DNA of 63,987 nucleotides, the filler included, from an uncultured bacterium (lineage in GTDB: Bacteria; Hinthialibacterota; Hinthialibacteria; Hinthialibacterales; Hinthialibacteraceae), in NCBI GenBank assembly GCA_964449065.1. It is 9 parts of 9 records of this genome, joined end to end, with 100 filler letters (N's around TTAATTAATTAA, not from the genome) between each part and the next. Parts side by side here need not be neighbours in the genome. Positions count along the whole stretch, not along the records: positions 43,509 to 50,595 come from CAYVAZ010000272.1; positions 50,696 to 57,779 come from CAYVAZ010000273.1; 7 more parts are not named here. One strand, given 5' to 3'. Under the pieces are notes generated by a model. It was not told where the DNA came from. It did no database searches and was given only the letters and a program-made list of their open reading frames with translations. Of this stretch, positions 1 to 63,987 are shown in pieces. The position numbers were made by a program, and so were the translations under genes. Position 1 is the stretch's first letter. Each line of letters begins with the position of its first letter.

Positions 1-21
1 GGGCGAGGCTCCCGCCGAGCC
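1..21 (+). repeat. REP-like repeat family B (GGGAGGGCGAGGCTCCCGCCGAGCC), truncated at window start
   Basis: Matches copies at 7056-7080, 13052-13076, 46097-46121 and 57662-57686. Confidence 0.75.
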
Positions 22-65
22 ACAGGGTTTTCACCTTACCCGACACTTTTTGCCTATCAGTGTAC

Positions 66-454
66 TTGTAGTTTATCAATCAAAAAATGACGGCTGGCTA
101 ATCTGTTGTTTCCCCCTTATTAACAGATGTTACGCATTCTTTACGATAGATTCGGTATTCTGATCATTCGCTAAATCTATCGCCCTCGCCCTATGGGAGA
201 GGGATGGGGTGAGGGTGTTTGGTGATAACCACCTCTAATAAAACTATTGCGTCAAAGGGGGCAATCGCTCTCTTCGCCCTCATCTCTTATCTTCTCCCAG
301 AGGGAGAAGACGATAGACCTTGCGTTTAACTTAAAAATTCGGTTTATAACTAAATTCTTTTTAAGTAGAAGTCAAATAGCATTTGCGTAACATCAGTTAT
401 TAAGAAAGGCTAGGGGGGATCGACACCCTTCGACCAATCATTGACACTGTTCTA
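66..454. mobile_element. Degenerate TIR family-E mini-element (TAGTACAGTGTCAA-type ends) hosting a nested family-A MITE
   Basis: 79-123 plus 397-450 align with the uninterrupted copy at 12928-13019. Right end is TTGACACTGTTCTA (441-454); the left end is eroded. Confidence 0.55.
124..396. mobile_element. Full-length 273-bp MITE, family A (TIR CTGATGTTACGCA)
   Basis: CAGATGTTACGCA (124-136) and TGCGTAACATCAG (384-396), flanked by a TTATTAA duplication (117-123, 397-403). Internal CCCTCGCCC..GGGAGAGGG and CTTCTCCC..GGGAGAAG hairpins. Homologous to 32289-32564. Confidence 0.85.
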
Positions 455-485
455 GGTCAATGTCCTGGAAATTAAGTCCTGGAAA

Positions 486-2315
486 TTAAGCCTTATTCAA
501 CGCATCCATAATTTTCCCGGCCAGGGATTCATTAATACCCGAAACCTGCGTTAACTCCTCAACACTTGTCTGCTTGATTTTCTCAAGAGACCCAAACCGC
601 CGCAGCAACTCCCGTTCTTTCGCCGGACCAATTCCAGATAGTTTACGCAGAAAAGATTCCTTCATCTTCTTTCCGCGCAATTGCGCGTGATAGGTTGTGC
701 CAAAGCGGTGCGCTTCATCCCGTACATTCTGCAAGAGCCGCAGTCCCTTGTTTTTCCGGTCCAATCGAATCGGCTGGCTCAGCCCCGGCAAAAAAATCTC
801 TTCCTCACGTTTTGCCAAGCTGCATACCGGGAACTGCTTGATATCCAATTCATCCAAGACTTCCAAAGCCGCGTTGAGATGACCTTTTCCGCCATCGATC
901 ATGATCAAATCCGGCGTCTCCGCGAACCGGCCTTTCTCCTCTTTATCGTCTTTCCCATGCAAAAACCGCCTTCGCAGCATCTCTTTCATGCTGGCATAGT
1001 CATCCACCTGATCCACATCTTTGATCCGAAACTTACGGTAATCGGATTTCTTCGGTTTCCCGTCATGAAACACAACCATCGCGCCCACGCTGTCTGAGCC
1101 TTGGGTATTGGCAATGTCATAACCTTCAATTCGCAACGGAAGGATTTCTAACCGAAGCGCTTCCTGCAAGGCAATCACATTTTCAGACACACCCTGCTTA
1201 ATCCCATGAATCTTGCGGTATTGCTGTTCCGCGCCGTGACAACTGTTTTTCTCAGCCATCTTCAGCATCGAATGCTTCAAACCCCGCTGTGGAATTTTCA
1301 CGGTTACTTTATGTTCCGCAATATCCGAAAAAATTTTTTCTATCGACTGCAATCTCGTTTTCCCGATATTGGCAGAAATAAATATTTCACGCGGGATATC
1401 CGCATTGTGCAGATAAAACTGCTCCAAAAACGCGTTGAGAATTTCGGGCGTGTCTGCATGCTTTACATCATCCATCAAATGGCGTGTAGATCCAATCACC
1501 CGGCCTCCCCGTCTTCGAATCACATTCACACAAGAAATATCATGCACGCGTCCAAAGCCTACAAAATCCTGATTTTCAACCGTGCGCTGCATCATCTTTT
1601 GTTCCATGGCAAACTGCTTTGCGGCCTCTAATATGTCCCGGTAAAACGCGGCCTTTTCAAACATCATTTGTTCGGCGCTGTGTGACATCTTTTCATCCAA
1701 GGCTTGAATGACATTTTCTGGCTGTCCCCGCAAAAAGTTGACAATACTCTGAGAAAACTGCCGGTATTCTTGTTTGGTAACAATTTCTCCGCAGGGAGCG
1801 CAACAGCGCCCCATTTCATAATCCAAACAAGGCCTGATCTTTAATAACTTTTCAGACTCATATTTGCAGGTACGAATGGGAAAAATCTCATGCAGCGCCG
1901 ACAGGGTCCGCCGCGCCTTCGATACATGCGGATAGGGTCCGAAATAATGCGCGCCATCCGCCGCCACTGTTCGCGTTATATATGCACGGGGAAACTCTTC
2001 CTGCATCGTAATCTTGATATAGGGATACCGCTTATCATCCTTTAATTTCACGTTGAAAAGTGGGTTGTATTTTTTGATAAGATTGTATTCCAGCAGCAGC
2101 GCTTCCACCTCATTATCGGTAATGACCGGCTCTACTGAATCCACATATTCCATAAAAGGAGACGCATACCCCCCATCCCGCCGCTGGCAGTGAGAGCGAA
2201 TCCGCTTTTGAATATCAATCGCCTTGCCGACATAAACCACCCGTCCCTGGTTATCTTTCATCATATACACACCGGGTTGATGCGGCAGCAAACGTATCTG
2301 TTCGGAAGTGATCAT
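486..2315 (-). CDS. uvrC: Excinuclease ABC subunit C
   Basis: N-terminal GIY-YIG (PGVYMMKD..VYVGKA), LKDDKRYPYI, RNase H-like RIEGYDI/PDLIMIDGGKG, RDEAHRF and C-terminal HhH. Confidence 0.98.
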   Translation of the reverse strand: MITSEQIRLLPHQPGVYMMKDNQGRVVYVGKAIDIQKRIRSHCQRRDGGYASPFMEYVDSVEPVITDNEVEALLLEYNLIKKYNPLFNVKLKDDKRYPYIKITMQEEFPRAYITRTVAADGAHYFGPYPHVSKARRTLSALHEIFPIRTCKYESEKLLKIRPCLDYEMGRCCAPCGEIVTKQEYRQFSQSIVNFLRGQPENVIQALDEKMSHSAEQMMFEKAAFYRDILEAAKQFAMEQKMMQRTVENQDFVGFGRVHDISCVNVIRRRGGRVIGSTRHLMDDVKHADTPEILNAFLEQFYLHNADIPREIFISANIGKTRLQSIEKIFSDIAEHKVTVKIPQRGLKHSMLKMAEKNSCHGAEQQYRKIHGIKQGVSENVIALQEALRLEILPLRIEGYDIANTQGSDSVGAMVVFHDGKPKKSDYRKFRIKDVDQVDDYASMKEMLRRRFLHGKDDKEEKGRFAETPDLIMIDGGKGHLNAALEVLDELDIKQFPVCSLAKREEEIFLPGLSQPIRLDRKNKGLRLLQNVRDEAHRFGTTYHAQLRGKKMKESFLRKLSGIGPAKERELLRRFGSLEKIKQTSVEELTQVSGINESLAGKIMDALNKA

Positions 2316-2394
2316 GCAGGTAATTATAGCAACTGAAATTGAACGTTCAAAATACGGTCAAACCTTATCCTAAAATATTGAATCGATAAAACGC

Positions 2395-2446
2395 TTGAAA
2401 ATCCAGTATTTATATGGTATAAAAAATTAAAATTATTTTTGGGAGG
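2395..2446 (+). promoter_or_regulatory. Putative sigma70 promoter and RBS for the LamG exoprotein gene
   Basis: TTGAAA (2395-2400), 17-nt spacer ending TGG, TATAAA (2418-2423); GGGAGG at 2441-2446. Confidence 0.5.
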
Positions 2447-2451
2447 AAGTC

Positions 2452-5139
2452 ATGAAATATTTTCAGTTTGTTATTGTATGTTTAGTTATTTGTGGTTCTC
2501 ATGTTGGGTTTTCACAGGATGTCACGTCCGGTCTGGAAGGATACTGGTCCTTGGATTCATTTGAAAATGAATCCACAGCGGATCAATCGGATAATGGCCG
2601 GGATGCCGTAACCGCTTTAGGTACTCCTATTCCTGCCGCGGGAAAACTTGGCAACGGCATTTTTTTTGATGGAAGTACGCATTTAAGTGCCGCGTGGAAA
2701 GGTGTGCAAGGCAACACTTCACGTACCATCAGCGCATGGATCAAAACCACGGATATCGGCAATGGAATTGTAGGCTGGGGTGCAAACAATACAGGGGAAA
2801 AATGGCACTTTCGGATTAACAATGATAGTGGAAATGGTGTTGTCGGCGCGATTCGAACAGAATATGCAGGAAGCCAAACGGTTGCCACTACCCTGGTTAA
2901 CGACGGTCAATGGCATCATGTTGTATCGGTATTTGAAGGCAACTTTCCAACGGATGTCGTACACTATGTTGATGGTGAATTGGATGAACAATCCTGGGTT
3001 GGCGCCACGGATATTCAAATCAATACAACAGAAGGCGATGACATCACAATCGGCGCGCGAATTCAAGGTACGACTCCCAATCAATTAAACGGAACCGTGG
3101 ATGAAGTGCGCGTATACAGCCGCGCGTTAAGCGCTGAGGATATTCGGGCATTATACGAAGAAGGGTTGGTGAACCAAAATCGCGCTGTCCGGTCCTTCAG
3201 TGAAACTGCTGCTGCGCCGGGGATGCCGGTTACCGTGAATTTAGACATTGGCACCGGCGTGTCCGGTACACTTACGGAAACCATCCCACCCGGATGGTCC
3301 GCCGGCGATATCAGCAATGCCGGTGTGCTGGATGGACAAACCATTACTTGGAACCTGGATGGTTCGATTGATTCTGTTTCGTATACAGCAGAACCCGGTG
3401 ATGAGGCCGGGAATGTTTTTAGCGGTGAGTTAGAAGGGTTATTCTCGGACGGTGATATTCAAATCACCACACTTTCCGGCAGTGTTGGCGACTTTGATTT
3501 CCATGCGGATATCGGAGATCTAGGCGCGGCAGGCAGCGCTGCTTTTGACGGCAATGAATACGCCCTAACCGGCAGCGGCGCGGATATTTGGGGATCAGCC
3601 GATGCCTTTCATTTCGCGTTTAAAGAATTGAACGGCCCGTTTATCATCCGTGGTAATGCTTTAGTTTTTCCGTTTGAAAGCGGCAGCGATTGGGTGAAAG
3701 GCGGGCTTATGGTACGCAACAATCTTACCCCCGGTTCGTCTCATGGCGATATCATCGTTCGCACAGATCTGCAAATGACTTCGCAAGCCCGACCCGCCCA
3801 GGGGGAATCCTCTATCACGGTAGAAGACTTAACCGGTGACCAATTGGGGGATATGGAAATTGTTCGCAGCGGAAATTTATTGGAATTCTTCCGAATCGAT
3901 TTGGACGGCAACCGCCAACCGCATGGTTCGATTGTGATCGAAGACCTCGAAGACCCTGTATATGCGGGCATTGTTATTACATCTCATGACAATGGCAATT
4001 TAAGTGAACTATTTTTCAGCAATCTTGAAATAGAAGAAATCGCGCAATCCAGTATCCGTATTATTTCTTCCGCGGCAGAGCGGCCTACATTTGGTGATGT
4101 GCTTACCGTCTCAATCGATGTCACCTCCAGAGAGACCAATTCAACGGTTGTAGAAGTTCCACCAAATGGATGGGCTGTATCGAACATTCAAACCTCATCC
4201 GGCAATGCTTCTGTAAATGCCAACGGTGAAATCGAGTGGGCGTTATCCCAATCCGGTTCCTTCACACTTACTTATGATCTCACAGTACCTGCGGATGTTT
4301 CCGAACCGGTCATTTCAGGTGAATTTTCCGGCAGCATCAATGGCGATGAAACACAAGGGCAAACTTCTATTGATATAGCAGGCTTGCTGCCGGAATCCGT
4401 TTTAGCTCAACAAGACACTGAAACCGGTCTCATCGGGTATTGGTCCATGGATGAAAACAGTGGTACCATCGCGGCAGATTCCTCCGCCAGCGGATTCGAC
4501 GCCATATTCGAGGGTGACCCAACCTGGGTAGCGGGGGTGAATGGTTCCGCACTAGAATTTGATGGCGATGACGCATTAATTACCCCGGATTTTTACGGAA
4601 TCGGGGGTAACAATCCGCGAACCATCCTATGCTGGATTAACACGACAACCACCAACACCCATGGAATCATCAGTTGGGGATTATCAACAAGCAACGGACA
4701 GAAACAGCACTTTCGGATTAATGACAATGCTGACAACGGTACCGTGGGTGCTATCCGCACGGAAATTCAAGGGACATTCAATATCGCGGAAACCGTCGTC
4801 AATGATGGCGTTTGGCACATGATCTCATCCACACTGCCGGAAGGCGGTCAAGTTGCCGTGGATTATGTTCACCATGTGGATGGGCTGTTAGAAGGTCTGT
4901 CGGGGACAAATGATAACGGAACCACTCTGCCTATTGATACCTTAACGGATCCGGCGACTACAGAACAGGAATTCCGCATTGGGATGAGTTTGCAAGGCGG
5001 AGACCCGCGGTTTTTCCCGGGAATAATCGATGAAGTTCGTGTCTATGACCGTGGGTTGACCACAGCGGAAATCCAAGCTATCTTTGTCAACGATGGTGGT
5101 GCAGTCGATACGCCAGTTGAAAACTTTATGCTATACTAA
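2452..5139 (+). CDS. Secreted multi-domain protein: two LamG/ConA-like domains, a central ConA-like module and two Ig-like repeats
   Basis: Signal peptide. Duplicated GYWS(L/M)D..WHxxxS..DEVRVYxR domains, GSGADIWG..DAFHF module, two E(T/V)xPxGW repeats. Ends TPVENFMLY. Confidence 0.85.
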   Translation: MKYFQFVIVCLVICGSHVGFSQDVTSGLEGYWSLDSFENESTADQSDNGRDAVTALGTPIPAAGKLGNGIFFDGSTHLSAAWKGVQGNTSRTISAWIKTTDIGNGIVGWGANNTGEKWHFRINNDSGNGVVGAIRTEYAGSQTVATTLVNDGQWHHVVSVFEGNFPTDVVHYVDGELDEQSWVGATDIQINTTEGDDITIGARIQGTTPNQLNGTVDEVRVYSRALSAEDIRALYEEGLVNQNRAVRSFSETAAAPGMPVTVNLDIGTGVSGTLTETIPPGWSAGDISNAGVLDGQTITWNLDGSIDSVSYTAEPGDEAGNVFSGELEGLFSDGDIQITTLSGSVGDFDFHADIGDLGAAGSAAFDGNEYALTGSGADIWGSADAFHFAFKELNGPFIIRGNALVFPFESGSDWVKGGLMVRNNLTPGSSHGDIIVRTDLQMTSQARPAQGESSITVEDLTGDQLGDMEIVRSGNLLEFFRIDLDGNRQPHGSIVIEDLEDPVYAGIVITSHDNGNLSELFFSNLEIEEIAQSSIRIISSAAERPTFGDVLTVSIDVTSRETNSTVVEVPPNGWAVSNIQTSSGNASVNANGEIEWALSQSGSFTLTYDLTVPADVSEPVISGEFSGSINGDETQGQTSIDIAGLLPESVLAQQDTETGLIGYWSMDENSGTIAADSSASGFDAIFEGDPTWVAGVNGSALEFDGDDALITPDFYGIGGNNPRTILCWINTTTTNTHGIISWGLSTSNGQKQHFRINDNADNGTVGAIRTEIQGTFNIAETVVNDGVWHMISSTLPEGGQVAVDYVHHVDGLLEGLSGTNDNGTTLPIDTLTDPATTEQEFRIGMSLQGGDPRFFPGIIDEVRVYDRGLTTAEIQAIFVNDGGAVDTPVENFMLY

Positions 5140-5165
5140 CCGGTAGATTTATTAGGATGAAATAC

Positions 5166-5196
5166 AGGCACTGTCGAAAGGCGGTGCCTTTATTTT
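5166..5196 (+). terminator. Rho-independent terminator
   Basis: AGGCACTGTC-GAAA-GGCGGTGCCT stem-loop followed by TTATTTT, just downstream of the stop. Confidence 0.75.
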
Positions 5197-5276
5197 AACT
5201 TCACAACCGTTCGTCTATGTAACAACAAGATTTTTGGGTAAGATAAACTTAACTTTATCACAATAAGGAAAGCCAA

Positions 5277-5429
5277 ATGAAAGAAATCATGCTCGAGTTC
5301 TATGAGTTTTTAAAGGAACGCAAAAAGTTCTGGCTGCTGCCGATTGTCATGGTCATTGTTCTGCTGGGTGCCTTGATTGTCTTTACGCAAACCTCGGCAA
5401 TCGCACCGTTTATCTATACCATGTTCTAA
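5277..5429 (+). CDS. DUF5989/SxtK-like small membrane protein (50 aa), absent from the ORF track
   Basis: Manual translation MKEIMLEFYEFLKERKKFWLLPIVMVIVLLGALIVFTQTSAIAPFIYTMF. RKKxWLxP..APFIYxxF is the family signature; AAGGA RBS upstream. Confidence 0.88.
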   Translation: MKEIMLEFYEFLKERKKFWLLPIVMVIVLLGALIVFTQTSAIAPFIYTMF

Positions 5430-5444
5430 TGTCTTTATGGTCTT

Positions 5445-5472
5445 GCAGGGGCACATTGCAATGTGCCCCTGC
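5445..5472. repeat. 28-bp perfect palindromic REP (GTAG-type variant)
   Basis: GCAGGGGCACATTGCAATGTGCCCCTGC; same family as 50928-50955 and 51386-51413. Confidence 0.85.
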
Positions 5473-5536
5473 GCCAGCCTCCATTTGCCAAAACAGGTAG
5501 AAAATCAATTGAAAAATTTTTTTAAGGAGAAGTCCT

Positions 5537-6862
5537 ATGCAAGCAGGTGTATTTTGGCGTTTAAGCGTAATGATGATGTTTCAATACTGGATTTGGGGGG
5601 CATGGGGACCCTATCTTCCCGTCTATTTGGAAAACGAACTGAACTTCAATTCGTTTCAAAAATCCATGATCATCAGCATGTTCTATCTGGCATTTTTAAT
5701 CACTCCATTTGTTGGCGGACAGTTTGTTGACCGCTACTTTTCCACCGAAAAGTTTATGGCATTCGCTCATATATTCGCGGGCATATTCATCCTGGTGATG
5801 GCGGAATCCGTGGACTTCATGACGATGCTGATCTTTATGCTGCTGCATTCATTTTTATACGCCATGACTCTGCCGCTGACGAACTCCATCAGCTTCCACA
5901 ATCTCAAGGATGTAGACCGCGAGTTCGGTTACATACGCGTCTGGGGAACCCTGGGCTGGATTTTGGCCGGTTGGGCCTTAACGGTATGGCTTAGTTTTGA
6001 CAACAGCGGTGAGAACTGCCTGCGCTTGGCGGGGATCATATCCATTCTATTGGGATTGTTCAGCTTCATCCTGCCGCACACGCCGCCCAATAAAGAAGCC
6101 AAAGACCCCTTCGCCTTTCTTGCGGCGATTAAGATGTTAAAAAAGCCCTCATTCCTGGTCTTCATTATCATCTCCTTCGTCGTCTCGACGGAATTAATGT
6201 TTTACTATTTCCTCACCGGACCGTTTTTGAGTGAATCCGGTATAAGCGCAAAGACGCTTCAGTTCCTAGAAGATTTAGGTATCGTCGGATATATTCAAAG
6301 CATTATGGCCGCGGTAGGCATGGTTTCATCCGGCGAAGAAATCCCCCCCGACAGCCTCATCCCCGCCATCATGACCATCGGCCAAATCGCTGAGATCGTG
6401 ACGATGGTGTGGATTCTGCAAAAGGTTCTGCCCAAATCCGGAATCAAGTTTTCCATGATGCTGGGAATCATCGCATGGCCGCTGCGCTATATTATCTTCG
6501 CCATCGGCACGCCGTGGTGGTTGGTTGTGCTCTCCTTAACCCTGCACGGTTTCTGTTATGTCTTTTTCTTCGTGGTCGGTCAGATTTATGTGGATAAAGT
6601 AGCCCCCAAAGATATCCGCGGTTCCGCCCAAAGTTTGATTATAATTGTTACCTTTGGCTTAGGCCAACTGGCGGGGGTCTATTTCGCGGGCTGGATTGAA
6701 GGCATATTTACCACAGGAGAAGGGGCCGAAGCGGTCACCAATTGGACGTATGTATTTATTGTTCCGGTCGTGTTGACGATCCTGTGTGCAATCGCGTTTC
6801 AACTCTTTTTCCATGAGCCAAAAGAAGTAGACAAAGAAGAATTAGAAGAAGCGACTCCATAA
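5537..6862 (+). CDS. MFS transporter, nucleoside:H+ symporter (NupG/YegT-like)
   Basis: RLSVMMMFQYWIWGAW, DRYFSTEK, FGYIRVWGTLGW, GQIAEI, LHGFCY; about 12 TM segments. Confidence 0.92.
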   Translation: MQAGVFWRLSVMMMFQYWIWGAWGPYLPVYLENELNFNSFQKSMIISMFYLAFLITPFVGGQFVDRYFSTEKFMAFAHIFAGIFILVMAESVDFMTMLIFMLLHSFLYAMTLPLTNSISFHNLKDVDREFGYIRVWGTLGWILAGWALTVWLSFDNSGENCLRLAGIISILLGLFSFILPHTPPNKEAKDPFAFLAAIKMLKKPSFLVFIIISFVVSTELMFYYFLTGPFLSESGISAKTLQFLEDLGIVGYIQSIMAAVGMVSSGEEIPPDSLIPAIMTIGQIAEIVTMVWILQKVLPKSGIKFSMMLGIIAWPLRYIIFAIGTPWWLVVLSLTLHGFCYVFFFVVGQIYVDKVAPKDIRGSAQSLIIIVTFGLGQLAGVYFAGWIEGIFTTGEGAEAVTNWTYVFIVPVVLTILCAIAFQLFFHEPKEVDKEELEEATP

Positions 6863-6969
6863 ATTGAAATAGGGTGCGACGCGCTTGGATCGGTTATGTT
6901 GAATTGATAATAACTGACTGAATCCATTTAGACCAACCGAAAAATGAAATGTACGTTTTCGGTAGAGAT

Positions 6970-7183
6970 GGTGGGCCACCGGACAAAAGCCGTTCGATTG
7001 GATTCAGGCATACATCCGCTTTTACTAATTGCAAGTGGAATGAAAACGTGCTTTTGGCTCGGCGGGAGCCTTGCCCTCCCAAAAAACCTGGCCCGGTGGG
7101 AGACTTGTGTTCCCACGTTTCGCTTGCTCGAGTGGTGGGCTACCGGACAGAAGCAGAACGAGTTGATTCAGGCATACACCCGC
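6970..7183 (+). repeat. Two 50-bp direct repeats flanking a family-B REP
   Basis: 6970-7019 versus 7134-7183, 42/50 identical by hand alignment. The second copy abuts the contig end. Confidence 0.75.
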
Positions 7184-7283
7184 NNNNNNNNNNNNNNNNN
7201 NNNNNNNNNNNNNNNNNNNNNNNNNNNTTAATTAATTAANNNNNNNNNNNNNNNNNNNNNNNNNNNNNNNNNNNNNNNNNNNN
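7184..7283. other. Artificial contig spacer N44-TTAATTAATTAA-N44 (also 14462-14561, 21736-21835, 28996-29095, 36215-36314, 43409-43508, 50596-50695, 57780-57879)
   Basis: Identical 100-nt linker with stops in all six frames. Contig lengths fall monotonically: 7178, 7174, 7160, 7119, 7094, 7087, 7084. Confidence 0.97.
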
Positions 7284-7421
7284 CTCCCTATGACGCAGTC
7301 GCGTAAATAGAGGTTTATTCCTCCCGAACCCTCACCCCCTCCCTCTCCCAGTGGGCGAGGGCGATAGATTCAGCGAACGATGAGAAAAACGGGTATATCA
7401 TAATGTAGTGCATAACATCAG
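7284..7421 (-). mobile_element. Family-A MITE, partial (cut by contig start)
   Basis: Reverse complement of the element's left half, ending TGCATAACATCAG. Confidence 0.8.
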
Positions 7422-7456
7422 TTACGTTTTAATCCGAGAGAAAGCCGTTAACCAAT

Positions 7457-8350
7457 ATGCCGCCAAACACATTATTAGAACCATCCGTCCTTACCGCGAT
7501 ATCCCACCTCGAGCTGATCGCCAAAAAAGCGGTCGAAGGCGCGGTATCCGGCTTGCACCACAGCCAATACAAAGGCCGCAACATCGAGTTCAGCGAACAC
7601 CGTCCCTACAACCCCGGCGATGAACTGCGCTATATCGACTGGCGCGTCTACGCCAAATCCGACCGCTTTCATGTCAAGCAATACGAAGAAGACACCAACC
7701 TGCGCGCTACCCTATTAGTCGATATCAGTGGTTCCATGAAATATGAGGGAGAACACACCTCTAAAATCAACTACGCCCGGCAAATCGCCGCCGCGTTTTC
7801 TTACCTCATTCTCAAGCAAGGCGATAGCGTAGGGATGCTGTTGTTCGATGACGCGGTGCGCCAATTCGTCCCCTCCCGCCAGCGGCAGGATCAATGGGTC
7901 AGCATCTTGCAGGTGTTGGGTGAATCCCCCTGCTCGGATATCGAATCCAAAATCGGGAACGTACTTTCTTCACTCGGTGAATATGTTAAAAAGCGCGGAT
8001 TGGTCATCATCGTATCCGATCTCATCGATCAGCCCGAAGCAGTATTAAAAAATCTTTCACTGCTGCGGATGCAAAATCATGAAGTCGTGGTGTTTCATGT
8101 ACTCGCCCCGGAGGAAATCGAAATGCCCTATTACGGCACGGTTGAATTCTTCCCCTTAGAAGGCGGTAACGACCCGTTTCAGACATCACCCAGAAAATTG
8201 CAAAAGAACTATCAATCCCGCGTACAACAATTTATCGAACACTACCGCAACGGCTGTTTGGAATTGGGGGTCGACTACCAATTGGTTCGCACCGATAAAA
8301 TGCTGGAAAACGTGTTGCGGGAATACTTGCAAAAACGGATGAAACGATGA
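7457..8350 (+). CDS. DUF58 (vWA-like) protein
   Basis: GLHHSQYKG..EFSEHRPYNPGDELRYIDW, VDISGSM, SDL motifs. Confidence 0.95.
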   Translation: MPPNTLLEPSVLTAISHLELIAKKAVEGAVSGLHHSQYKGRNIEFSEHRPYNPGDELRYIDWRVYAKSDRFHVKQYEEDTNLRATLLVDISGSMKYEGEHTSKINYARQIAAAFSYLILKQGDSVGMLLFDDAVRQFVPSRQRQDQWVSILQVLGESPCSDIESKIGNVLSSLGEYVKKRGLVIIVSDLIDQPEAVLKNLSLLRMQNHEVVVFHVLAPEEIEMPYYGTVEFFPLEGGNDPFQTSPRKLQKNYQSRVQQFIEHYRNGCLELGVDYQLVRTDKMLENVLREYLQKRMKR

Positions 8351-9513
8351 AGTGTTCTTATATTGCCGCTATATTATTATTAAGTCTTATCTGTGTTCGG
8401 GCCGATACGCCCAAAAATTTTGATGTATTAAAACTTGAAAACGGTTCTATCCTCGAAGGCGTTTTACTATCCGAAGACGCCTACATTCAAATTGAATGTA
8501 CGGGCGGTTCTTTCACCCTGCCTGCCTCATCGGTGGCAAAAGTCATCCGCTCCCAACCCGGCGAAAGCATGATTCTCATGGCCCGGCATTTGTTCCAGCG
8601 CAATCAACTCAAACGCGCCGAACATTGGGCAAAGCAAGCACGTGTCTATAACAATTGGGAAGCCGAAAGCAATGAATTGCTGGATGACATTACCAATAAA
8701 CTTAAAGAACAGGCGGAAGAACGCAAGGCAAAAGAAAAACGCGAGATCGAGCGTATCATCAAATCCAAAGGCATCGAAGCGGGTATCAAAGCCCTGCAGC
8801 AGCGCCACAACCAACGCGATGAAGCCGAGTATTGGGGCACCATGCGCGGCAGGCTGCACATCCTCTTATCGCTGGAACGCCTCGATCACCTGCATCTCAG
8901 CGCCGCCGAACGCCACTTGGCCCTCGCGGAAAAATACGGGGCCGATCCCAAAGAGTGGAATAAGGTCAAGCAAAAGTTAACCGATATGAAACGCATGCGG
9001 TCTCTGCATGGGCGCGATTACTTAATCGCCCGCTTCGGCAAGAAAACCCCACCGAAACCCAAAACCATATCCGGCAGTTTTTTAGACGCAGTAAAAGCCG
9101 CCAAACAAAGGGGAGACAAAACACCCCCTATGGAATTGCTACAGATGGTTGACCGCTATGCGGCCGAGAATGAACTGGATCCGCTGTTGGTATGGGCGGT
9201 GATCGATACGGAATCCTCCTGGCGGGTCAATGTGATTTCGCATAAGGGAGCGCAAGGCCTTATGCAGTTGATGCCGGGCACCGCCAAAGAGCTGGAGGTA
9301 AGCAACCCCTTTGACGCCGAACAAAACATCCGCGGCGGCACGCAATACATGCGCTTTTTGCTGAGGATGTTCAACGATGTCGATACCGCGCTCGCCGCCT
9401 ACAACATGGGACCGGGACGTATTGAACGCGCCAAAACCATGCCCGAAGCCGGCAAACGCTACATCCAAAAAGTCAAAACACGCTATGCCGCATTGCGGCA
9501 GCGGTTTATGTAA
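8347..9513 (+). CDS. Lytic transglycosylase (SLT domain) with helical/TPR-like N-terminus
   Basis: Signal peptide; AVIDTESS, GAQGLMQLMPGTA, ALAAYNMG. Confidence 0.9.
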   Translation: MKCSYIAAILLLSLICVRADTPKNFDVLKLENGSILEGVLLSEDAYIQIECTGGSFTLPASSVAKVIRSQPGESMILMARHLFQRNQLKRAEHWAKQARVYNNWEAESNELLDDITNKLKEQAEERKAKEKREIERIIKSKGIEAGIKALQQRHNQRDEAEYWGTMRGRLHILLSLERLDHLHLSAAERHLALAEKYGADPKEWNKVKQKLTDMKRMRSLHGRDYLIARFGKKTPPKPKTISGSFLDAVKAAKQRGDKTPPMELLQMVDRYAAENELDPLLVWAVIDTESSWRVNVISHKGAQGLMQLMPGTAKELEVSNPFDAEQNIRGGTQYMRFLLRMFNDVDTALAAYNMGPGRIERAKTMPEAGKRYIQKVKTRYAALRQRFM

Positions 9514-9519
9514 TACAAT

Positions 9520-11058
9520 TCACTCTTTCAGCCACAACTTCCGGTCCAACGTGCGATACTGAATCGCCTCACTGATATGATGCGCTTCGATCAATTCACT
9601 TTGCTCTAAATCCGCGATCGTACGTGCCACTTTGATCACCCGGTCATACGCGCGCGCGGAAAGCCCGAGTTTTTCCATCCCCACCCGCATCATGTCGCGC
9701 GTAGTATCCGACATGGTGCAGTATTTCTTGATTTCCTTCGATCCCATATGCGCGTTGCAAAACAAATGCGTTCCTTCAAAGCGCTTGGTTTGAATCTCAT
9801 TCGCCTGCATCACCCGCTCCCGGATTTGATCAGACGTATCACCGCTTGGCGGCGCGTGCATTTCATCAAACGTAACGCTCGGCACTTCGATGTGAATATC
9901 GATCCGGTCTAACAGCGGCCCCGAAAGCCGTGACATATACCGCTGAATCTGTGGGGGCGTGCAGCGGCACACATGCTGGGTATCGTTATAATAACCGCAC
10001 GGGCAGGGATTGGCGGCTGCCACCAGCATAAACCGGCTTGGAAACGAAAGCGAACCCGACACCCGCGATATCGTTACGATTCCGTCTTCAAGCGGCTGGC
10101 GCAAGTTCTCCAACACATTGCGGGAAAACTCCGGCAACTCATCCAAAAACAATATGCCGTGATGCGACAAACTCACCTCACCGGGGCGCGGAATCGTCCC
10201 GCCGCCGATCAATCCGGCATCCGATACCGAATGGTGGGGAGACCGAAACGGCCTTGTCGCCATCAGCGATTTCCCCGGCGGCAGCGAACCATGAATGCTG
10301 TGGATTTTGGTGGTTTCCAACGCCTCTTCAAAACTAATCGGTGTAAGGATTGTCGGCAGACGCTTCGCCAACATACTCTTGCCGGAACCCGGCGGGCCGA
10401 TCATCACCAGATTATGTCTCCCCGCCGCCGCCACCTCCAACGCGCGTTTGGCGTGTTCCTGCCCCTTTACGTTATAAAAGTCTTCTTCGTATTTCGCCGA
10501 TTCCAAAAAAAGGTCTTTTACATTGATCCGCATAGGAGAAACCGGCTCTTGTCCGTTAAGATGAAGAATGGCCTGTGCCACCGTTTTTATGGGAATAACA
10601 TCGATGTCACTGACCACAGCCGCCTCGGCGGCGTTTTCTTCGGGAAGTAAAAATGAAGTGAATCCATGATCACGGGCAGCCAGTGCAATCGGCAATACGC
10701 CGCGCACCGGACGCAGCGCGCCGTCCAGCGCCAGTTCCCCCAGCAGCATGACCTTTTCCACCGCTTCTACCGGTATGATCCCAAATGCCGTGACCAAGGA
10801 AATCGCAATCGGCAAATCAAGCGACGAACCCTCTTTGGGTACATCCGCCGGCGCTAAATTCAGGGTTAACCGCTTTTGAGGATAGGAATACCCACTGTTA
10901 TACAAAGCCGCCCGAACCCGTTCCTTGCTCTCTTTCACGGCGGAATCGGGCAGCCCCACCATCGTCAATCCGGGCATGCCCTGCGTCATATCCAGTTCGA
11001 TTTCCATGATATAGGCATCGATACCCATCGTCGCACTGGAATGTACCCGTACATACAT
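9520..11058 (-). CDS. comM: YifB/ComM family Mg-chelatase-like AAA+ ATPase
   Basis: GLPDSAVKESKERV, GPPGSGKS, RPFRSPHH, LFLDELPEF, LSARAYDR. Start moved to ATG 11058, which has a GGAGA RBS. Confidence 0.95.
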   Translation of the reverse strand: MYVRVHSSATMGIDAYIMEIELDMTQGMPGLTMVGLPDSAVKESKERVRAALYNSGYSYPQKRLTLNLAPADVPKEGSSLDLPIAISLVTAFGIIPVEAVEKVMLLGELALDGALRPVRGVLPIALAARDHGFTSFLLPEENAAEAAVVSDIDVIPIKTVAQAILHLNGQEPVSPMRINVKDLFLESAKYEEDFYNVKGQEHAKRALEVAAAGRHNLVMIGPPGSGKSMLAKRLPTILTPISFEEALETTKIHSIHGSLPPGKSLMATRPFRSPHHSVSDAGLIGGGTIPRPGEVSLSHHGILFLDELPEFSRNVLENLRQPLEDGIVTISRVSGSLSFPSRFMLVAAANPCPCGYYNDTQHVCRCTPPQIQRYMSRLSGPLLDRIDIHIEVPSVTFDEMHAPPSGDTSDQIRERVMQANEIQTKRFEGTHLFCNAHMGSKEIKKYCTMSDTTRDMMRVGMEKLGLSARAYDRVIKVARTIADLEQSELIEAHHISEAIQYRTLDRKLWLKE

Positions 11059-11699
11059 GAATACAATCTCTCCAAGAATCAGAATCGGTTTTAAAGAGTA
11101 TGGATGATCCAAAACGAGTATTCAAGCTGCAAAGATGATTGTGGAATTGAATTATGAGACAACCTCAATGTTTGATTCACTCCTGTTTCGCAAGCCGTAA
11201 GAATTGTGGCAGAGCGTTCATTCGTAAAACTTCTAGAACGAAACTAACAATAACATACTTTGTTCAACAGGCATCCCTGCGAACCAATGGTTGGATTCTG
11301 TTTTGACTGTCCAAGATCTCTGGCATAGCCGCCCAGGGGCCAGCTAAGACAGCCCGGATCTTTTATTTGGCGACAAAAGAGTCTTCTAATTGAAAACGGT
11401 GTGGCTATTTGCTATTGGGATTAACTAGACATTCAAACCTGGCATCAGAATTGTAGTTGTTCTAGAGATTCTATTTGTACGGCATAACCCTCTAAAATGA
11501 CTGTTGGTTATGTTTATTATTTATCTACCTGAATATTCTCAATTTATAATACTTTTTGGTTTGCTAGCGCATAAAAAGGAGGAAGATTTACAGCTCAGAG
11601 TAACAAATTGTTACTTAAAATTTTCATTATTATTTTCAAAATGGAAAAATAATGCAGAGAAATTACCATTTTAGGAAAACTGAGTTGTAAATAAAACCC

Positions 11700-12809
11700 A
11701 TGGTCGAAGCTATCAATCCCGCATTTTTTATTTCTCAAGATGCTGTCGACTTTTTGATGGATTGCAATATCCATCAAGTCACTTTTTATGAGCTTGCCCA
11801 TACCCACAATCCTTGGGAAATTCATTTTGAGTGGTTTCAACAGATCAAAAAAGAGATTGAAAATTTAGAACTGACCTTACGTACCTCCTACCCCAATAGA
11901 AATATCGCCGCCTTAATCACGGACAACCGCATGTTTTGGATATTTGGAGAAAAACTTAATGAATACCTCAATATGCAAAGTAAGACGGTTAAAGAAATTC
12001 TATCGGGTGGCGCTTTTCCCACCTGGAAGATGACCTCGGCGGAATTGGCCGGCGGTCACGTAGACAACTTGCGGCATATCATTTTAACAGCCGCCCACGA
12101 TGAAGTGTTGTTACACCAACTGCGCAAGCCCTTGGGCGGCAACTTTACCCTCATGCACCGCGAATTTGAATTGGGCGAAAAATACGTCTACCAAATGTTA
12201 GAGTATGTAAAAAAATACGGTCCCAGCATTGCGCTGGCCATGAAGGAATCCTTCGTGATGATGGAACGCTGCCGGGTCACCTTTGAAGCCATTCAACGTG
12301 GGGAAGTGAATTTGGACAACTTAGGGTACTCTGTAGACGATTTGGAATCGGTCAAACAAATTTTAAACGAACGCTGCCAGCAAGAATTTCCGGCCTATTT
12401 AAAGCAATTCGATGCCATTCACCAAATGATGACCAACGCCATCCGCGAGGGTGAAAACACACAACTCATTCGTCTCAGCCGTTGGGAACTGGCCATCGCG
12501 CTACTAGAGGAAATTCCGGAAACGTTGATAGGCCATGCCGAATTGATAACCTTCGAACGGGAAAAACTAGAAACCATTGTTCGCTCCCGCGAATTGGAAC
12601 TCGGGCCAAGCATGTTGGGCAAGCAAGCGCTCGATTTGAACGCAAGAGCGACGGCGGCAAAAGTAGAAAAACAAAAGCCGGCAGAACCAGTACCCGAACC
12701 CGAACCGGTCGCTGTAGAAGAAACTCCAGAACCAGAGCCGCAAACGCAGGAAGAACCCAAGAAAAAATACAAACACCGTATGGCATTTACATCCCGTTCC
12801 AGACGCTAA
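11700..12809 (+). CDS. Hypothetical protein with P/E-rich linker and RMAFTSRSRR tail
   Basis: 369-aa ORF with gene-like composition; no family recognised. Confidence 0.8.
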   Translation: MVEAINPAFFISQDAVDFLMDCNIHQVTFYELAHTHNPWEIHFEWFQQIKKEIENLELTLRTSYPNRNIAALITDNRMFWIFGEKLNEYLNMQSKTVKEILSGGAFPTWKMTSAELAGGHVDNLRHIILTAAHDEVLLHQLRKPLGGNFTLMHREFELGEKYVYQMLEYVKKYGPSIALAMKESFVMMERCRVTFEAIQRGEVNLDNLGYSVDDLESVKQILNERCQQEFPAYLKQFDAIHQMMTNAIREGENTQLIRLSRWELAIALLEEIPETLIGHAELITFEREKLETIVRSRELELGPSMLGKQALDLNARATAAKVEKQKPAEPVPEPEPVAVEETPEPEPQTQEEPKKKYKHRMAFTSRSRR

Positions 12810-12874
12810 CAACATTTTCATGTTTCTCCCCTCAAAATCAATTTACAATCAGTAAAAGCAAGTTAGGATAGTTA

Positions 12875-13023
12875 TAGTACCATGTCAATCAAAAAATGAC
12901 GGACTGACATTTTCCCTGTGTGAAGACATCAAAAAATGACGGCTGGCTATCCGTTGTTTCCCCCCCTTGTTAAGGGGGACTAGGGGGATCGATACCCGTC
13001 AATAAAACGTTGACACTGTACTA
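12875..13023. mobile_element. TIR family-E mini-element (149 bp) carrying a CCCCCTT..AAGGGGG hairpin; empty-site counterpart of 66-454
   Basis: TAGTACCATGTCAA (12875-12888) and TTGACACTGTACTA (13010-13023) match 12/14 as an inverted repeat. Internal duplication of ATCAAAAAATGACGG. Confidence 0.7.
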
Positions 13024-13034
13024 AAGTAGTTGCG

Positions 13035-13083
13035 AAAAGTATGTTCGTTTTGGGAGGGCGAGGCTCCCGCCGAGCCGGAAGTA
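13035..13083 (+). repeat. Family-B REP-like repeat with AAAAGTATGTTCGTTTT leader
   Basis: Near-identical unit at 46080-46128; reverse copy of the core at 57655-57690. Confidence 0.8.
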
Positions 13084-13169
13084 TAGTTTATTTCAATCGG
13101 AACATTTTTTTGCAATCGCTATATACAAAATTTCTTCCATTTGGGTATTCCTCTACAAGGTTTTTGACC

Positions 13170-13961
13170 ATGAAAGCATACAATCAAGTCGCATCCGTTT
13201 ACGATTACATGATCGACTGGGAAACCCGGCTGCAAAATGAAGACGCGTTCTTCATCCACCTCTTTCGCGAACAAATGACGCAATCCATTTTGGATTTAGG
13301 CTGCGGTACTGGAGAGCACGTGCTGCATTGGGGTGAGATGGGCCACAACACAACCGGGGTGGACAGTTCCAAAGAAATGATCGCCCAGGCCAAACAAAAA
13401 GCGGACGAACTGGACGTGGATGTAGAATTTTTGTGCCTGCCGATGGACCAATTTGCCGTCAAGATTGAAGAGTCGTTTGATATGATTACGTGCATTGGCA
13501 ATACATTGCCTCACGTTTTGGATCAAGCAAAATTAGACCGGTTGTTTCAGAATATCGCCGCCAAATTAAATCCGTTTGGATGCGCGGTGTTTCAACTCCA
13601 CAATTTCGAACCGATATTGGAAGTGCAAAAACGTGATTTCCCAGTCAAAGCGCGGCAGGAAAACGGCAAGGAATACATCTTCAGCCGCTTTTACGATTAT
13701 CATCAAGAAAAGATGCTGTTTAACTTAGTGGCAATTACTCGTGAAAACGGTTCGTTTACTTCCAAAAGCCACAGCGTCTATCACTATCCCTGGCGCTATC
13801 AAGAATTGAAAGACACTGCCCTGAAAGCCGGTTTCAAAACGGTGATGGCCTATGGCAACTTTCAGTTTGAAGAGTTTAACATCAACCAAAGCAGCGACCT
13901 TATCCTGGTCTGTGACTTCCAAGAAGAAGAACCCAATATTGATGAGTTTAAAGAGAAGTGA
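13170..13961 (+). CDS. Class I SAM-dependent methyltransferase (glycine/sarcosine N-methyltransferase-like)
   Basis: ILDLGCGTG, GVDSSKEMI, CIGNTLPH. Start moved to ATG 13170 because the upstream extension is repeat-derived. Confidence 0.9.
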   Translation: MKAYNQVASVYDYMIDWETRLQNEDAFFIHLFREQMTQSILDLGCGTGEHVLHWGEMGHNTTGVDSSKEMIAQAKQKADELDVDVEFLCLPMDQFAVKIEESFDMITCIGNTLPHVLDQAKLDRLFQNIAAKLNPFGCAVFQLHNFEPILEVQKRDFPVKARQENGKEYIFSRFYDYHQEKMLFNLVAITRENGSFTSKSHSVYHYPWRYQELKDTALKAGFKTVMAYGNFQFEEFNINQSSDLILVCDFQEEEPNIDEFKEK

Positions 13962-13967
13962 TGTATG

Positions 13968-14058
13968 ATACCATTTCCAATTTGAATTGTTCACTAAAAT
14001 CAAATCTGCTAACCATGATTCCTTCGTTTGAATGCCAAGGAAAACACCTCGCAATGAC
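13968..14058 (+). mobile_element. TIR family-D left arm with GATTGCTTCG..CTCGCAATGAC-type cargo
   Basis: About 80 nt closely similar to 33701-33780 (ATACCATTTCCAATTTGAATTGTTCACTAAAATCAAA...GCCAAGGAAAA). Confidence 0.7.
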
Positions 14059-14065
14059 AGTTGTT

Positions 14066-14317
14066 TCAACGATATTTCGATGAGGCCTCTTCAACCAATA
14101 CTTCTTGAAATTCAGATAAGTCGCCGGCAAAAGCTAAGGCCGCGTTAATATCTTCCGGCTGGAGTGACGGATAGTCTTCCAACAATTCTTTTTTTTCGGC
14201 ACCGCTTGCTAAGGCGTCTAATATTTGAGAAACAATGATACGTGTACCTGAAATAACCGGCTTACCATGACACACATTCGGGTCAATTGATATTCTTGGG
14301 TGTTGGATAAGATTCAT
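14066..14317 (-). CDS. DUF433 antitoxin-like protein
   Basis: RISIDPNVCHGKPVISGTRI..LLEDYPSL..DINAALAFA. Confidence 0.92.
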   Translation of the reverse strand: MNLIQHPRISIDPNVCHGKPVISGTRIIVSQILDALASGAEKKELLEDYPSLQPEDINAALAFAGDLSEFQEVLVEEASSKYR

Positions 14318-14404
14318 AACGATTCTCCTACTTCATTCAAATTATACACAAAAATCGAAATGCTTTTCAATAAAAGGTAATAGGTCAGCCGCTTGAAGAG
14401 AAAT

Positions 14405-14440
14405 TCCCCCTCCCAAAGGTGGGAGGGGTTAGGGGAGGGT
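14405..14440 (+). repeat. C/G-run hairpin repeat (CCCCTCCC..GGGAGGGG TTAGGGGAGGG)
   Basis: Related motifs at 50696-50777, 23249-23278 and 34020-34045. Confidence 0.6.
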
Positions 14441-14561
14441 TTGAAGCATTGAGCGTTTAACNNNNNNNNNNNNNNNNNNNNNNNNNNNNNNNNNNNNNNN
14501 NNNNNTTAATTAATTAANNNNNNNNNNNNNNNNNNNNNNNNNNNNNNNNNNNNNNNNNNNN

Positions 14562-16014
14562 CGCCCTGCCTTGCCACCGAAAACTGCAACGGCACGCTGC
14601 CTCCCGGTGTGATGCGCGGATTATCCGGCGAAACCGACGCGGAAAGATTTTGTTGCGGGGGGTGAATTTTCAAGCGGTAGGCATAATCATCCCCGCCTTG
14701 GTTGGATAAATCCCGAATCGCAATCTGATAGCGGCCGTCCTTATCAAAGCGGTGGTTGATCAGGGCTTCGACCCCAACCGTGTCATCATTCACTGCGATG
14801 GAATTCCCCTCTCCATCAAACAACTGCAAAAATCCATCCAAATTGCTGCCCAACCGTTTTGCCAGCACTTCAAAACTATAACGCTGCCCTTGTTTGGCAT
14901 CAAACGCAAACCGGTCAATATCATCTTCTTGGTTCATTCTTCCATTGATCGTCACCGGCAGATTTATACGTTGGGCAGTATCAACAGTATCATTGCCTTC
15001 ATCCTCGGCAACTTCCGGCACATCATCCACATCAAATTTTACAGGATTGGTGGCCATGCCGGTTTTGGGAGTCAAACGGATATTACGGATACCCAGCGGC
15101 GCATCCGGAGCGATAGCAAACTGAATATCGCCAATGCCGCCTAAATTCTTTCCAATTGCCGTCAACGTGCTTTGTTCCCCCCGTCTGCCGCCAAGGGGGA
15201 ATATGGCATCCAAATACGGAAGTTCACCCAGGCGTAAGCGGTAAAAATAATTTCCGCCCCCTTTGTAGCGCAAATCCCGCACACTCAGCCGGTAGGCCCC
15301 CGTTTTTTTGACTTCATAATCGATCAAAGAATCCAAACCGTTGGCAACATCATTGCGTGCGGCTTCATTGCCGTCTTCATCATACAAAACAATGAACGAA
15401 TCCAGCGGTGAACCGATGCGGCTGGCGTTTACCTCGCAGAATATCCGCTGTCCCTTTTTGGCATCAAAGCGGAACACATCCACATCATCATTGGATGAAA
15501 TCACCGCGTTAATCGTTAAAGGGATATCAACCTTTTGTGGTTCCAGCAAAGAATTATTCGGTTCACTTTCATAGATTTCATTTAAATCGTTTACAATCAG
15601 CGGTAACGGATTCGATACCCCGTTCGGCGTCACTACCCGCACTTGCCGCGTGTTCATATCCGCATCCGGTGAAAGAGTCACCTCAACGACCAGGCGGTGC
15701 CCTTCATCGACTTTCCCGCTTACACCTCTGCCGCTGAAATTGACCGCGATATCTCCCGTATGCCGTTCGGTGATGTGGATGGATTCCACTCCACCGCCGC
15801 TGACCATCACTTTCGACACATCCCAAAAATTCTTTCCGTACAGCGTTATCCGGTTCACCGGCAACACCGCTTCCCCATTCGATACAATCTTCCCTTTTTG
15901 AATCCCTTTTGGATAAAGTGAATCCAATTGCGGAGCGGGTTGGGCGGCAACTTGCACGGCCAATACCCAGCAAATATGTATCAACACAAAACAAAGAGTG
16001 GATCGAGTTTTCAT
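14562..16014 (-). CDS. Secreted PPC-domain protein of the Planctomycete-type DUF1501 cluster (3' truncated)
   Basis: Signal peptide; repeated E.EPNN/N..D.D.F.F.AK.GQR..GSxLD..NDD PPC repeats; runs into the spacer. Confidence 0.85.
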
Positions 16015-16074
16015 ACTTACTTTCCTATATCATAGAAATCATTACATTCGCTATAAGAGTACAAAATTTCACGC

Positions 16075-16106
16075 AAAAAAACAAAGGGCACGGAGCCGTG
16101 CCCTTT
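16075..16106 (-). terminator. Intrinsic terminator after the DUF1501 gene
   Basis: AAAGGGCACG-GAGC-CGTGCCCTTT stem with a minus-strand T-run. Confidence 0.7.
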
Positions 16107-16138
16107 ATTCTATATGTTTCTAAATTGCTTAAGGGATG

Positions 16139-17584
16139 TTACGAATAAATTCCATAAATCGGTGAGCCTTTGACCAACTCGCGCGGCTGTTCGAGATGGT
16201 TGAACACCTCCATGTGCGGATTGATGCCCAGCGCGAAATACACCGTCGCCAAAATATCACGGGGGTGAACCGGATTTTCAACCGGGGTGGATCCCGTTTC
16301 ATCGGATTTGCCGTACACCTGCCCTTTGCCGATGCCCGCGCCGGCAATGAGCCCGGTATAGCAATAGGGCCAATGGTCACGGCCGTCCGGGGCGTTGCCG
16401 TTGCCGGAAGTACTGACCCCCATACGCGGCGAACGCCCAAATTCGCCGATCACCAGCACCAAGGTTTCATCCAGCATCCCGGTGCGGTCTAAATCTTCCA
16501 ACAAGGCCGATACCGCGCTATCGAGTTTGGGGCAATGCAAATCACGCAAGGGGCCGAAGTTCGCGGCGTGGGTATCCCATGCGGTGGTACGGGGATCGCC
16601 ATTGGCCACCGAAGGCCAGTTCACCTGCACAAAGCGCGTCCCGGCTTCCACCAAGCGGCGGGCTAACAGCGTGCTTTGCCCAAAGGTATGTCTGCCATAA
16701 CGGTCGCGAACTTCTTTCGGCTCTAGGGTTAAATCAAACGCGTCCCGCGCTTTTTGCGAGAGGATCAAATCAAAGGCTTTTTCGTAATACGAATTCAGCG
16801 CGTACTCTTCCGCCGCGCGTTCCAGTTCCGGCATACTTTCGTTAATGGTTTGCAATAAAGATGCCCGGCGGTTCATCCGCACGGATGAGACATCTTCCCG
16901 CAGTTCCAATTCATCCAGTTGGTATTCCTGGTTGGGGTCTTGAAAGAAATAATACGGATCGTACGCGCGCCCCAAATGGCCTGCCGTGCCGCCCTTGCCG
17001 ATGATATTGCTTTCCTGCATCGGGCGGGGCAATTGTACGGCATTGAGCATCGAACCATCCGCCGGTTTAAACTTATTAATGTAAGAGGCAACATTGGGAT
17101 GATCGTTCGGTCCGGGAGGGTCCAACTGCCCGGAGGGCGCGACCTTATCCGGCGTTTCGCCCGTCAACATTTGATACATCGCCGCCGTGTGGTTAAACAG
17201 TCCCGCCGGCGTGTAACTCACCGAGCGGATCAGCGTCGCTTTATCCATTTGCTTCGCCAGATTCGGCATGGTTTCCGATAGATAGATGCCCGGTACGTTT
17301 GATTTGATGGGATTAAACTCGCCGCGGATGTTGGAAGGCGCGTCCGGTTTGGGGTCCCAAATATCGAGATGGCTGGGGCCGCCCTGCAAAAAAAGCATGA
17401 TCACCGATTTGGCCTTGCCGAATGCGGGATGCGTAATGCTGCTGCCTTCCGTTTTCGCCTTGGCTTCCAATGCCAGAATGTTCGGCAGACTCAGCCCCAT
17501 CATCGCCGCTCCACCCACGCGGATAAATTCACGCCGGCTGGGGCCGTCGCACAAATAGCCTGTTTTTCCGGGTATTGATAGCAT
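16139..17584 (-). CDS. DUF1501 protein (Tat signal)
   Basis: SRREFI Tat motif, FLQGGPSHLDIWDPKP, ARRLVEAG, GEFGRSP, GRDHWP. Confidence 0.95.
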   Translation of the reverse strand: MLSIPGKTGYLCDGPSRREFIRVGGAAMMGLSLPNILALEAKAKTEGSSITHPAFGKAKSVIMLFLQGGPSHLDIWDPKPDAPSNIRGEFNPIKSNVPGIYLSETMPNLAKQMDKATLIRSVSYTPAGLFNHTAAMYQMLTGETPDKVAPSGQLDPPGPNDHPNVASYINKFKPADGSMLNAVQLPRPMQESNIIGKGGTAGHLGRAYDPYYFFQDPNQEYQLDELELREDVSSVRMNRRASLLQTINESMPELERAAEEYALNSYYEKAFDLILSQKARDAFDLTLEPKEVRDRYGRHTFGQSTLLARRLVEAGTRFVQVNWPSVANGDPRTTAWDTHAANFGPLRDLHCPKLDSAVSALLEDLDRTGMLDETLVLVIGEFGRSPRMGVSTSGNGNAPDGRDHWPYCYTGLIAGAGIGKGQVYGKSDETGSTPVENPVHPRDILATVYFALGINPHMEVFNHLEQPRELVKGSPIYGIYS

Positions 17585-17599
17585 AATAAAAACCTCCCC

Positions 17600-20050
17600 T
17601 TAGCGGTTGAACAAGAACGCGGGACTGTTAATCAGCGCCCAAAGAAGATCCTGCCCGCCTTCTTCCAAAGTGTTGGATTCTGTCAAAAACGCAACCGCTT
17701 TCTTTGTTTCATCTTCTTTCGGCAGCCGCGATAATGCCGCCAAATAAATCTGTTTTACCAATTCATCTTTACCGATATTTTCTTGCACCAATTTCGCGAC
17801 TCTGCCGTTGGGATCAGCAATCGCGTCGGAAACCGTCGGCCCGTTGATCAATGTTAAAGCGTGTGACAGGCTCACTTCACTGGTACGCTCACATTCACAT
17901 GCCGATTCGCGTTCGGGCCTGCCAAACAATTTCAAAAACCCGCCTTCATCTTTCACGGTACTGTCAGGCAACTCACACGCCCGGAAGCCTTCCGGCAAAT
18001 CTCCAAATTCCGGATTGGTGCCGGTCGCGACCGAGATCGCATCCAACATTTGCTCTGCCGTCAAACGGCGGGGGTATGCATGGGAGAAGTTGCGTTCGTC
18101 ATCCACGTTCCATTCATTGGTATCCACGCTGTGCTGATATACGCGGGAGGTACAAATCGTACGGATCAGATTTTGCAGGTCATATCTGCTTTCGACAAAC
18201 TCTTGGGTTAATTGGTCCAGCAATTCCGAGTTGGATGGAGGATTGCTGTCGCGGATATCGTCCACCGGCTCAATGATTCCTTTTCCTGTGAAATAACTCC
18301 AAAATCGGTTCACGGTTGAGCGTGCAAACAACTCATTGTCATTCGAGGTTAGCCATTCCGCAATCTCACGTTGCAGGCTGGAACGGTCTTCGGTTTTGCC
18401 GTAAGGCACTGTAGCAGGAACCGCAGTGTTCTTTTTGGGATGAATCACGTCTTGATCGGCATATTTGGTATAGACAATTTCTTCATCCGGCAAATCACCT
18501 TCTTTCAAGCCGACACTACCAAAGAAAGCGCCGAGTTGGTAATACTGTTCCTGCGTCCATTTCTCGAACGGGTGGTCGTGGCATTTGGCGCATTGAAACC
18601 GCACGCCCAAAAACACCTGCGTGATGTTCTCAACCGCGGTAGAGGGCTCACGGTTTACTCGGTAAAAATTCGCCGCGGGATTTTTATAGGTACTTCCCTT
18701 CGCTAGAATCAATTCGCGGACAAACTCATCATACGGCTTGTTGTTTTTCACCGATTCACGTATCCACATGCGGAACACCCACACGCCTTTTTCGCCCAAA
18801 TACTTCCGGTTGCATTGCAATAAATCAGCAAGTTTGTGCGTCCAATGCTCAACATATTCTTCGCTGCCAATCAGTTCATCCACCAATTCTTCCCGTTTGT
18901 TCTTCGAGTCATCTTCTAAAAACGCAACCACATCTTCCGGTTGGGGAGGGATACCGGTGAGATCAAGATACGCGCGGCGGATGAATTCCGCGTCGGTGCA
19001 AATATCCGACGGCTGAATCTTCAGATCCTCTAACTTGTTATACACCAGCGTGTCCACAAAGTTGAGTTCCGGCTGGTCGTTCCACACAAAGCCGGAACGG
19101 TCGCCCATCACAATCATATTGTTGGTACTGAACGCGCCTTCATAGCGAACCAAAATCGCGCTTTCGCCGCGCCGCAATGCGGTGACCAAACCGTTTTCAT
19201 CCACGGCTGCCACTTCCGGAAAGGTGCTGGTAAACTTGCAGTCGCGGGTGACATTTCGTTTGCTGCCGTCCGGAAACACGGCGGTGACGTGCATTTGCTG
19301 CTTCATTCCCGGCATATCCAGCACAAATTCATTCGGATAAACTTCCAACTTCGCGGGACGCAGCGCTTTGCCGACATCCGACTTCACGCCTTCGCGAATC
19401 CAACGGTGAATGATTTGGTAATGGCGCGAATCTTTGTCAAACAACTTGCCGCCTTCGTGCGGGACGCCTTGGGTCGGCTTAAGCAGCATCAAACTGCGGT
19501 CGGGCTTGGCGCGGTTAAAGCGTCTGCCGGAAATATCGCGGATCAACACTTGATAATCAAATTCCGGATCATACCCGCGCAGCGATAATTTAAATCCGTT
19601 TTTTCCCGCTTGCGCGCCGTGACATGCCCCGGCGTTGCAGCCGATTTTCGATAACAATGGCATCACATGCAGCACAAAACTGGTCTCAGGAACTTTAGCG
19701 TTGATTACCGACACCGGAACATTTACGCTCAAATCTTTGTATGAGACTTGAACTTGAGTCTCTCCCACATCAAGCGGTTCTATGTAACCGCTCTCTAACA
19801 CTTCCACTTTTCCCCTGGCAGCGGAAATACTCGTATGAGCGGTAAGGTCAATCCACTCTCCGTCTTTCGTTTTCCCGCTGACAAGAAGATGCTTTGCATC
19901 GTAACCATCTTCAATCACCAATGAATCAGGGAACGTTTTCAGTTCTACGATGGTTGGTAATTCATAGCCGGGTAAATCTTCGGCCGCAGCGGCCAAAAAG
20001 GATGGTGTACAAAAAAGTGTAAAAACAGCAGCGTACAAAACTCTTCGCAT
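17600..20050 (-). CDS. DUF1549/DUF1553 (PSCyt2/PSD1) protein with Ig-like domain
   Basis: GCNAGACHG, FIRRAYLDLTG, QCAKCHDHPFEKW, RRLTAEQ, FGRPERESACECER, DLLWALINSPAFLFN. Confidence 0.95.
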   Translation of the reverse strand: MRRVLYAAVFTLFCTPSFLAAAAEDLPGYELPTIVELKTFPDSLVIEDGYDAKHLLVSGKTKDGEWIDLTAHTSISAARGKVEVLESGYIEPLDVGETQVQVSYKDLSVNVPVSVINAKVPETSFVLHVMPLLSKIGCNAGACHGAQAGKNGFKLSLRGYDPEFDYQVLIRDISGRRFNRAKPDRSLMLLKPTQGVPHEGGKLFDKDSRHYQIIHRWIREGVKSDVGKALRPAKLEVYPNEFVLDMPGMKQQMHVTAVFPDGSKRNVTRDCKFTSTFPEVAAVDENGLVTALRRGESAILVRYEGAFSTNNMIVMGDRSGFVWNDQPELNFVDTLVYNKLEDLKIQPSDICTDAEFIRRAYLDLTGIPPQPEDVVAFLEDDSKNKREELVDELIGSEEYVEHWTHKLADLLQCNRKYLGEKGVWVFRMWIRESVKNNKPYDEFVRELILAKGSTYKNPAANFYRVNREPSTAVENITQVFLGVRFQCAKCHDHPFEKWTQEQYYQLGAFFGSVGLKEGDLPDEEIVYTKYADQDVIHPKKNTAVPATVPYGKTEDRSSLQREIAEWLTSNDNELFARSTVNRFWSYFTGKGIIEPVDDIRDSNPPSNSELLDQLTQEFVESRYDLQNLIRTICTSRVYQHSVDTNEWNVDDERNFSHAYPRRLTAEQMLDAISVATGTNPEFGDLPEGFRACELPDSTVKDEGGFLKLFGRPERESACECERTSEVSLSHALTLINGPTVSDAIADPNGRVAKLVQENIGKDELVKQIYLAALSRLPKEDETKKAVAFLTESNTLEEGGQDLLWALINSPAFLFNR

Positions 20051-20147
20051 AATGATCTCCCTAAATACAGATCAAATTACATAACCGTAATTGTACAGTA
20101 TACAGAAATTTGACTAAATTACTATAGTTAATCGATACAAAGAGATT

Positions 20148-21524
20148 TTATTGGCTTTGTGCCACTTCCTGTTTTTCAACCTCTACCGGATAAAACTCCC
20201 GCAGTAACTCACCGGTTTTGGTGTGATAGATTCGCACCAATCCATCCAACCCGCCCACCGCAATTTCCGGTTTGGCGGGATGATAATCCATCGCGAAAAC
20301 ACTGACGGAATCGCCGTAGAGTAAAATGTCATATCCGCCCGTCTCCGCGTCATATAAACGAACACGGCCTTTGTTGGCGCCGGCCGCGATTTGCTTTCCA
20401 TCCGGGCTAAAGCGCACGACATTGATGCCGCCTACAATTTTTTCAAACGCGCGGATGAGATTGAAATCCGTGTTCGGTTTATCCCGTTTTTGGGTGCGAT
20501 AGAGTTTGTATATGCGTGGGATGCCGTCTTCGCCGCCGATGACCGCCTGATCACGTGTGGGATGCCTATCGATACTCAAAATCGCTTCGATTCCCTTATT
20601 GCTGGCATTAATATCATCGACGAACGCACCGGTGTCGGCTTCCACCAATTTCAAGGCTTTATCCAAACCGGCCGTCACAATGTGTTTGTTGTTTGTGGTA
20701 AACAAAGTCGCCATTACCCAGTTGTCATGATTTTCAAACTCCACCAACTCTTTCCCCATCGGGATCGTCAAGATGCGGGCTTTTTTATCCGCACCGCCAA
20801 CACCAAGCAGCTTACCGTCCGGTGAGATGGATGCGCCATAGAGTGTATCAAACGTCTTTTTGACCGAGCGCAGCAGCATCCGGTTCTTCACATGCCAAAA
20901 CTGAATCTCGCCAAACTGCCAGGGCGACCCGCCCACGGCGGCCAGGATGGTACCATCCGGCGTAAATTCTATCGAGGTGATACGTTCCGCCCTGCCGGGC
21001 AAGCGTGCAATCAATCCCGATCCGTCCGCCTTATTCAACAACACCTCACCGGAACCCGAAACCGCCAGCATCTCCCCATCCGGTGAATAGGCCAGGGAAG
21101 TAATCACCGGCGGTGTGTAATACACCATCAAGCCATCCTCTGTTGCTTCCGTTGATTTTGTGTCATTCACGGCCCCTTCTTGAATCCATTGCAGCAGCAG
21201 GTTTACTTCCTCTTCGGTTAACGGATCGCCTTGCAAAGGCATTAGCGGTGGGTCGCCGATCACATATTCAATCAGCAGGCTTTTATCCGGCGATTCTCTA
21301 TTGATAAATTTAGACTGCTTGCCTCCCTTCATCACCGCTTTATACGAAGTGAGGTCCAATTCCCCGCTGGGATTGGCCGGATTGTGGCAGCCGATGCAGC
21401 TGGTTTGCAAAATTGGTTGAATTTCATTCTCAAAACTAACAGCATATGTTATGGTTGAGAATGCTATGCACATCATGGTAAAAATGAATGGAATAAAGAT
21501 ATTCATGGTTTCCTTCTCACTCAT
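20148..21524 (-). CDS. Planctomycete cytochrome c (PSCyt1) plus WD40-repeat protein
   Basis: VSFENEIQPIL..CIGCH..WIQEGA followed by WD40-like SPDG repeats. Confidence 0.92.
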   Translation of the reverse strand: MSEKETMNIFIPFIFTMMCIAFSTITYAVSFENEIQPILQTSCIGCHNPANPSGELDLTSYKAVMKGGKQSKFINRESPDKSLLIEYVIGDPPLMPLQGDPLTEEEVNLLLQWIQEGAVNDTKSTEATEDGLMVYYTPPVITSLAYSPDGEMLAVSGSGEVLLNKADGSGLIARLPGRAERITSIEFTPDGTILAAVGGSPWQFGEIQFWHVKNRMLLRSVKKTFDTLYGASISPDGKLLGVGGADKKARILTIPMGKELVEFENHDNWVMATLFTTNNKHIVTAGLDKALKLVEADTGAFVDDINASNKGIEAILSIDRHPTRDQAVIGGEDGIPRIYKLYRTQKRDKPNTDFNLIRAFEKIVGGINVVRFSPDGKQIAAGANKGRVRLYDAETGGYDILLYGDSVSVFAMDYHPAKPEIAVGGLDGLVRIYHTKTGELLREFYPVEVEKQEVAQSQ

Positions 21525-21536
21525 CTAAATTATCAG

Positions 21537-21735
21537 TTCACGTTACGCACTACATTATGATATGCCCGTTTTTCTAATCGTTCGCTGAATTGATCACCCT
21601 CTCCCACCGGGAGAGGGCCGGGGTGAGGGTTCGGGAGGAATAAACCTCTAATTACGCTACTGCGTCATAGGGAGCAATCACTCTCATCGCCCTCATCTCT
21701 TATCTTCTCCCAAAGGGAGAAGACGATAGACATTG
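21537..21735 (+). mobile_element. Family-A MITE, partial (cut by contig end)
   Basis: TTCACGTTACGCA left-end variant; the interior is colinear with 124-396. Confidence 0.8.
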
Positions 21736-21835
21736 NNNNNNNNNNNNNNNNNNNNNNNNNNNNNNNNNNNNNNNNNNNNTTAATTAATTAANNNNNNNNN
21801 NNNNNNNNNNNNNNNNNNNNNNNNNNNNNNNNNNN

Positions 21836-23172
21836 ATCGATTCCGGCAGCATGAACACCTCATCGCCGGTTTGGTTGGTGAAATAGAGGTTGGATTCGGA
21901 TGGTTTGAGCGGATTGCCGTCGGCCCAGAAGGCGTAGAAATCCGGGTGGGCGTTGATGGGGCGGCGGACGTAGGTATGGCTTCGCTCATCGTCATGCGTA
22001 AGTTGCTTGATACGCTTCCACGTTTTGCCTTGGTCTTCGCTTTCGTATAAAACGATGTCCCCCCCGGTGCAGTAGGGCGCCGCGCCCGGCTCGGTGGGGG
22101 CAATGACTCTCCATTTGTCATCGTGAATATAGAGAGAACCCATATCGTAGTTGTGGTCGGATTCGGCGACTTTGTGGAACAGCCACTCGCTGCCGTTCCA
22201 ATGCGCCAACATCCAAATGCGCGGGCCGTTTTCGGGGCCGGATTCATACCCTTTGCTGAGAAGGTGCAAAATAACGGGATTCCCGTTCGGGTCGAAGTTG
22301 ATGTCTTTTAAGTAGACAAGAAACCCTTCGCTTTGATAATCGCGAATCATGGCTTGGTTTTTCGGCTTGCGCAGCGGCACTTCGATCTCGTTCCCATCCA
22401 CAGTTTGCCAGGTTTTACCCATATCGGTGGTTTGCATGTAGTGCAGGTCGGTGCGGGCGTTGAGGCCGCCTTGGGGAGGGTGCCAGTTCCAGGTTAGGCC
22501 TGTTGTTCCATCTTTCGTGAAGGATTGCGAATAATGGCCGCCGTAGCCGACCAATTTTTGATCCTCTGACCAGGTAAGGCCATCGGGGCTGGCGCTCATA
22601 TAGGTTTCGCGCCCGGCGGTGTATTTGGTGAATAAGAAGAGGAAACCGTGCTCTTCAACGAACCAGGGTTGTGGGTATGTAAACTCACGCTGCATGATCA
22701 ATTCGAATTCATCGATCTTGTAGGGTTCTTTGCTTTTGTAGATGAAGCCGTCTTTGCCGCCGTGGGCGCTCATGAAAATCCACAAGAAGCCGTTGCGGTC
22801 GATGCTGATCGTGGGGTTGTGGTGGGCGTCGCCGGTGCCTTTTTCACGCACGATGACCGGTTTGGGGACTTCGCCGGTGAGATGGTCGTAGTAGGAAATC
22901 ATTTCCAGCAGCGGTTTTTCTTCGTCTAGTCCTTTGGTGCCGCCGTAGACGAAAAAGGTTTTGTTGACGGCATGGGCATAGACCGCGTGGGGGATATGCT
23001 TGGCGCAGTAGGTACCTAAGCCGCCGCTGTATTTGTAGATGTATTGGTCATCAGACGGCTGATTGCTATACCAGATGCCGCGGTAGCCTTCGGCACGGGG
23101 ATTGGATTCTGCCGATGGAAGATGACAGAAAATGAACAGGAATAGCGAAAAGTAAATAGTGAAACGTGACAT
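21836..23172 (-). CDS. Secreted BNR-4/Asp-box repeat protein (3' end at spacer)
   Basis: Signal peptide; YKYSGGLGTY, DAHHNP, TTDMGKTW and SEDQGKTW Asp-boxes. Confidence 0.85.
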
Positions 23173-23207
23173 GTTTGCTCCGAAGTTTTTTACTATTAAA
23201 ACATATC

Positions 23208-23321
23208 TAGCGCATTTCAGAGTTGGATAGACAGAATCTGTCGTTGTTCCCCCCCTTATTGAGGGAGGTAGGGGGGATCAAAGGCGTTCTCTTTCTATCT
23301 ACGCAAACCTGAATAGCACTA
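23208..23321. mobile_element. TIR family-C mini-element carrying a CCCCCCTT..AGGGAGG hairpin
   Basis: TAGCGCATTTCAGAGTTGGATAGA ... TCTACGCAAACCTGAATAGCACTA; the same ends recur at 50880-50987. Confidence 0.65.
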
Positions 23322-23374
23322 TCAAAACATATAGTGCATATCCGATCCATGTAGGATTGGTAAAAAAAAGAATA

Positions 23375-24646
23375 TCAATTAAACAATTCCCGGAAGAACA
23401 GGTTGGTTTTTTGATCCGGACGAAAGCCGCGGTCACCGGGTTTTCTTCCTTGATTCAGCGCATTTCTTAAATTAAAGGATCCTGCCCCTCCTGTAAGAGA
23501 GGCGGATTTATCCGTTCGGAACACGATTGGTACAACCCCGCGGATTTCCTGCATCTCGCGCGAGCCGTCTACTTCTCCCTCAAACTCAATATCCACTATC
23601 ACACGTACGGTACCGTCAAATGCCTTGCCGGGTACAAAAATCACTTGTTCCAAATCATTCATCGGCCGACGTTGGGTTTGCAGTGTCCGTTCCGTTCCGC
23701 CTTCCAAGCGTTCTAACAATCGTCCCGCGTTTTGAAATTCACCGCGGGTATCAATGGTGAACTGAATAGTGGCATCTTCATCAATATCGGTCACTGCGAT
23801 TTCTTCTCCATTGGAGCCAATGACCTTCACGTCCAACAATATCTGCTTTTTGGGATTGGAGCCGGTATTAAAATCGTTGGATGACAAGACCAGCATGGGC
23901 GGATCGGCAACCACTTGCACCGATTGAGCGGACAGTGCCGGGGTCGGGGTCCAGGTTGGCTGTCCGGGAACAAGAGTCGGTGTTGGAGTGGGAGAAGGTC
24001 CCGGCGTACCAGACGGTGTGGGAGACGGCATTTCGGGTGTTGGAGACGGTTCCGGCGTTTCATCGCCTCCAGGGCGCCGGTCCGGAATCAGTTCCACATT
24101 ATCGATAACCGCAACACCATCCCCAAAAAATGTAAATGTAATAGGGGTTTGCTCTGCCGCGCCGGCAGAACCTAAATCAGCCCGGATAGGCGATGATTCA
24201 AATTGTGTTCGGGTACCGCTCTCAAGCGTAATCGAGAAGTTTTCAAATTCCACCGTAAGATCACCGCCATTGACCACCGCGCAAAAACGCAAGATAAAAA
24301 AATTGGTCGCCAAGCGGTCTTGGCCTTGATTGGGCTGCGGGTTGGTTGAAAGAGAGGCGCCGCTTCTCAGTTCCGCGAACTGCTGCAGCCGGTTGTTAAA
24401 CACCTGCCTTTGCAGGGTACCGCTTAAGCCGCTGTTTCCGCCGGAAAACCCGGGGGGAACTTGGCCTACCGTACCCACTTCGCTTTCAAAGTCTCCGTTA
24501 ATTACGAGTGAATCGGGGTCGGTACCACCGGAACAAGCGAAGGCAAACCGCACCAATGTAGGCGTTGGCGTAGGTTCCTGTGCATTCGCGCTTATTGCAA
24601 ATAAGGCAGTTGCCATGAATAAAGTAAATAATTGAAGTGGTTTCAT
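23375..24646 (-). CDS. Secreted hypothetical protein: CBM-like domain (VINGDFE), PT-rich linker and C-terminal domain
   Basis: Signal peptide; PTPTP linkers. Confidence 0.8.
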   Translation of the reverse strand: MKPLQLFTLFMATALFAISANAQEPTPTPTLVRFAFACSGGTDPDSLVINGDFESEVGTVGQVPPGFSGGNSGLSGTLQRQVFNNRLQQFAELRSGASLSTNPQPNQGQDRLATNFFILRFCAVVNGGDLTVEFENFSITLESGTRTQFESSPIRADLGSAGAAEQTPITFTFFGDGVAVIDNVELIPDRRPGGDETPEPSPTPEMPSPTPSGTPGPSPTPTPTLVPGQPTWTPTPALSAQSVQVVADPPMLVLSSNDFNTGSNPKKQILLDVKVIGSNGEEIAVTDIDEDATIQFTIDTRGEFQNAGRLLERLEGGTERTLQTQRRPMNDLEQVIFVPGKAFDGTVRVIVDIEFEGEVDGSREMQEIRGVVPIVFRTDKSASLTGGAGSFNLRNALNQGRKPGDRGFRPDQKTNLFFRELFN

Positions 24647-24774
24647 TGTCTTATCACCTGCGTGTTTGACATCGTGCTAATCATCTTATTCTGTTTAGCG
24701 GTAAAAGAAAATCGCTCATTCATCCTTATTGTATCACGAAACAGACTTATATGTCCTTCAAACATCCAGCGGCC

Positions 24775-27700
24775 CTAGCGGTTGTAGACGGTTTCCAGTT
24801 TGCGCCGGGCTACAATCGCGCCGTCGCGGTCTAAGATGCGTCCGCGGCTGGTAATGCCAAAGGCTCTGGAGCGAACGGTCATCAAATTTGATAACCGGTT
24901 CATCAGTTCTTCCATGTCTTCCGGGGTCAGTTCGCGGTTCAATTGCTGATTGAGCCGTTCACGCAAGTCGCCGGTACCGTCAATCTGAATATCATTCGTC
25001 CGGTCCTGCGCCCGCGAGAGACTGATTGAAAAGCGTTCACGGCGTTTTAAGTGCGTGATTTGAGCCAGCAAATCGCCGATATTGGCATACGGCCCGTCAT
25101 CCGGCATGGATACGATGGTGGTGCTATAAACATCGCCCCAATCGATTTGATCTTCGAGGATGTTTTCGGGCCGAATATTTAAATTGGATTCCAAGATTTG
25201 ACGGATATCGTCTTCGAAATCTTTAAACGCCCGTGGAATTCTGCCGACGCTGGGAATTTTGAAATCCGCCATCGAATCGGGATTGGTGGTTCGGCCGCTG
25301 AAATCACTAAAGGGCCGGTCATCATCAATTTCATGAACTCCAAAAAACCCGTCGCGTCCGCCCGGCTGCCGTCCTTCGATGATGAAGTCGGCCACAATGG
25401 TATTGAAGTTGTAGCGGTTCAGCAGGGAGTCGATCTGTCTGTCTTGCAGATGCGGCGCCGCCGGCAGTGCCGAAAGCAGCTCACGCGGCGCGGTGTTGAC
25501 GTTGATCAAACCCGGCACAATCACGCTGTCTGCCGTGGTGAGCGTACTGTAGATATTGGTGTATTGGTTTTCCCATTGATCCAGCCGTTCGCGCTGCGCC
25601 AGGCGAATGCGGAATTCCGGATCGTTTCCACTGGAGCGTATGCCAAGACGGGCATTCGATTCCGAGCGGTTGGGATCGGTGGTGCGGTCTTCCAGCCATT
25701 GCGGTATCAGCGGCATGTTGACCGTCTCAAACTTATTGCCTGTGTGAAGGCGTGAAATCTCTCCAACGGTTGCCAATAAGCCGTTTTTGACATACGCGGT
25801 GTTATCGATGGTGTCAAATTGATCCCGCTGCGTATTGCCCAATTGAAAGCGTCTGCGCGGGTAGGCGGGCACATATCCGGTGTTGTCTTTGCCGGGTGTT
25901 CCGGCCAAAAATACGCTTTTCGCGGCAGCTTCCGGGCTGTCTTCACTATCCACCCGGCCGCGGCCGAACAACTCGATGCCGTCAAAGAAATAGTTATCAT
26001 CCATCAGCAACGAATTGAGGATTTCCCCCTGTTCGGAAGGAACAAACAAGCCATTGGTCGCGTTGTTAATCAGCGGCGCCAGATCGGGACGGTCAAACAC
26101 GGTAATCTGACCGGCTTCGGCTCCTTGAACCATGCTAGGTGTCGTGGGGGAGTGATCGCGGGTAGTTTTGCGCATCATCACCATCACTTCCACCATCGGT
26201 TCCGGCTGGTTGGCATTGCGCAAATCGCGGCTGAGGGAAAGAAAATCATTCCGCAAATCAATCGAACCGGCGGTATCTCCATGGCGCAATTTCGCGAAGA
26301 CAGGGATGTCTTCTCCATCAACCTGAACATTATGCAAAAGGTTTTCTGCCGTATTGTTTCTGCCGTCGCCGGGATTAACGATTTGAGCCACCGGATTCAC
26401 CAAAATTTCACCGACCGGCAAATCAACGATCAACCCGTCTTCATTCAGCTGACGTCCCAGCACACGCATGGTAAGAATGTCATCGACTTCGGGGTCATAC
26501 CCGGCCCGGATCAGTTCACGCAATCCCATGCGCCATACAAACGCGGTCACGGGGGCCTGTGCCCTTTGGGCGCGTTCGGCTTCATCGATATCCGCGCGGG
26601 TGGGATTGCCGGGCAGCGCCGGAGTACGAAAATCGGTTATATTTTCAAACCCGCCCAACATCTTATAAAAGCGAATGCGTTCATCATTTACCGATGGCGC
26701 GACCGCTTCGCGCGCCATGGCGTTCCAGTTCTCAAACACCAAGCTGGTGGATTGCCGCAGCGGCATATCCAATCCGGTCCGGTCTTCCGGATAGGTGTAC
26801 CAATCACCAATAAAGTCCCACCCGTTCCATTGGCTGTCCCGGAAGGGAGCGCTTGTTTCATCCCGAAAGCGGGCAATGCCCCGGTTGTTAAGGTCTTGAC
26901 CGTCTTGATACGCGCCTATGGTGCCCAGAACAGGTTCGCCATCATCAAAAGCCAAATTGACAATACGGGCATCCTTTGCATCCAATTTGATGGATGAAGG
27001 AACCCTGCGCGTGCCTTCTAATTCACCATCATCTTCATTCACAGAAATTTCGGTCTCGAAGTGCGTAGGGTCGGCTCGTTCAAACGATTCAAAGCCGCGG
27101 TAACCGGGCAAGGCAACCAAATCCTGTTGCGCGCCGCTATCCACATTTCCCACGATAATATTGTTGAAGGTGGTGCGGTAAGGAAACGAATCGATGTAAT
27201 GCCCGGCCGGATCATATAACGTCACTTGTTTTTCAACCGGATTGTGCGTTAGCACATCGCTTTGGAAATCGACCAGACGGAAGCGGACATCGCTGAATTG
27301 TGAATTGCGCAACGCCTCGGCATTCCGTCCCGCAGAGATGCTCGCATCAACAAGAGCTAATTCGTTGGTTCCCCTGACCGGCTCGACCACGCGTTCATCC
27401 AGATTCGCGACATCCGGATAATTGGATTGAATAAAACGGATCAACGAATCTTTATCAAATGCCAGCAGCACTTTGTTGTCTTCCAACAAACGGTCTTCGC
27501 TGGTAATGCTGTCGTTGCGGATTTTGTCGATGGTCAGCAATTGCTCGAAGGGCACGCCATCGCCGGGGATGCCTTCGTTTTCAGTCAGGTCGCGGCCGTC
27601 GTCATCATCATACATGGGGCGCATTCTGCCGATGACGGTATCTTCCGGAAGAATGTAATGCCCATAAGGCGTGTTGACCTGCCAGCCGGAAAGATCAACG

Positions 27701-28995
27701 CTGTCGGTTGAGATGTTCACCAGTTCAACATACTGCACCCGTGGATTAAAGAGTTCGATCCGGTCAAAGGAAGTGGCGTACGATTCGACTCCTTCACGCG
27801 GCTGATCGGCTTCAATACGGACCGTTAAGGTGCCGTTGTTGTCAATTTCCACCCGCTGGCCGGCATCATCTACATCTTCTTGATCCGGCAATGGGAACGC
27901 GGTTAAACGGTAGGGCAGCCCAAAATTCGACCCGTCCGGAAATTTTGCGGTATCGCGAAATATAATTTCCCGTTCGACCGATGTGGGAGGAAGTTGGTTT
28001 ACATCGATCACATCGTTGCCATCAAAAAATTTCGTATCCGACTTAAACGTAATTTCCTGCCCGTTGAGGATGTAGCGGACTTCCGGATTGAATTCGTGTT
28101 TCGGATGCATGTAAATCACGGCATCATACAAACCGGGAGGGAGATTTTCAAATGTCCATTCAGCAATTTCGGGGTCTTTCGCGATATCCGTCGCTATCTG
28201 TGAACCTTGCGGTCTCTTTACATTGGTGACACTAAAGATCAACGCGGGAGAAAGCGCATCCATATTCACAAACGGCATAGCCAAGTTCAGCGTGTGGCGA
28301 ACACCGTCGGGCCAATACACATAGCCACGGCGGAGTAGATCATCTGTAGAACCTTGCGCCGGTGGTGATGCAGGCCCCCAATTGGAATCATAGATTGAAA
28401 GACTGGGATGAACACCATTATCACCGTCCCCGTTGATGACTTCAAAGTTATCGCCGGCAGCAATCACCGCTCCACGTGTGTTGGAATCAAAATCGATTGA
28501 ACGGAGAGCTTCTTCGGCTTCCAAACGAATGACCGGTTTGGGCATTACTTCGTTGATGCGAATGGCTTCCACGCCTTCAAAACGGACCGGTAGTCCGGTT
28601 TCCGGCGGGTTGGGCAACAACAAGCGCATTTGTTCGGTAAATTCCTGCTGATTGGGCGAGTTTTGATTCGGCCCGGCTAAAATGCGCGGGTGAAAGCGGA
28701 ACGCACGCTGGCGGCTGGAATATAGATTGAAAGTACGAATGGTGACCGGGTCGGCAATCACCGGGTCTCGATTGTTAACTCCAAGCACATCACGAACATC
28801 CTCATCTTGGGCGGCTTTGAAAGGCCCCCAAGAATCAATGAAATCCACCAAATTCAATGCCAGTTGAAATTCGGCGGGGTCTTCATCCATTCTGCCGTCT
28901 TCGTCGTCATCAAACGCGGCAATGTAGCGTTCGCCCACTTCATCCACCGCGCCGTCGCCGTCGTTATCCACACCATCCAGTTCCGGCGTATACAT
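24775..28995 (-). CDS. Giant GspK/PilX-like protein (5' truncated) with lamin-tail-like and Ca-binding motifs
   Basis: DGVDNDGDGAVDE, IRINEVM, YVELVN..VDLSGW, INVNTAP.ELL.ALP, C-terminal MTVRSRAFGITSRGR. Confidence 0.7.
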   Translation of the reverse strand: MYTPELDGVDNDGDGAVDEVGERYIAAFDDDEDGRMDEDPAEFQLALNLVDFIDSWGPFKAAQDEDVRDVLGVNNRDPVIADPVTIRTFNLYSSRQRAFRFHPRILAGPNQNSPNQQEFTEQMRLLLPNPPETGLPVRFEGVEAIRINEVMPKPVIRLEAEEALRSIDFDSNTRGAVIAAGDNFEVINGDGDNGVHPSLSIYDSNWGPASPPAQGSTDDLLRRGYVYWPDGVRHTLNLAMPFVNMDALSPALIFSVTNVKRPQGSQIATDIAKDPEIAEWTFENLPPGLYDAVIYMHPKHEFNPEVRYILNGQEITFKSDTKFFDGNDVIDVNQLPPTSVEREIIFRDTAKFPDGSNFGLPYRLTAFPLPDQEDVDDAGQRVEIDNNGTLTVRIEADQPREGVESYATSFDRIELFNPRVQYVELVNISTDSVDLSGWQVNTPYGHYILPEDTVIGRMRPMYDDDDGRDLTENEGIPGDGVPFEQLLTIDKIRNDSITSEDRLLEDNKVLLAFDKDSLIRFIQSNYPDVANLDERVVEPVRGTNELALVDASISAGRNAEALRNSQFSDVRFRLVDFQSDVLTHNPVEKQVTLYDPAGHYIDSFPYRTTFNNIIVGNVDSGAQQDLVALPGYRGFESFERADPTHFETEISVNEDDGELEGTRRVPSSIKLDAKDARIVNLAFDDGEPVLGTIGAYQDGQDLNNRGIARFRDETSAPFRDSQWNGWDFIGDWYTYPEDRTGLDMPLRQSTSLVFENWNAMAREAVAPSVNDERIRFYKMLGGFENITDFRTPALPGNPTRADIDEAERAQRAQAPVTAFVWRMGLRELIRAGYDPEVDDILTMRVLGRQLNEDGLIVDLPVGEILVNPVAQIVNPGDGRNNTAENLLHNVQVDGEDIPVFAKLRHGDTAGSIDLRNDFLSLSRDLRNANQPEPMVEVMVMMRKTTRDHSPTTPSMVQGAEAGQITVFDRPDLAPLINNATNGLFVPSEQGEILNSLLMDDNYFFDGIELFGRGRVDSEDSPEAAAKSVFLAGTPGKDNTGYVPAYPRRRFQLGNTQRDQFDTIDNTAYVKNGLLATVGEISRLHTGNKFETVNMPLIPQWLEDRTTDPNRSESNARLGIRSSGNDPEFRIRLAQRERLDQWENQYTNIYSTLTTADSVIVPGLINVNTAPRELLSALPAAPHLQDRQIDSLLNRYNFNTIVADFIIEGRQPGGRDGFFGVHEIDDDRPFSDFSGRTTNPDSMADFKIPSVGRIPRAFKDFEDDIRQILESNLNIRPENILEDQIDWGDVYSTTIVSMPDDGPYANIGDLLAQITHLKRRERFSISLSRAQDRTNDIQIDGTGDLRERLNQQLNRELTPEDMEELMNRLSNLMTVRSRAFGITSRGRILDRDGAIVARRKLETVYNR

Positions 28996-29095
28996 NNNNN
29001 NNNNNNNNNNNNNNNNNNNNNNNNNNNNNNNNNNNNNNNTTAATTAATTAANNNNNNNNNNNNNNNNNNNNNNNNNNNNNNNNNNNNNNNNNNNN

Positions 29096-29293
29096 AGAGG
29101 GACGAGGTGAGGGTTCGGGAGGAATAAACCTCTCATTACGCGACTGCGTCATGGGGAACAATCGCTCTCATCACCCTCATCTCTTATCTTCTCCCAAAGG
29201 GAGAAGACGATAGACCTTGCGTTTGATTTAGAAAATTTGGTCTTTAACAAACCCCTTTTTAGCAATATTAGATCATCAGTTGCGTAACATCAG
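29096..29293 (+). mobile_element. Family-A MITE, partial (cut by contig start)
   Basis: Colinear with about 200-396 and ends TGCGTAACATCAG. Confidence 0.8.
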
Positions 29294-29351
29294 TTAGGAC
29301 CATGTTATAATAAGATGATCACATTGAAAATGTTTCCACTCAAAGAGGATT

Positions 29352-29966
29352 ATGAATAAATACGGATTCACTCTAATCGAGTTACTGATTGTTGTCGCGA
29401 TTATCGGTATTTTAGCGGCCATCGCTGTCCCCAATTTCTTAAACGCGCAAATCCGGGCCAAAGTCGCCCGCACCAAAGGCGATCTGAAGGCGCTTTCCAC
29501 TGCGATTGATATGTACCGGTTGGATAACAATCAATATCCCCTCGGCTCACGCGGACCGGATTTAACCCAGGATTTGCGCGAATTAACCACCCCGGTTTCT
29601 TACATCAGCAATGTCAACATGCGCGATATCTTCGGCGGGGCGGATCAATTCGATTCCGCCCGCGGCGGCGGAGCGTTCGAAACCCAAACCAGCTACAAAT
29701 ACTTTGCCTTCATGCTGATTCCCGATAACCGCGGTTTCACTTGGGCAGGCCGGGCAGGTCTCAACGAATCACTAAACGGCTTCTTGTTATACAGCTTCGG
29801 CCCCGATCAAGCCCAATCCGCGCTTGAATGGTACGCCAGCGGCGCCGGCAACGACAGCGGTATGATCTACCACCCTTCCAACGGATTGATCAGCCAGGGC
29901 GATATCGGCATTACCGGCGGCATGACCAAAAACAACCGCGGCGCCGAAATTAACAACGCGCTTTAG
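29352..29966 (+). CDS. Prepilin-type N-terminal methylation protein (GspG-like)
   Basis: G|FTLIELLIVVAIIGILAAIAVPNF, YRLDNNQYP, SFGPD. Confidence 0.93.
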   Translation: MNKYGFTLIELLIVVAIIGILAAIAVPNFLNAQIRAKVARTKGDLKALSTAIDMYRLDNNQYPLGSRGPDLTQDLRELTTPVSYISNVNMRDIFGGADQFDSARGGGAFETQTSYKYFAFMLIPDNRGFTWAGRAGLNESLNGFLLYSFGPDQAQSALEWYASGAGNDSGMIYHPSNGLISQGDIGITGGMTKNNRGAEINNAL

Positions 29967-30301
29967 TTAGGTTTTTGGTATTAGGTATTGGTTTACCAAA
30001 AGATAACTGAGGTAATATTTAGAACGAATCAATAATTGGGTTATACAACAATAAAAACCTCAAAAATGATGTTGTCTGGTAAGGTTTATTAACTGTTACC
30101 AATATTAATCATTAAAAAAAAGATGCACGCTGCACTCAGCGCAACAGTAAAATGGCATGATTTTTGCTTGATAAAATCACAAGAGCAAAACTGTGTCTTT
30201 ATTTTTTTCTTTATCAAGAAGAGAATTATAATACCCAAGTGATTTAAACTTTTAAAAAGTAGTATCTATGTTATAATTTCGTTAGAAAGAGAGAGTGAGA
30301 A

Positions 30302-30748
30302 ATGACTGCCTCCGTATTTGACGTGGCTAAATACATTCTTGAAAAGTATGGTAGTACATCAACCATGAAGTTGCAAAAATTGGTGTATTATTGTCAAGCG
30401 TGGTCATTGGTTTGGGATGAAGAACCAGTTTTTCATGAAAGTATAGAGGCATGGGCAAATGGCCCTGTTGTACCTGAACTCTACAATGCGCACAAAGGCA
30501 AATTCAAGATATCCGCATCAGACATCGATGGCGATCCGGGTGAGATCAGTGAGAATCTCATTGAAACTATTAATATTGTTTTGGATCACTACGGTAAATA
30601 CAATCCTCAACAATTAAGTGATTTAACACATCAAGAACAACCATGGATTGATGCACGCGGCAACACGCCTGCATTAGAACGAGGAAACAATGAAATTTCT
30701 CTTGCCTCTATGGCTGAATACTACAGCAGCATCCCTATCACGAATTAA
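30302..30748 (+). CDS. Panacea/DUF4065 (SocA-like) antitoxin
   Basis: MKLQKLVYYCQAW, IEAWANGPV, LSDLTHQEQPW. Confidence 0.92.
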   Translation: MTASVFDVAKYILEKYGSTSTMKLQKLVYYCQAWSLVWDEEPVFHESIEAWANGPVVPELYNAHKGKFKISASDIDGDPGEISENLIETINIVLDHYGKYNPQQLSDLTHQEQPWIDARGNTPALERGNNEISLASMAEYYSSIPITN

Positions 30749-31296
30749 TGGCTAGAAAAAGCAAAAAGATATCTGTTAGTCAGAATATTTTTAATCAACC
30801 CGTAAAACAAATACGATCCAACAATATTCCCCTGAATCAAAAATACCCCAGAACTCAAGTCTTACCAATCAGCCAGAAACAAATACGTCAACTTAGGTCT
30901 CTAGGATCATCAAACAACCTTCTGATGGAATGGGATAATAATTTTGCCGATTTGGATGGTGTTTGGAGTTGGGGTATAAAAAGGGATTGGGGGGAACATA
31001 ATTGGAAAAATACACTAATGCCTTTCTTATCAGAAATGGAGAAGTTGTATTGGTGTGATATTAAGACACAAACTGCAAGTGGACATAAGAAGCATCACTC
31101 GATGGATTTAGATTCCATCGTTAAAGAAGCTCAAGAAAGGTTGGTTGAGATCAAACAAGACGATAATGATAAACTATTTCGTTTCCGTATATCGGGTACA
31201 AAACGACTATGGGGAGTCATTCACGGCCCCAGATTCTATATACTCTGGTATGATCCTACACATCAAATCTATCCTACTGAAAAACGACATACCTAA
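30748..31296 (+). CDS. Putative toxin partner of Panacea (RelE/ParE-like C-terminus)
   Basis: TAATG stop/start overlap with the DUF4065 gene; LFRFRISGTKRLWG..FYILWYDPTHQI. Confidence 0.65.
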   Translation: MARKSKKISVSQNIFNQPVKQIRSNNIPLNQKYPRTQVLPISQKQIRQLRSLGSSNNLLMEWDNNFADLDGVWSWGIKRDWGEHNWKNTLMPFLSEMEKLYWCDIKTQTASGHKKHHSMDLDSIVKEAQERLVEIKQDDNDKLFRFRISGTKRLWGVIHGPRFYILWYDPTHQIYPTEKRHT

Positions 31297-31451
31297 ATCG
31301 CATTAAGACACCAATACCATGCTGTGTTGAACTAGTCAATCCAAAATATCCTTCTATAATATTTCTTTTTATAACCATGTACTGTTACTGTTATGTTAAT
31401 CTCTAATTTGCTGCTTTTTAATGCTGATTACCGTATCAAAGGATAACCACT

Positions 31452-32285
31452 ATGGCTTTTGAGCTAACTCAAAATTTAGAAGAACTGCGCCACCGTGCCA
31501 AAGACATTCGCGTTCAGTGCATCAAAATGCTGAAACAGGCCGGTTCCGGCCACCCGGGCGGCTCCCTTTCCGCGGCGGATATCGTCTCCGCTCTGATGTT
31601 CGGCGTCATGAACCACGACCCCAAACAACCCAAATGGGATGGCAGAGACCGCTTTGTCATGTCCAAAGGACACTGCGTCCCGGCATGGTACTCCGCGTTG
31701 GCCATCGCCGGCTACTTCCCCCCGGAAGAACTCATGACGCTGCGCTCTTACGGCTCACGCTACCAAGGCCATCCGGATTGCAATATGATGGAAGAAATCG
31801 AAACCGCGTCCGGCTCGCTGGGGCAAGGCTTGTCTGTCGCTCTCGGCATGGCTTTGGCCGCCAAGATCGATCAAAAACCGCACCGCGTCTATTGCATGAT
31901 CGGCGACGGCGAAAGCCAGGAAGGCCAAATTTGGGAAGCCGCGCTGGCAGCCCCCAAATTCAAACTCGATAACCTCACCGTTTTTCTGGACAACAACAAC
32001 GGTCAGATTGATGGCTATGTCGAAGATGTCATGCCGCTGGACCCCATCGACGAAAAATGGCGTGCCTTCAACTGGCATGTCATCTCTATCGACGGCCACG
32101 ATATGGAACAAATTCTCAAGGCGGTACAAGAAGCCCAAACCACCAAAGACAAACCCACACTCATCTGGGCGAAAACGCTTAAAGGCAAAGGCGTATCGTT
32201 TATGGAAAACAACATCGGCTGGCACGGCAAAGCGCCCAACGCCGAAGAAGCCGAAAAAGCACTGACAGAACTGGAAGCGGTGTGA
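31452..32285 (+). CDS. tkt: Transketolase N-terminal subunit
   Basis: SGHPGGSLS, DRFVMSKGH, GSLGQGLS, GDGESQEG TPP motif. Confidence 0.97.
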   Translation: MAFELTQNLEELRHRAKDIRVQCIKMLKQAGSGHPGGSLSAADIVSALMFGVMNHDPKQPKWDGRDRFVMSKGHCVPAWYSALAIAGYFPPEELMTLRSYGSRYQGHPDCNMMEEIETASGSLGQGLSVALGMALAAKIDQKPHRVYCMIGDGESQEGQIWEAALAAPKFKLDNLTVFLDNNNGQIDGYVEDVMPLDPIDEKWRAFNWHVISIDGHDMEQILKAVQEAQTTKDKPTLIWAKTLKGKGVSFMENNIGWHGKAPNAEEAEKALTELEAV

Positions 32286-32288
32286 TAA

Positions 32289-32564
32289 CTGATGTTACGC
32301 ATTCATTACGATATGCACAGTATTTGAATCATTCGCTTCATCTATCGCCCTCGCCCACTGGGAGAGGGTTGGGGTGAGGGTTTAAGGAGTCAAAAACCTA
32401 TCATTACATTATGGTGTCACAGGGGGCTGATGCTCTATTCGCCCTCATCTCTTATCTTCTCCCAAAGGGAGAAGACGATAGACATTGCGTCTGGCTGTGA
32501 ACATATAGACTTAAACAAAAACCTTTTTTTACACCGTAGTCAATCATGTTTTGTATAGCATCAG
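32289..32564. mobile_element. Full-length 276-bp family-A MITE between the transketolase subunits
   Basis: CTGATGTTACGCA ... TGTATAGCATCAG; the interior is colinear with 124-396. Confidence 0.85.
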
Positions 32565-32600
32565 TTAATAACCAGAAACCAATCAATAAGGATAAAGATC

Positions 32601-33548
32601 ATGGCAAAAGCATCACGGTTAGCATTTGGAGAAGCCCTCGCCGATTTAGGCGGAAAAAATAAAGACATCGTCGTGTTGGATGCCGACCTCAGCAAATCCA
32701 CCATGAGCGGTCTGTTCGCGGAAAAATTCCCCGACCGCTTTTTTGAACTCGGCATTCAAGAAGCCAACATGCTCGGCATGGGCGCGGGCTTGTCCTTGGA
32801 GGGCAAGATTCCATTCGTTTGCAGCTTTGCCTGCTTTGTCTCCGGCCGCTTTGATACCATCCGCATTTCCATCGGATACAACCGCGCCAACGTAAAGATC
32901 ATCGGCACCCACGCCGGCATCGGCATCGGCGAAGACGGCCACAGCCAAATGGGGCTGGAAGACTTAGCCCTCATGCGCAGCATCCCCGAAATGGTCGTCA
33001 TTCAACCCGCCGATGAAACCGAAACCAAACAAGCCGTCGAATTCGCCGCCGAACACAAAGGACCGGTCTATTTGCGCCTCACCCGCCAAAAGTTGGATGA
33101 TGTCCATGACGGAAGTTACAAATTCCAAGTCGGTAAAGCCGTCCAATTGGCTGACGGCACAGACATGACCATCTTTGCCACCGGCGGCACCGTTGAACAC
33201 GCACTCAAAGCCAAAGGCCTTCTGCAAACCGATGGCATCAATGCCCGCATTGTCAACATCGCCTGCATCAAACCCATTGATATTGACCTGATCAAAACCT
33301 GCGCCCGCGAAACCGGATGCCTCTTTACGGTGGAAGACCACACCATCATGGGCGGGATGGGGTCCGCCGTGGCGGAAGCCGTTGCCGAACATTGCCCGGT
33401 TCCCCTAAAACGCTGGGGGATCATGGACACCTTTGGCCAATCCGGCAAAGCGGAAGATTTGTATAAAGCCTATCAAATCGACGCGGAAGGCATTGCCGCA
33501 AGTGCAAAAGAATTCCACACCAACAAACCCGCACTCGCTGCAACATAA
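32601..33548 (+). CDS. tkt: Transketolase C-terminal subunit
   Basis: DADLSKST, GIQEANM, GEDGHSQM, GPVYLRL, VEDH. Confidence 0.97.
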   Translation: MAKASRLAFGEALADLGGKNKDIVVLDADLSKSTMSGLFAEKFPDRFFELGIQEANMLGMGAGLSLEGKIPFVCSFACFVSGRFDTIRISIGYNRANVKIIGTHAGIGIGEDGHSQMGLEDLALMRSIPEMVVIQPADETETKQAVEFAAEHKGPVYLRLTRQKLDDVHDGSYKFQVGKAVQLADGTDMTIFATGGTVEHALKAKGLLQTDGINARIVNIACIKPIDIDLIKTCARETGCLFTVEDHTIMGGMGSAVAEAVAEHCPVPLKRWGIMDTFGQSGKAEDLYKAYQIDAEGIAASAKEFHTNKPALAAT

Positions 33549-33558
33549 AGTGGTCGCC

Positions 33559-34045
33559 AAAAGTATGTTCGTTATCAGGGTGGGCTCAAGGCGAAGCGTA
33601 GCCCACCAATCGTACCAATAACGATTCTTAGGCTGATTGTAGTGCAGGCGTCCCGCCTGCTACTATATTTTTCCCAGCAATTCAAAATGCAAATGGTATT
33701 ATACCGTTTCCAATTTGGATTGTTCACTAAAATCAAAACGGCTTAACAGATTGCTTCGTTTGATTGCCAAGGAAAATACTTCTTTAACAGGTTGAATCTT
33801 TATGGTTTATGGTTCTCTTCGCACCCCCTCTGTCCTCCTTGCGTCGGACATCTCCCCCAAATGCTTTGGGGGAGACAAAGGCTTTTGCAGGCAAGATGCC
33901 TACACTATTATGAATACTATTTTCCGTTCCGTTATTCATAGTGAACTTTTCTATTTGAAAATGGTATTACACCTCTGCCATAGGCTTTGCTGAATTCAAA
34001 GACACTGCTTCTTATACATCCCCATTATAAAGGGGGATTGAGGGG
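33559..34045. repeat. Intergenic mosaic of REP-like hairpins and a TIR family-D element (33700-33969)
   Basis: GGTGGGCT..AGCCCACC (33579-33607); GTAGTGCAGGCGTCCCGCCTGC (33639-33660) with an inverted partner (33887-33907); TATACCGTTTCCAATTTGGATTGTTCACTA / TAGTGAACTTTTCTATTTGAAAATGGTATTA; TCTCCCCCAAA..TTTGGGGGAGA. Confidence 0.7.
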
Positions 34046-34088
34046 AACCGAAGGAACTGTTTTTATCTGCATGGGTTCAATCGAGTTT

Positions 34089-34874
34089 TTATCTCGCCCG
34101 TTGTGGTGAAGGAATCCCTTTTTTCTTTTTCCCAGCCTTAGGCTGTCCGGCTGATTTCCCTTTCGCGCCGCACACTTGGCATACCCACACATTATCATTC
34201 TGCAAAAACATATAGCATCCGTAGATAATTATTGGTAACCCAACAATAAACGCGATAAAACTAAGAAATATTATGGTAAGAAATAAACCAAATAAGATCA
34301 ATCCCGCACTGATAAATAGTGGGTATCTGGGGATCATTTCTCCCTCCACGATTCCACCGCAAGACGCGCATGGAGGCAGATTGCTTTGCGGTTTTACGAT
34401 CTCTGGCGCCTTGGTCTGAGCATCATCCAATTTCGGCATGGCAACGGTAGTTTTTTCCACAGGCGCGGGTCCGACTTGAGGCATTTCCGCAGGACCGAAT
34501 TCTTCTTCCTCTTCAACCGCTTCTTCTTGCATCATTGCCGCATCTTCATCCTCATCCGGTTCTTTCCCCAAAATATTGTTTGAATTAAAAATTCGAAGAA
34601 ATCGCTCGTCATTACGCAGGTTGTCATACTCGCTATCTTCTTTTGCCCAGGTTAAACACTGTGGATTCAGTTTGGAAGCACGGTCGAGATAGATAAACGC
34701 GTCTTCTTCTTCACCCAACACCGCCTGGCAGCTGGCTAAGTTATAAAGCGCTTCGGGATAGTCTGGCTCCTCAAATATGGCTTTCTTAAACAAATCGGCA
34801 GCCTTTTCGTGCTCATTGCGGTGAAAAAACGCCAGACCCCGGTCAAAATACTTTTTTGCGGCTTCGCTCGGCAT
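34089..34874 (-). CDS. TPR protein with acidic linker and CxxC-TM-TM-CxxC (LITAF-like) C-terminal module
   Basis: TPR (EALYNLASC..AKEDSEYDNLR), CASC, hydrophobic hairpin, CQVC. Start placed at ATG 34874. Confidence 0.75.
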   Translation of the reverse strand: MPSEAAKKYFDRGLAFFHRNEHEKAADLFKKAIFEEPDYPEALYNLASCQAVLGEEEDAFIYLDRASKLNPQCLTWAKEDSEYDNLRNDERFLRIFNSNNILGKEPDEDEDAAMMQEEAVEEEEEFGPAEMPQVGPAPVEKTTVAMPKLDDAQTKAPEIVKPQSNLPPCASCGGIVEGEMIPRYPLFISAGLILFGLFLTIIFLSFIAFIVGLPIIIYGCYMFLQNDNVWVCQVCGAKGKSAGQPKAGKKKKGIPSPQRAR

Positions 34875-35063
34875 TCTGTAAACACTCCAAAACGAAAAGG
34901 TATAATCCCTACGAACAAAATACAAAAACATTTATGTATAATGTAAACCCATTTTTTAAAAGCAACAATATTTTACGGCGTTTAAATTTTTCTTTTTACG
35001 ATTATATTGCTGGTATAGTCGGCTGACTGGATTACTACCACTTCATTCAATAGGACAGTTCTC

Positions 35064-36074
35064 TTGTATTCTATAAAAACCAAAACGTTACAACTGAAGC
35101 ATGATTTCGGTATTTCACGCGGCGTAAGAAAAGAAGTCCACAACCTTTTTATCCAGTGGGATGATGGCTACGGCGAAGGCGCCCCCGTCTATTATCACGG
35201 CCAAACCGTAGAAGACATGCAGCTAATAGCCGCACTGGCCATGCCGGAACTTCTGAACAAAAAACGGGCGCACAGCATTGTAATCGAATGGCTTATTGAG
35301 CAATATCCACAGCTCTCCGGTATGATTCAGGCAATCGACCTGGCTTTATATGATCTCCATGCTAAGCAATGCCAAATGCCCTTATACCAATACCTGCAAC
35401 TCCCCAAACCCGAATACATTCAATCCTCATTCACCATCGGACTGGACCGAAAAGATATCATGCTTCAAAAGTTAAAAGAAGCTGGTGATTTCCCCATTCT
35501 CAAAATCAAAGTCGGCTCGCAAGATGATATCGAAATTTTGAAAGCCCTTTGGAACGAGTCCCATAAACCGGTTTACATCGACGCCAACGAAGGTTGGACA
35601 TTCGATCAAGCAGTTCAATACCTTCCCCAATTACAAGCCCTTGGCGTACAACTGGTTGAACAACCGTTCCCAAGTGGTGATCTTGAATCCTACAAAAAGT
35701 TGCGGGAAACAAATCCAACATCTCTCCCCATCATCATAGATGAAGGCGTGCAAAGCCCTGGTGATGTCGCGCAATGGGCTGAAATCGCTGATGGCGTCAA
35801 CGTAAAACTGGCAAAATGCGGCGGGATTTACCGCGCTCTGCAAGTTATTGAAGAGGCTAGAAAACACCGCCTGCAAGTCATGCTGGGCTGCATGATCGAA
35901 TCCTCATTAGGCGTATCAGCAGCCGCGCATATTTCATCGCTTGTAGATTATGTTGATTTAGACGGAGCGGTACTGCTCGCGAATGACCCCTTCGACGGGA
36001 TGAAACTGAACAAAGGAATCATCGAACTCCCCGACCGCCCGGGCATCGGCGCAATCCCAATACCTCAAGAATAG
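35064..36074 (+). CDS. Dipeptide (L-Ala-D/L-Glu) epimerase, enolase superfamily
   Basis: KIK motif, DANEGW, EQP, DE, KLAKCGG, MLGCMIES, DLD. Confidence 0.92.
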   Translation: MYSIKTKTLQLKHDFGISRGVRKEVHNLFIQWDDGYGEGAPVYYHGQTVEDMQLIAALAMPELLNKKRAHSIVIEWLIEQYPQLSGMIQAIDLALYDLHAKQCQMPLYQYLQLPKPEYIQSSFTIGLDRKDIMLQKLKEAGDFPILKIKVGSQDDIEILKALWNESHKPVYIDANEGWTFDQAVQYLPQLQALGVQLVEQPFPSGDLESYKKLRETNPTSLPIIIDEGVQSPGDVAQWAEIADGVNVKLAKCGGIYRALQVIEEARKHRLQVMLGCMIESSLGVSAAAHISSLVDYVDLDGAVLLANDPFDGMKLNKGIIELPDRPGIGAIPIPQE

Positions 36075-36161
36075 AGGGGTGCTAGTATGTTTTTGTTGGG
36101 GAGCGTCCGCTTCCAGCCGGTTTGTCTATCACTTAACATCGATCTAAACGTATTTTAGGAA

Positions 36162-36214
36162 CTGATGTTACGCAATCAATGATTGACTATTGCTTGAAAA
36201 TGGTTTTTTTATAA
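36162..36214 (-). mobile_element. Family-A MITE end at contig boundary (similar ends at 43509-43560, 50488-50595, 57718-57730, 58432-58480)
   Basis: CTGATGTTACGCA TIR or its variants. Confidence 0.7.
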
Positions 36215-36314
36215 NNNNNNNNNNNNNNNNNNNNNNNNNNNNNNNNNNNNNNNNNNNNTTAATTAATTAANNNNNNNNNNNNNNNNNNNNNNNNNNNNNN
36301 NNNNNNNNNNNNNN

Positions 36315-36544
36315 TGTATTTCAAGGGCATGGTTAATTATTTCCTGCGTGGTGCGCCCCATGGATTGAAAGGCAATGGGACCGGCAAAAACCGCCCTTAT
36401 TTCTTCCAACACCTGCGCATACGATTTGCCGCTTTGTGCAATTTTATTGGGGTTGGTGGCTATGCCGTCAACCAGTCCGGTACTAACCGCTTCTTTAATC
36501 TGCCCTAAATCGGCAGTGTCTAAAAAAATTCTGAATGTGCTCAT
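36315..36544 (-). CDS. Transaldolase/fructose-6-phosphate aldolase family (3' truncated)
   Basis: IFLDTADL..G.VDGIATNP. Confidence 0.88.
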
Positions 36545-36550
36545 AACTAT

Positions 36551-37726
36551 TTAAAAATTTAATGAATAATATTTTACTTTGATATCGTTGTATTCTTTCA
36601 AAATCATAATAAATTCTTCGCTTTCGGGCAATATACCTGTTATTTCGTACAGCGTTTTTGCAATGCCATCGTTTTTCAGTTTTTGCTGAAGCAATTGTGC
36701 CTCTTTATCATCTGCATGATTGTAATGGAGTGCTGCTGCTATGGTGCGGCATACGGGTTGTACAGGTAGTTTATATTGTGTTGCTATGCTCAGCAATCCG
36801 GCAAGACGTTCTTTGGAACCAAGCTTTCTGATGGGCTGTCGGGCAACACGTTCTACGGTGTCGGCAAGGGCTGCATTGGCATACCGGTATTTAATCAGCG
36901 AATCGGTATGTGCCGTGAGTTCATTGTGTGATAATCCATACTTTAACGAAAGAGCTTCGACTGCCACGTTTAGCAGACCAATGAGCCGTTCGCGTATTTC
37001 ATTATCGCTTAGTGCTTCGGGCAGGGTTTTGTATCCTTTCAAAAAACCTTCATAGGCAAGTACTGCGTGGCCTGCGTTGTTGGTAAATAGTTTGCGTGCA
37101 TAATAGGGTGTCAGATCTTTACAGAGGTTTAAGCCGGGCAGCATATCAATGTTAGCAGGAAGCAAAGAACTATCTATCCATGCCGTTTCACCCGATTCCC
37201 CAATTAAGTCGGTGCTGCTTTCAATGTCCCGTACCATCCGCTCTACCGATACCGGCACGGTGATGAATGCATCAGCAGACACCCCTTCATTCAGTAAGGC
37301 ATCTGCCATCACACGGTCGGCTTGCGGCCAGTTTTCGCACAACAGTATTGGCAATGGCTTTTTTCGGTTTTTAATATGAGGAGCCATACTTTTTGCAACC
37401 GACTCCAGGTGCTGTCCACCCACCGAGGTTGCTGTCATGCTGCAGACCGATAAAGCATCTTGTAAGGCTTCAGTATCATCAGGATGAATGAGGCTGTAGT
37501 CATGCACTTTGGTTTCGAAATTTTCTCTGCCTGTCAGTTTAACCTTGAAGTATGTCTTGTTTTTTAATGCTGCAGCCAGTTCTTTGTTTGCTTCCACAAA
37601 CATAATGGTCCAACCGGCCTTTGCGGCAAGCTCCCCCAGCAAGCCTCTGCCAATACAACCAGCTCCAAAAACCAAAAGACCTGGATTTCTATTATGGATA
37701 TTTGATACAGGGTGTGGGTTTATCAT
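36551..37726 (-). CDS. mtlD: Mannitol-1-phosphate 5-dehydrogenase-like
   Basis: FGAGCIGRG, CEN, RKLFTNNAGHA, RVARQPIRKL..ERL. Confidence 0.8.
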   Translation of the reverse strand: MINPHPVSNIHNRNPGLLVFGAGCIGRGLLGELAAKAGWTIMFVEANKELAAALKNKTYFKVKLTGRENFETKVHDYSLIHPDDTEALQDALSVCSMTATSVGGQHLESVAKSMAPHIKNRKKPLPILLCENWPQADRVMADALLNEGVSADAFITVPVSVERMVRDIESSTDLIGESGETAWIDSSLLPANIDMLPGLNLCKDLTPYYARKLFTNNAGHAVLAYEGFLKGYKTLPEALSDNEIRERLIGLLNVAVEALSLKYGLSHNELTAHTDSLIKYRYANAALADTVERVARQPIRKLGSKERLAGLLSIATQYKLPVQPVCRTIAAALHYNHADDKEAQLLQQKLKNDGIAKTLYEITGILPESEEFIMILKEYNDIKVKYYSLNF

Positions 37727-37753
37727 GCTATTCTTAATAAGAATGAATAAATA

Positions 37754-37788
37754 TGATTATTGATTATACAAACAATCATATATAATCA
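37754..37788. promoter_or_regulatory. Putative DeoR operator (TGATT x2 ... AATCA x2)
   Basis: A similar arrangement lies at 38597-38635 on the other side of the deoR gene. Confidence 0.5.
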
Positions 37789-37817
37789 GTAAAAGACAAA
37801 AAAATCAACCTGCGCGT

Positions 37818-38576
37818 CTAACAGGTAACGATATGACAATGAGAATCTTTGATGCCAATAATATCATGTTTATCAGGTTTCTGATCGGTTATGTATGTAT
37901 TAAACTGATGCCACTTTCCAAACAGCACAGCCTGTGGTACATTCCACTTGGAGAAGTCGGCAAGAAGAATGCTGCACTCAGCTCTTTGCATTGCTGCCTG
38001 TTTCATAGATGCTTCTTCGAAGGAAGGCACACTGGCCCCTTCAGATTTATGCAACCCTGAAGCACCAATAAATGCAATATCAAAATGGATGTTTTCCAGC
38101 CAATCTATGGCAATGCTGCCTACCAGGGAAAGACTCGGTATTCTCAGTTCGCCTCCGGGCACGCAAATTTTTGCGCCGTTGTTTCTGGCTAGTGATAACA
38201 GAGGTAAAGAATTGGTAAATATGGTTAATCCCTTTTGATCTCTCACTAATCTTGCCAGTGCCTGGCATGTGGTTCCGGCATCAAGATAAACCGTACTACC
38301 GGGTTTTACATACGATGCCGCTATTTGAGCTATTTGTTCCTTGGCATTGATGTTCACCATGGCTCTTTGCTGATAGGTGATTTCTCCTTCAGATACCGAT
38401 GGGTGCATGGCACCCCCGTGTGTACGAATTATTTTTCCCAATCTTTCAAGCAGGGTAAGATCGCGACGGACAGTAGCCGGAGATACCCTGAGCTCGGCTT
38501 CAATTTCGGGCACTGTCATTTCCCCCTTCATTCCGAGGATACTGAGTAGTTTTTTATGCCTTTCCTCTGCAAACAT
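37818..38576 (-). CDS. DeoR/GlpR family transcriptional regulator
   Basis: MFAEERH..VSPATVRRDL..RTHGGA, LDAGTT, TNSL. Confidence 0.96.
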   Translation of the reverse strand: MFAEERHKKLLSILGMKGEMTVPEIEAELRVSPATVRRDLTLLERLGKIIRTHGGAMHPSVSEGEITYQQRAMVNINAKEQIAQIAASYVKPGSTVYLDAGTTCQALARLVRDQKGLTIFTNSLPLLSLARNNGAKICVPGGELRIPSLSLVGSIAIDWLENIHFDIAFIGASGLHKSEGASVPSFEEASMKQAAMQRAECSILLADFSKWNVPQAVLFGKWHQFNTYITDQKPDKHDIIGIKDSHCHIVTC

Positions 38577-38596
38577 ATTTGAATATTGCTTTTACA

Positions 38597-38635
38597 CGAT
38601 TGATTGTAAATGTAGGAAATAATCATAATTAATCA
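38597..38635. promoter_or_regulatory. Putative DeoR operator in the divergent deoR/GH2 promoter
   Basis: CGATTGATT ... AATCA-N5-AATCA. Confidence 0.45.
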
Positions 38636-38653
38636 TTATTATTGTATAAAAAT

Positions 38654-40885
38654 ATGGAAAGCAAAATAATAGATGTGACCTGGCAGGTTGGCCATCACTC
38701 AGAAAAAAATGAAAAACCGGAGCGGTTAATAACTGCCGTTGTTCCCGGGGCTGTGCAGCTGGATGTAGCCAAAGCGCAGGAATACGGTGATTACTGGTAT
38801 GGCAACAACTGGAAAGATTATTTGTGGATGGAAGACAAGTGCTGGACTTACCGTACTGTATTTAAAAATCCCGGGTTGGATAACGGCAAGCGACTGTTGT
38901 TCGTGTGCAGGGGAATTGATTATCAATACGAAATAATTCTCAATCATAAAACAATTTATCGCTATGAGGGAATGTTTAGACCCATAGAGCTGGACATTAC
39001 AGAAAATATTCAAAATGAAAATATACTCGAAATAATCATTTTTCCTGTCCCCAAATCGCAAACTGAAAGACAGGATCGTTCGCAGGCAGACCAAAGCTGC
39101 AAACCAGCTGTTAGTTATGGATGGGACTGGCACCCGCGTTTAATTCCGCTTGGAATATGGGATGAAACCTTTCTGCAAGTAGTTCCTGCCAACCGCATTT
39201 TGAAAGCAGATGTTTCTTATGATTTATCGAAAGACTTCACAAAGGCAAACCTAAGCATAGAAGCTATAACTGTGATGCCGGAAAGTGGCAGTTCTTTTTG
39301 TTGGAAAATAATTAGTCCTGACGGTAAAATCCTTGTCGAGAAAACAGGCAGGATTGAGAATGAGAAAATATTTATAGCGGCTGTTTTGGATAATATTGAA
39401 CTATGGTGGCCCCATGCTTATGGCAATCAACCCTTATATACTTCGGTGCTGGAATTGCACGAAAATGGAAAGCCGGTTGATATAGCCGAAAACCGTATTG
39501 GGATGAGAAAAGTGGAATTGGTAATGAACGAAGGCACATGGGACGAACCCACTGATTTTCCTAAATCCCGAAGCAACGCACCCATCACGGTGCAGATCAA
39601 TGGCAGAAGAATTTTTACCAAAGGCAGCAACTGGGTACCGCCGGAAATATTTCCGGGTATCATTACAAAAGAACGTTATAACGAATTGCTTGACAAAGCC
39701 GTGGATGCTAACCTTGACATGTTAAGAGTGTGGGGTGGGGGCATCGTGAACAAAGATAGTTTTTATGAACTGTGCGATGAAAAAGGACTGTTGGTATGGC
39801 AGGAATTTCCGCTTGCCTGCAATGATTACAGGGGTACAAGAGAATATTTATATGTTCTTGAAAAGGAATCTTTTGCGATCATCATGCGATTAAGGAAATT
39901 TGCTTCTGTAGTTCTTTGGTGCGGTGGCAATGAGTTGTTTAATGTATGGTCGGGCATGACAGACCAGTCGGCAGCCTTGCGTTTACTCAACAAGCTTTGC
40001 TACGAGCTTGATCCGCAAACACCTTTTCTGGCAACGGCTCCCATGATTGGCATGGGGCATGGGCCATACGGATTTCTGGACCCGGTAACCAAAGAAGAGG
40101 TTTTTGTAAAGATGATGCAGGCACACAATACCGCGTATTCGGAGTGCTCCTCAACTGGCCCGGCTTCGGTGGAGTTACTGAAGAACTTCATTCCTGCCAA
40201 TGAGCTTTTCCCTCCAGAACCCGGCACTGCCTGGGAAGATCATCACGCCTTTGGTGCCTGGGATGCGGAGCCTGAATCCCACCTTTTATTGAGCATGTTG
40301 GAGAAATATTTCGGGAAAGCTGAAAGTCTGGAGCAGCTGGTTGAAAACGGACAATTTATTCAAATAACCGGAATGCAATGCCTTTTTGAAGAGGGCCGTC
40401 GTCAGAAACCCTACTGCTCAATGGTGCTAAACTGGTGCTTTAACGAACCCTGGCCATGTGCTGCAGGTGGCTCGGCCATTTCATGGCCGCTGGAACCAAA
40501 ACCTGCCTATTATGCCATGAAGCAATCGTGCCGTCCGGTGCTGGCCAGTGCAAGAATAGAAAAATTGCTATGGGAAGCGGGCGAAGTATTTGAAGCTGAT
40601 ATCTGGTTACTTAACGATTCCTTCAGTCAAGTGCAACCTTGTGAGATAAAAGTAATGATTGCCGGTGATGAGAAATCATCCATCATGAGCTGGCATTGCG
40701 AGGGTGCAGAAGCCAATCAGAATAAGCCGGGACCAAAAGTAAAATTTCTTCTGCCTTCCTGGAAATCTGACCGGGTTAGGATAATTGTGCAGGTTGAAGG
40801 ACATCACGAATGGGATTCGGTGTATGAAGTGCTTTATCATCGGAACAAAAACAAACAGGAAGGGCTGAGAAGGATGAATGCATAG
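38654..40885 (+). CDS. Glycoside hydrolase family 2, beta-mannosidase-like
   Basis: YGWDW.PR, LWWP, KGSNWVP, RVWGGG, VWQEF, WCGGNE. ATG 38654 preferred over TTG 38642. Confidence 0.92.
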   Translation: MESKIIDVTWQVGHHSEKNEKPERLITAVVPGAVQLDVAKAQEYGDYWYGNNWKDYLWMEDKCWTYRTVFKNPGLDNGKRLLFVCRGIDYQYEIILNHKTIYRYEGMFRPIELDITENIQNENILEIIIFPVPKSQTERQDRSQADQSCKPAVSYGWDWHPRLIPLGIWDETFLQVVPANRILKADVSYDLSKDFTKANLSIEAITVMPESGSSFCWKIISPDGKILVEKTGRIENEKIFIAAVLDNIELWWPHAYGNQPLYTSVLELHENGKPVDIAENRIGMRKVELVMNEGTWDEPTDFPKSRSNAPITVQINGRRIFTKGSNWVPPEIFPGIITKERYNELLDKAVDANLDMLRVWGGGIVNKDSFYELCDEKGLLVWQEFPLACNDYRGTREYLYVLEKESFAIIMRLRKFASVVLWCGGNELFNVWSGMTDQSAALRLLNKLCYELDPQTPFLATAPMIGMGHGPYGFLDPVTKEEVFVKMMQAHNTAYSECSSTGPASVELLKNFIPANELFPPEPGTAWEDHHAFGAWDAEPESHLLLSMLEKYFGKAESLEQLVENGQFIQITGMQCLFEEGRRQKPYCSMVLNWCFNEPWPCAAGGSAISWPLEPKPAYYAMKQSCRPVLASARIEKLLWEAGEVFEADIWLLNDSFSQVQPCEIKVMIAGDEKSSIMSWHCEGAEANQNKPGPKVKFLLPSWKSDRVRIIVQVEGHHEWDSVYEVLYHRNKNKQEGLRRMNA

Positions 40886-41058
40886 CGGCAAAGAACAGTT
40901 ACTATTGCAGTTTTTGAATAGTATCTATCATTTACTGCAAGAGGAATAATATGTATTAGGCGTTTCGTAAAAAGATTGACAAAGTAACCTTGATTAGTAT
41001 AGCCCATATCATCAATAAAATTAAAGATAATGTTTGTCATTATTCCAAAGATAACCAC
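40837..41058 (-). pseudogene. Eroded sulfatase N-terminus relic
   Basis: TNIIFNFIDDMGY..HIIPLA..YSKTA..LC resembles PNIxFIxxDDMGY..PxIDxLA..F..A...C. Confidence 0.5.
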
Positions 41059-41076
41059 ATTGAAATTTAATAAACA

Positions 41077-43392
41077 ATGAAAAAAGTATCAAAATTATTA
41101 AAAACGCTAAGTCTGCTAATGTTGTCATTAAGCACTTTCTTGGCAACAGCGCAAACAAAAACCGAAACAAAACTTTTAATGCACAATCCTAATGGATTGA
41201 GGATTGAATTAAATATTTCAACCGGAAATCTCGATATCTGGATTTCTCCGAAGGCAGGCGAATCAATTGATAACTTCGACAGGAACTTCTCTAACCGCGA
41301 TGACCACACTTCTGTATTCGATAAAATTAATTTCCCCAAACTGGATCATCAATCTTATGTGCGTTGTGATTATGATCCTTTTTACTCTAAAATCATTTAC
41401 CGTAATCAGGTAATGCATATAGCCACTTTATACGATTATCCTGCGGTTCTGGTATGGTTCGACAATCCCGAAGCGGTCGATTTAAAAACCGATAAACAGG
41501 ATAAAATGATTGAAAGGACGGCAACATCCTTTATTGCATCCCATCCCGACCGTGGTTACGAATTTGCATTTGCTGCGGGATTAGGTAGTGGTAAAGGTGA
41601 ATTCTTTAAACAACTGCAAATTGATGAAGGACGCAGCGTTTATGCCCGTGTTAACCTTGATCAAAAACAATTTATGGTTATTGCTGCTGAGTTGAAAGAA
41701 AAAAACATTCCGGAAATGGTGAAGAAAATCACTTCACAAACCGCCAATCAACTGATAGCGCAGTCAGAAAAAATAATTCAGGAAAAAACAAAATTCGGAC
41801 ACGTTTTGGTGAACAATGATCATCAGTTGCAAAAACTTATGGACATCAACAAACGTATTTGGGTATCCATGCAAGATAAATCCGGGTCTATACGCGCCAG
41901 TATTAAAGAAATTTATTACCTCATTTGGGTTCGCGACGGAGGCATGGCAAGTGCTTATGTGGCAAATACAGGTTGGACTGAGCCCGTAGATATATGGACA
42001 AACTACCTGCTCAAGAACCCTACGGTAATTGAGGATGAAATACCTGCCGGACAGTTTTTTGGACAGTTAGTCGGTACTCCGATTAATAAATGGGAAGAAG
42101 ATGGCTTGTTTTATGCAACTCTTTCGGCATTCATGCACTGGACACAAACCGGCGATACAAAATACATTTCCGGAGAATATCTGCAAACGCTAAAAGATGC
42201 GAACAAATGGTTGGAGGAATATTGCTTCGATGAAAAAATGGGGCTATTCGGACGTTATTATTATTGCGAGACACCACTGATGAATAGCCGGGGGCACAAC
42301 TGGGACCATGCAATAGGAAAATATATCGACAAGTGGCATCCTAAAAAATACAAAGGAGTTGATATTATACGCTCTTACGATATCTACATCAACATGCTTG
42401 CTTATTCTACTTATCGGATGTTAGCCGCAATGGATCCGGAAAATGCCGGTGAATTTTTAAAGAAGGCCGACATCATAGAAAAAAACATGCAGCCATTCTT
42501 CTCCGAAAACGAAATGCCAAACTATGGCACACTAATTACGCTGGATGGTAACCAAATATCTGCCGAAGGCTATGGTTTAGATTATAACGATTACCAATGG
42601 GCTTTGTCGCTCACACCGTTTGTTCCTTCTTATTTCGATGCAAAGAAAATAGGTGGAAACCTACTCGATACATTGCGTTTCGAAGATTCTTGGTTTCTTG
42701 CGGCCTTTTTCTGTATTCATGCATCACTAGACAATATATATTTTGATGATCATGCCTTAATGCAAGCCATGAATTATATGACTAAGCAATCGGTTAAATC
42801 CGGAAAAGTTTTACCTATGGCTTATGCAATGTTAGAAAAATCGGGCGTTGATGTAAATGCCGCCAATGTAATACGCCCCCAGCCTTTTACCATGGGACCA
42901 TGGTTCTCGTCGCTTACCAATATGGCACTACGAAGATTGCCATTTGGTATTGCAATAAGAAACACCAAATTTATTAATGGTATTGAAAACTATCAATACA
43001 AAAAAGCTTTGATACAATACACGTACGAAGGTACGGGTGAAATTTCACGCATTTTGCTTAACAACAAAGAAATTATCAACACGTTTCAAATTCCTGAAAA
43101 CATGCTTAGCGAAGGCAATAACAACCTCGTTGTTAAAAGGGAGGAGGCGGCCAAATCCTTAACACGTCTTGCCTCATCTAATGTGAGCCTTATTTCTGCC
43201 GAAAACAACGGCACTATCATTTATAAAATTAAAGGATATGGCGAAAACTTTTTGACATTCACGAATATGTCTGGTGAAGTAACAGTGACTGATGAAAAAG
43301 GGAAATCTGTTTCTTTTATAAAAGATAAATCCCTTGATATGGATAGGATTATTTTTGAAGGAATAGGTGATTTTCAGGTTCAAATTAAATAA
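41077..43392 (+). CDS. Secreted six-hairpin glycosidase-like protein
   Basis: Signal peptide; YYLIWVRDG (WxRD) and HWTQTGD motifs typical of (alpha/alpha)6 glycosidases. Confidence 0.6.
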   Translation: MKKVSKLLKTLSLLMLSLSTFLATAQTKTETKLLMHNPNGLRIELNISTGNLDIWISPKAGESIDNFDRNFSNRDDHTSVFDKINFPKLDHQSYVRCDYDPFYSKIIYRNQVMHIATLYDYPAVLVWFDNPEAVDLKTDKQDKMIERTATSFIASHPDRGYEFAFAAGLGSGKGEFFKQLQIDEGRSVYARVNLDQKQFMVIAAELKEKNIPEMVKKITSQTANQLIAQSEKIIQEKTKFGHVLVNNDHQLQKLMDINKRIWVSMQDKSGSIRASIKEIYYLIWVRDGGMASAYVANTGWTEPVDIWTNYLLKNPTVIEDEIPAGQFFGQLVGTPINKWEEDGLFYATLSAFMHWTQTGDTKYISGEYLQTLKDANKWLEEYCFDEKMGLFGRYYYCETPLMNSRGHNWDHAIGKYIDKWHPKKYKGVDIIRSYDIYINMLAYSTYRMLAAMDPENAGEFLKKADIIEKNMQPFFSENEMPNYGTLITLDGNQISAEGYGLDYNDYQWALSLTPFVPSYFDAKKIGGNLLDTLRFEDSWFLAAFFCIHASLDNIYFDDHALMQAMNYMTKQSVKSGKVLPMAYAMLEKSGVDVNAANVIRPQPFTMGPWFSSLTNMALRRLPFGIAIRNTKFINGIENYQYKKALIQYTYEGTGEISRILLNNKEIINTFQIPENMLSEGNNNLVVKREEAAKSLTRLASSNVSLISAENNGTIIYKIKGYGENFLTFTNMSGEVTVTDEKGKSVSFIKDKSLDMDRIIFEGIGDFQVQIK

Positions 43393-43609
43393 ACTGCAAA
43401 ACTTCAATNNNNNNNNNNNNNNNNNNNNNNNNNNNNNNNNNNNNNNNNNNNNTTAATTAATTAANNNNNNNNNNNNNNNNNNNNNNNNNNNNNNNNNNNN
43501 NNNNNNNNCAACAAAAACCATTTTTCAAGCAAACGTCAATCATGGATTGCGTAACATCAGTTAAATAATTGCAGTCACAATATTTACTTGTGGCTATATT
43601 TACTTGTGG

Positions 43610-43900
43610 CTATGTGAATAGCATCGGGTAACTAATAACCTGACGTTGTCCGTATCCCCTGAAGATCATATCCCATGAATCCCGCTCCGAACGGATAAAT
43701 GCATCCGCTTCTTCAGCGGATGTGAAACCGTTTTTTACTTTGCCAAAAAACTGGCTGAGTGGAGAACTCGAATTGCTTTCATTAACTGAGGACAAAACTA
43801 TAGTAACTTCTGCCAAAGCACCTTTAGGCAAATGAGGGTTTTGAATTTCTATTGCCCCTCCATCCTTTACTACAGTTTGTTCTTTGAAAGTATTCTTCAT
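43610..43900 (-). CDS. Orphan antitoxin-like protein
   Basis: G.IEI..P.LP.G..AEV.IV N-terminus and F.S.EE.D.FIR.ERD.WD tail, a type usually found upstream of PIN toxins. Confidence 0.55.
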   Translation of the reverse strand: MKNTFKEQTVVKDGGAIEIQNPHLPKGALAEVTIVLSSVNESNSSSPLSQFFGKVKNGFTSAEEADAFIRSERDSWDMIFRGYGQRQVISYPMLFT

Positions 43901-43939
43901 ATCGACATTCTTTCAATGTTGAAATTTTGGTATCACTTT

Positions 43940-44119
43940 TTATACCAAAATTAAAACGCGGCAATTCACTTTTTTGTACAGAAAATGAGAGAATTCAAGA
44001 TAAAGAAAATTTGGCGCGCAGACAGTAAATTCTTCATGTAGTAATTTATATGCTTCTGTATTGTATTCTTCTATAAAGAACCATTTGATTGCTACACATG
44101 CATCAACAATAATATCCAA
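43940..44119 (-). pseudogene. vapC: Truncated VapC/PIN toxin (59 aa), absent from the ORF track
   Basis: TTG start; MDIIVDACVAIKWFFIEEYNTEA...APNFLYLEFSHFLYKK then stops within TTTTGGTATAA, a family-D-like end. Confidence 0.75.
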
Positions 44120-44129
44120 ATTGTATCAC

Positions 44130-44366
44130 CTAAGTTCCATATATTTCACGTTTTAAATCAACTCCACTTGTGTGTGCTTGGTGTTTGCTTTGCTCTAAAA
44201 TTAATTTAGCTTTTTCCACGGATTTAGATTTACGTTTTAGTTCAGGCAAACTATTTTCCAAAATACTTTTCGCTTCTTCTTCAATTGATTTTTGGTTTGA
44301 AGAAGCTCTTTGTTGTAGTCTTTGTTTCAAATCATCTGAAATATTTGATATGGTTAAGGTATTCAT
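44130..44366 (-). CDS. FitA-like ribbon-helix-helix antitoxin
   Basis: MNTLTISNISDDLKQRLQQRA..KSIEEEAKSIL; immediately upstream of the PIN fragment. Confidence 0.85.
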   Translation of the reverse strand: MNTLTISNISDDLKQRLQQRASSNQKSIEEEAKSILENSLPELKRKSKSVEKAKLILEQSKHQAHTSGVDLKREIYGT

Positions 44367-44573
44367 TAAAAGCCCTCTTAACTTGACTTCTATTTTTTTT
44401 CTGAAATTTCGTTCAGTATAGTCAGATCAATTTTATATCAAAAACAAAAACCAATCCTCTTTTTCTTAAATTATTTCTTAGAAAGTCATTTATTGAAACT
44501 AGACATTCTGATACGATAGAGTCGATTATTTAAACAAAAACTTTGATACATCGCTACATTTCGGGAGGATCAA

Positions 44574-46019
44574 ATGCGCTCAACCATCAACCGCCGCCAT
44601 GCATTGCAAACCTTGGGAATCACCGCCGGAAGCATCGCTTTTCCCTCCATCATTAAATCCGCTGAACAGCAAAAGCCCAATGTGCTATTCATCGCGATTG
44701 ATGACCTTCGCCCGCAGCTGAAATGCTACGGACACCACCAAATGATTTCTCCTCATATCGATGGACTCGCGCATGAGGGAATCCAATTTACCCAAGCCTA
44801 CTGCCAAGTGCCGGTTTGCGGGGCTTCGCGTGCCAGTTTGCTATCCGGTTTACGTCCCAACCGCAACCGCTTTTTAGGCTATAGCACCAAGAAAGATGAA
44901 GACGCCCCTGATGCTCTGAGCCTCCCTCATCATTTTAAACAGCAGGGATACCACACGGTATCGAACGGCAAGATTTATCATCACCGCACCGATGACATCG
45001 AAGCGTGGACGGAAGAACCTTGGAAGCCAAAACGGCGGGAAGGCGGCAGCTGGCGCAATTATCTCAATCCCGAAAATATTGAAATCTCTAATAATAGTCA
45101 CAACCAACGCGGCCCCGCTTATGAAATAGGCGAAGCGGGTGACTTTGACTACTTCGATGGCCGCATTGCCAAACGCAGTATGATCGATTTACAGCGCTTG
45201 AAAGACAAGGACGAACCCTTCTTTTTAGCCACCGGCTTTTTAAAGCCGCATTTGCCGTTTAACGCCCCCAAACGCTTTTGGGATATGTACAACGAAGATG
45301 ATTTGGATATGGCGGATAATCCGTTTCGTCCGAAAAACGCTCCCGATTCTGCGCTGCACAATTGGGGCGAACTGCGCAACTATTACGGTATCCCCCAAGA
45401 CGGAGATTTAAGCGAAGAAATGGCCCGTACGCTGGTTCACGGTTATTATGCCTGCACTACCTATGCCGATTTCTTAGTCGGGGAATTGCTGGCTGAACTC
45501 AAGCGTTTGGAATTAGATGAAAACACCATCGTTATCTTATGGGGCGACCACGGCTGGAACCTGCAAGAGCATGGCTTATGGTGCAAACACTGCAACTTCG
45601 AAACCTCGCTGCATGTACCGATGATCGTAAAGGCCCCTGGTTTTAGTGGAGACAAAAAAACACCCGCTTTAACTGAATTTATCGACATCTATCCCTCTTT
45701 ATGTGATTTGGCCGGCCTGCCTGTTCCCGAACATTGCGAGGGAACCAGTTTTGTTCCTCTCATGGAGCAACCGGAGCGGGAATGGAAACCCGCGGTTTTC
45801 AGCCGGTTTTACAAAGGGGATTCCGTCAAAACAGAACGCTACCGCTTTACCGAATGGACCGATGATGATGGGGATACTTATGCAAAAATGCTCTATGACC
45901 ATAAATACGACCCGATGGAAAACATAAACGTGGTGGATCAAGCAGACTATGGCGAAGCGGTCAAGGAAATGCAGAATTGGCTGGAAAAGGGTTGGAAAGC
46001 CGCACGTCCAAAAGCGTAA
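44574..46019 (+). CDS. Sulfatase (iduronate-2-sulfatase-like, Tat signal)
   Basis: RRHALQ Tat motif, PNVLFIAIDDLRP, CGASR formylglycine motif, GKIYH, WGDHG. Confidence 0.95.
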   Translation: MRSTINRRHALQTLGITAGSIAFPSIIKSAEQQKPNVLFIAIDDLRPQLKCYGHHQMISPHIDGLAHEGIQFTQAYCQVPVCGASRASLLSGLRPNRNRFLGYSTKKDEDAPDALSLPHHFKQQGYHTVSNGKIYHHRTDDIEAWTEEPWKPKRREGGSWRNYLNPENIEISNNSHNQRGPAYEIGEAGDFDYFDGRIAKRSMIDLQRLKDKDEPFFLATGFLKPHLPFNAPKRFWDMYNEDDLDMADNPFRPKNAPDSALHNWGELRNYYGIPQDGDLSEEMARTLVHGYYACTTYADFLVGELLAELKRLELDENTIVILWGDHGWNLQEHGLWCKHCNFETSLHVPMIVKAPGFSGDKKTPALTEFIDIYPSLCDLAGLPVPEHCEGTSFVPLMEQPEREWKPAVFSRFYKGDSVKTERYRFTEWTDDDGDTYAKMLYDHKYDPMENINVVDQADYGEAVKEMQNWLEKGWKAARPKA

Positions 46020-46079
46020 TCCAAAAGCGTATTTTGCTTATATGTGAAACAAACGTAACTGAAATCGATAGTTGTTTTC

Positions 46080-46128
46080 AAAAGTATGTTCGTTTTGGGA
46101 AGGCAAGGCTCCCATCGAGCCGGAAGTA
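46080..46128 (+). repeat. Family-B REP-like repeat with leader
   Basis: AAAAGTATGTTCGTTTTGGGAAGGCAAGGCTCCCATCGAGCCGGAAGTA; matches 13035-13083. Confidence 0.78.
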
Positions 46129-46395
46129 CCGTTCATTTCAATTCAAACCTATTTGTGGCAGCACCGTTATGGATAAAGAAAGTGCCCCAAATGAACACCC
46201 TGACATAACCCAAAACAACGCCCGGTAATAGTTGTGGGTAAACCTTAGCAGGCTTGGGAGGGAAAACTTCTCTTCAAACGGATTACCTATTACAATCATT
46301 TAACCATTATCTGTACACGATCTCTATAAGTAAAAAAATCTTAAAAAAAGTGTATAGTCAATCTGATTTTAAACTACTTTCTTGAAAGGTCTGAG

Positions 46396-47316
46396 ATGAG
46401 AGACTACGCTAAAGTCGCCGAAGAAATGAAAGAATCGATTATCGATGCGTATCTTCGCTCGCATCCGGAAGTGAAACGCGAACAAATTGTAACCCGGATG
46501 GTCAACGGCCGGTTGGTAGTCGACCAAATTCAAAACGTACTTCAAGAGTCGGGCGGCAAAGCCAAAGTAACGGAAATTCACAACAAAAGCGAAAAAAAAC
46601 TGGTAGAAGAATTACGCAAAGGCGGGGATGAACGATTGGCTGCTTGTGACCGCTCGGTAGAGAATTCCAAACAATATATCGATTGGCTGTTTAACGCGAA
46701 ATTTACCGGGTTTACAGAAACCGATAAAAACGATAACGAAACATTCTTGGACAAACGCCGCCAAATTTGTGAAGACAAAGCGTTAGACCTTTATAATGTA
46801 AAGATTAAATTATCGGAAATGATGAGCAATCCGGTTAAACCTTCCCCATCCATGATCAAATCCCATACAGCCGAATATTTGCAATCCGTTTTGGGACAAC
46901 TCAAAGCGCAGCACGGAACATATAAAAAAGAAGTCGGCCTTGGCGATCACTTTTCCGATAGCATGAAGGATTTTCTTAAAAAAGAATTCGGCACGGTGAA
47001 AGAAGTGGCAAAACCTTCCACCCTCAGAGCCTGTCAAAAGGCGTTTATGGTTCTGCAAAAAGAACAAGTCAATTTAACCGATATCAACAGCAAAGGAAAA
47101 TTAAACGAACTCAGCCAATCGGTCGATCAGTTAGGTGAACAGCTGCAAGTTCGAAAACAGGAATTGGACATGATACACAATATGGTAACGTCACTCGAAG
47201 CCATGATCGAAGTACTCACCAAAAAAGTGGAAGAAAAAGAAAGCAAGTCGACGACCCCCACCGGCCCCCGCATGGCATTTACATCCCGAAAGGGCAGCAG
47301 TTCCAGGCGTCGGTAA
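46396..47316 (+). CDS. Hypothetical coiled-coil protein with RMAFTSRKGSSSRRR tail
   Basis: 306-aa charged helical ORF; no family recognised. Confidence 0.8.
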   Translation: MRDYAKVAEEMKESIIDAYLRSHPEVKREQIVTRMVNGRLVVDQIQNVLQESGGKAKVTEIHNKSEKKLVEELRKGGDERLAACDRSVENSKQYIDWLFNAKFTGFTETDKNDNETFLDKRRQICEDKALDLYNVKIKLSEMMSNPVKPSPSMIKSHTAEYLQSVLGQLKAQHGTYKKEVGLGDHFSDSMKDFLKKEFGTVKEVAKPSTLRACQKAFMVLQKEQVNLTDINSKGKLNELSQSVDQLGEQLQVRKQELDMIHNMVTSLEAMIEVLTKKVEEKESKSTTPTGPRMAFTSRKGSSSRRR

Positions 47317-47398
47317 TCTCATTTCATTCCGGGCAAGTCGACCCGTTTGAAAAAACGAATTCATGCTACTATTATCCATATCCAATGAACAATAGGCA

Positions 47399-48064
47399 AT
47401 GGTTATGTTGAGTGAATCGGAACAGGACTACTTAAAAACGATCTATAAACTTCAAAGCGGTCAAAACGGTTTGAATGTTGTGAACACCAATTTGTTGGCG
47501 GAAAAATTAAACGTGGCAGCCGCTTCTGTCACCAATATGATAAAAAACCTGGCCGGTTTGAATCTTTTGGAATACGAACCATACAAAGGTGTGAAATTAA
47601 CGGTAGAAGGTGAAAAAATTGCCCTGGAAATATTGCGCCATCACCGGCTGGTTGAATTGTATTTGGCAAAAGCGCTGAATGTCCCATGGGATAAAGTTCA
47701 CGAAGAAGCGGAGAAGTGGGAACATGTTCTCTCCGAAGATATTGAAGACCGTATGGCTGAATTCTTGAAGCACCCTACTCATGATCCTCACGGTTCACCC
47801 ATCCCCAGCAAAAAAGGGCAAATCATTCCACACGATTCCATCCCTCTTTCCAAAATGGAACCGGGACAATCCGGAACGGTGGTGGAAGTAGACGATCATG
47901 ATTCCGAACTCCTAAGGTATTTAGACGCTCTGGGTGTCGTTTTGAATCAAAAAATCACTCTGGTTGCCCGCGAACCGTTTCAAGGCCCCATCTCCATCCA
48001 AATCGGCAGCAAGCAAAAACACATCGGCCACGAAGCTGCCAACCACGTACATGTTGAAAAATAA
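47399..48064 (+). CDS. mntR: DtxR/MntR family metal-dependent repressor with FeoA domain
   Basis: QDYLKTIY, RHHRLVELYL, VHEEAEKWEH, DPHGSPIP, C-terminal FeoA. Confidence 0.92.
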   Translation: MVMLSESEQDYLKTIYKLQSGQNGLNVVNTNLLAEKLNVAAASVTNMIKNLAGLNLLEYEPYKGVKLTVEGEKIALEILRHHRLVELYLAKALNVPWDKVHEEAEKWEHVLSEDIEDRMAEFLKHPTHDPHGSPIPSKKGQIIPHDSIPLSKMEPGQSGTVVEVDDHDSELLRYLDALGVVLNQKITLVAREPFQGPISIQIGSKQKHIGHEAANHVHVEK

Positions 48065-48072
48065 ATTCACGT

Positions 48073-48110
48073 TAAAAAACAAAAAGCCCGGCATATTCTC
48101 TATGCCGGGC
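48073..48110 (-). terminator. Intrinsic terminator between convergent genes
   Basis: GCCCGGCATA-TTCTC-TATGCCGGGC with a minus-strand T-tract. Confidence 0.75.
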
Positions 48111-48152
48111 ACATTCACGATTGATGTAACTATTTTATTCGTAGATCATATT

Positions 48153-50258
48153 TTATTCATAGATCATAAAGTCTTGAACCGATGTTGATGGAGGATCGCC
48201 CGCAACCGTGACTCGCAATAACGGTTGGGGTTCAAGCGTAACCAACTCCCCACCTTCGGAAGAAATGTAGGACAAAGCATCATCCCCTTTTCCCAAACCA
48301 CCGGTGGAAACGCCTGGGTCTAGAAACGGAATGAGTGGAACGATAATCCAACCTGCATTTGGTGAACCGTCAGAGTAAGATTGAACGGATGATGTAACAT
48401 TCATATCCAGTTTTGCACCAGACCCTACATCCGGGTTTTGTTGCAGCGCGACAGCCTCTTCATTTAAGGTATACAATTCGACCGGATCTCCTACGGTGGA
48501 AACAAATTGATTCCACGTCGTGGTTTCGTCAAAAGAGGCGTCTGAAGGTAAATCGTAAATCCTTGTGCCACCGCCTTGTTCCGTTGTTACCAAAGAAAGG
48601 TTTGCACTGAGAATTTCTGTTCCGGGAGGAATTTGATTGGGGCCTGTTCCAAGAATGCCATCAAACCGAATTAGAGTTGAAATTTCACCGAACTCACTTA
48701 CCAATCCATCTGTGATCAAACTGTCGTCTTCGCCAAACGCTTGATCAGCAAGAGTCCCATCAATGTGAGTATCCACTACACCGTTGTATCCATTTTGACC
48801 ATTAATGAACGTGAATTGCCCCGCAGACGTTATTACCGTTAACGTCGGCGGTGCCGGTTGGCTCCACTCAGAAGAGCGAAACTCAACGCCATCTCCCGGG
48901 TCGCCGAACGCGCCTTCATGAAACAAGAACCAGCCATTATTTGGTTCTCCATTCGAATAACGCTGTAAGGAAGATGTAACATTTATCGATGTGTTTCCAC
49001 CAAATCCGCTCGGCACGATATCCAATACTGTTGGGTCAAAAAATGTAGGTTGCTTTTCCGGGTCGGGAAATTGTACGGGAGGATTTTGATTTTCATCCGC
49101 GATGTTTGGAATGATTTCTTCCGGCACTTCCGGTACGGAAAGGGCAGCCGGGATTTCTAGGAACGCATCGCTATCATAGAAATTCGCGATAATCTTCTCG
49201 GATTGTGTCGGGTCATTGATAAAATCAATTCCCGCAATGGTTTCTTGACCGGTTCCCGCCACCGATCTGGGATTGCCCATCGTCGCAACATTTGTCGGAA
49301 GCAATCCCAATGATTGAGCTTCATTTCTAGATAGTTCATTGTATTCGATATCCGGATTCATATCATGAACGGTAAAAAAGTTTCCCGGATTAAAAATAGA
49401 AATTTCAATGCGGGCATCATTAATTTGCGTTCCTGGGGGAATTTGCCCCGGGCCTGAACCAAATAGATCGTCAAAACGCAAAAACCCCCACGATGGATCC
49501 CCAATAGAACCATCGATCAACACTCGTGTATCCCGCCCAATATCGCGAAGGGGAATGGAAATTTCAGTCCACGTATCCACAGTGCCTTGATAGCCATTGA
49601 CACCATCTTCAAATGTAAATTCACCGATTGGGGTTTGTACAACCAAACGGGGACGGTTTTCCGTTGGAATAGGCGGTGCGTTCGGGTTTAAAATCCCAAC
49701 ACCATTGCCGCCGGTTGGTGCAAAAGCAATTCCATTATTTGGCAATTCACCGTTGACCCATTTTTGTACCGTGGATGTAATTTCTATAAGCCCTCTAGGA
49801 CCGGAACCTGGCGCCGTTGCTACCGGATCCGAGGAAACATGAGTTCCCGGCTCTAGGGTTAAACTGCCGGCAGTTAAAAACGGTTGGTCGTTCCAACTGC
49901 CGTCAATAAATTCAACCAACAATTCATGAACATTCGCCGGATCACCGCCATTGGTTATGGTGTAAATGACTTCGGCATTAACAATTGTGCTGCCCGGAGG
50001 AATTTGGCTTAACGCTTCACCGACAAGATCATCAAAGCGCAGAAGCACCCAATCCGACGGCCCATCCCAAAACAGTTCAATATCTCCAATGTCATTATCT
50101 TCCGGATTCTCCGCATCGATACTTACAGCCAAACTGCCCATATAACCATTTTGTCCTTGTTGAAAATTAACAACAAAATCAGCATAAGCAGGGAAACCTG
50201 TCAATCCAAAGATTCCAAACAACAAAAGGCACAAAACAATCTTACTCAAAATATTCAT
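48153..50258 (-). CDS. Secreted protein with three DNRLRE-like repeats
   Basis: Three F..G.NGY.G..D..LRFD..G....QIPPG..I..A...(I/V)TS.(V/L)Q...G..N.G repeats. Signal peptide from ATG 50258 (AGGAG RBS). Ends TSVQDFMIYE. Confidence 0.8.
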   Translation of the reverse strand: MNILSKIVLCLLLFGIFGLTGFPAYADFVVNFQQGQNGYMGSLAVSIDAENPEDNDIGDIELFWDGPSDWVLLRFDDLVGEALSQIPPGSTIVNAEVIYTITNGGDPANVHELLVEFIDGSWNDQPFLTAGSLTLEPGTHVSSDPVATAPGSGPRGLIEITSTVQKWVNGELPNNGIAFAPTGGNGVGILNPNAPPIPTENRPRLVVQTPIGEFTFEDGVNGYQGTVDTWTEISIPLRDIGRDTRVLIDGSIGDPSWGFLRFDDLFGSGPGQIPPGTQINDARIEISIFNPGNFFTVHDMNPDIEYNELSRNEAQSLGLLPTNVATMGNPRSVAGTGQETIAGIDFINDPTQSEKIIANFYDSDAFLEIPAALSVPEVPEEIIPNIADENQNPPVQFPDPEKQPTFFDPTVLDIVPSGFGGNTSINVTSSLQRYSNGEPNNGWFLFHEGAFGDPGDGVEFRSSEWSQPAPPTLTVITSAGQFTFINGQNGYNGVVDTHIDGTLADQAFGEDDSLITDGLVSEFGEISTLIRFDGILGTGPNQIPPGTEILSANLSLVTTEQGGGTRIYDLPSDASFDETTTWNQFVSTVGDPVELYTLNEEAVALQQNPDVGSGAKLDMNVTSSVQSYSDGSPNAGWIIVPLIPFLDPGVSTGGLGKGDDALSYISSEGGELVTLEPQPLLRVTVAGDPPSTSVQDFMIYE

Positions 50259-50776
50259 CCATTCACTCCTACAAAAATTTTCGACTACTACTCGAATACA
50301 ATGTATTTTCTGTAAAAACATTAAAAAAAGATTAACATTAAGTTAATTTGGTATTATTGTTTTGAACGTTTTCCAACATGTAAAAATAGATTATTGAAAG
50401 GAACAGAATGTTTCATGAAAATTTTTTACCGCCTGATCCCCTTTCTCTTTCATTGCAAACACATTTCGATTATGTTCAACATAAAAACTCATATTACGCA
50501 CTAAATTATGATATGCTCGTTTTGCTAATCGTTCGCTGAGTCTATCGCCCTCGCCCACCGGGAGAGGGTCGGGGTGAGGGTTCGGGAGGAATAAANNNNN
50601 NNNNNNNNNNNNNNNNNNNNNNNNNNNNNNNNNNNNNNNTTAATTAATTAANNNNNNNNNNNNNNNNNNNNNNNNNNNNNNNNNNNNNNNNNNNNTTCCT
50701 CCCCCAATGCAATGGGGGAGGTTAGGAGGGGGTTAAGGCATTTTCTCAAATAATCGACTCAACCCTCCCCTAACCC

Positions 50777-51082
50777 CAATGTCATTGACTTAATAAAATT
50801 CCGGGCGATTTGTGCAATAAAATAAGTGATTGCGTTCTTCACAATCCCCTCTGTGTCCAATGTCATTGACTTAAGGAATTAGAGCAATTCAAGGTTGGAT
50901 AAATAGGAAATTGGTATTGCACTTGCCGTAGGGGCACATTGCAATGTGCCCCTACACACAACGTCTACGCAAACCTGAAATGATCTAAGAGTGCTAAGTC
51001 AATGGCATTGGCTCTGTGTCTCACCCATACTTGGGGGAGAATATTACGTCTTTAAGCTTGATTGCTTAAATCAATGACATTG
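50777..51082. mobile_element. Nested MITE complex: outer and inner CAATGTCATTGACTTA-TIR elements (family F), a family-C shell and a GTAG REP
   Basis: Outer 50777-51082; inner 50858-51010 with (C/G)CTCTGTGTC duplication; family C 50880-50987; REP 50928-50955. Confidence 0.8.
50928..50955. repeat. GTAG-type REP, 28-bp perfect palindrome
   Basis: GTAGGGGCACATTGCAATGTGCCCCTAC, about 165 bp downstream of the RAYT stop. Confidence 0.9.
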
Positions 51083-51120
51083 GCCCCTACACCCCGTCTC
51101 AAAACATTCTCGGATATTTC

Positions 51121-51690
51121 TTATTCTTTTTTCGTAAATGCATTTGGATTTTCCTGGTCATCATCCCAACGTGCCGGATTTGCTTCAATATATTCTCGGA
51201 CACGTTTTAATTCTGACTCGTTACGAATAACGTGTTCATAATAATTACGCTGCCAAAAGGAATATCCTGGCGTCTCACGAATACTATTGATTTGTTTCGT
51301 CGTTGTCGATTTGAAAAGTCTTATAATTGTTGGAATTGAATTAGAGGTGGGGTTACCGAATTGTTCAGACGCTGGCGGTTTCTTCGTAGGGGCACGTTGC
51401 AACGTGCCCCTACCTGCGTTTCGAACACTATTATCCTCGATCACAACAATCCCGTGTAAATGGTTCGGCATGATAACAAAACAATCCAATTTCACATTTG
51501 AACGAATATCCTGCGTTCGCAACCATTCTTTGCGAACAAGTTCACCAAAAGTATTCAATTGCATTTTTTGATTTACTATCTCTCCTAACCAACATTCATG
51601 CTGATAGGTGCAAACCGTCACAAAGTAATACCCTGCTTGTGAATAATCATATTCTGGTATTCGAACTGAGCGGCGGTGATGGTTTTTCAT
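51121..51690 (-). CDS. REP-associated tyrosine transposase (RAYT, IS200/Y1 family)
   Basis: RRS.R...YDY..G.YFVT.CT, HUH motif MPNHLHG, WQRNYYEHVIRN..YI..NP..W; REP copies inside and beside the gene. Confidence 0.93.
   Translation of the reverse strand: MKNHHRRSVRIPEYDYSQAGYYFVTVCTYQHECWLGEIVNQKMQLNTFGELVRKEWLRTQDIRSNVKLDCFVIMPNHLHGIVVIEDNSVRNAGRGTLQRAPTKKPPASEQFGNPTSNSIPTIIRLFKSTTTKQINSIRETPGYSFWQRNYYEHVIRNESELKRVREYIEANPARWDDDQENPNAFTKKE
51386..51413. repeat. Intragenic REP within the RAYT
   Basis: GTAGGGGCACGTTGCAACGTGCCCCTAC, read in frame as GRGTLQRAPT. Confidence 0.9.
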
Positions 51691-51704
51691 TTTGGGATTG
51701 TCCC

Positions 51705-52001
51705 TTAATGATTTTTTCTCTCCATCATCTTAGAATACTTCAAAGCCTGTTCAATATCCTCCGGTTCAAGGAATGGGTAATCTTCCAAAATCTCTTCTGG
51801 GGTTACTCCATACGCGACCTGCTCTATGATTACACTAACCGGCAAACGCATTCCGCAAATACAGGCTGTTCCACCCATAATATTCGGATCAAATGTGATT
51901 CGGTCTAATTGTTGTATTTCTACCATTTCTTGAAATTTTAACATTTCAGCATACGGATTTTTCCGGCCTTTCATTTTTGAAAAATCATAACGGTCTCTCA
52001 T
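51705..52001 (-). CDS. Chimera of BrnA-antitoxin N-terminus and DUF433
   Basis: MRDRYDFSKMKGRKNPYA (BrnA-like) fused to LDRITFDPNIMGG.ACI.GMR..EILEDYP.LEPEDI (DUF433). ATG overlaps the brnT remnant stop. Confidence 0.75.
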   Translation of the reverse strand: MRDRYDFSKMKGRKNPYAEMLKFQEMVEIQQLDRITFDPNIMGGTACICGMRLPVSVIIEQVAYGVTPEEILEDYPFLEPEDIEQALKYSKMMERKNH

Positions 52002-52081
52002 GTTCTTGTGCTCCAATATTCAGTCTTTTCCAATCGATTTGCTTTTCTTGCTGATATGATCCGAATGGTGATTTCATTCTC
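51998..52081 (-). pseudogene. brnT: BrnT toxin C-terminal remnant
   Basis: ENEITIRIISARKANRLEKTEYWSTRT*. IRIISARKA is the BrnT signature; the 5' part is replaced by a MITE. Confidence 0.75.
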
Positions 52082-52083
52082 CT

Positions 52084-52227
52084 AACTCACGTTACGCACT
52101 ACATTATTATATGCCCATTTTTCTAATCGTTCGCTTAATCTATCACCCTCTCCCAGTGGGCGAGGGCGATAGATACAGCGGGAGATGAGAATAACGGGCA
52201 TATCATTACGTATGCGTAACATGAGTT
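52084..52227. mobile_element. Foldback derivative of the family-A MITE (two left arms, head to head)
   Basis: AACTCACGTTACGCA ... TGCGTAACATGAGTT; the arms meet at the CTATCACCCTCTCCCAGTGGGCGAGGGCGATAG hairpin. Confidence 0.8.
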
Positions 52228-52274
52228 ATTGAGTTCCACACCGTTATATTTTCCCGTGAAGCTTAATTGCAGTT

Positions 52275-52293
52275 TGTGACATGCCGTGTTACA
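52275..52293. promoter_or_regulatory. Putative HigA operator
   Basis: TGTGAC-N7-GTTACA imperfect palindrome just upstream of the higB ATG. Confidence 0.45.
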
Positions 52294-52299
52294 TTTTTT

Positions 52300-52577
52300 A
52301 TGATTGAAAGTTTCAAAGATAAGGGCTAAAACGGCTCTATGAAAAAGGAGACAAAAGCAAACTCAGAAAAGATATCGCTGAGAAAGCAGAACTTTATTTG
52401 TCAATTTTAAATGAAGCGGAAACGATCAAGGAATGTGACATTACCGGATTCGGCCTTCATGAACTCAAAGGAAGCCGAAAAGGATTTTGGTCTGTATTTG
52501 TATCCCGGAATTACAGAATCATCTTCCGGTTTGAAAATGGAAAGGTCTTTGATGTAGATTTGGTGGACTATCATTGA
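52300..52577 (+). pseudogene. higB: HigB (RelE/ParE family) toxin with 1-nt deletion
   Basis: MIESFKDKG* then, in the shifted frame, LKRLYEKGD...GFGLHELKGSRKGFWSVFVSRNYRIIFRF..VDLVDYH*. Length 278 nt = 279-1. Confidence 0.85.
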
Positions 52578-52589
52578 GGAGATAAAACC

Positions 52590-52880
52590 ATGCAGATGAA
52601 AAATCCTGTACATCCCGGGAACGTTATAAAGCATACTCTGGATGCATTAAACCTGAATATAACCGATGCGGCAGAATGGCTGGGAGTCACACGACAAACC
52701 TTATCCAGAGTGATTCATGGAAAAACTTCCTTGTCTCCGAAAATGGCAATCCGTGTATCCAAGGCGTTTGGCAGCACCCCGGAGCATTGGCTTAGAATGC
52801 AACTTGCCTATGATGTGTCAAAAATGCGTAATAAAATAGATAGCATCCACGTAAAACGGTACCCCGTACATTCCAGCTGA
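52590..52880 (+). CDS. higA: HigA family antitoxin
   Basis: MKNPVHPG..A..LGVTRQTLSRV..MAIR..KAFG..PE.WL.MQ..YD. Confidence 0.95.
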   Translation: MQMKNPVHPGNVIKHTLDALNLNITDAAEWLGVTRQTLSRVIHGKTSLSPKMAIRVSKAFGSTPEHWLRMQLAYDVSKMRNKIDSIHVKRYPVHSS

Positions 52881-53029
52881 TATCGTTATGTGTTAACCCA
52901 AACGTTCAATCTTCCACATACGGAAACACTAAAATAAATACAACTTGACACCACGGGTCAATCTTACCAATTTTACTGCGTCTTGGTATGGTATAGATAT
53001 GCAAAACTTTCAGGGAGGAATCTTTCATC

Positions 53030-55824
53030 ATGCATCGACACATCATGGTATTGGCGGCATTGTTTGTAAGCGTTTGCGCGCCGCTTTGTTGGGCGGACGT
53101 CATTCCCTTACCCGAGCATCCCCGGCCGGATTTTATGCGCGGCGATTGGATCAACCTCAACGGCGAGTGGGACTTTCGCTTTGATCCGGAAAACACCGGC
53201 TACTACAACAACTGGCATCAACGCCCGGTTGATTTCGAGCAACAGATTATGGTTCCCTTCCCGTGGGGGTCGGATCTCTCCGGCGTGGAAGATGAAGCCG
53301 ATGTGGCCTGGTACGCGCGCTCGATTCACATCCCCCAAGAATGGGACGGCAGGCGAATCTTTTTGGTCATCGGCGCCTGCGATTGGCATACACAGGCCTG
53401 GATCGACGGGCATGATTTAGGCAGCCATCAGGGCGGGTATACCCCGTTTGAGTTTGAACTGACCCCGCACGCGAAACCCGGCTCAATTCATCAATTGGTG
53501 CTGCGGGTGGATGATACTGAACACCGCTTTAAGCTCTACGGCAAGCAAGGTTATGGAAATGCAAGAGGAATTTGGCAGACACCGTACTTGGAGACCCGAG
53601 GGGATGCTTATCTTTCGGCGGTTCATTTCACACCGAATATCGATAAAGAAAAAGTGGCCGTAAAAGCGTCTTTGGATAAACCGGCAGAGAAATCGTTAGA
53701 ACTCTCCATCCAATTCAAAAACGCCAACGGCAACAAAACCGTTTCCAAGCGTATCGGCAAAGGCAAAACGCAAATCGAATTTGATATCGCTATCAGCAAT
53801 CCGCGCTTGTGGTCACTGGAAGATCCCTTTTTGTATGAAGTCACCGCGTCGCTTTCGGGCGGCAACCTGCACGCCGATGAAGTGGATACCTACTTCGGGA
53901 TGCGGAAAATCAGCGTCATGAACATGCCGGGGACGGATCATTCGTATGTGGCTTTGAATCATGAGCCCATCTATTTAGAGATAGCACTGGATCAAGCCTA
54001 CCATCCCGAAGGCTATTACACCTTTCCCAGCGATGAATTTATCCGGGATGAAATTCTGCGGTCGCGGCGCATCGGCTTGAACGGCATGCGCGTGCATGTA
54101 AAGATTCCCCTTCCGCGCAAGCTGTATTGGGCGGATAAGTTGGGGATGCTGGTCATGGAAGACATTCCCAACAGTTGGGGCGAGCCGGATGTGAACATGC
54201 GGCGTGAAACCCATACCGCCTTGACTGAAATGATCAAACGCGACTACAACCATCCGTCCGTTTTTTCATGGGTGCTCTTTAACGAAACCTGGGGTTTGCG
54301 GACACGTGTGGATGGAGACATGCAATACCTGCCGGAAACGCAGCAGTGGGTGGCAGAGATGGTGGATCTAGCCAAATCGCTAGACCCAACCCGTCTGGTT
54401 GAAGATAATTCCGCCAACCGCTATGACCACGTTAAAACCGATTTAAACACCTGGCACCGCTATCTGCCGGGTCATGCCTGGGAAGACTTTTTGGATGAAG
54501 TGGTTCAAGGCACCTATCCTGGCTCCGGCTGGAATTATGCCGAGGGGTATAAGCAAGGCAATGAGCCCATGCTCAACAGCGAGTTCGGCAACGTGTGGGG
54601 TTATGAGGGAAGCGCCGGCGATGTTGATTGGAGTTGGGATTATCATCTCTCGCTGAACGCGTTCCGCAAACGGCCCAAAATCGCGGGATGGCTGTATACC
54701 GAGCATCATGATGTGATCAACGAATGGAACGGGTATTACCGTTTTGACCGCACCGAAAAATACACCGGCATGGATGAACTGGCCGACGGAATGAGTCTAA
54801 CCGATTTGCATGGCCCGTATTACATCGCCATGAGCGAAGAATTGTGTCAAACGGTAGAACCGGGCGCGACGGTTTCGGTTCCGCTGTTTGCATCGTACAT
54901 GACGGGCGAAAAGCGGAATGAAGACTTAACCCTCAAATGGCAGCTGTATGGCTGGGATACGCTGGGCATCAAAGAATCGTATTCACAGGGCATCCAAGAA
55001 GTGCCGTATGAACCGTGGATGCACAAAGCGCTTACTAACTTAGAAATCACCATGCCGCAAAAGAACGCGCTTGCCGTACTGAAGATTCAGTTGGTGGACC
55101 AAGCAGGAAAAATTCTGCACCGCAACTTCACCACCTTTGATGTGAACGATAGCGAACGCGATAAAGATGAAACTTTGTTGCAGATAGGTCAATACGTGCG
55201 TGTGCTGCGAATCGATCCCACATCCCATACAAATACCGAATGGTCTTTGAAGCAGTGGGATGTGTTGGATGGGCTTAAGGTGAACGGGGCCGGGCATGGC
55301 NNNNNNNNNNTGAATACCGTGTTTCTGTGCCCGAAAATCTGGATTGGGATGATGTAGCGGATGTCTCGTTTAAAGCGGAACTGTCGGCCAAACAGTTGTT
55401 CGGCAAGGATATGGATGATTCAACGGTCTCGGGCGACTTTATGCGCGGCGGCGGTACACATGACCCGGCTGCCAACCGCAACGCCTATCCCATGACGGAT
55501 GAAGACACCTATCCCAGCGCGGTTCGTGTTCGCGTGAACGGGGTGGCGGAAGGCGTGTATGACTTGCCGGATGATTCAGCCGATCATCGCGGCATTTTGT
55601 CATGGCATTCGCAAAAGCGTGACGGCTTTTTGCGCGAAGCGGGATCGTATGGGTATTTGGTCTCAACCTCCATATCGCAAGAGGCGGTTGATGCGGCCAA
55701 GGAAAGCGGTGAGTTTGTCATTCGCTTGGAGGTGGATGAAGGCCTGCCGCACGGGGTAGCGGTTTACGGCGCGCGCTTCGGAAGATACCCGCTCGATCCA
55801 TCGCTGATCTTCGCGATGAAGTAA
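53030..55824 (+). CDS. Glycoside hydrolase family 2 (one gene split by a 10-N scaffold gap at 55301-55310)
   Basis: PEHPRP..W.NLNG.W, GIWQT, LDQ, RVHVK, NHPS..W..FNETWG. After the gap EYRVSVPENLDW continues in the frame of ORF 55327-55824. Confidence 0.88.
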
Positions 55825-55832
55825 ATAAAGCA

Positions 55833-57353
55833 TTGAATATCTTGCATTCAAAACCAATTGGCTGTCCATTGCAATGGACGCTGCTTCTTATTTGTATTGC
55901 CGGAACATCCATTGTTTTGTATTCCACATCAAACTATGGGATGGGGTTCACGCCTGACTCTGCCCATTACCTTGCTGTCGGTAAAAACCTGGCGGAAGGA
56001 AAAGGATTGGTGAGTTTTGATTCCTCTCTTTATCTCAACTGGCCTCCACTGTTTCCATTTTTCATTTTTCTCTTTGAATATATACCCGTCGATCAAAATG
56101 AGGTCATCCGTTGGTTTCACGCGGTTCTCTTCGGATTCACCATTTGGATGAGCGCGCAAATTTTATTGCCCTTACTTAACATGAAATGGCTGGTCATTCC
56201 ATATTCGATCACGATGCTGACCTCCGTTTCTTTTCTTTCCATTTATACATTTGTCTGGAGTGAACCGCTGTTTATTGCATTGATATTGCTTCTCGTATGG
56301 TATTTTTCTATTCATGAGCGGCACTCTGGTTTTTATGCGGTCACCACTTTGGGGGGGATAAGTACGTTGATTTGTTTGCAACGTTATGTGGGAATTGTTG
56401 TGATTCCGATTGTGTTATTCTGCCGGCTTATTCAAACCAAGAGAATGGCGTTTCATCACTTGGCATATTTAGGGATATCCACTATTCCGTTGGCGATTTA
56501 TTTCATGAGAAATATGATTTACAGTGGAACGGTAACCGGTTTCAGAGGCGAATCGGATTATTCCTTTTACTATAATCTCAATGTCAGCTTCGATATTATA
56601 AGCCAATGGCTGTTTGACTTAGACTATCCTTCGTGGATTCGTAAGCTGGGGATTGTGTTCATTAGTTCTATCGCGGTTTTCAGTAGTTTGTATAGATATT
56701 ATCTCTTTCAAACACCATCCAAATCATCCCAATTGCAGTTCTTGCTCATACTGGGAATCATTGCGCTCTATCTAGCGTCTACCATCACTCTTTCTTCCAT
56801 TCACCAAATCGATGATATTTCAAACCGCTTGCTTTCGCCTGTATTTCCGTTTTGTGCGCTCATCCTTTTCTTGGGAATTGATTCATTCATGACAATTTGC
56901 CAATTAAAAGAACGTCATAAATCAGTATTGTTATCATTGCTTTTCTTATTATTTGGAATCTGGATCATTCAAACCGGTTCCACGGCATTGCGATCCATTT
57001 CCTATTCTCGGGAGAATGGCGTGGGCGGGTATACCAAAAAAGAATACCATACTTCTCCTTTATTGTCTTCCATCGCCTCATTGCATCAAGCTAAGATATT
57101 TAGTAATTCCCCTGAATTAATATATCTTTATCACGAATATCCGGCATATATCAGTTATTATCAATATGAGAGTTATGAAGAATATTTGAATCGTTTGCCT
57201 TTGGATGAACATGCGTATTTGGTTTGGTTTCGTTCAGAAGAAAGAGAGTACATCCATTCCATCGCAACGCTCAACCGGTTGCATCTCATTCGCTCTAAGG
57301 TTGAGTATGACGACGGTTGGTTGGCTGTGCTTCAAAATCCCAGCAAAAAATGA
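55833..57353 (+). CDS. Polytopic membrane glycosyltransferase-like protein (ArnT/PMT, GT-C fold)
   Basis: TPDSAHY..N...GKG, WPPLFP, WSEPLF, RYVG; many TM segments. Confidence 0.7.
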   Translation: MNILHSKPIGCPLQWTLLLICIAGTSIVLYSTSNYGMGFTPDSAHYLAVGKNLAEGKGLVSFDSSLYLNWPPLFPFFIFLFEYIPVDQNEVIRWFHAVLFGFTIWMSAQILLPLLNMKWLVIPYSITMLTSVSFLSIYTFVWSEPLFIALILLLVWYFSIHERHSGFYAVTTLGGISTLICLQRYVGIVVIPIVLFCRLIQTKRMAFHHLAYLGISTIPLAIYFMRNMIYSGTVTGFRGESDYSFYYNLNVSFDIISQWLFDLDYPSWIRKLGIVFISSIAVFSSLYRYYLFQTPSKSSQLQFLLILGIIALYLASTITLSSIHQIDDISNRLLSPVFPFCALILFLGIDSFMTICQLKERHKSVLLSLLFLLFGIWIIQTGSTALRSISYSRENGVGGYTKKEYHTSPLLSSIASLHQAKIFSNSPELIYLYHEYPAYISYYQYESYEEYLNRLPLDEHAYLVWFRSEEREYIHSIATLNRLHLIRSKVEYDDGWLAVLQNPSKK

Positions 57354-57654
57354 CACCTCGACCTTAGCGGCGATAATCATGACGTCACTTCACAAAGCGT
57401 TTTCGTTATGAGCAGTATATAGTAATACGGATTCAAATAAATTCTGTGTGATTCCTCCATAAAAGGGGAGCATCGACTTCCAGCCGGTACCGCACACCGC
57501 ATATTATTTCATTGAAGCGGTATAACATGCTGAAAGCCTGCACCGCAATTTTAAACCGCGAATACACGCGAATACACGCGAATAAAAACGGGAGTATTTC
57601 AATATCTTGGAGTTTCATACTGATTTTGTTTCGGATTATTGGGGATGAAAAGCG

Positions 57655-57690
57655 TACTTCCGGCTCGGCGGGAGCCTCGCCCTCCCAAAA
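57655..57690 (-). repeat. Family-B REP-like repeat
   Basis: Reverse complement of 13048-13083. Confidence 0.8.
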
Positions 57691-57879
57691 AGCCGCTCTC
57701 CCAAAAAATATTACTTACTGATGATACGCAAAATTCTATACGGTAGGTATTGTTGCGAGATTTAAATCCGTTTCGATAGNNNNNNNNNNNNNNNNNNNNN
57801 NNNNNNNNNNNNNNNNNNNNNNNTTAATTAATTAANNNNNNNNNNNNNNNNNNNNNNNNNNNNNNNNNNNNNNNNNNNN

Positions 57880-58353
57880 CCGGATACCCAAGATGCCGTT
57901 ATGCAATACGATGGCTGCAATGTCCATTATTCGCTTCGCCGCAACAACGGGTTTTATTCTTCCGATCCCGAGGTTTGGAGAGGGTATGGAATTCTTTTCT
58001 ATGGCAAAAAAGCCACCCTGTTTATTGACCGGAGAGGCTATGAAATTTATCCCGAACGGGAAAAGTACGGCAAAGGTGTGCAGAAAGAAATCCGCAAGCA
58101 TGACCGCAATGACAAAGGAATGGATGACCTGCATGTCATCGACTTCTTAACCAAAATCAAAACCCGCGAACGCTGCAACAGCGATGTGGAAATCTGCCAC
58201 CGCGCCACCAGCACGCCCCATCTTGCTAACATCGCCCTGCGCTCTGGAGAGCGGGTGGTTTGGGATGGCGAAAACGAACGCGTCACCAATCATCCCCAAT
58301 TGAACTCATGGCTCAAGCGCGAATACCGCAATCCTTGGGAATTAACGTTGTGA
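57880..58353 (+). CDS. Gfo/Idh/MocA oxidoreductase C-terminal fragment (5' truncated)
   Basis: PDTQ..YD, GI.FYG..ATL.IDR.GY, H...F...IKTR, HLANIA.R.G..WD, REYR.PW. Confidence 0.82.
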   Translation, partial: PDTQDAVMQYDGCNVHYSLRRNNGFYSSDPEVWRGYGILFYGKKATLFIDRRGYEIYPEREKYGKGVQKEIRKHDRNDKGMDDLHVIDFLTKIKTRERCNSDVEICHRATSTPHLANIALRSGERVVWDGENERVTNHPQLNSWLKREYRNPWELTL

Positions 58354-58528
58354 TTTTATATGGAGGGCAAACTATTTTTATCATCATAATGATCTCAAAT
58401 TCTTTTTACTAATTCATTTTCCCAATAGGAACTGATGTTACGCGAATTATAATTGACTATTGCTTGATAAACGGTTTTTGTTATGGGCCGGACATTTCAA
58501 ATTAGAGATTAGCATTTGAGGAAGGGTT

Positions 58529-58634
58529 TATACCGATGTTATTTAGGATTATCCGGCAAGAAATGTGCTAAGTCTTTCTTTCGCTAAGGCTTATTGTCTC
58601 GCTTCATGAACAATCCTAAATGGAAATGATATTA
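58529..58634. mobile_element. Degenerate family-D mini-element overlapping the SGNH stop codon
   Basis: TATACCGATGTTATTTAGGATT ... AATCCTAAATGGAAATGATATTA. Confidence 0.5.
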
Positions 58635-59966
58635 CCATTGTATCTCGCCAACCTGAACGATCCCTCCCGGAACTTGCTTTCCATCTTTGATCTTCCAAAT
58701 CAAGAACTTGTATCGCGTTCCTATTTGCGGACCTGCTTTCCATTTTCCGTTCATTCGTTCATCATTTTGTTTCCAAACTAACTCATTGCTACCAAATGAG
58801 GCGGTATACATCCACTCCGGTTTGGCCTTTTCTTCTTGAACATAAACGGCTACTTCCTCATAAGAATCCGGCGGTAAATTCCATTGGATTTTCATGCTTG
58901 GATTTTGCGGCAGTTGTTTTGTGACGTTTAATAATAGAGGTTGATTGAACTCGTGTGCAATCGCGTTCGCCAGCCAATTCGCTTTGAGTTTGTTGCCGTG
59001 GTTGCGTAAATGGCAGCGGTCTATAAACCAGTCGGGATAATGCCGCAAAACGCTTTGCATATCGATATACATCGCATTGTGCTTCGTGGAGATTTTTTCC
59101 ATAATCCGGTTATGTTCTTCCACCATTTGAATGTTGCGTTCATTCATATTCTTCCCGGGTTGAAACGCCATGCCCGCAGCAATGAACTTGCTGCCCTTCT
59201 TTTTTGCCATGGCAGCAACCGTTTTGATTCCATTGCGGTACAGCATTACCGTGTCTTCACCCGGGTACTCTTGTACCGGCCCCGGGTTGGGACGCACGGT
59301 CCATGTATTCAGATCGCCTGGACGAATTCCCAGCGATAACTGCATCCATGATGTAAATACGCTAAAGGCGGCGACGCGGTCAATGACGGACAATCCTTCG
59401 TATGACATCGGCTTGCGGTAGTGGGAATAATCCGCCGCGAAATCCTTGCGCACCCGTGGAGCCAGATCGTTAATACCATGATGCAAAATCACCACATCCG
59501 GCGAGAAATCCTGTACGCGGATCACATAGTTGATGGTGGATTCCGCCATTGTCCAGCCCTGGCTGCCCCAGTCCATTACTTCAATCTTTCGGTTCGGAAA
59601 CGAGTGCCGCATTGCTTCTCTCAGCCAGCGGGGATAGGCGTTCTTTGTGGTCGAACCGCCCAAACAAGCGATTCGAAGCGTATGATCCGGTTTATGGAAT
59701 GTGAACGATTCTTCTGCTATTGTGACGCCGCTGGCGGATAACACTACATCGCTTGGGGTGTAGGCTAGGTAGGCATGAGACTCAAATTGCGGTTTGCCGG
59801 ACAGGCTGCGCTGCAAGACGGCCTGATGCTGTTCGATTCGCTCACGAATATTGTCCGCATCGATTTGCAGATAAACGCGGGATGCGATTTCCAGCAAAGC
59901 AAACGTACATGCGAAGAGAATCAAACCTAACAGACTATAAAATAACTTGCGTTTTTTGGCTTTCAT
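58632..59966 (-). CDS. SGNH/GDSL hydrolase with N-terminal membrane anchor
   Basis: RIACLGGSTT, G.QGW, PDVVILHHGIND, F.D.CHL...GN. Confidence 0.82.
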   Translation of the reverse strand: MKAKKRKLFYSLLGLILFACTFALLEIASRVYLQIDADNIRERIEQHQAVLQRSLSGKPQFESHAYLAYTPSDVVLSASGVTIAEESFTFHKPDHTLRIACLGGSTTKNAYPRWLREAMRHSFPNRKIEVMDWGSQGWTMAESTINYVIRVQDFSPDVVILHHGINDLAPRVRKDFAADYSHYRKPMSYEGLSVIDRVAAFSVFTSWMQLSLGIRPGDLNTWTVRPNPGPVQEYPGEDTVMLYRNGIKTVAAMAKKKGSKFIAAGMAFQPGKNMNERNIQMVEEHNRIMEKISTKHNAMYIDMQSVLRHYPDWFIDRCHLRNHGNKLKANWLANAIAHEFNQPLLLNVTKQLPQNPSMKIQWNLPPDSYEEVAVYVQEEKAKPEWMYTASFGSNELVWKQNDERMNGKWKAGPQIGTRYKFLIWKIKDGKQVPGGIVQVGEIQW

Positions 59967-60604
59967 TCCTTTATGGATACGATCTTAATATCGTCAAATA
60001 AAATATCCTTGCTGGAATACGGTGTACCCCATATCGATGGTTTGCTGGCGATGGGTTGTTCGGTAACGGTATGCGTAACCATCCAATCCTTGGGTTCTTG
60101 TTTCCCTTGCCACGCTTTGCCCTCAATTATCCATTGAAAATCTACTTTGCGTATTTGAAAGCGGAACGTCGTCCATTCACCGGCTTGCCATTTAAAGGGA
60201 GTGCCGGCCGCGGTTTGTTTGTCTTTATTGATTTCCAGCACCCGTTTGGATGGTGTGACATACAGTTTATAACCGTTTACCCCGCCCAGCCCAACGCCAA
60301 AGCGCGGGAACTGACGTTTTAGTCTATCCGAGTGAATCCGGGCGGTAATCTGCATTCCCTCTGCCTGTGAAGGACCGAACAAAGCCCCATAATCGCTCAG
60401 CGGCGTCCCCGGTAGCATCAACACTTTATTACCATCCAGTTCTTTGACGATAAAATCGCCTTCCAAAACCAAAAATTCCGAAGGCGCTTCGCCCACTTCA
60501 ATCTTCTCAAAATCCTCTTCAAACAAAACGTGATCATCACCAAAAGATGGCAACGCTATAAAAACCAATAATAGAACAAATAAGAAATTCATCTTCTTCT
60601 CCAT
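59963..60604 (-). CDS. Secreted ConA-like hypothetical protein
   Basis: Signal peptide, VLFEEDFE, GKAW..EP..W, FDDIKI; overlaps the start of the SGNH gene. Confidence 0.7.
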   Translation of the reverse strand: MEKKMNFLFVLLLVFIALPSFGDDHVLFEEDFEKIEVGEAPSEFLVLEGDFIVKELDGNKVLMLPGTPLSDYGALFGPSQAEGMQITARIHSDRLKRQFPRFGVGLGGVNGYKLYVTPSKRVLEINKDKQTAAGTPFKWQAGEWTTFRFQIRKVDFQWIIEGKAWQGKQEPKDWMVTHTVTEQPIASKPSIWGTPYSSKDILFDDIKIVSIKE

Positions 60605-60643
60605 TGTAATTTACGTTTCTAATCCCTAATCCCTGCCTTTGTA

Positions 60644-63600
60644 TCATTCGTTTCGCAGGGCATCCAGCACATCGCCGCGCATGGCGGATTTCGACGCCAG
60701 CCAGATCCACAGCCATCCGCTGGCCAGCATGATTAATAACGTAATCGCTACTGAGAGCACCGGGGTTCCGCTGCCGCGTGAAATTATGCTTGGCACCACA
60801 GCAGCCGCGCCCGCCAGCACACCGCACAACAGGCCGATCAGTAATAATATACCATGCTCGGTTATGATCATCTTTCGCAAAGAGGGCACCGTAAAGCCCA
60901 CCGCGCGCATGAGGGCCAACTCGCTGCGGCGTTCCAGCACGTTGCGCAGCATCACAACCCCAATGCCCGCGCTGCCCAGGATCAAACCGAGCCCTCCCAG
61001 CACTTGAAAGATGGTTAGGTAGGTGTTTTGCACCGCGTTAAACGCGGCCAGCCGTTCTTCGGCCTGCACCAATTGCAGCCCGTAATCTTGCAGCGCGAAC
61101 GTCAGTGTTTCTTCAATCTCCTGCATCTGGTCCCTAGGTGTTTCTACCAGTACCAAACTGTATCCACTGCTGGAAGGATAGTGTTTGATAAAATCATCTT
61201 CTCCAATAATGATGCCGCCCTGAAAGATTGAATTCGCAATCGCGCCCATCAACACCACTTCCAGCTCTTGGCCTTTTTCATTGGTGTAGTAGAGCGAATC
61301 GCCGATGGATTTGCCCAGCGCCCACAGCATGGTGGCTTGATCGATCACCGCGGGAATTTTGTTGCCGCCCAAATCCCGGTTTAGCAAATTCCATCCGTTT
61401 TCAAGCGCTTCGCCTTCCTGCGTTTGCACAAACGTAAACGCGCCTTTCTTGGCAAATTCTTTCGGATTTAACGCGAACAAGCGTGGGGTTTGCGCGCGGC
61501 TCAAGTTTAAACAACTCGCGTCGTCACCCTGGAGTATGCGTAATGATGTGAAGTGTGTATCGGGTACATCTTCCGGCAATAGCGCGAATTCATCCAAGCC
61601 GGATTCGGTATTGAGGTTATGCAGCAGCGGGATTGTGAGTTCGCCCCAATATTCATACCCGCCGGTGCCGGAGGACGGCTCGTTCGCGTCCAAGGAGGCA
61701 TCCTGCTTGTTCGCGCCCACCGCAATCACCAAAAAACTGCCGCAGGCCAGCAGGCCTACCACCGCCATGCTGCGCCCGGTGCGCCGGGTATTGTTGCGCC
61801 ACCCCAGCGTGTTCATCGATAAGTGTTTCGACTGCATCTTTTGCCCGGTGCGGTGCAGACTGGTATGAACGAAGCCAATCGCGGCGATCAGCAGCAGCGC
61901 CCCGGTTCCGAAAAACTTGCCCGCCTGCGCCGATGAAGTATCCGCGGGCAGAAGCGCAACCAGCAGCACCGCCCCTAATAAGGATACAAGCCCAATCCAC
62001 AAGCCTAGGGTGGATTTTTTTGTTGCCGCTTTATACGTAATGCTTCCTGACAATAGTTCCTGCACCTTGGCGCGGACTTGTTTGCGCAGGGTCAGCCATA
62101 CCGCAAACACCGACATCAATATCCCGCCGAAGAGCCCGATGAGCATGGTTGAGTTGGTGACCACAAACACGAACTGTGTATCGTTGACCGCGCCGCTCCA
62201 GACCGTTTCCAGCCCCAGCAGCATGAGTTTGGTATACACGAGTCCCACAAACACACCGATGACGCTGCCGATGCACGCGAGGATAAAACCTTCCAGCAAA
62301 TAAAACGCGCGGATTTGCTTGGGCGTGAACCCAAGCGCCAGCATGGTTCCGGTTTCTTCACCGCGCTGCTCAATGCCGAAGACAAACAGCAGCCCGACCA
62401 ATATCAGCGCGGCAACAATCAAGAAAAAACTGAACCCGGCAAAGAGCGGGGCAAAGTTGATGGCTTGGTTAACGCCCTCTAGTGCTTGCTGCCGCACGGG
62501 TTGGAATAACAAACCGACTTGTTCGGGATGCAGCGATTGATTGAATCTGTCACGAACATTTTCTATTGGACTGTTTGCTGTAAACCGTACGGCTGTCAGT
62601 CTCCCATAACGGTTGCTCCACATATCCTGTCCGGCTTTAAGCGTAATGAACGCTTTTGGCGTGCCTTTAAATTCATCCCAATAGTCTTCATCCGTATCGC
62701 GGATTTTGGTTACATCAATGGAAAAACCGGGGTCCCAATCGCGGCAGTTTTCGCTGCCGGATATGCCGGGAAAATCCGGCATGAGTGTGGGGTCGCATAG
62801 GGGATGATCCATGGGAATGATTTGCTTGACGGTGAATGCGCGGGATTGTTCTTCCAACTGCCGCATCTGTCCCATCACATAATACTTGATGGTTAATTCA
62901 TCCCCTACTTCGGCAGACTGATCATCCGCCAGCCATTGATTGATGATGATTTCATCATCGCCGATATCTCCCATATACGGAAAAATAGTATTGGAACGCA
63001 TACTCAAAGCGCTCACCATTGAATAGGGAGTCGCGTTTCCATTAATGGAAAGTTCATTCACCAAATAGGTAAGTATTCCCGTGTAGGAATCGCGGTTGTT
63101 CAGTCCACTTATTGGATTGGCTCTTACGACGGAATTTTGAATGATTTTGGGGACGTAATCATCCAGAAAAATACGGTCGGTAGAGACTTCCACAACCGGG
63201 GTTTCGCTGGGCGGCTCTACGGACAACTGGGCATCCTCGTACGTCCAATGATCGCGCATGAGTTTCTTTAAATCGTTACCTTGTTCTTCACCCTGCGGGG
63301 TATCTGCTGCAAGCATCATGTTGATTTTTTCCGGCTGCTCTACCTCATTCTGCAAATACGCCAGCGGCAGATAGGCGTTCATCGGGGGTACTTGATTGAT
63401 GCGCAAATCAAACCGCCCCATGTGTTCATCATCCACAACCGAAGCAACATCCATCCGCAATGAAACGGTGCTGTCTTCATCGGTGGATAACGGGGCATCG
63501 CGTGAGATGGCGCTGGGTTTCTGCATCGGCAAGATCAGCGTATCGCCGGGTTGTACGTCTAAATGCTCAGCCAATTTGGTGTTGAGCACAACCGCGTCTT

Positions 63601-63987
63601 TGGTGATATCCGCAAACGGGTTGATCTCTTCATCTGCCGCGCTCAGTTCCCAAAAGCGTTCATCCACGCCATACACATTCACCTGGTTGGCACGGGCGCC
63701 GCCTGAAGGCAGCGAAATCATCCCCTGCACATACAAGCCGGGGGCCAGCGTGGGTTGATAGTCTTCTTCAATGTTGTTTGCGAGTTCCTCGGTCACAAAA
63801 CGGGTGGGGTGATGCAGCGCGTGATGAATATCGCCCAAGCGAATCAGCGCGATATACCGCAGTGTGGCGTTGACGCAATCGCCCACCAGCAAGGCGCCGG
63901 TCAACACCGCGGTTCCGATGATTACACCCAGCACCACGCCGAAATGCGCGCGGCGGTAATGCAATAAGCTGCGCCATAAGAGTGTCC
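60644..63987 (-). CDS. FtsX/MacB-type ABC transporter permease (start lies beyond the window)
   Basis: TAVLTGALLVGD, EQRGEETGTMLALGF, LERRSELALMRAVGF. The frame stays open to the window end (TLLWRSLLHY). Confidence 0.9.
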   Translation of the reverse strand, partial: TLLWRSLLHYRRAHFGVVLGVIIGTAVLTGALLVGDCVNATLRYIALIRLGDIHHALHHPTRFVTEELANNIEEDYQPTLAPGLYVQGMISLPSGGARANQVNVYGVDERFWELSAADEEINPFADITKDAVVLNTKLAEHLDVQPGDTLILPMQKPSAISRDAPLSTDEDSTVSLRMDVASVVDDEHMGRFDLRINQVPPMNAYLPLAYLQNEVEQPEKINMMLAADTPQGEEQGNDLKKLMRDHWTYEDAQLSVEPPSETPVVEVSTDRIFLDDYVPKIIQNSVVRANPISGLNNRDSYTGILTYLVNELSINGNATPYSMVSALSMRSNTIFPYMGDIGDDEIIINQWLADDQSAEVGDELTIKYYVMGQMRQLEEQSRAFTVKQIIPMDHPLCDPTLMPDFPGISGSENCRDWDPGFSIDVTKIRDTDEDYWDEFKGTPKAFITLKAGQDMWSNRYGRLTAVRFTANSPIENVRDRFNQSLHPEQVGLLFQPVRQQALEGVNQAINFAPLFAGFSFFLIVAALILVGLLFVFGIEQRGEETGTMLALGFTPKQIRAFYLLEGFILACIGSVIGVFVGLVYTKLMLLGLETVWSGAVNDTQFVFVVTNSTMLIGLFGGILMSVFAVWLTLRKQVRAKVQELLSGSITYKAATKKSTLGLWIGLVSLLGAVLLVALLPADTSSAQAGKFFGTGALLLIAAIGFVHTSLHRTGQKMQSKHLSMNTLGWRNNTRRTGRSMAVVGLLACGSFLVIAVGANKQDASLDANEPSSGTGGYEYWGELTIPLLHNLNTESGLDEFALLPEDVPDTHFTSLRILQGDDASCLNLSRAQTPRLFALNPKEFAKKGAFTFVQTQEGEALENGWNLLNRDLGGNKIPAVIDQATMLWALGKSIGDSLYYTNEKGQELEVVLMGAIANSIFQGGIIIGEDDFIKHYPSSSGYSLVLVETPRDQMQEIEETLTFALQDYGLQLVQAEERLAAFNAVQNTYLTIFQVLGGLGLILGSAGIGVVMLRNVLERRSELALMRAVGFTVPSLRKMIITEHGILLLIGLLCGVLAGAAAVVPSIISRGSGTPVLSVAITLLIMLASGWLWIWLASKSAMRGDVLDALRNE

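Follow-up and report, generated by a model that had tools for sequence, protein, structure and literature searches.

A nest of short mobile-element-like repeats around a GTAG REP in an uncultured Hinthialibacterota bacterium

In the genome of an uncultured bacterium of the Hinthialibacteraceae, we identified a nest of short repeats beside a RAYT-like transposase gene. Four independent non-coding repeat families have probably been stacked here by serial transposition, with shells that carry hairpins and IS4-type shells that favour hairpin sites. The window, the whole stretch of 63,987 nucleotides that was analysed, consists of nine separate contigs strung together by N linkers, and its source is a 5.2 Mb assembly of 515 contigs that is 86.7% complete. 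The nest starts at position 50696, which is base 1 of contig C273, directly after the artificial linker between C272 and C273 (50596-50695, no strand). The strings and coordinates given in the original prediction, which had described four layers from the outside in, were all found in the sequence, including TIRs at 50777, 50858, 51010 and 51082. The layers are real; the inner three came as one unit and were not assembled at this place, which amends the picture of a nest built up here layer by layer. A genome search for each layer found every one of them standing on its own elsewhere. Chance was excluded for the 17-bp IS4 end, which had 103 genome matches with two or fewer mismatches, compared with one for the reversed word. 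A blastn search of plasmids with the nest returned seven weak short matches and nothing else, an Rfam scan gave two miRNA matches far under the gathering score, which we took as chance, and the sequencing-run holders listed included no RNA run.

The outer shell, denoted B, spans 50777-51082 on the plus strand, is about 144 bp long when empty, and is bounded by 17-bp TIRs at 50777-50793 and 51066-51082. It has no clean target duplication, because an element of another family, G, adjoins it on one side and half a REP by the RAYT on the other. Inside B lies a 153-bp composite (50858-51010, plus strand), in which about 25 bp of each end of a 134-bp subfamily, A, surround a copy of a further family, C. 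The 10-bp duplication predicted for this inner shell is present on the plus strand at 50848-50857 and 51011-51020, with one mismatch, and its right copy adjoins the TIR. Among 29 left-half copies of B, the inner site was empty in 14 and filled in one, and the duplication brackets the inner unit exactly where the empty B copies are uninterrupted. Tandem duplication was rejected as the source of the layers because empty sites exist. The kinship suggested between the outer cargo and 33824-33875 held as a loose alignment only: that stretch has no TIR or IS4 end, and it resembles the interior of a sister subfamily of IS4 shells.

The inner unit comprises the inner shell together with its family-C copy and REP, measures 151-153 bp, and was found through five left and five right junctions on six contigs. 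It occupies at least six loci, each within another repeat, of which B is one. The four full copies are 96-99% alike and each carries a 10-bp duplication with no or one mismatch, with three different target sequences among them. Mean identity was 91% for 11 free family-C copies and 85% for eight B copies, and because the inner units are more alike than either, the inner unit is the youngest layer. Its outermost 25 bases at either end are those of A, and the transition to family C falls at a TA on each side. A second, separate composite of IS4 ends and family C is present in four copies. A profile scan of the genome paired 33 IS4-type elements, 10 of which had a 10-bp duplication with at most one mismatch, while every other length between 7 and 13 bp accounted for no more than one of the 33; the 10-bp flanks of 21 of the 33 differed by more than two mismatches.

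The next layer, family C, is a TA-ended, MITE-like shell of the GTAG-REP cargo type (50880-50987, plus strand), and at its centre is a perfect 28-bp GTAG REP palindrome (50928-50955, no strand); both had been predicted correctly. Family C has 33 copies in the genome, and TA precedes the end motif at 76 of 87 ends of this type. The TA-ended frame formed 49 pairs, containing the GTAG REP (17), a second hairpin family (17), C/G-run hairpins (13) or short forms (2); one frame thus carries three unrelated hairpin cargos. For the GTAG REP itself, 61 copies were counted, many of them extragenic: 32 reside in family C and 29 elsewhere. It is a single palindrome and not an inverted doublet, whether inside family C or among the listed free copies, and a REPIN reading was rejected. 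Duplication of TA is a trait of the IS630 family. We found no IS630 partner for family C in its own genome, 11 IS630 loci in five relatives lacked such ends, and a metagenome scan gave one match, unrelated-looking. Because no partner was found, the IS630 likeness of family C is drawn from its TA ends and the general traits of that family.

We examined the identity of the two CAATGTCATTGACTTAA shells by their ends. The IS4 subgroup is defined in Table 1 of PMC2266710 by the end signature -AATR--------WTW and a target duplication of 10-13 bp. The shell ends fit this signature, and a duplication of this length is present at the inner unit but not at the outer shell of the nest. An 18-bp form of the end occurs in at least 123 stretches of public genomes, including L098 (1718 bp) and L082 (1498 bp), two intact IS4 elements bounded by these ends, whose transposases both score over the NF033592 cut-off. 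Two plasmid relatives listed in the IS4 subgroup, ISPa1635 and IS1675, match the shell TIR at 15-16 of 17 positions at the better end; like the shells they have 10-bp duplications, but they are autonomous, 1.6 kb long, and have nothing beyond the ends in common with them. The 17-bp end is present in 8 of 19 genomes of the same family, and remnants in which the TIR lies next to the end of the transposase are present in relatives G009 and G011. Judged by end signature, 10-bp repeats and ends common to intact IS4 elements, both shells are assigned to IS4-subgroup MITEs, as originally proposed.

No IS4 transposase with the shell TIR was found in the own assembly (515 contigs, 86.7% complete). PF01609 had six matches in this genome, none of them TIR-bounded, PF13006 had none in 20 genomes of the family, and the L082 protein was matched in 4 of 19 relatives and not in the own genome. 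Other DDE transposases (PF01609) without the shell TIR were observed at G000:C224, C435, C399, C369 and C118. A viral scan with the TIR gave five matches, all near contig ends.

From these footprints, we infer that the shells moved, and the following history can be proposed. A GTAG REP of the RAYT's family would first have entered a TA-ended shell, which would then have multiplied to the 33 copies present. A family-C copy would have inserted at a TA in the 134-bp A MITE, and the adjacent 85 bp or so, up to a second TA, would have been deleted, leaving the composite of 151-153 bp. This composite spread to at least six loci, as shown by distinct 10-bp duplications, presumably with an IS4-subgroup transposase acting in trans. 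Finally, B would have come to join a left flank that stems from an IS66-type MITE to a right flank within the REP downstream of the RAYT, through adjacent deletion or recombination between B copies. The proposal that REPs hitch-hike as cargo of transposase-type shells is supported by the family-C copies and by the inner unit.

A different origin of the cargo would be de novo capture of hairpin DNA by the shells, for example through template switching during gap repair after IS excision, which would make IS ends general vectors of REPs. Several observations are consistent with capture. When eight MITEs were compared with nine autonomous elements or remnants, similarity was limited to the 17-28 bp ends, apart from interior matches of 30 bases or less, and the TA shell has its three unrelated cargos. 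We also collected at least 40 distinct short elements with these IS4 ends from the public stretches, 20 of 40 with a 10-bp duplication (one mismatch or none), and the interiors of the 40 listed, which come from other phyla, form 29 groups unrelated to one another. The smallest IS4-ended elements, of 68-85 bp, are barely more than two ends around one hairpin. However, the lost similarity may reflect divergence, because most intact elements in the comparison belong to other genomes; the sole case with both parents present, the inner unit, is explained by insertion and adjacent deletion; and no intermediate was seen. We therefore regard capture as possible but rather unlikely, and serial transposition as the preferred account.

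The C/G-run pair at the left of the nest (50696-50776, plus strand) had been taken as the outermost, enclosing layer. This was rejected: the pair lies on the left side only, it is the middle of a fifth element, and on its right the outer shell adjoins half a GTAG REP. The pair is assigned to a truncated IS66-family MITE, G, about 175 bp when whole and filled with C/G-run hairpins, whose left end is cut by the contig start and whose right part is missing beyond the outer shell. G has GTAA-type ends, with 182 end matches in the genome versus 10 in the reversed genome, forming 36 pairs. An 8-bp duplication was found in 20 of 34 pairs, and in none at 5-7 or 9-11 bp; the 34 leave out two of the 36, one with an unrelated interior and one double. 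Intact single-ORF IS66 elements of 1593 bp with G ends, over the NF033517 cut-off, are present in relatives G009 and G010, and that of G009 carries an exact 8-bp duplication. The ISBst12 group of the IS66 family is described with a single ORF, a GTAA-type end and an 8-bp direct repeat in the cited part of PMC12898284, and in these three respects it resembles the partner of G; G differs in being a 175-bp non-autonomous element filled with C/G-run hairpins.

The sole IS66 in the own assembly is on a GC-rich contig and lacks G ends. C367 of G000 is GC-rich, has a three-ORF IS66 with a PIN-like frame, and is probably foreign to the bin. A viral scan with the G end gave 49 matches, with no paired element or IS66 found among them. 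We also observed a DUF559 endonuclease-like gene, single in the genome (G000:C459, L285, about 2509-2832), with C/G-run hairpins on both sides in a REPtron-like layout. Its product is a candidate mobiliser of the C/G-run family; a literature search for a link between DUF559 and C/G-run hairpins found nothing.

The outer shell is flanked on the left by the G element and on the right by one GTAG REP arm (51083-51090, minus strand), which lies 33 bases past the last RAYT codon and was apparently cut by the shell; the two flanks differ at 4 of 10 places. These unmatched flanks could stem from adjacent deletion, from recombination between copies, or from a chimeric contig start. No reciprocal junctions that would account for them were found among 18 near matches. 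A chimera would mean that the left part of the nest arose in assembly, through the joining of repeat copies from different loci. The nest does begin at contig base 1, its outer flanks come from two repeat families, and the halves of B are unequally diverged, with 7 changes in 72 positions on the right versus 2 in 81 on the left (P = 0.08). A check for spanning sequence in Logan succeeded on one side only: one contig covers 50982-51611 with zero differences, bridging the outer end, the REP and the RAYT; it includes 29 bases of the inner unit, which is short of the 31-base rule for bridging, but the left junctions have no bridging piece among the Logan pieces listed. This contig may come from the same sample as the assembly.

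Against a chimera, the Logan contig shows no difference across the right joint, and the two copies of the inner unit's 10-bp duplication match, lying exactly at the site that is empty in other B copies. Unmatched repeats are moreover known from hybrid elements, as reported for ISRm22 in the cited part of PMC1525189. Finally, complete nests in the order G, IS4, C and REP occur in the middle of contigs C6 (35151-35488) and C222 (6001-6336), with exact 8-bp duplications that differ between the two. We consequently consider a chimeric origin of the left part quite improbable. The C6 and C222 nests have IS66-type ends outermost and are cleaner than the nest in the window. They have in common a base change that is absent from 18 other aligned G copies, which hints that a whole four-layer nest has moved; the hint comes from one base at a hot-spot site, and the inner units of the two nests differ.

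Next, we analyzed target choice. In 78 of 116 cases, a strong IS4 end had a C4/G4 run no more than 20 bases away, compared with 8.3% of 5986 non-coding controls, and a repeated 14-mer adjoined 51 of the 116, compared with 14.9% in the control; these counts include copies descended from one insertion, so that the P values overstate the enrichment. Counted by distinct site, 60 of 94 IS4 sites had such a run. The IS4 target profile consists of symmetric, GC-rich 10-mers, TA shells use YTAR sites, and IS66-type shells occupy AT-rich 8-mers (GC 0.32). IS4 ends were found within IS66 shells in 7 of 116 cases (0.9% expected) and within TA shells in 13 of 116 (1.6% expected). TA ends fell within IS4 shells in 16 of 296, a number inflated by copied composites, and none of 159 IS66 ends lay within a shell of any kind. 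This choice of target sets the order of layers, with IS66-type shells outermost, IS4-type shells in C/G-run hairpins and TA shells at YTAR. In relative G010 (C61, L015) the order is inverted with respect to the genome studied here, an IS66-type end being located within an IS4-type end. In relative G003, seven IS4 shells carry a different REP family, and several of them are at similar C/G-run sites.

REP hairpins had been proposed as both cargo and landing pad. The first role held, but the pads are mostly C/G-run hairpins, those of IS66- and TA-type shells, and not the GTAG REP: no IS4 end lies within the central GTAG REP among 33 aligned family-C copies. The right end of the outer shell nonetheless abuts half a REP. 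The piling up could also arise with no target preference at all, if insertions were tolerated only in existing junk repeats. This alternative is named for pneumococcal repeats in the cited part of PMC3049150, and 107 of the 116 IS4 ends are indeed in non-coding DNA. Yet the controls are themselves non-coding and the bias is still eightfold, the IS4 target profile is symmetric and GC-rich, and two different IS4 subfamilies inserted at the identical base of G. IS66-type shells, under the same selection, chose AT-rich sites and were never nested. We judge tolerance without preference quite improbable.

The neighbouring gene (51121-51690, minus strand) is an open frame for a RAYT-like HUH/Y1 transposase of 189 aa, which scores over the PF01797 cut-off and at 72.8 bits with NF047646, below that model's cut-off of 80. 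Within the gene lies an in-frame REP of the same family (51386-51413, no strand), identical to the central REP at 26 of 28 bases. That the RAYT built the nest, or moves it as a REPIN-like unit, is highly unlikely: the nest ends only 38 bases from its stop, and the in-frame REP recurs in the RAYT of a relative (G012), but the layers are bounded by DDE-type TIRs with duplications of 10 bp, 8 bp and TA, the other five inner-unit copies are on contigs without a RAYT match, and no evidence for the RAYT as nest builder was found. What can plausibly be credited to the RAYT is limited to the 29 free REP copies and the initial arrival of the REP in a shell. A REP was also found just downstream of the RAYT in three of six RAYT loci of relatives, and a viral scan found no relative of the RAYT. 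Like the one in the window, the RAYT genes at L287-L291 and L296 contain a REP of their own, or an arm of one, in frame at an equivalent position of the protein, and the REP family differs from gene to gene.

Other features of the surroundings were recorded. A DUF433 protein lies upstream of the RAYT at 51705-52016, an HTH_3 antitoxin-like protein is encoded at 52590-52880, and a small partner gene may precede the latter. On C272, 48153-50321 (minus strand) encodes a secreted-looking protein of 722 aa that contains internal repeats and has no match in Pfam. The window also includes another family of mini-elements, at 52083-52228 and 50500-50583, which has TAA-type ends and contains a C/G-run hairpin; on C219 and C241, members of this family are inserted where the IS4 TIR ends on its inner side.

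The original prediction knew of no description of such a multi-family arrangement. This did not hold, as the cited parts of PMC3049150, PMC1525189, PMC3733652, PMC3184786 and PMC6042816 contain precedents. A close counterpart of the shells by description is Nezha of Anabaena and Nostoc. This MITE of 130-170 bp has its TIR in common with its partner ISNpu3, of the IS4 subgroup (PMC3184786; PMC2266710, supplement S4), and has a 10-bp direct repeat (PMC6042816). It shares with the shells an IS4-subgroup TIR, the 10-bp repeat and a partner transposase absent from the host genome, but the cited parts of these reports describe no REP cargo, nesting or hairpin targeting for it. ISRm22, an IS4-family element that targets REPs and forms the unmatched-repeat hybrids mentioned above (Tobes and Pareja 2006, PMC1525189), likewise inserts into palindromic repeats; it differs in being autonomous, in belonging to the IS4Sa subgroup and in its 6-bp repeats, and the cited part describes no REP cargo.

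The BOX, RUP and SPRITE repeats of Streptococcus pneumoniae (PMC3049150; PMC10969869) resemble the nest as small families mutually inserted, but in the cited parts no composite is described as spreading as a unit and no order is fixed by three transposase end types. Longer inverted-repeat frames regularly contain REPs of the GTAG and CGTC types, and GTAG REPs are RAYT-associated (Di Nocera 2013, PMC3733652). These palindromic shells resemble the nest in placing REP families inside longer frames; the cited part of that report treats the frames as targets and draws no link to IS ends, whereas the frames here bear IS4, IS66 and TA footprints and would move with the REP. Our literature search, over titles and abstract openings with subscription journals sparsely covered, found no REP-carrying IS4, IS66 and TA shells nesting in a fixed order.

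As a mosaic of known parts, the nest is unusual but has partial precedents. With each part being of a known class, the locus by itself is of modest weight, and such nests at contig ends can mislead assemblies. The less familiar point is that these IS4 ends surround unrelated interiors across phyla, some of them CGTC-type REP dimers. Among the 40 listed elements, 10 contained a C/G-run hairpin, 7 a CGTC/TGTC-tagged dimer and 11 a stem of at least 10 bp, compared with 1.8%, 0.8% and 1.5% in shuffles, by motif patterns that were defined post hoc, after the sequences had been viewed. We tentatively propose, as a possibility that still falls well short of probable, that IS ends of the IS4-subgroup, IS66 and TA types are general carriers of host hairpin repeats across phyla, picking up REP-type cargo time and again, CGTC-type REP dimers included, that IS4-type carriers land in the hairpins of other shells, and that multi-layer nests spread whole. 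This carrier idea is testable, since the 153-bp unit has known ends and its partner family can be named. CGTC REPs appear without a dedicated transposase in the cited part of PMC3733652, and the wider pattern bears on the open question of how REP families unserved by a RAYT spread. If true, the carrier model would provide a RAYT-independent route for the spread of REPs.
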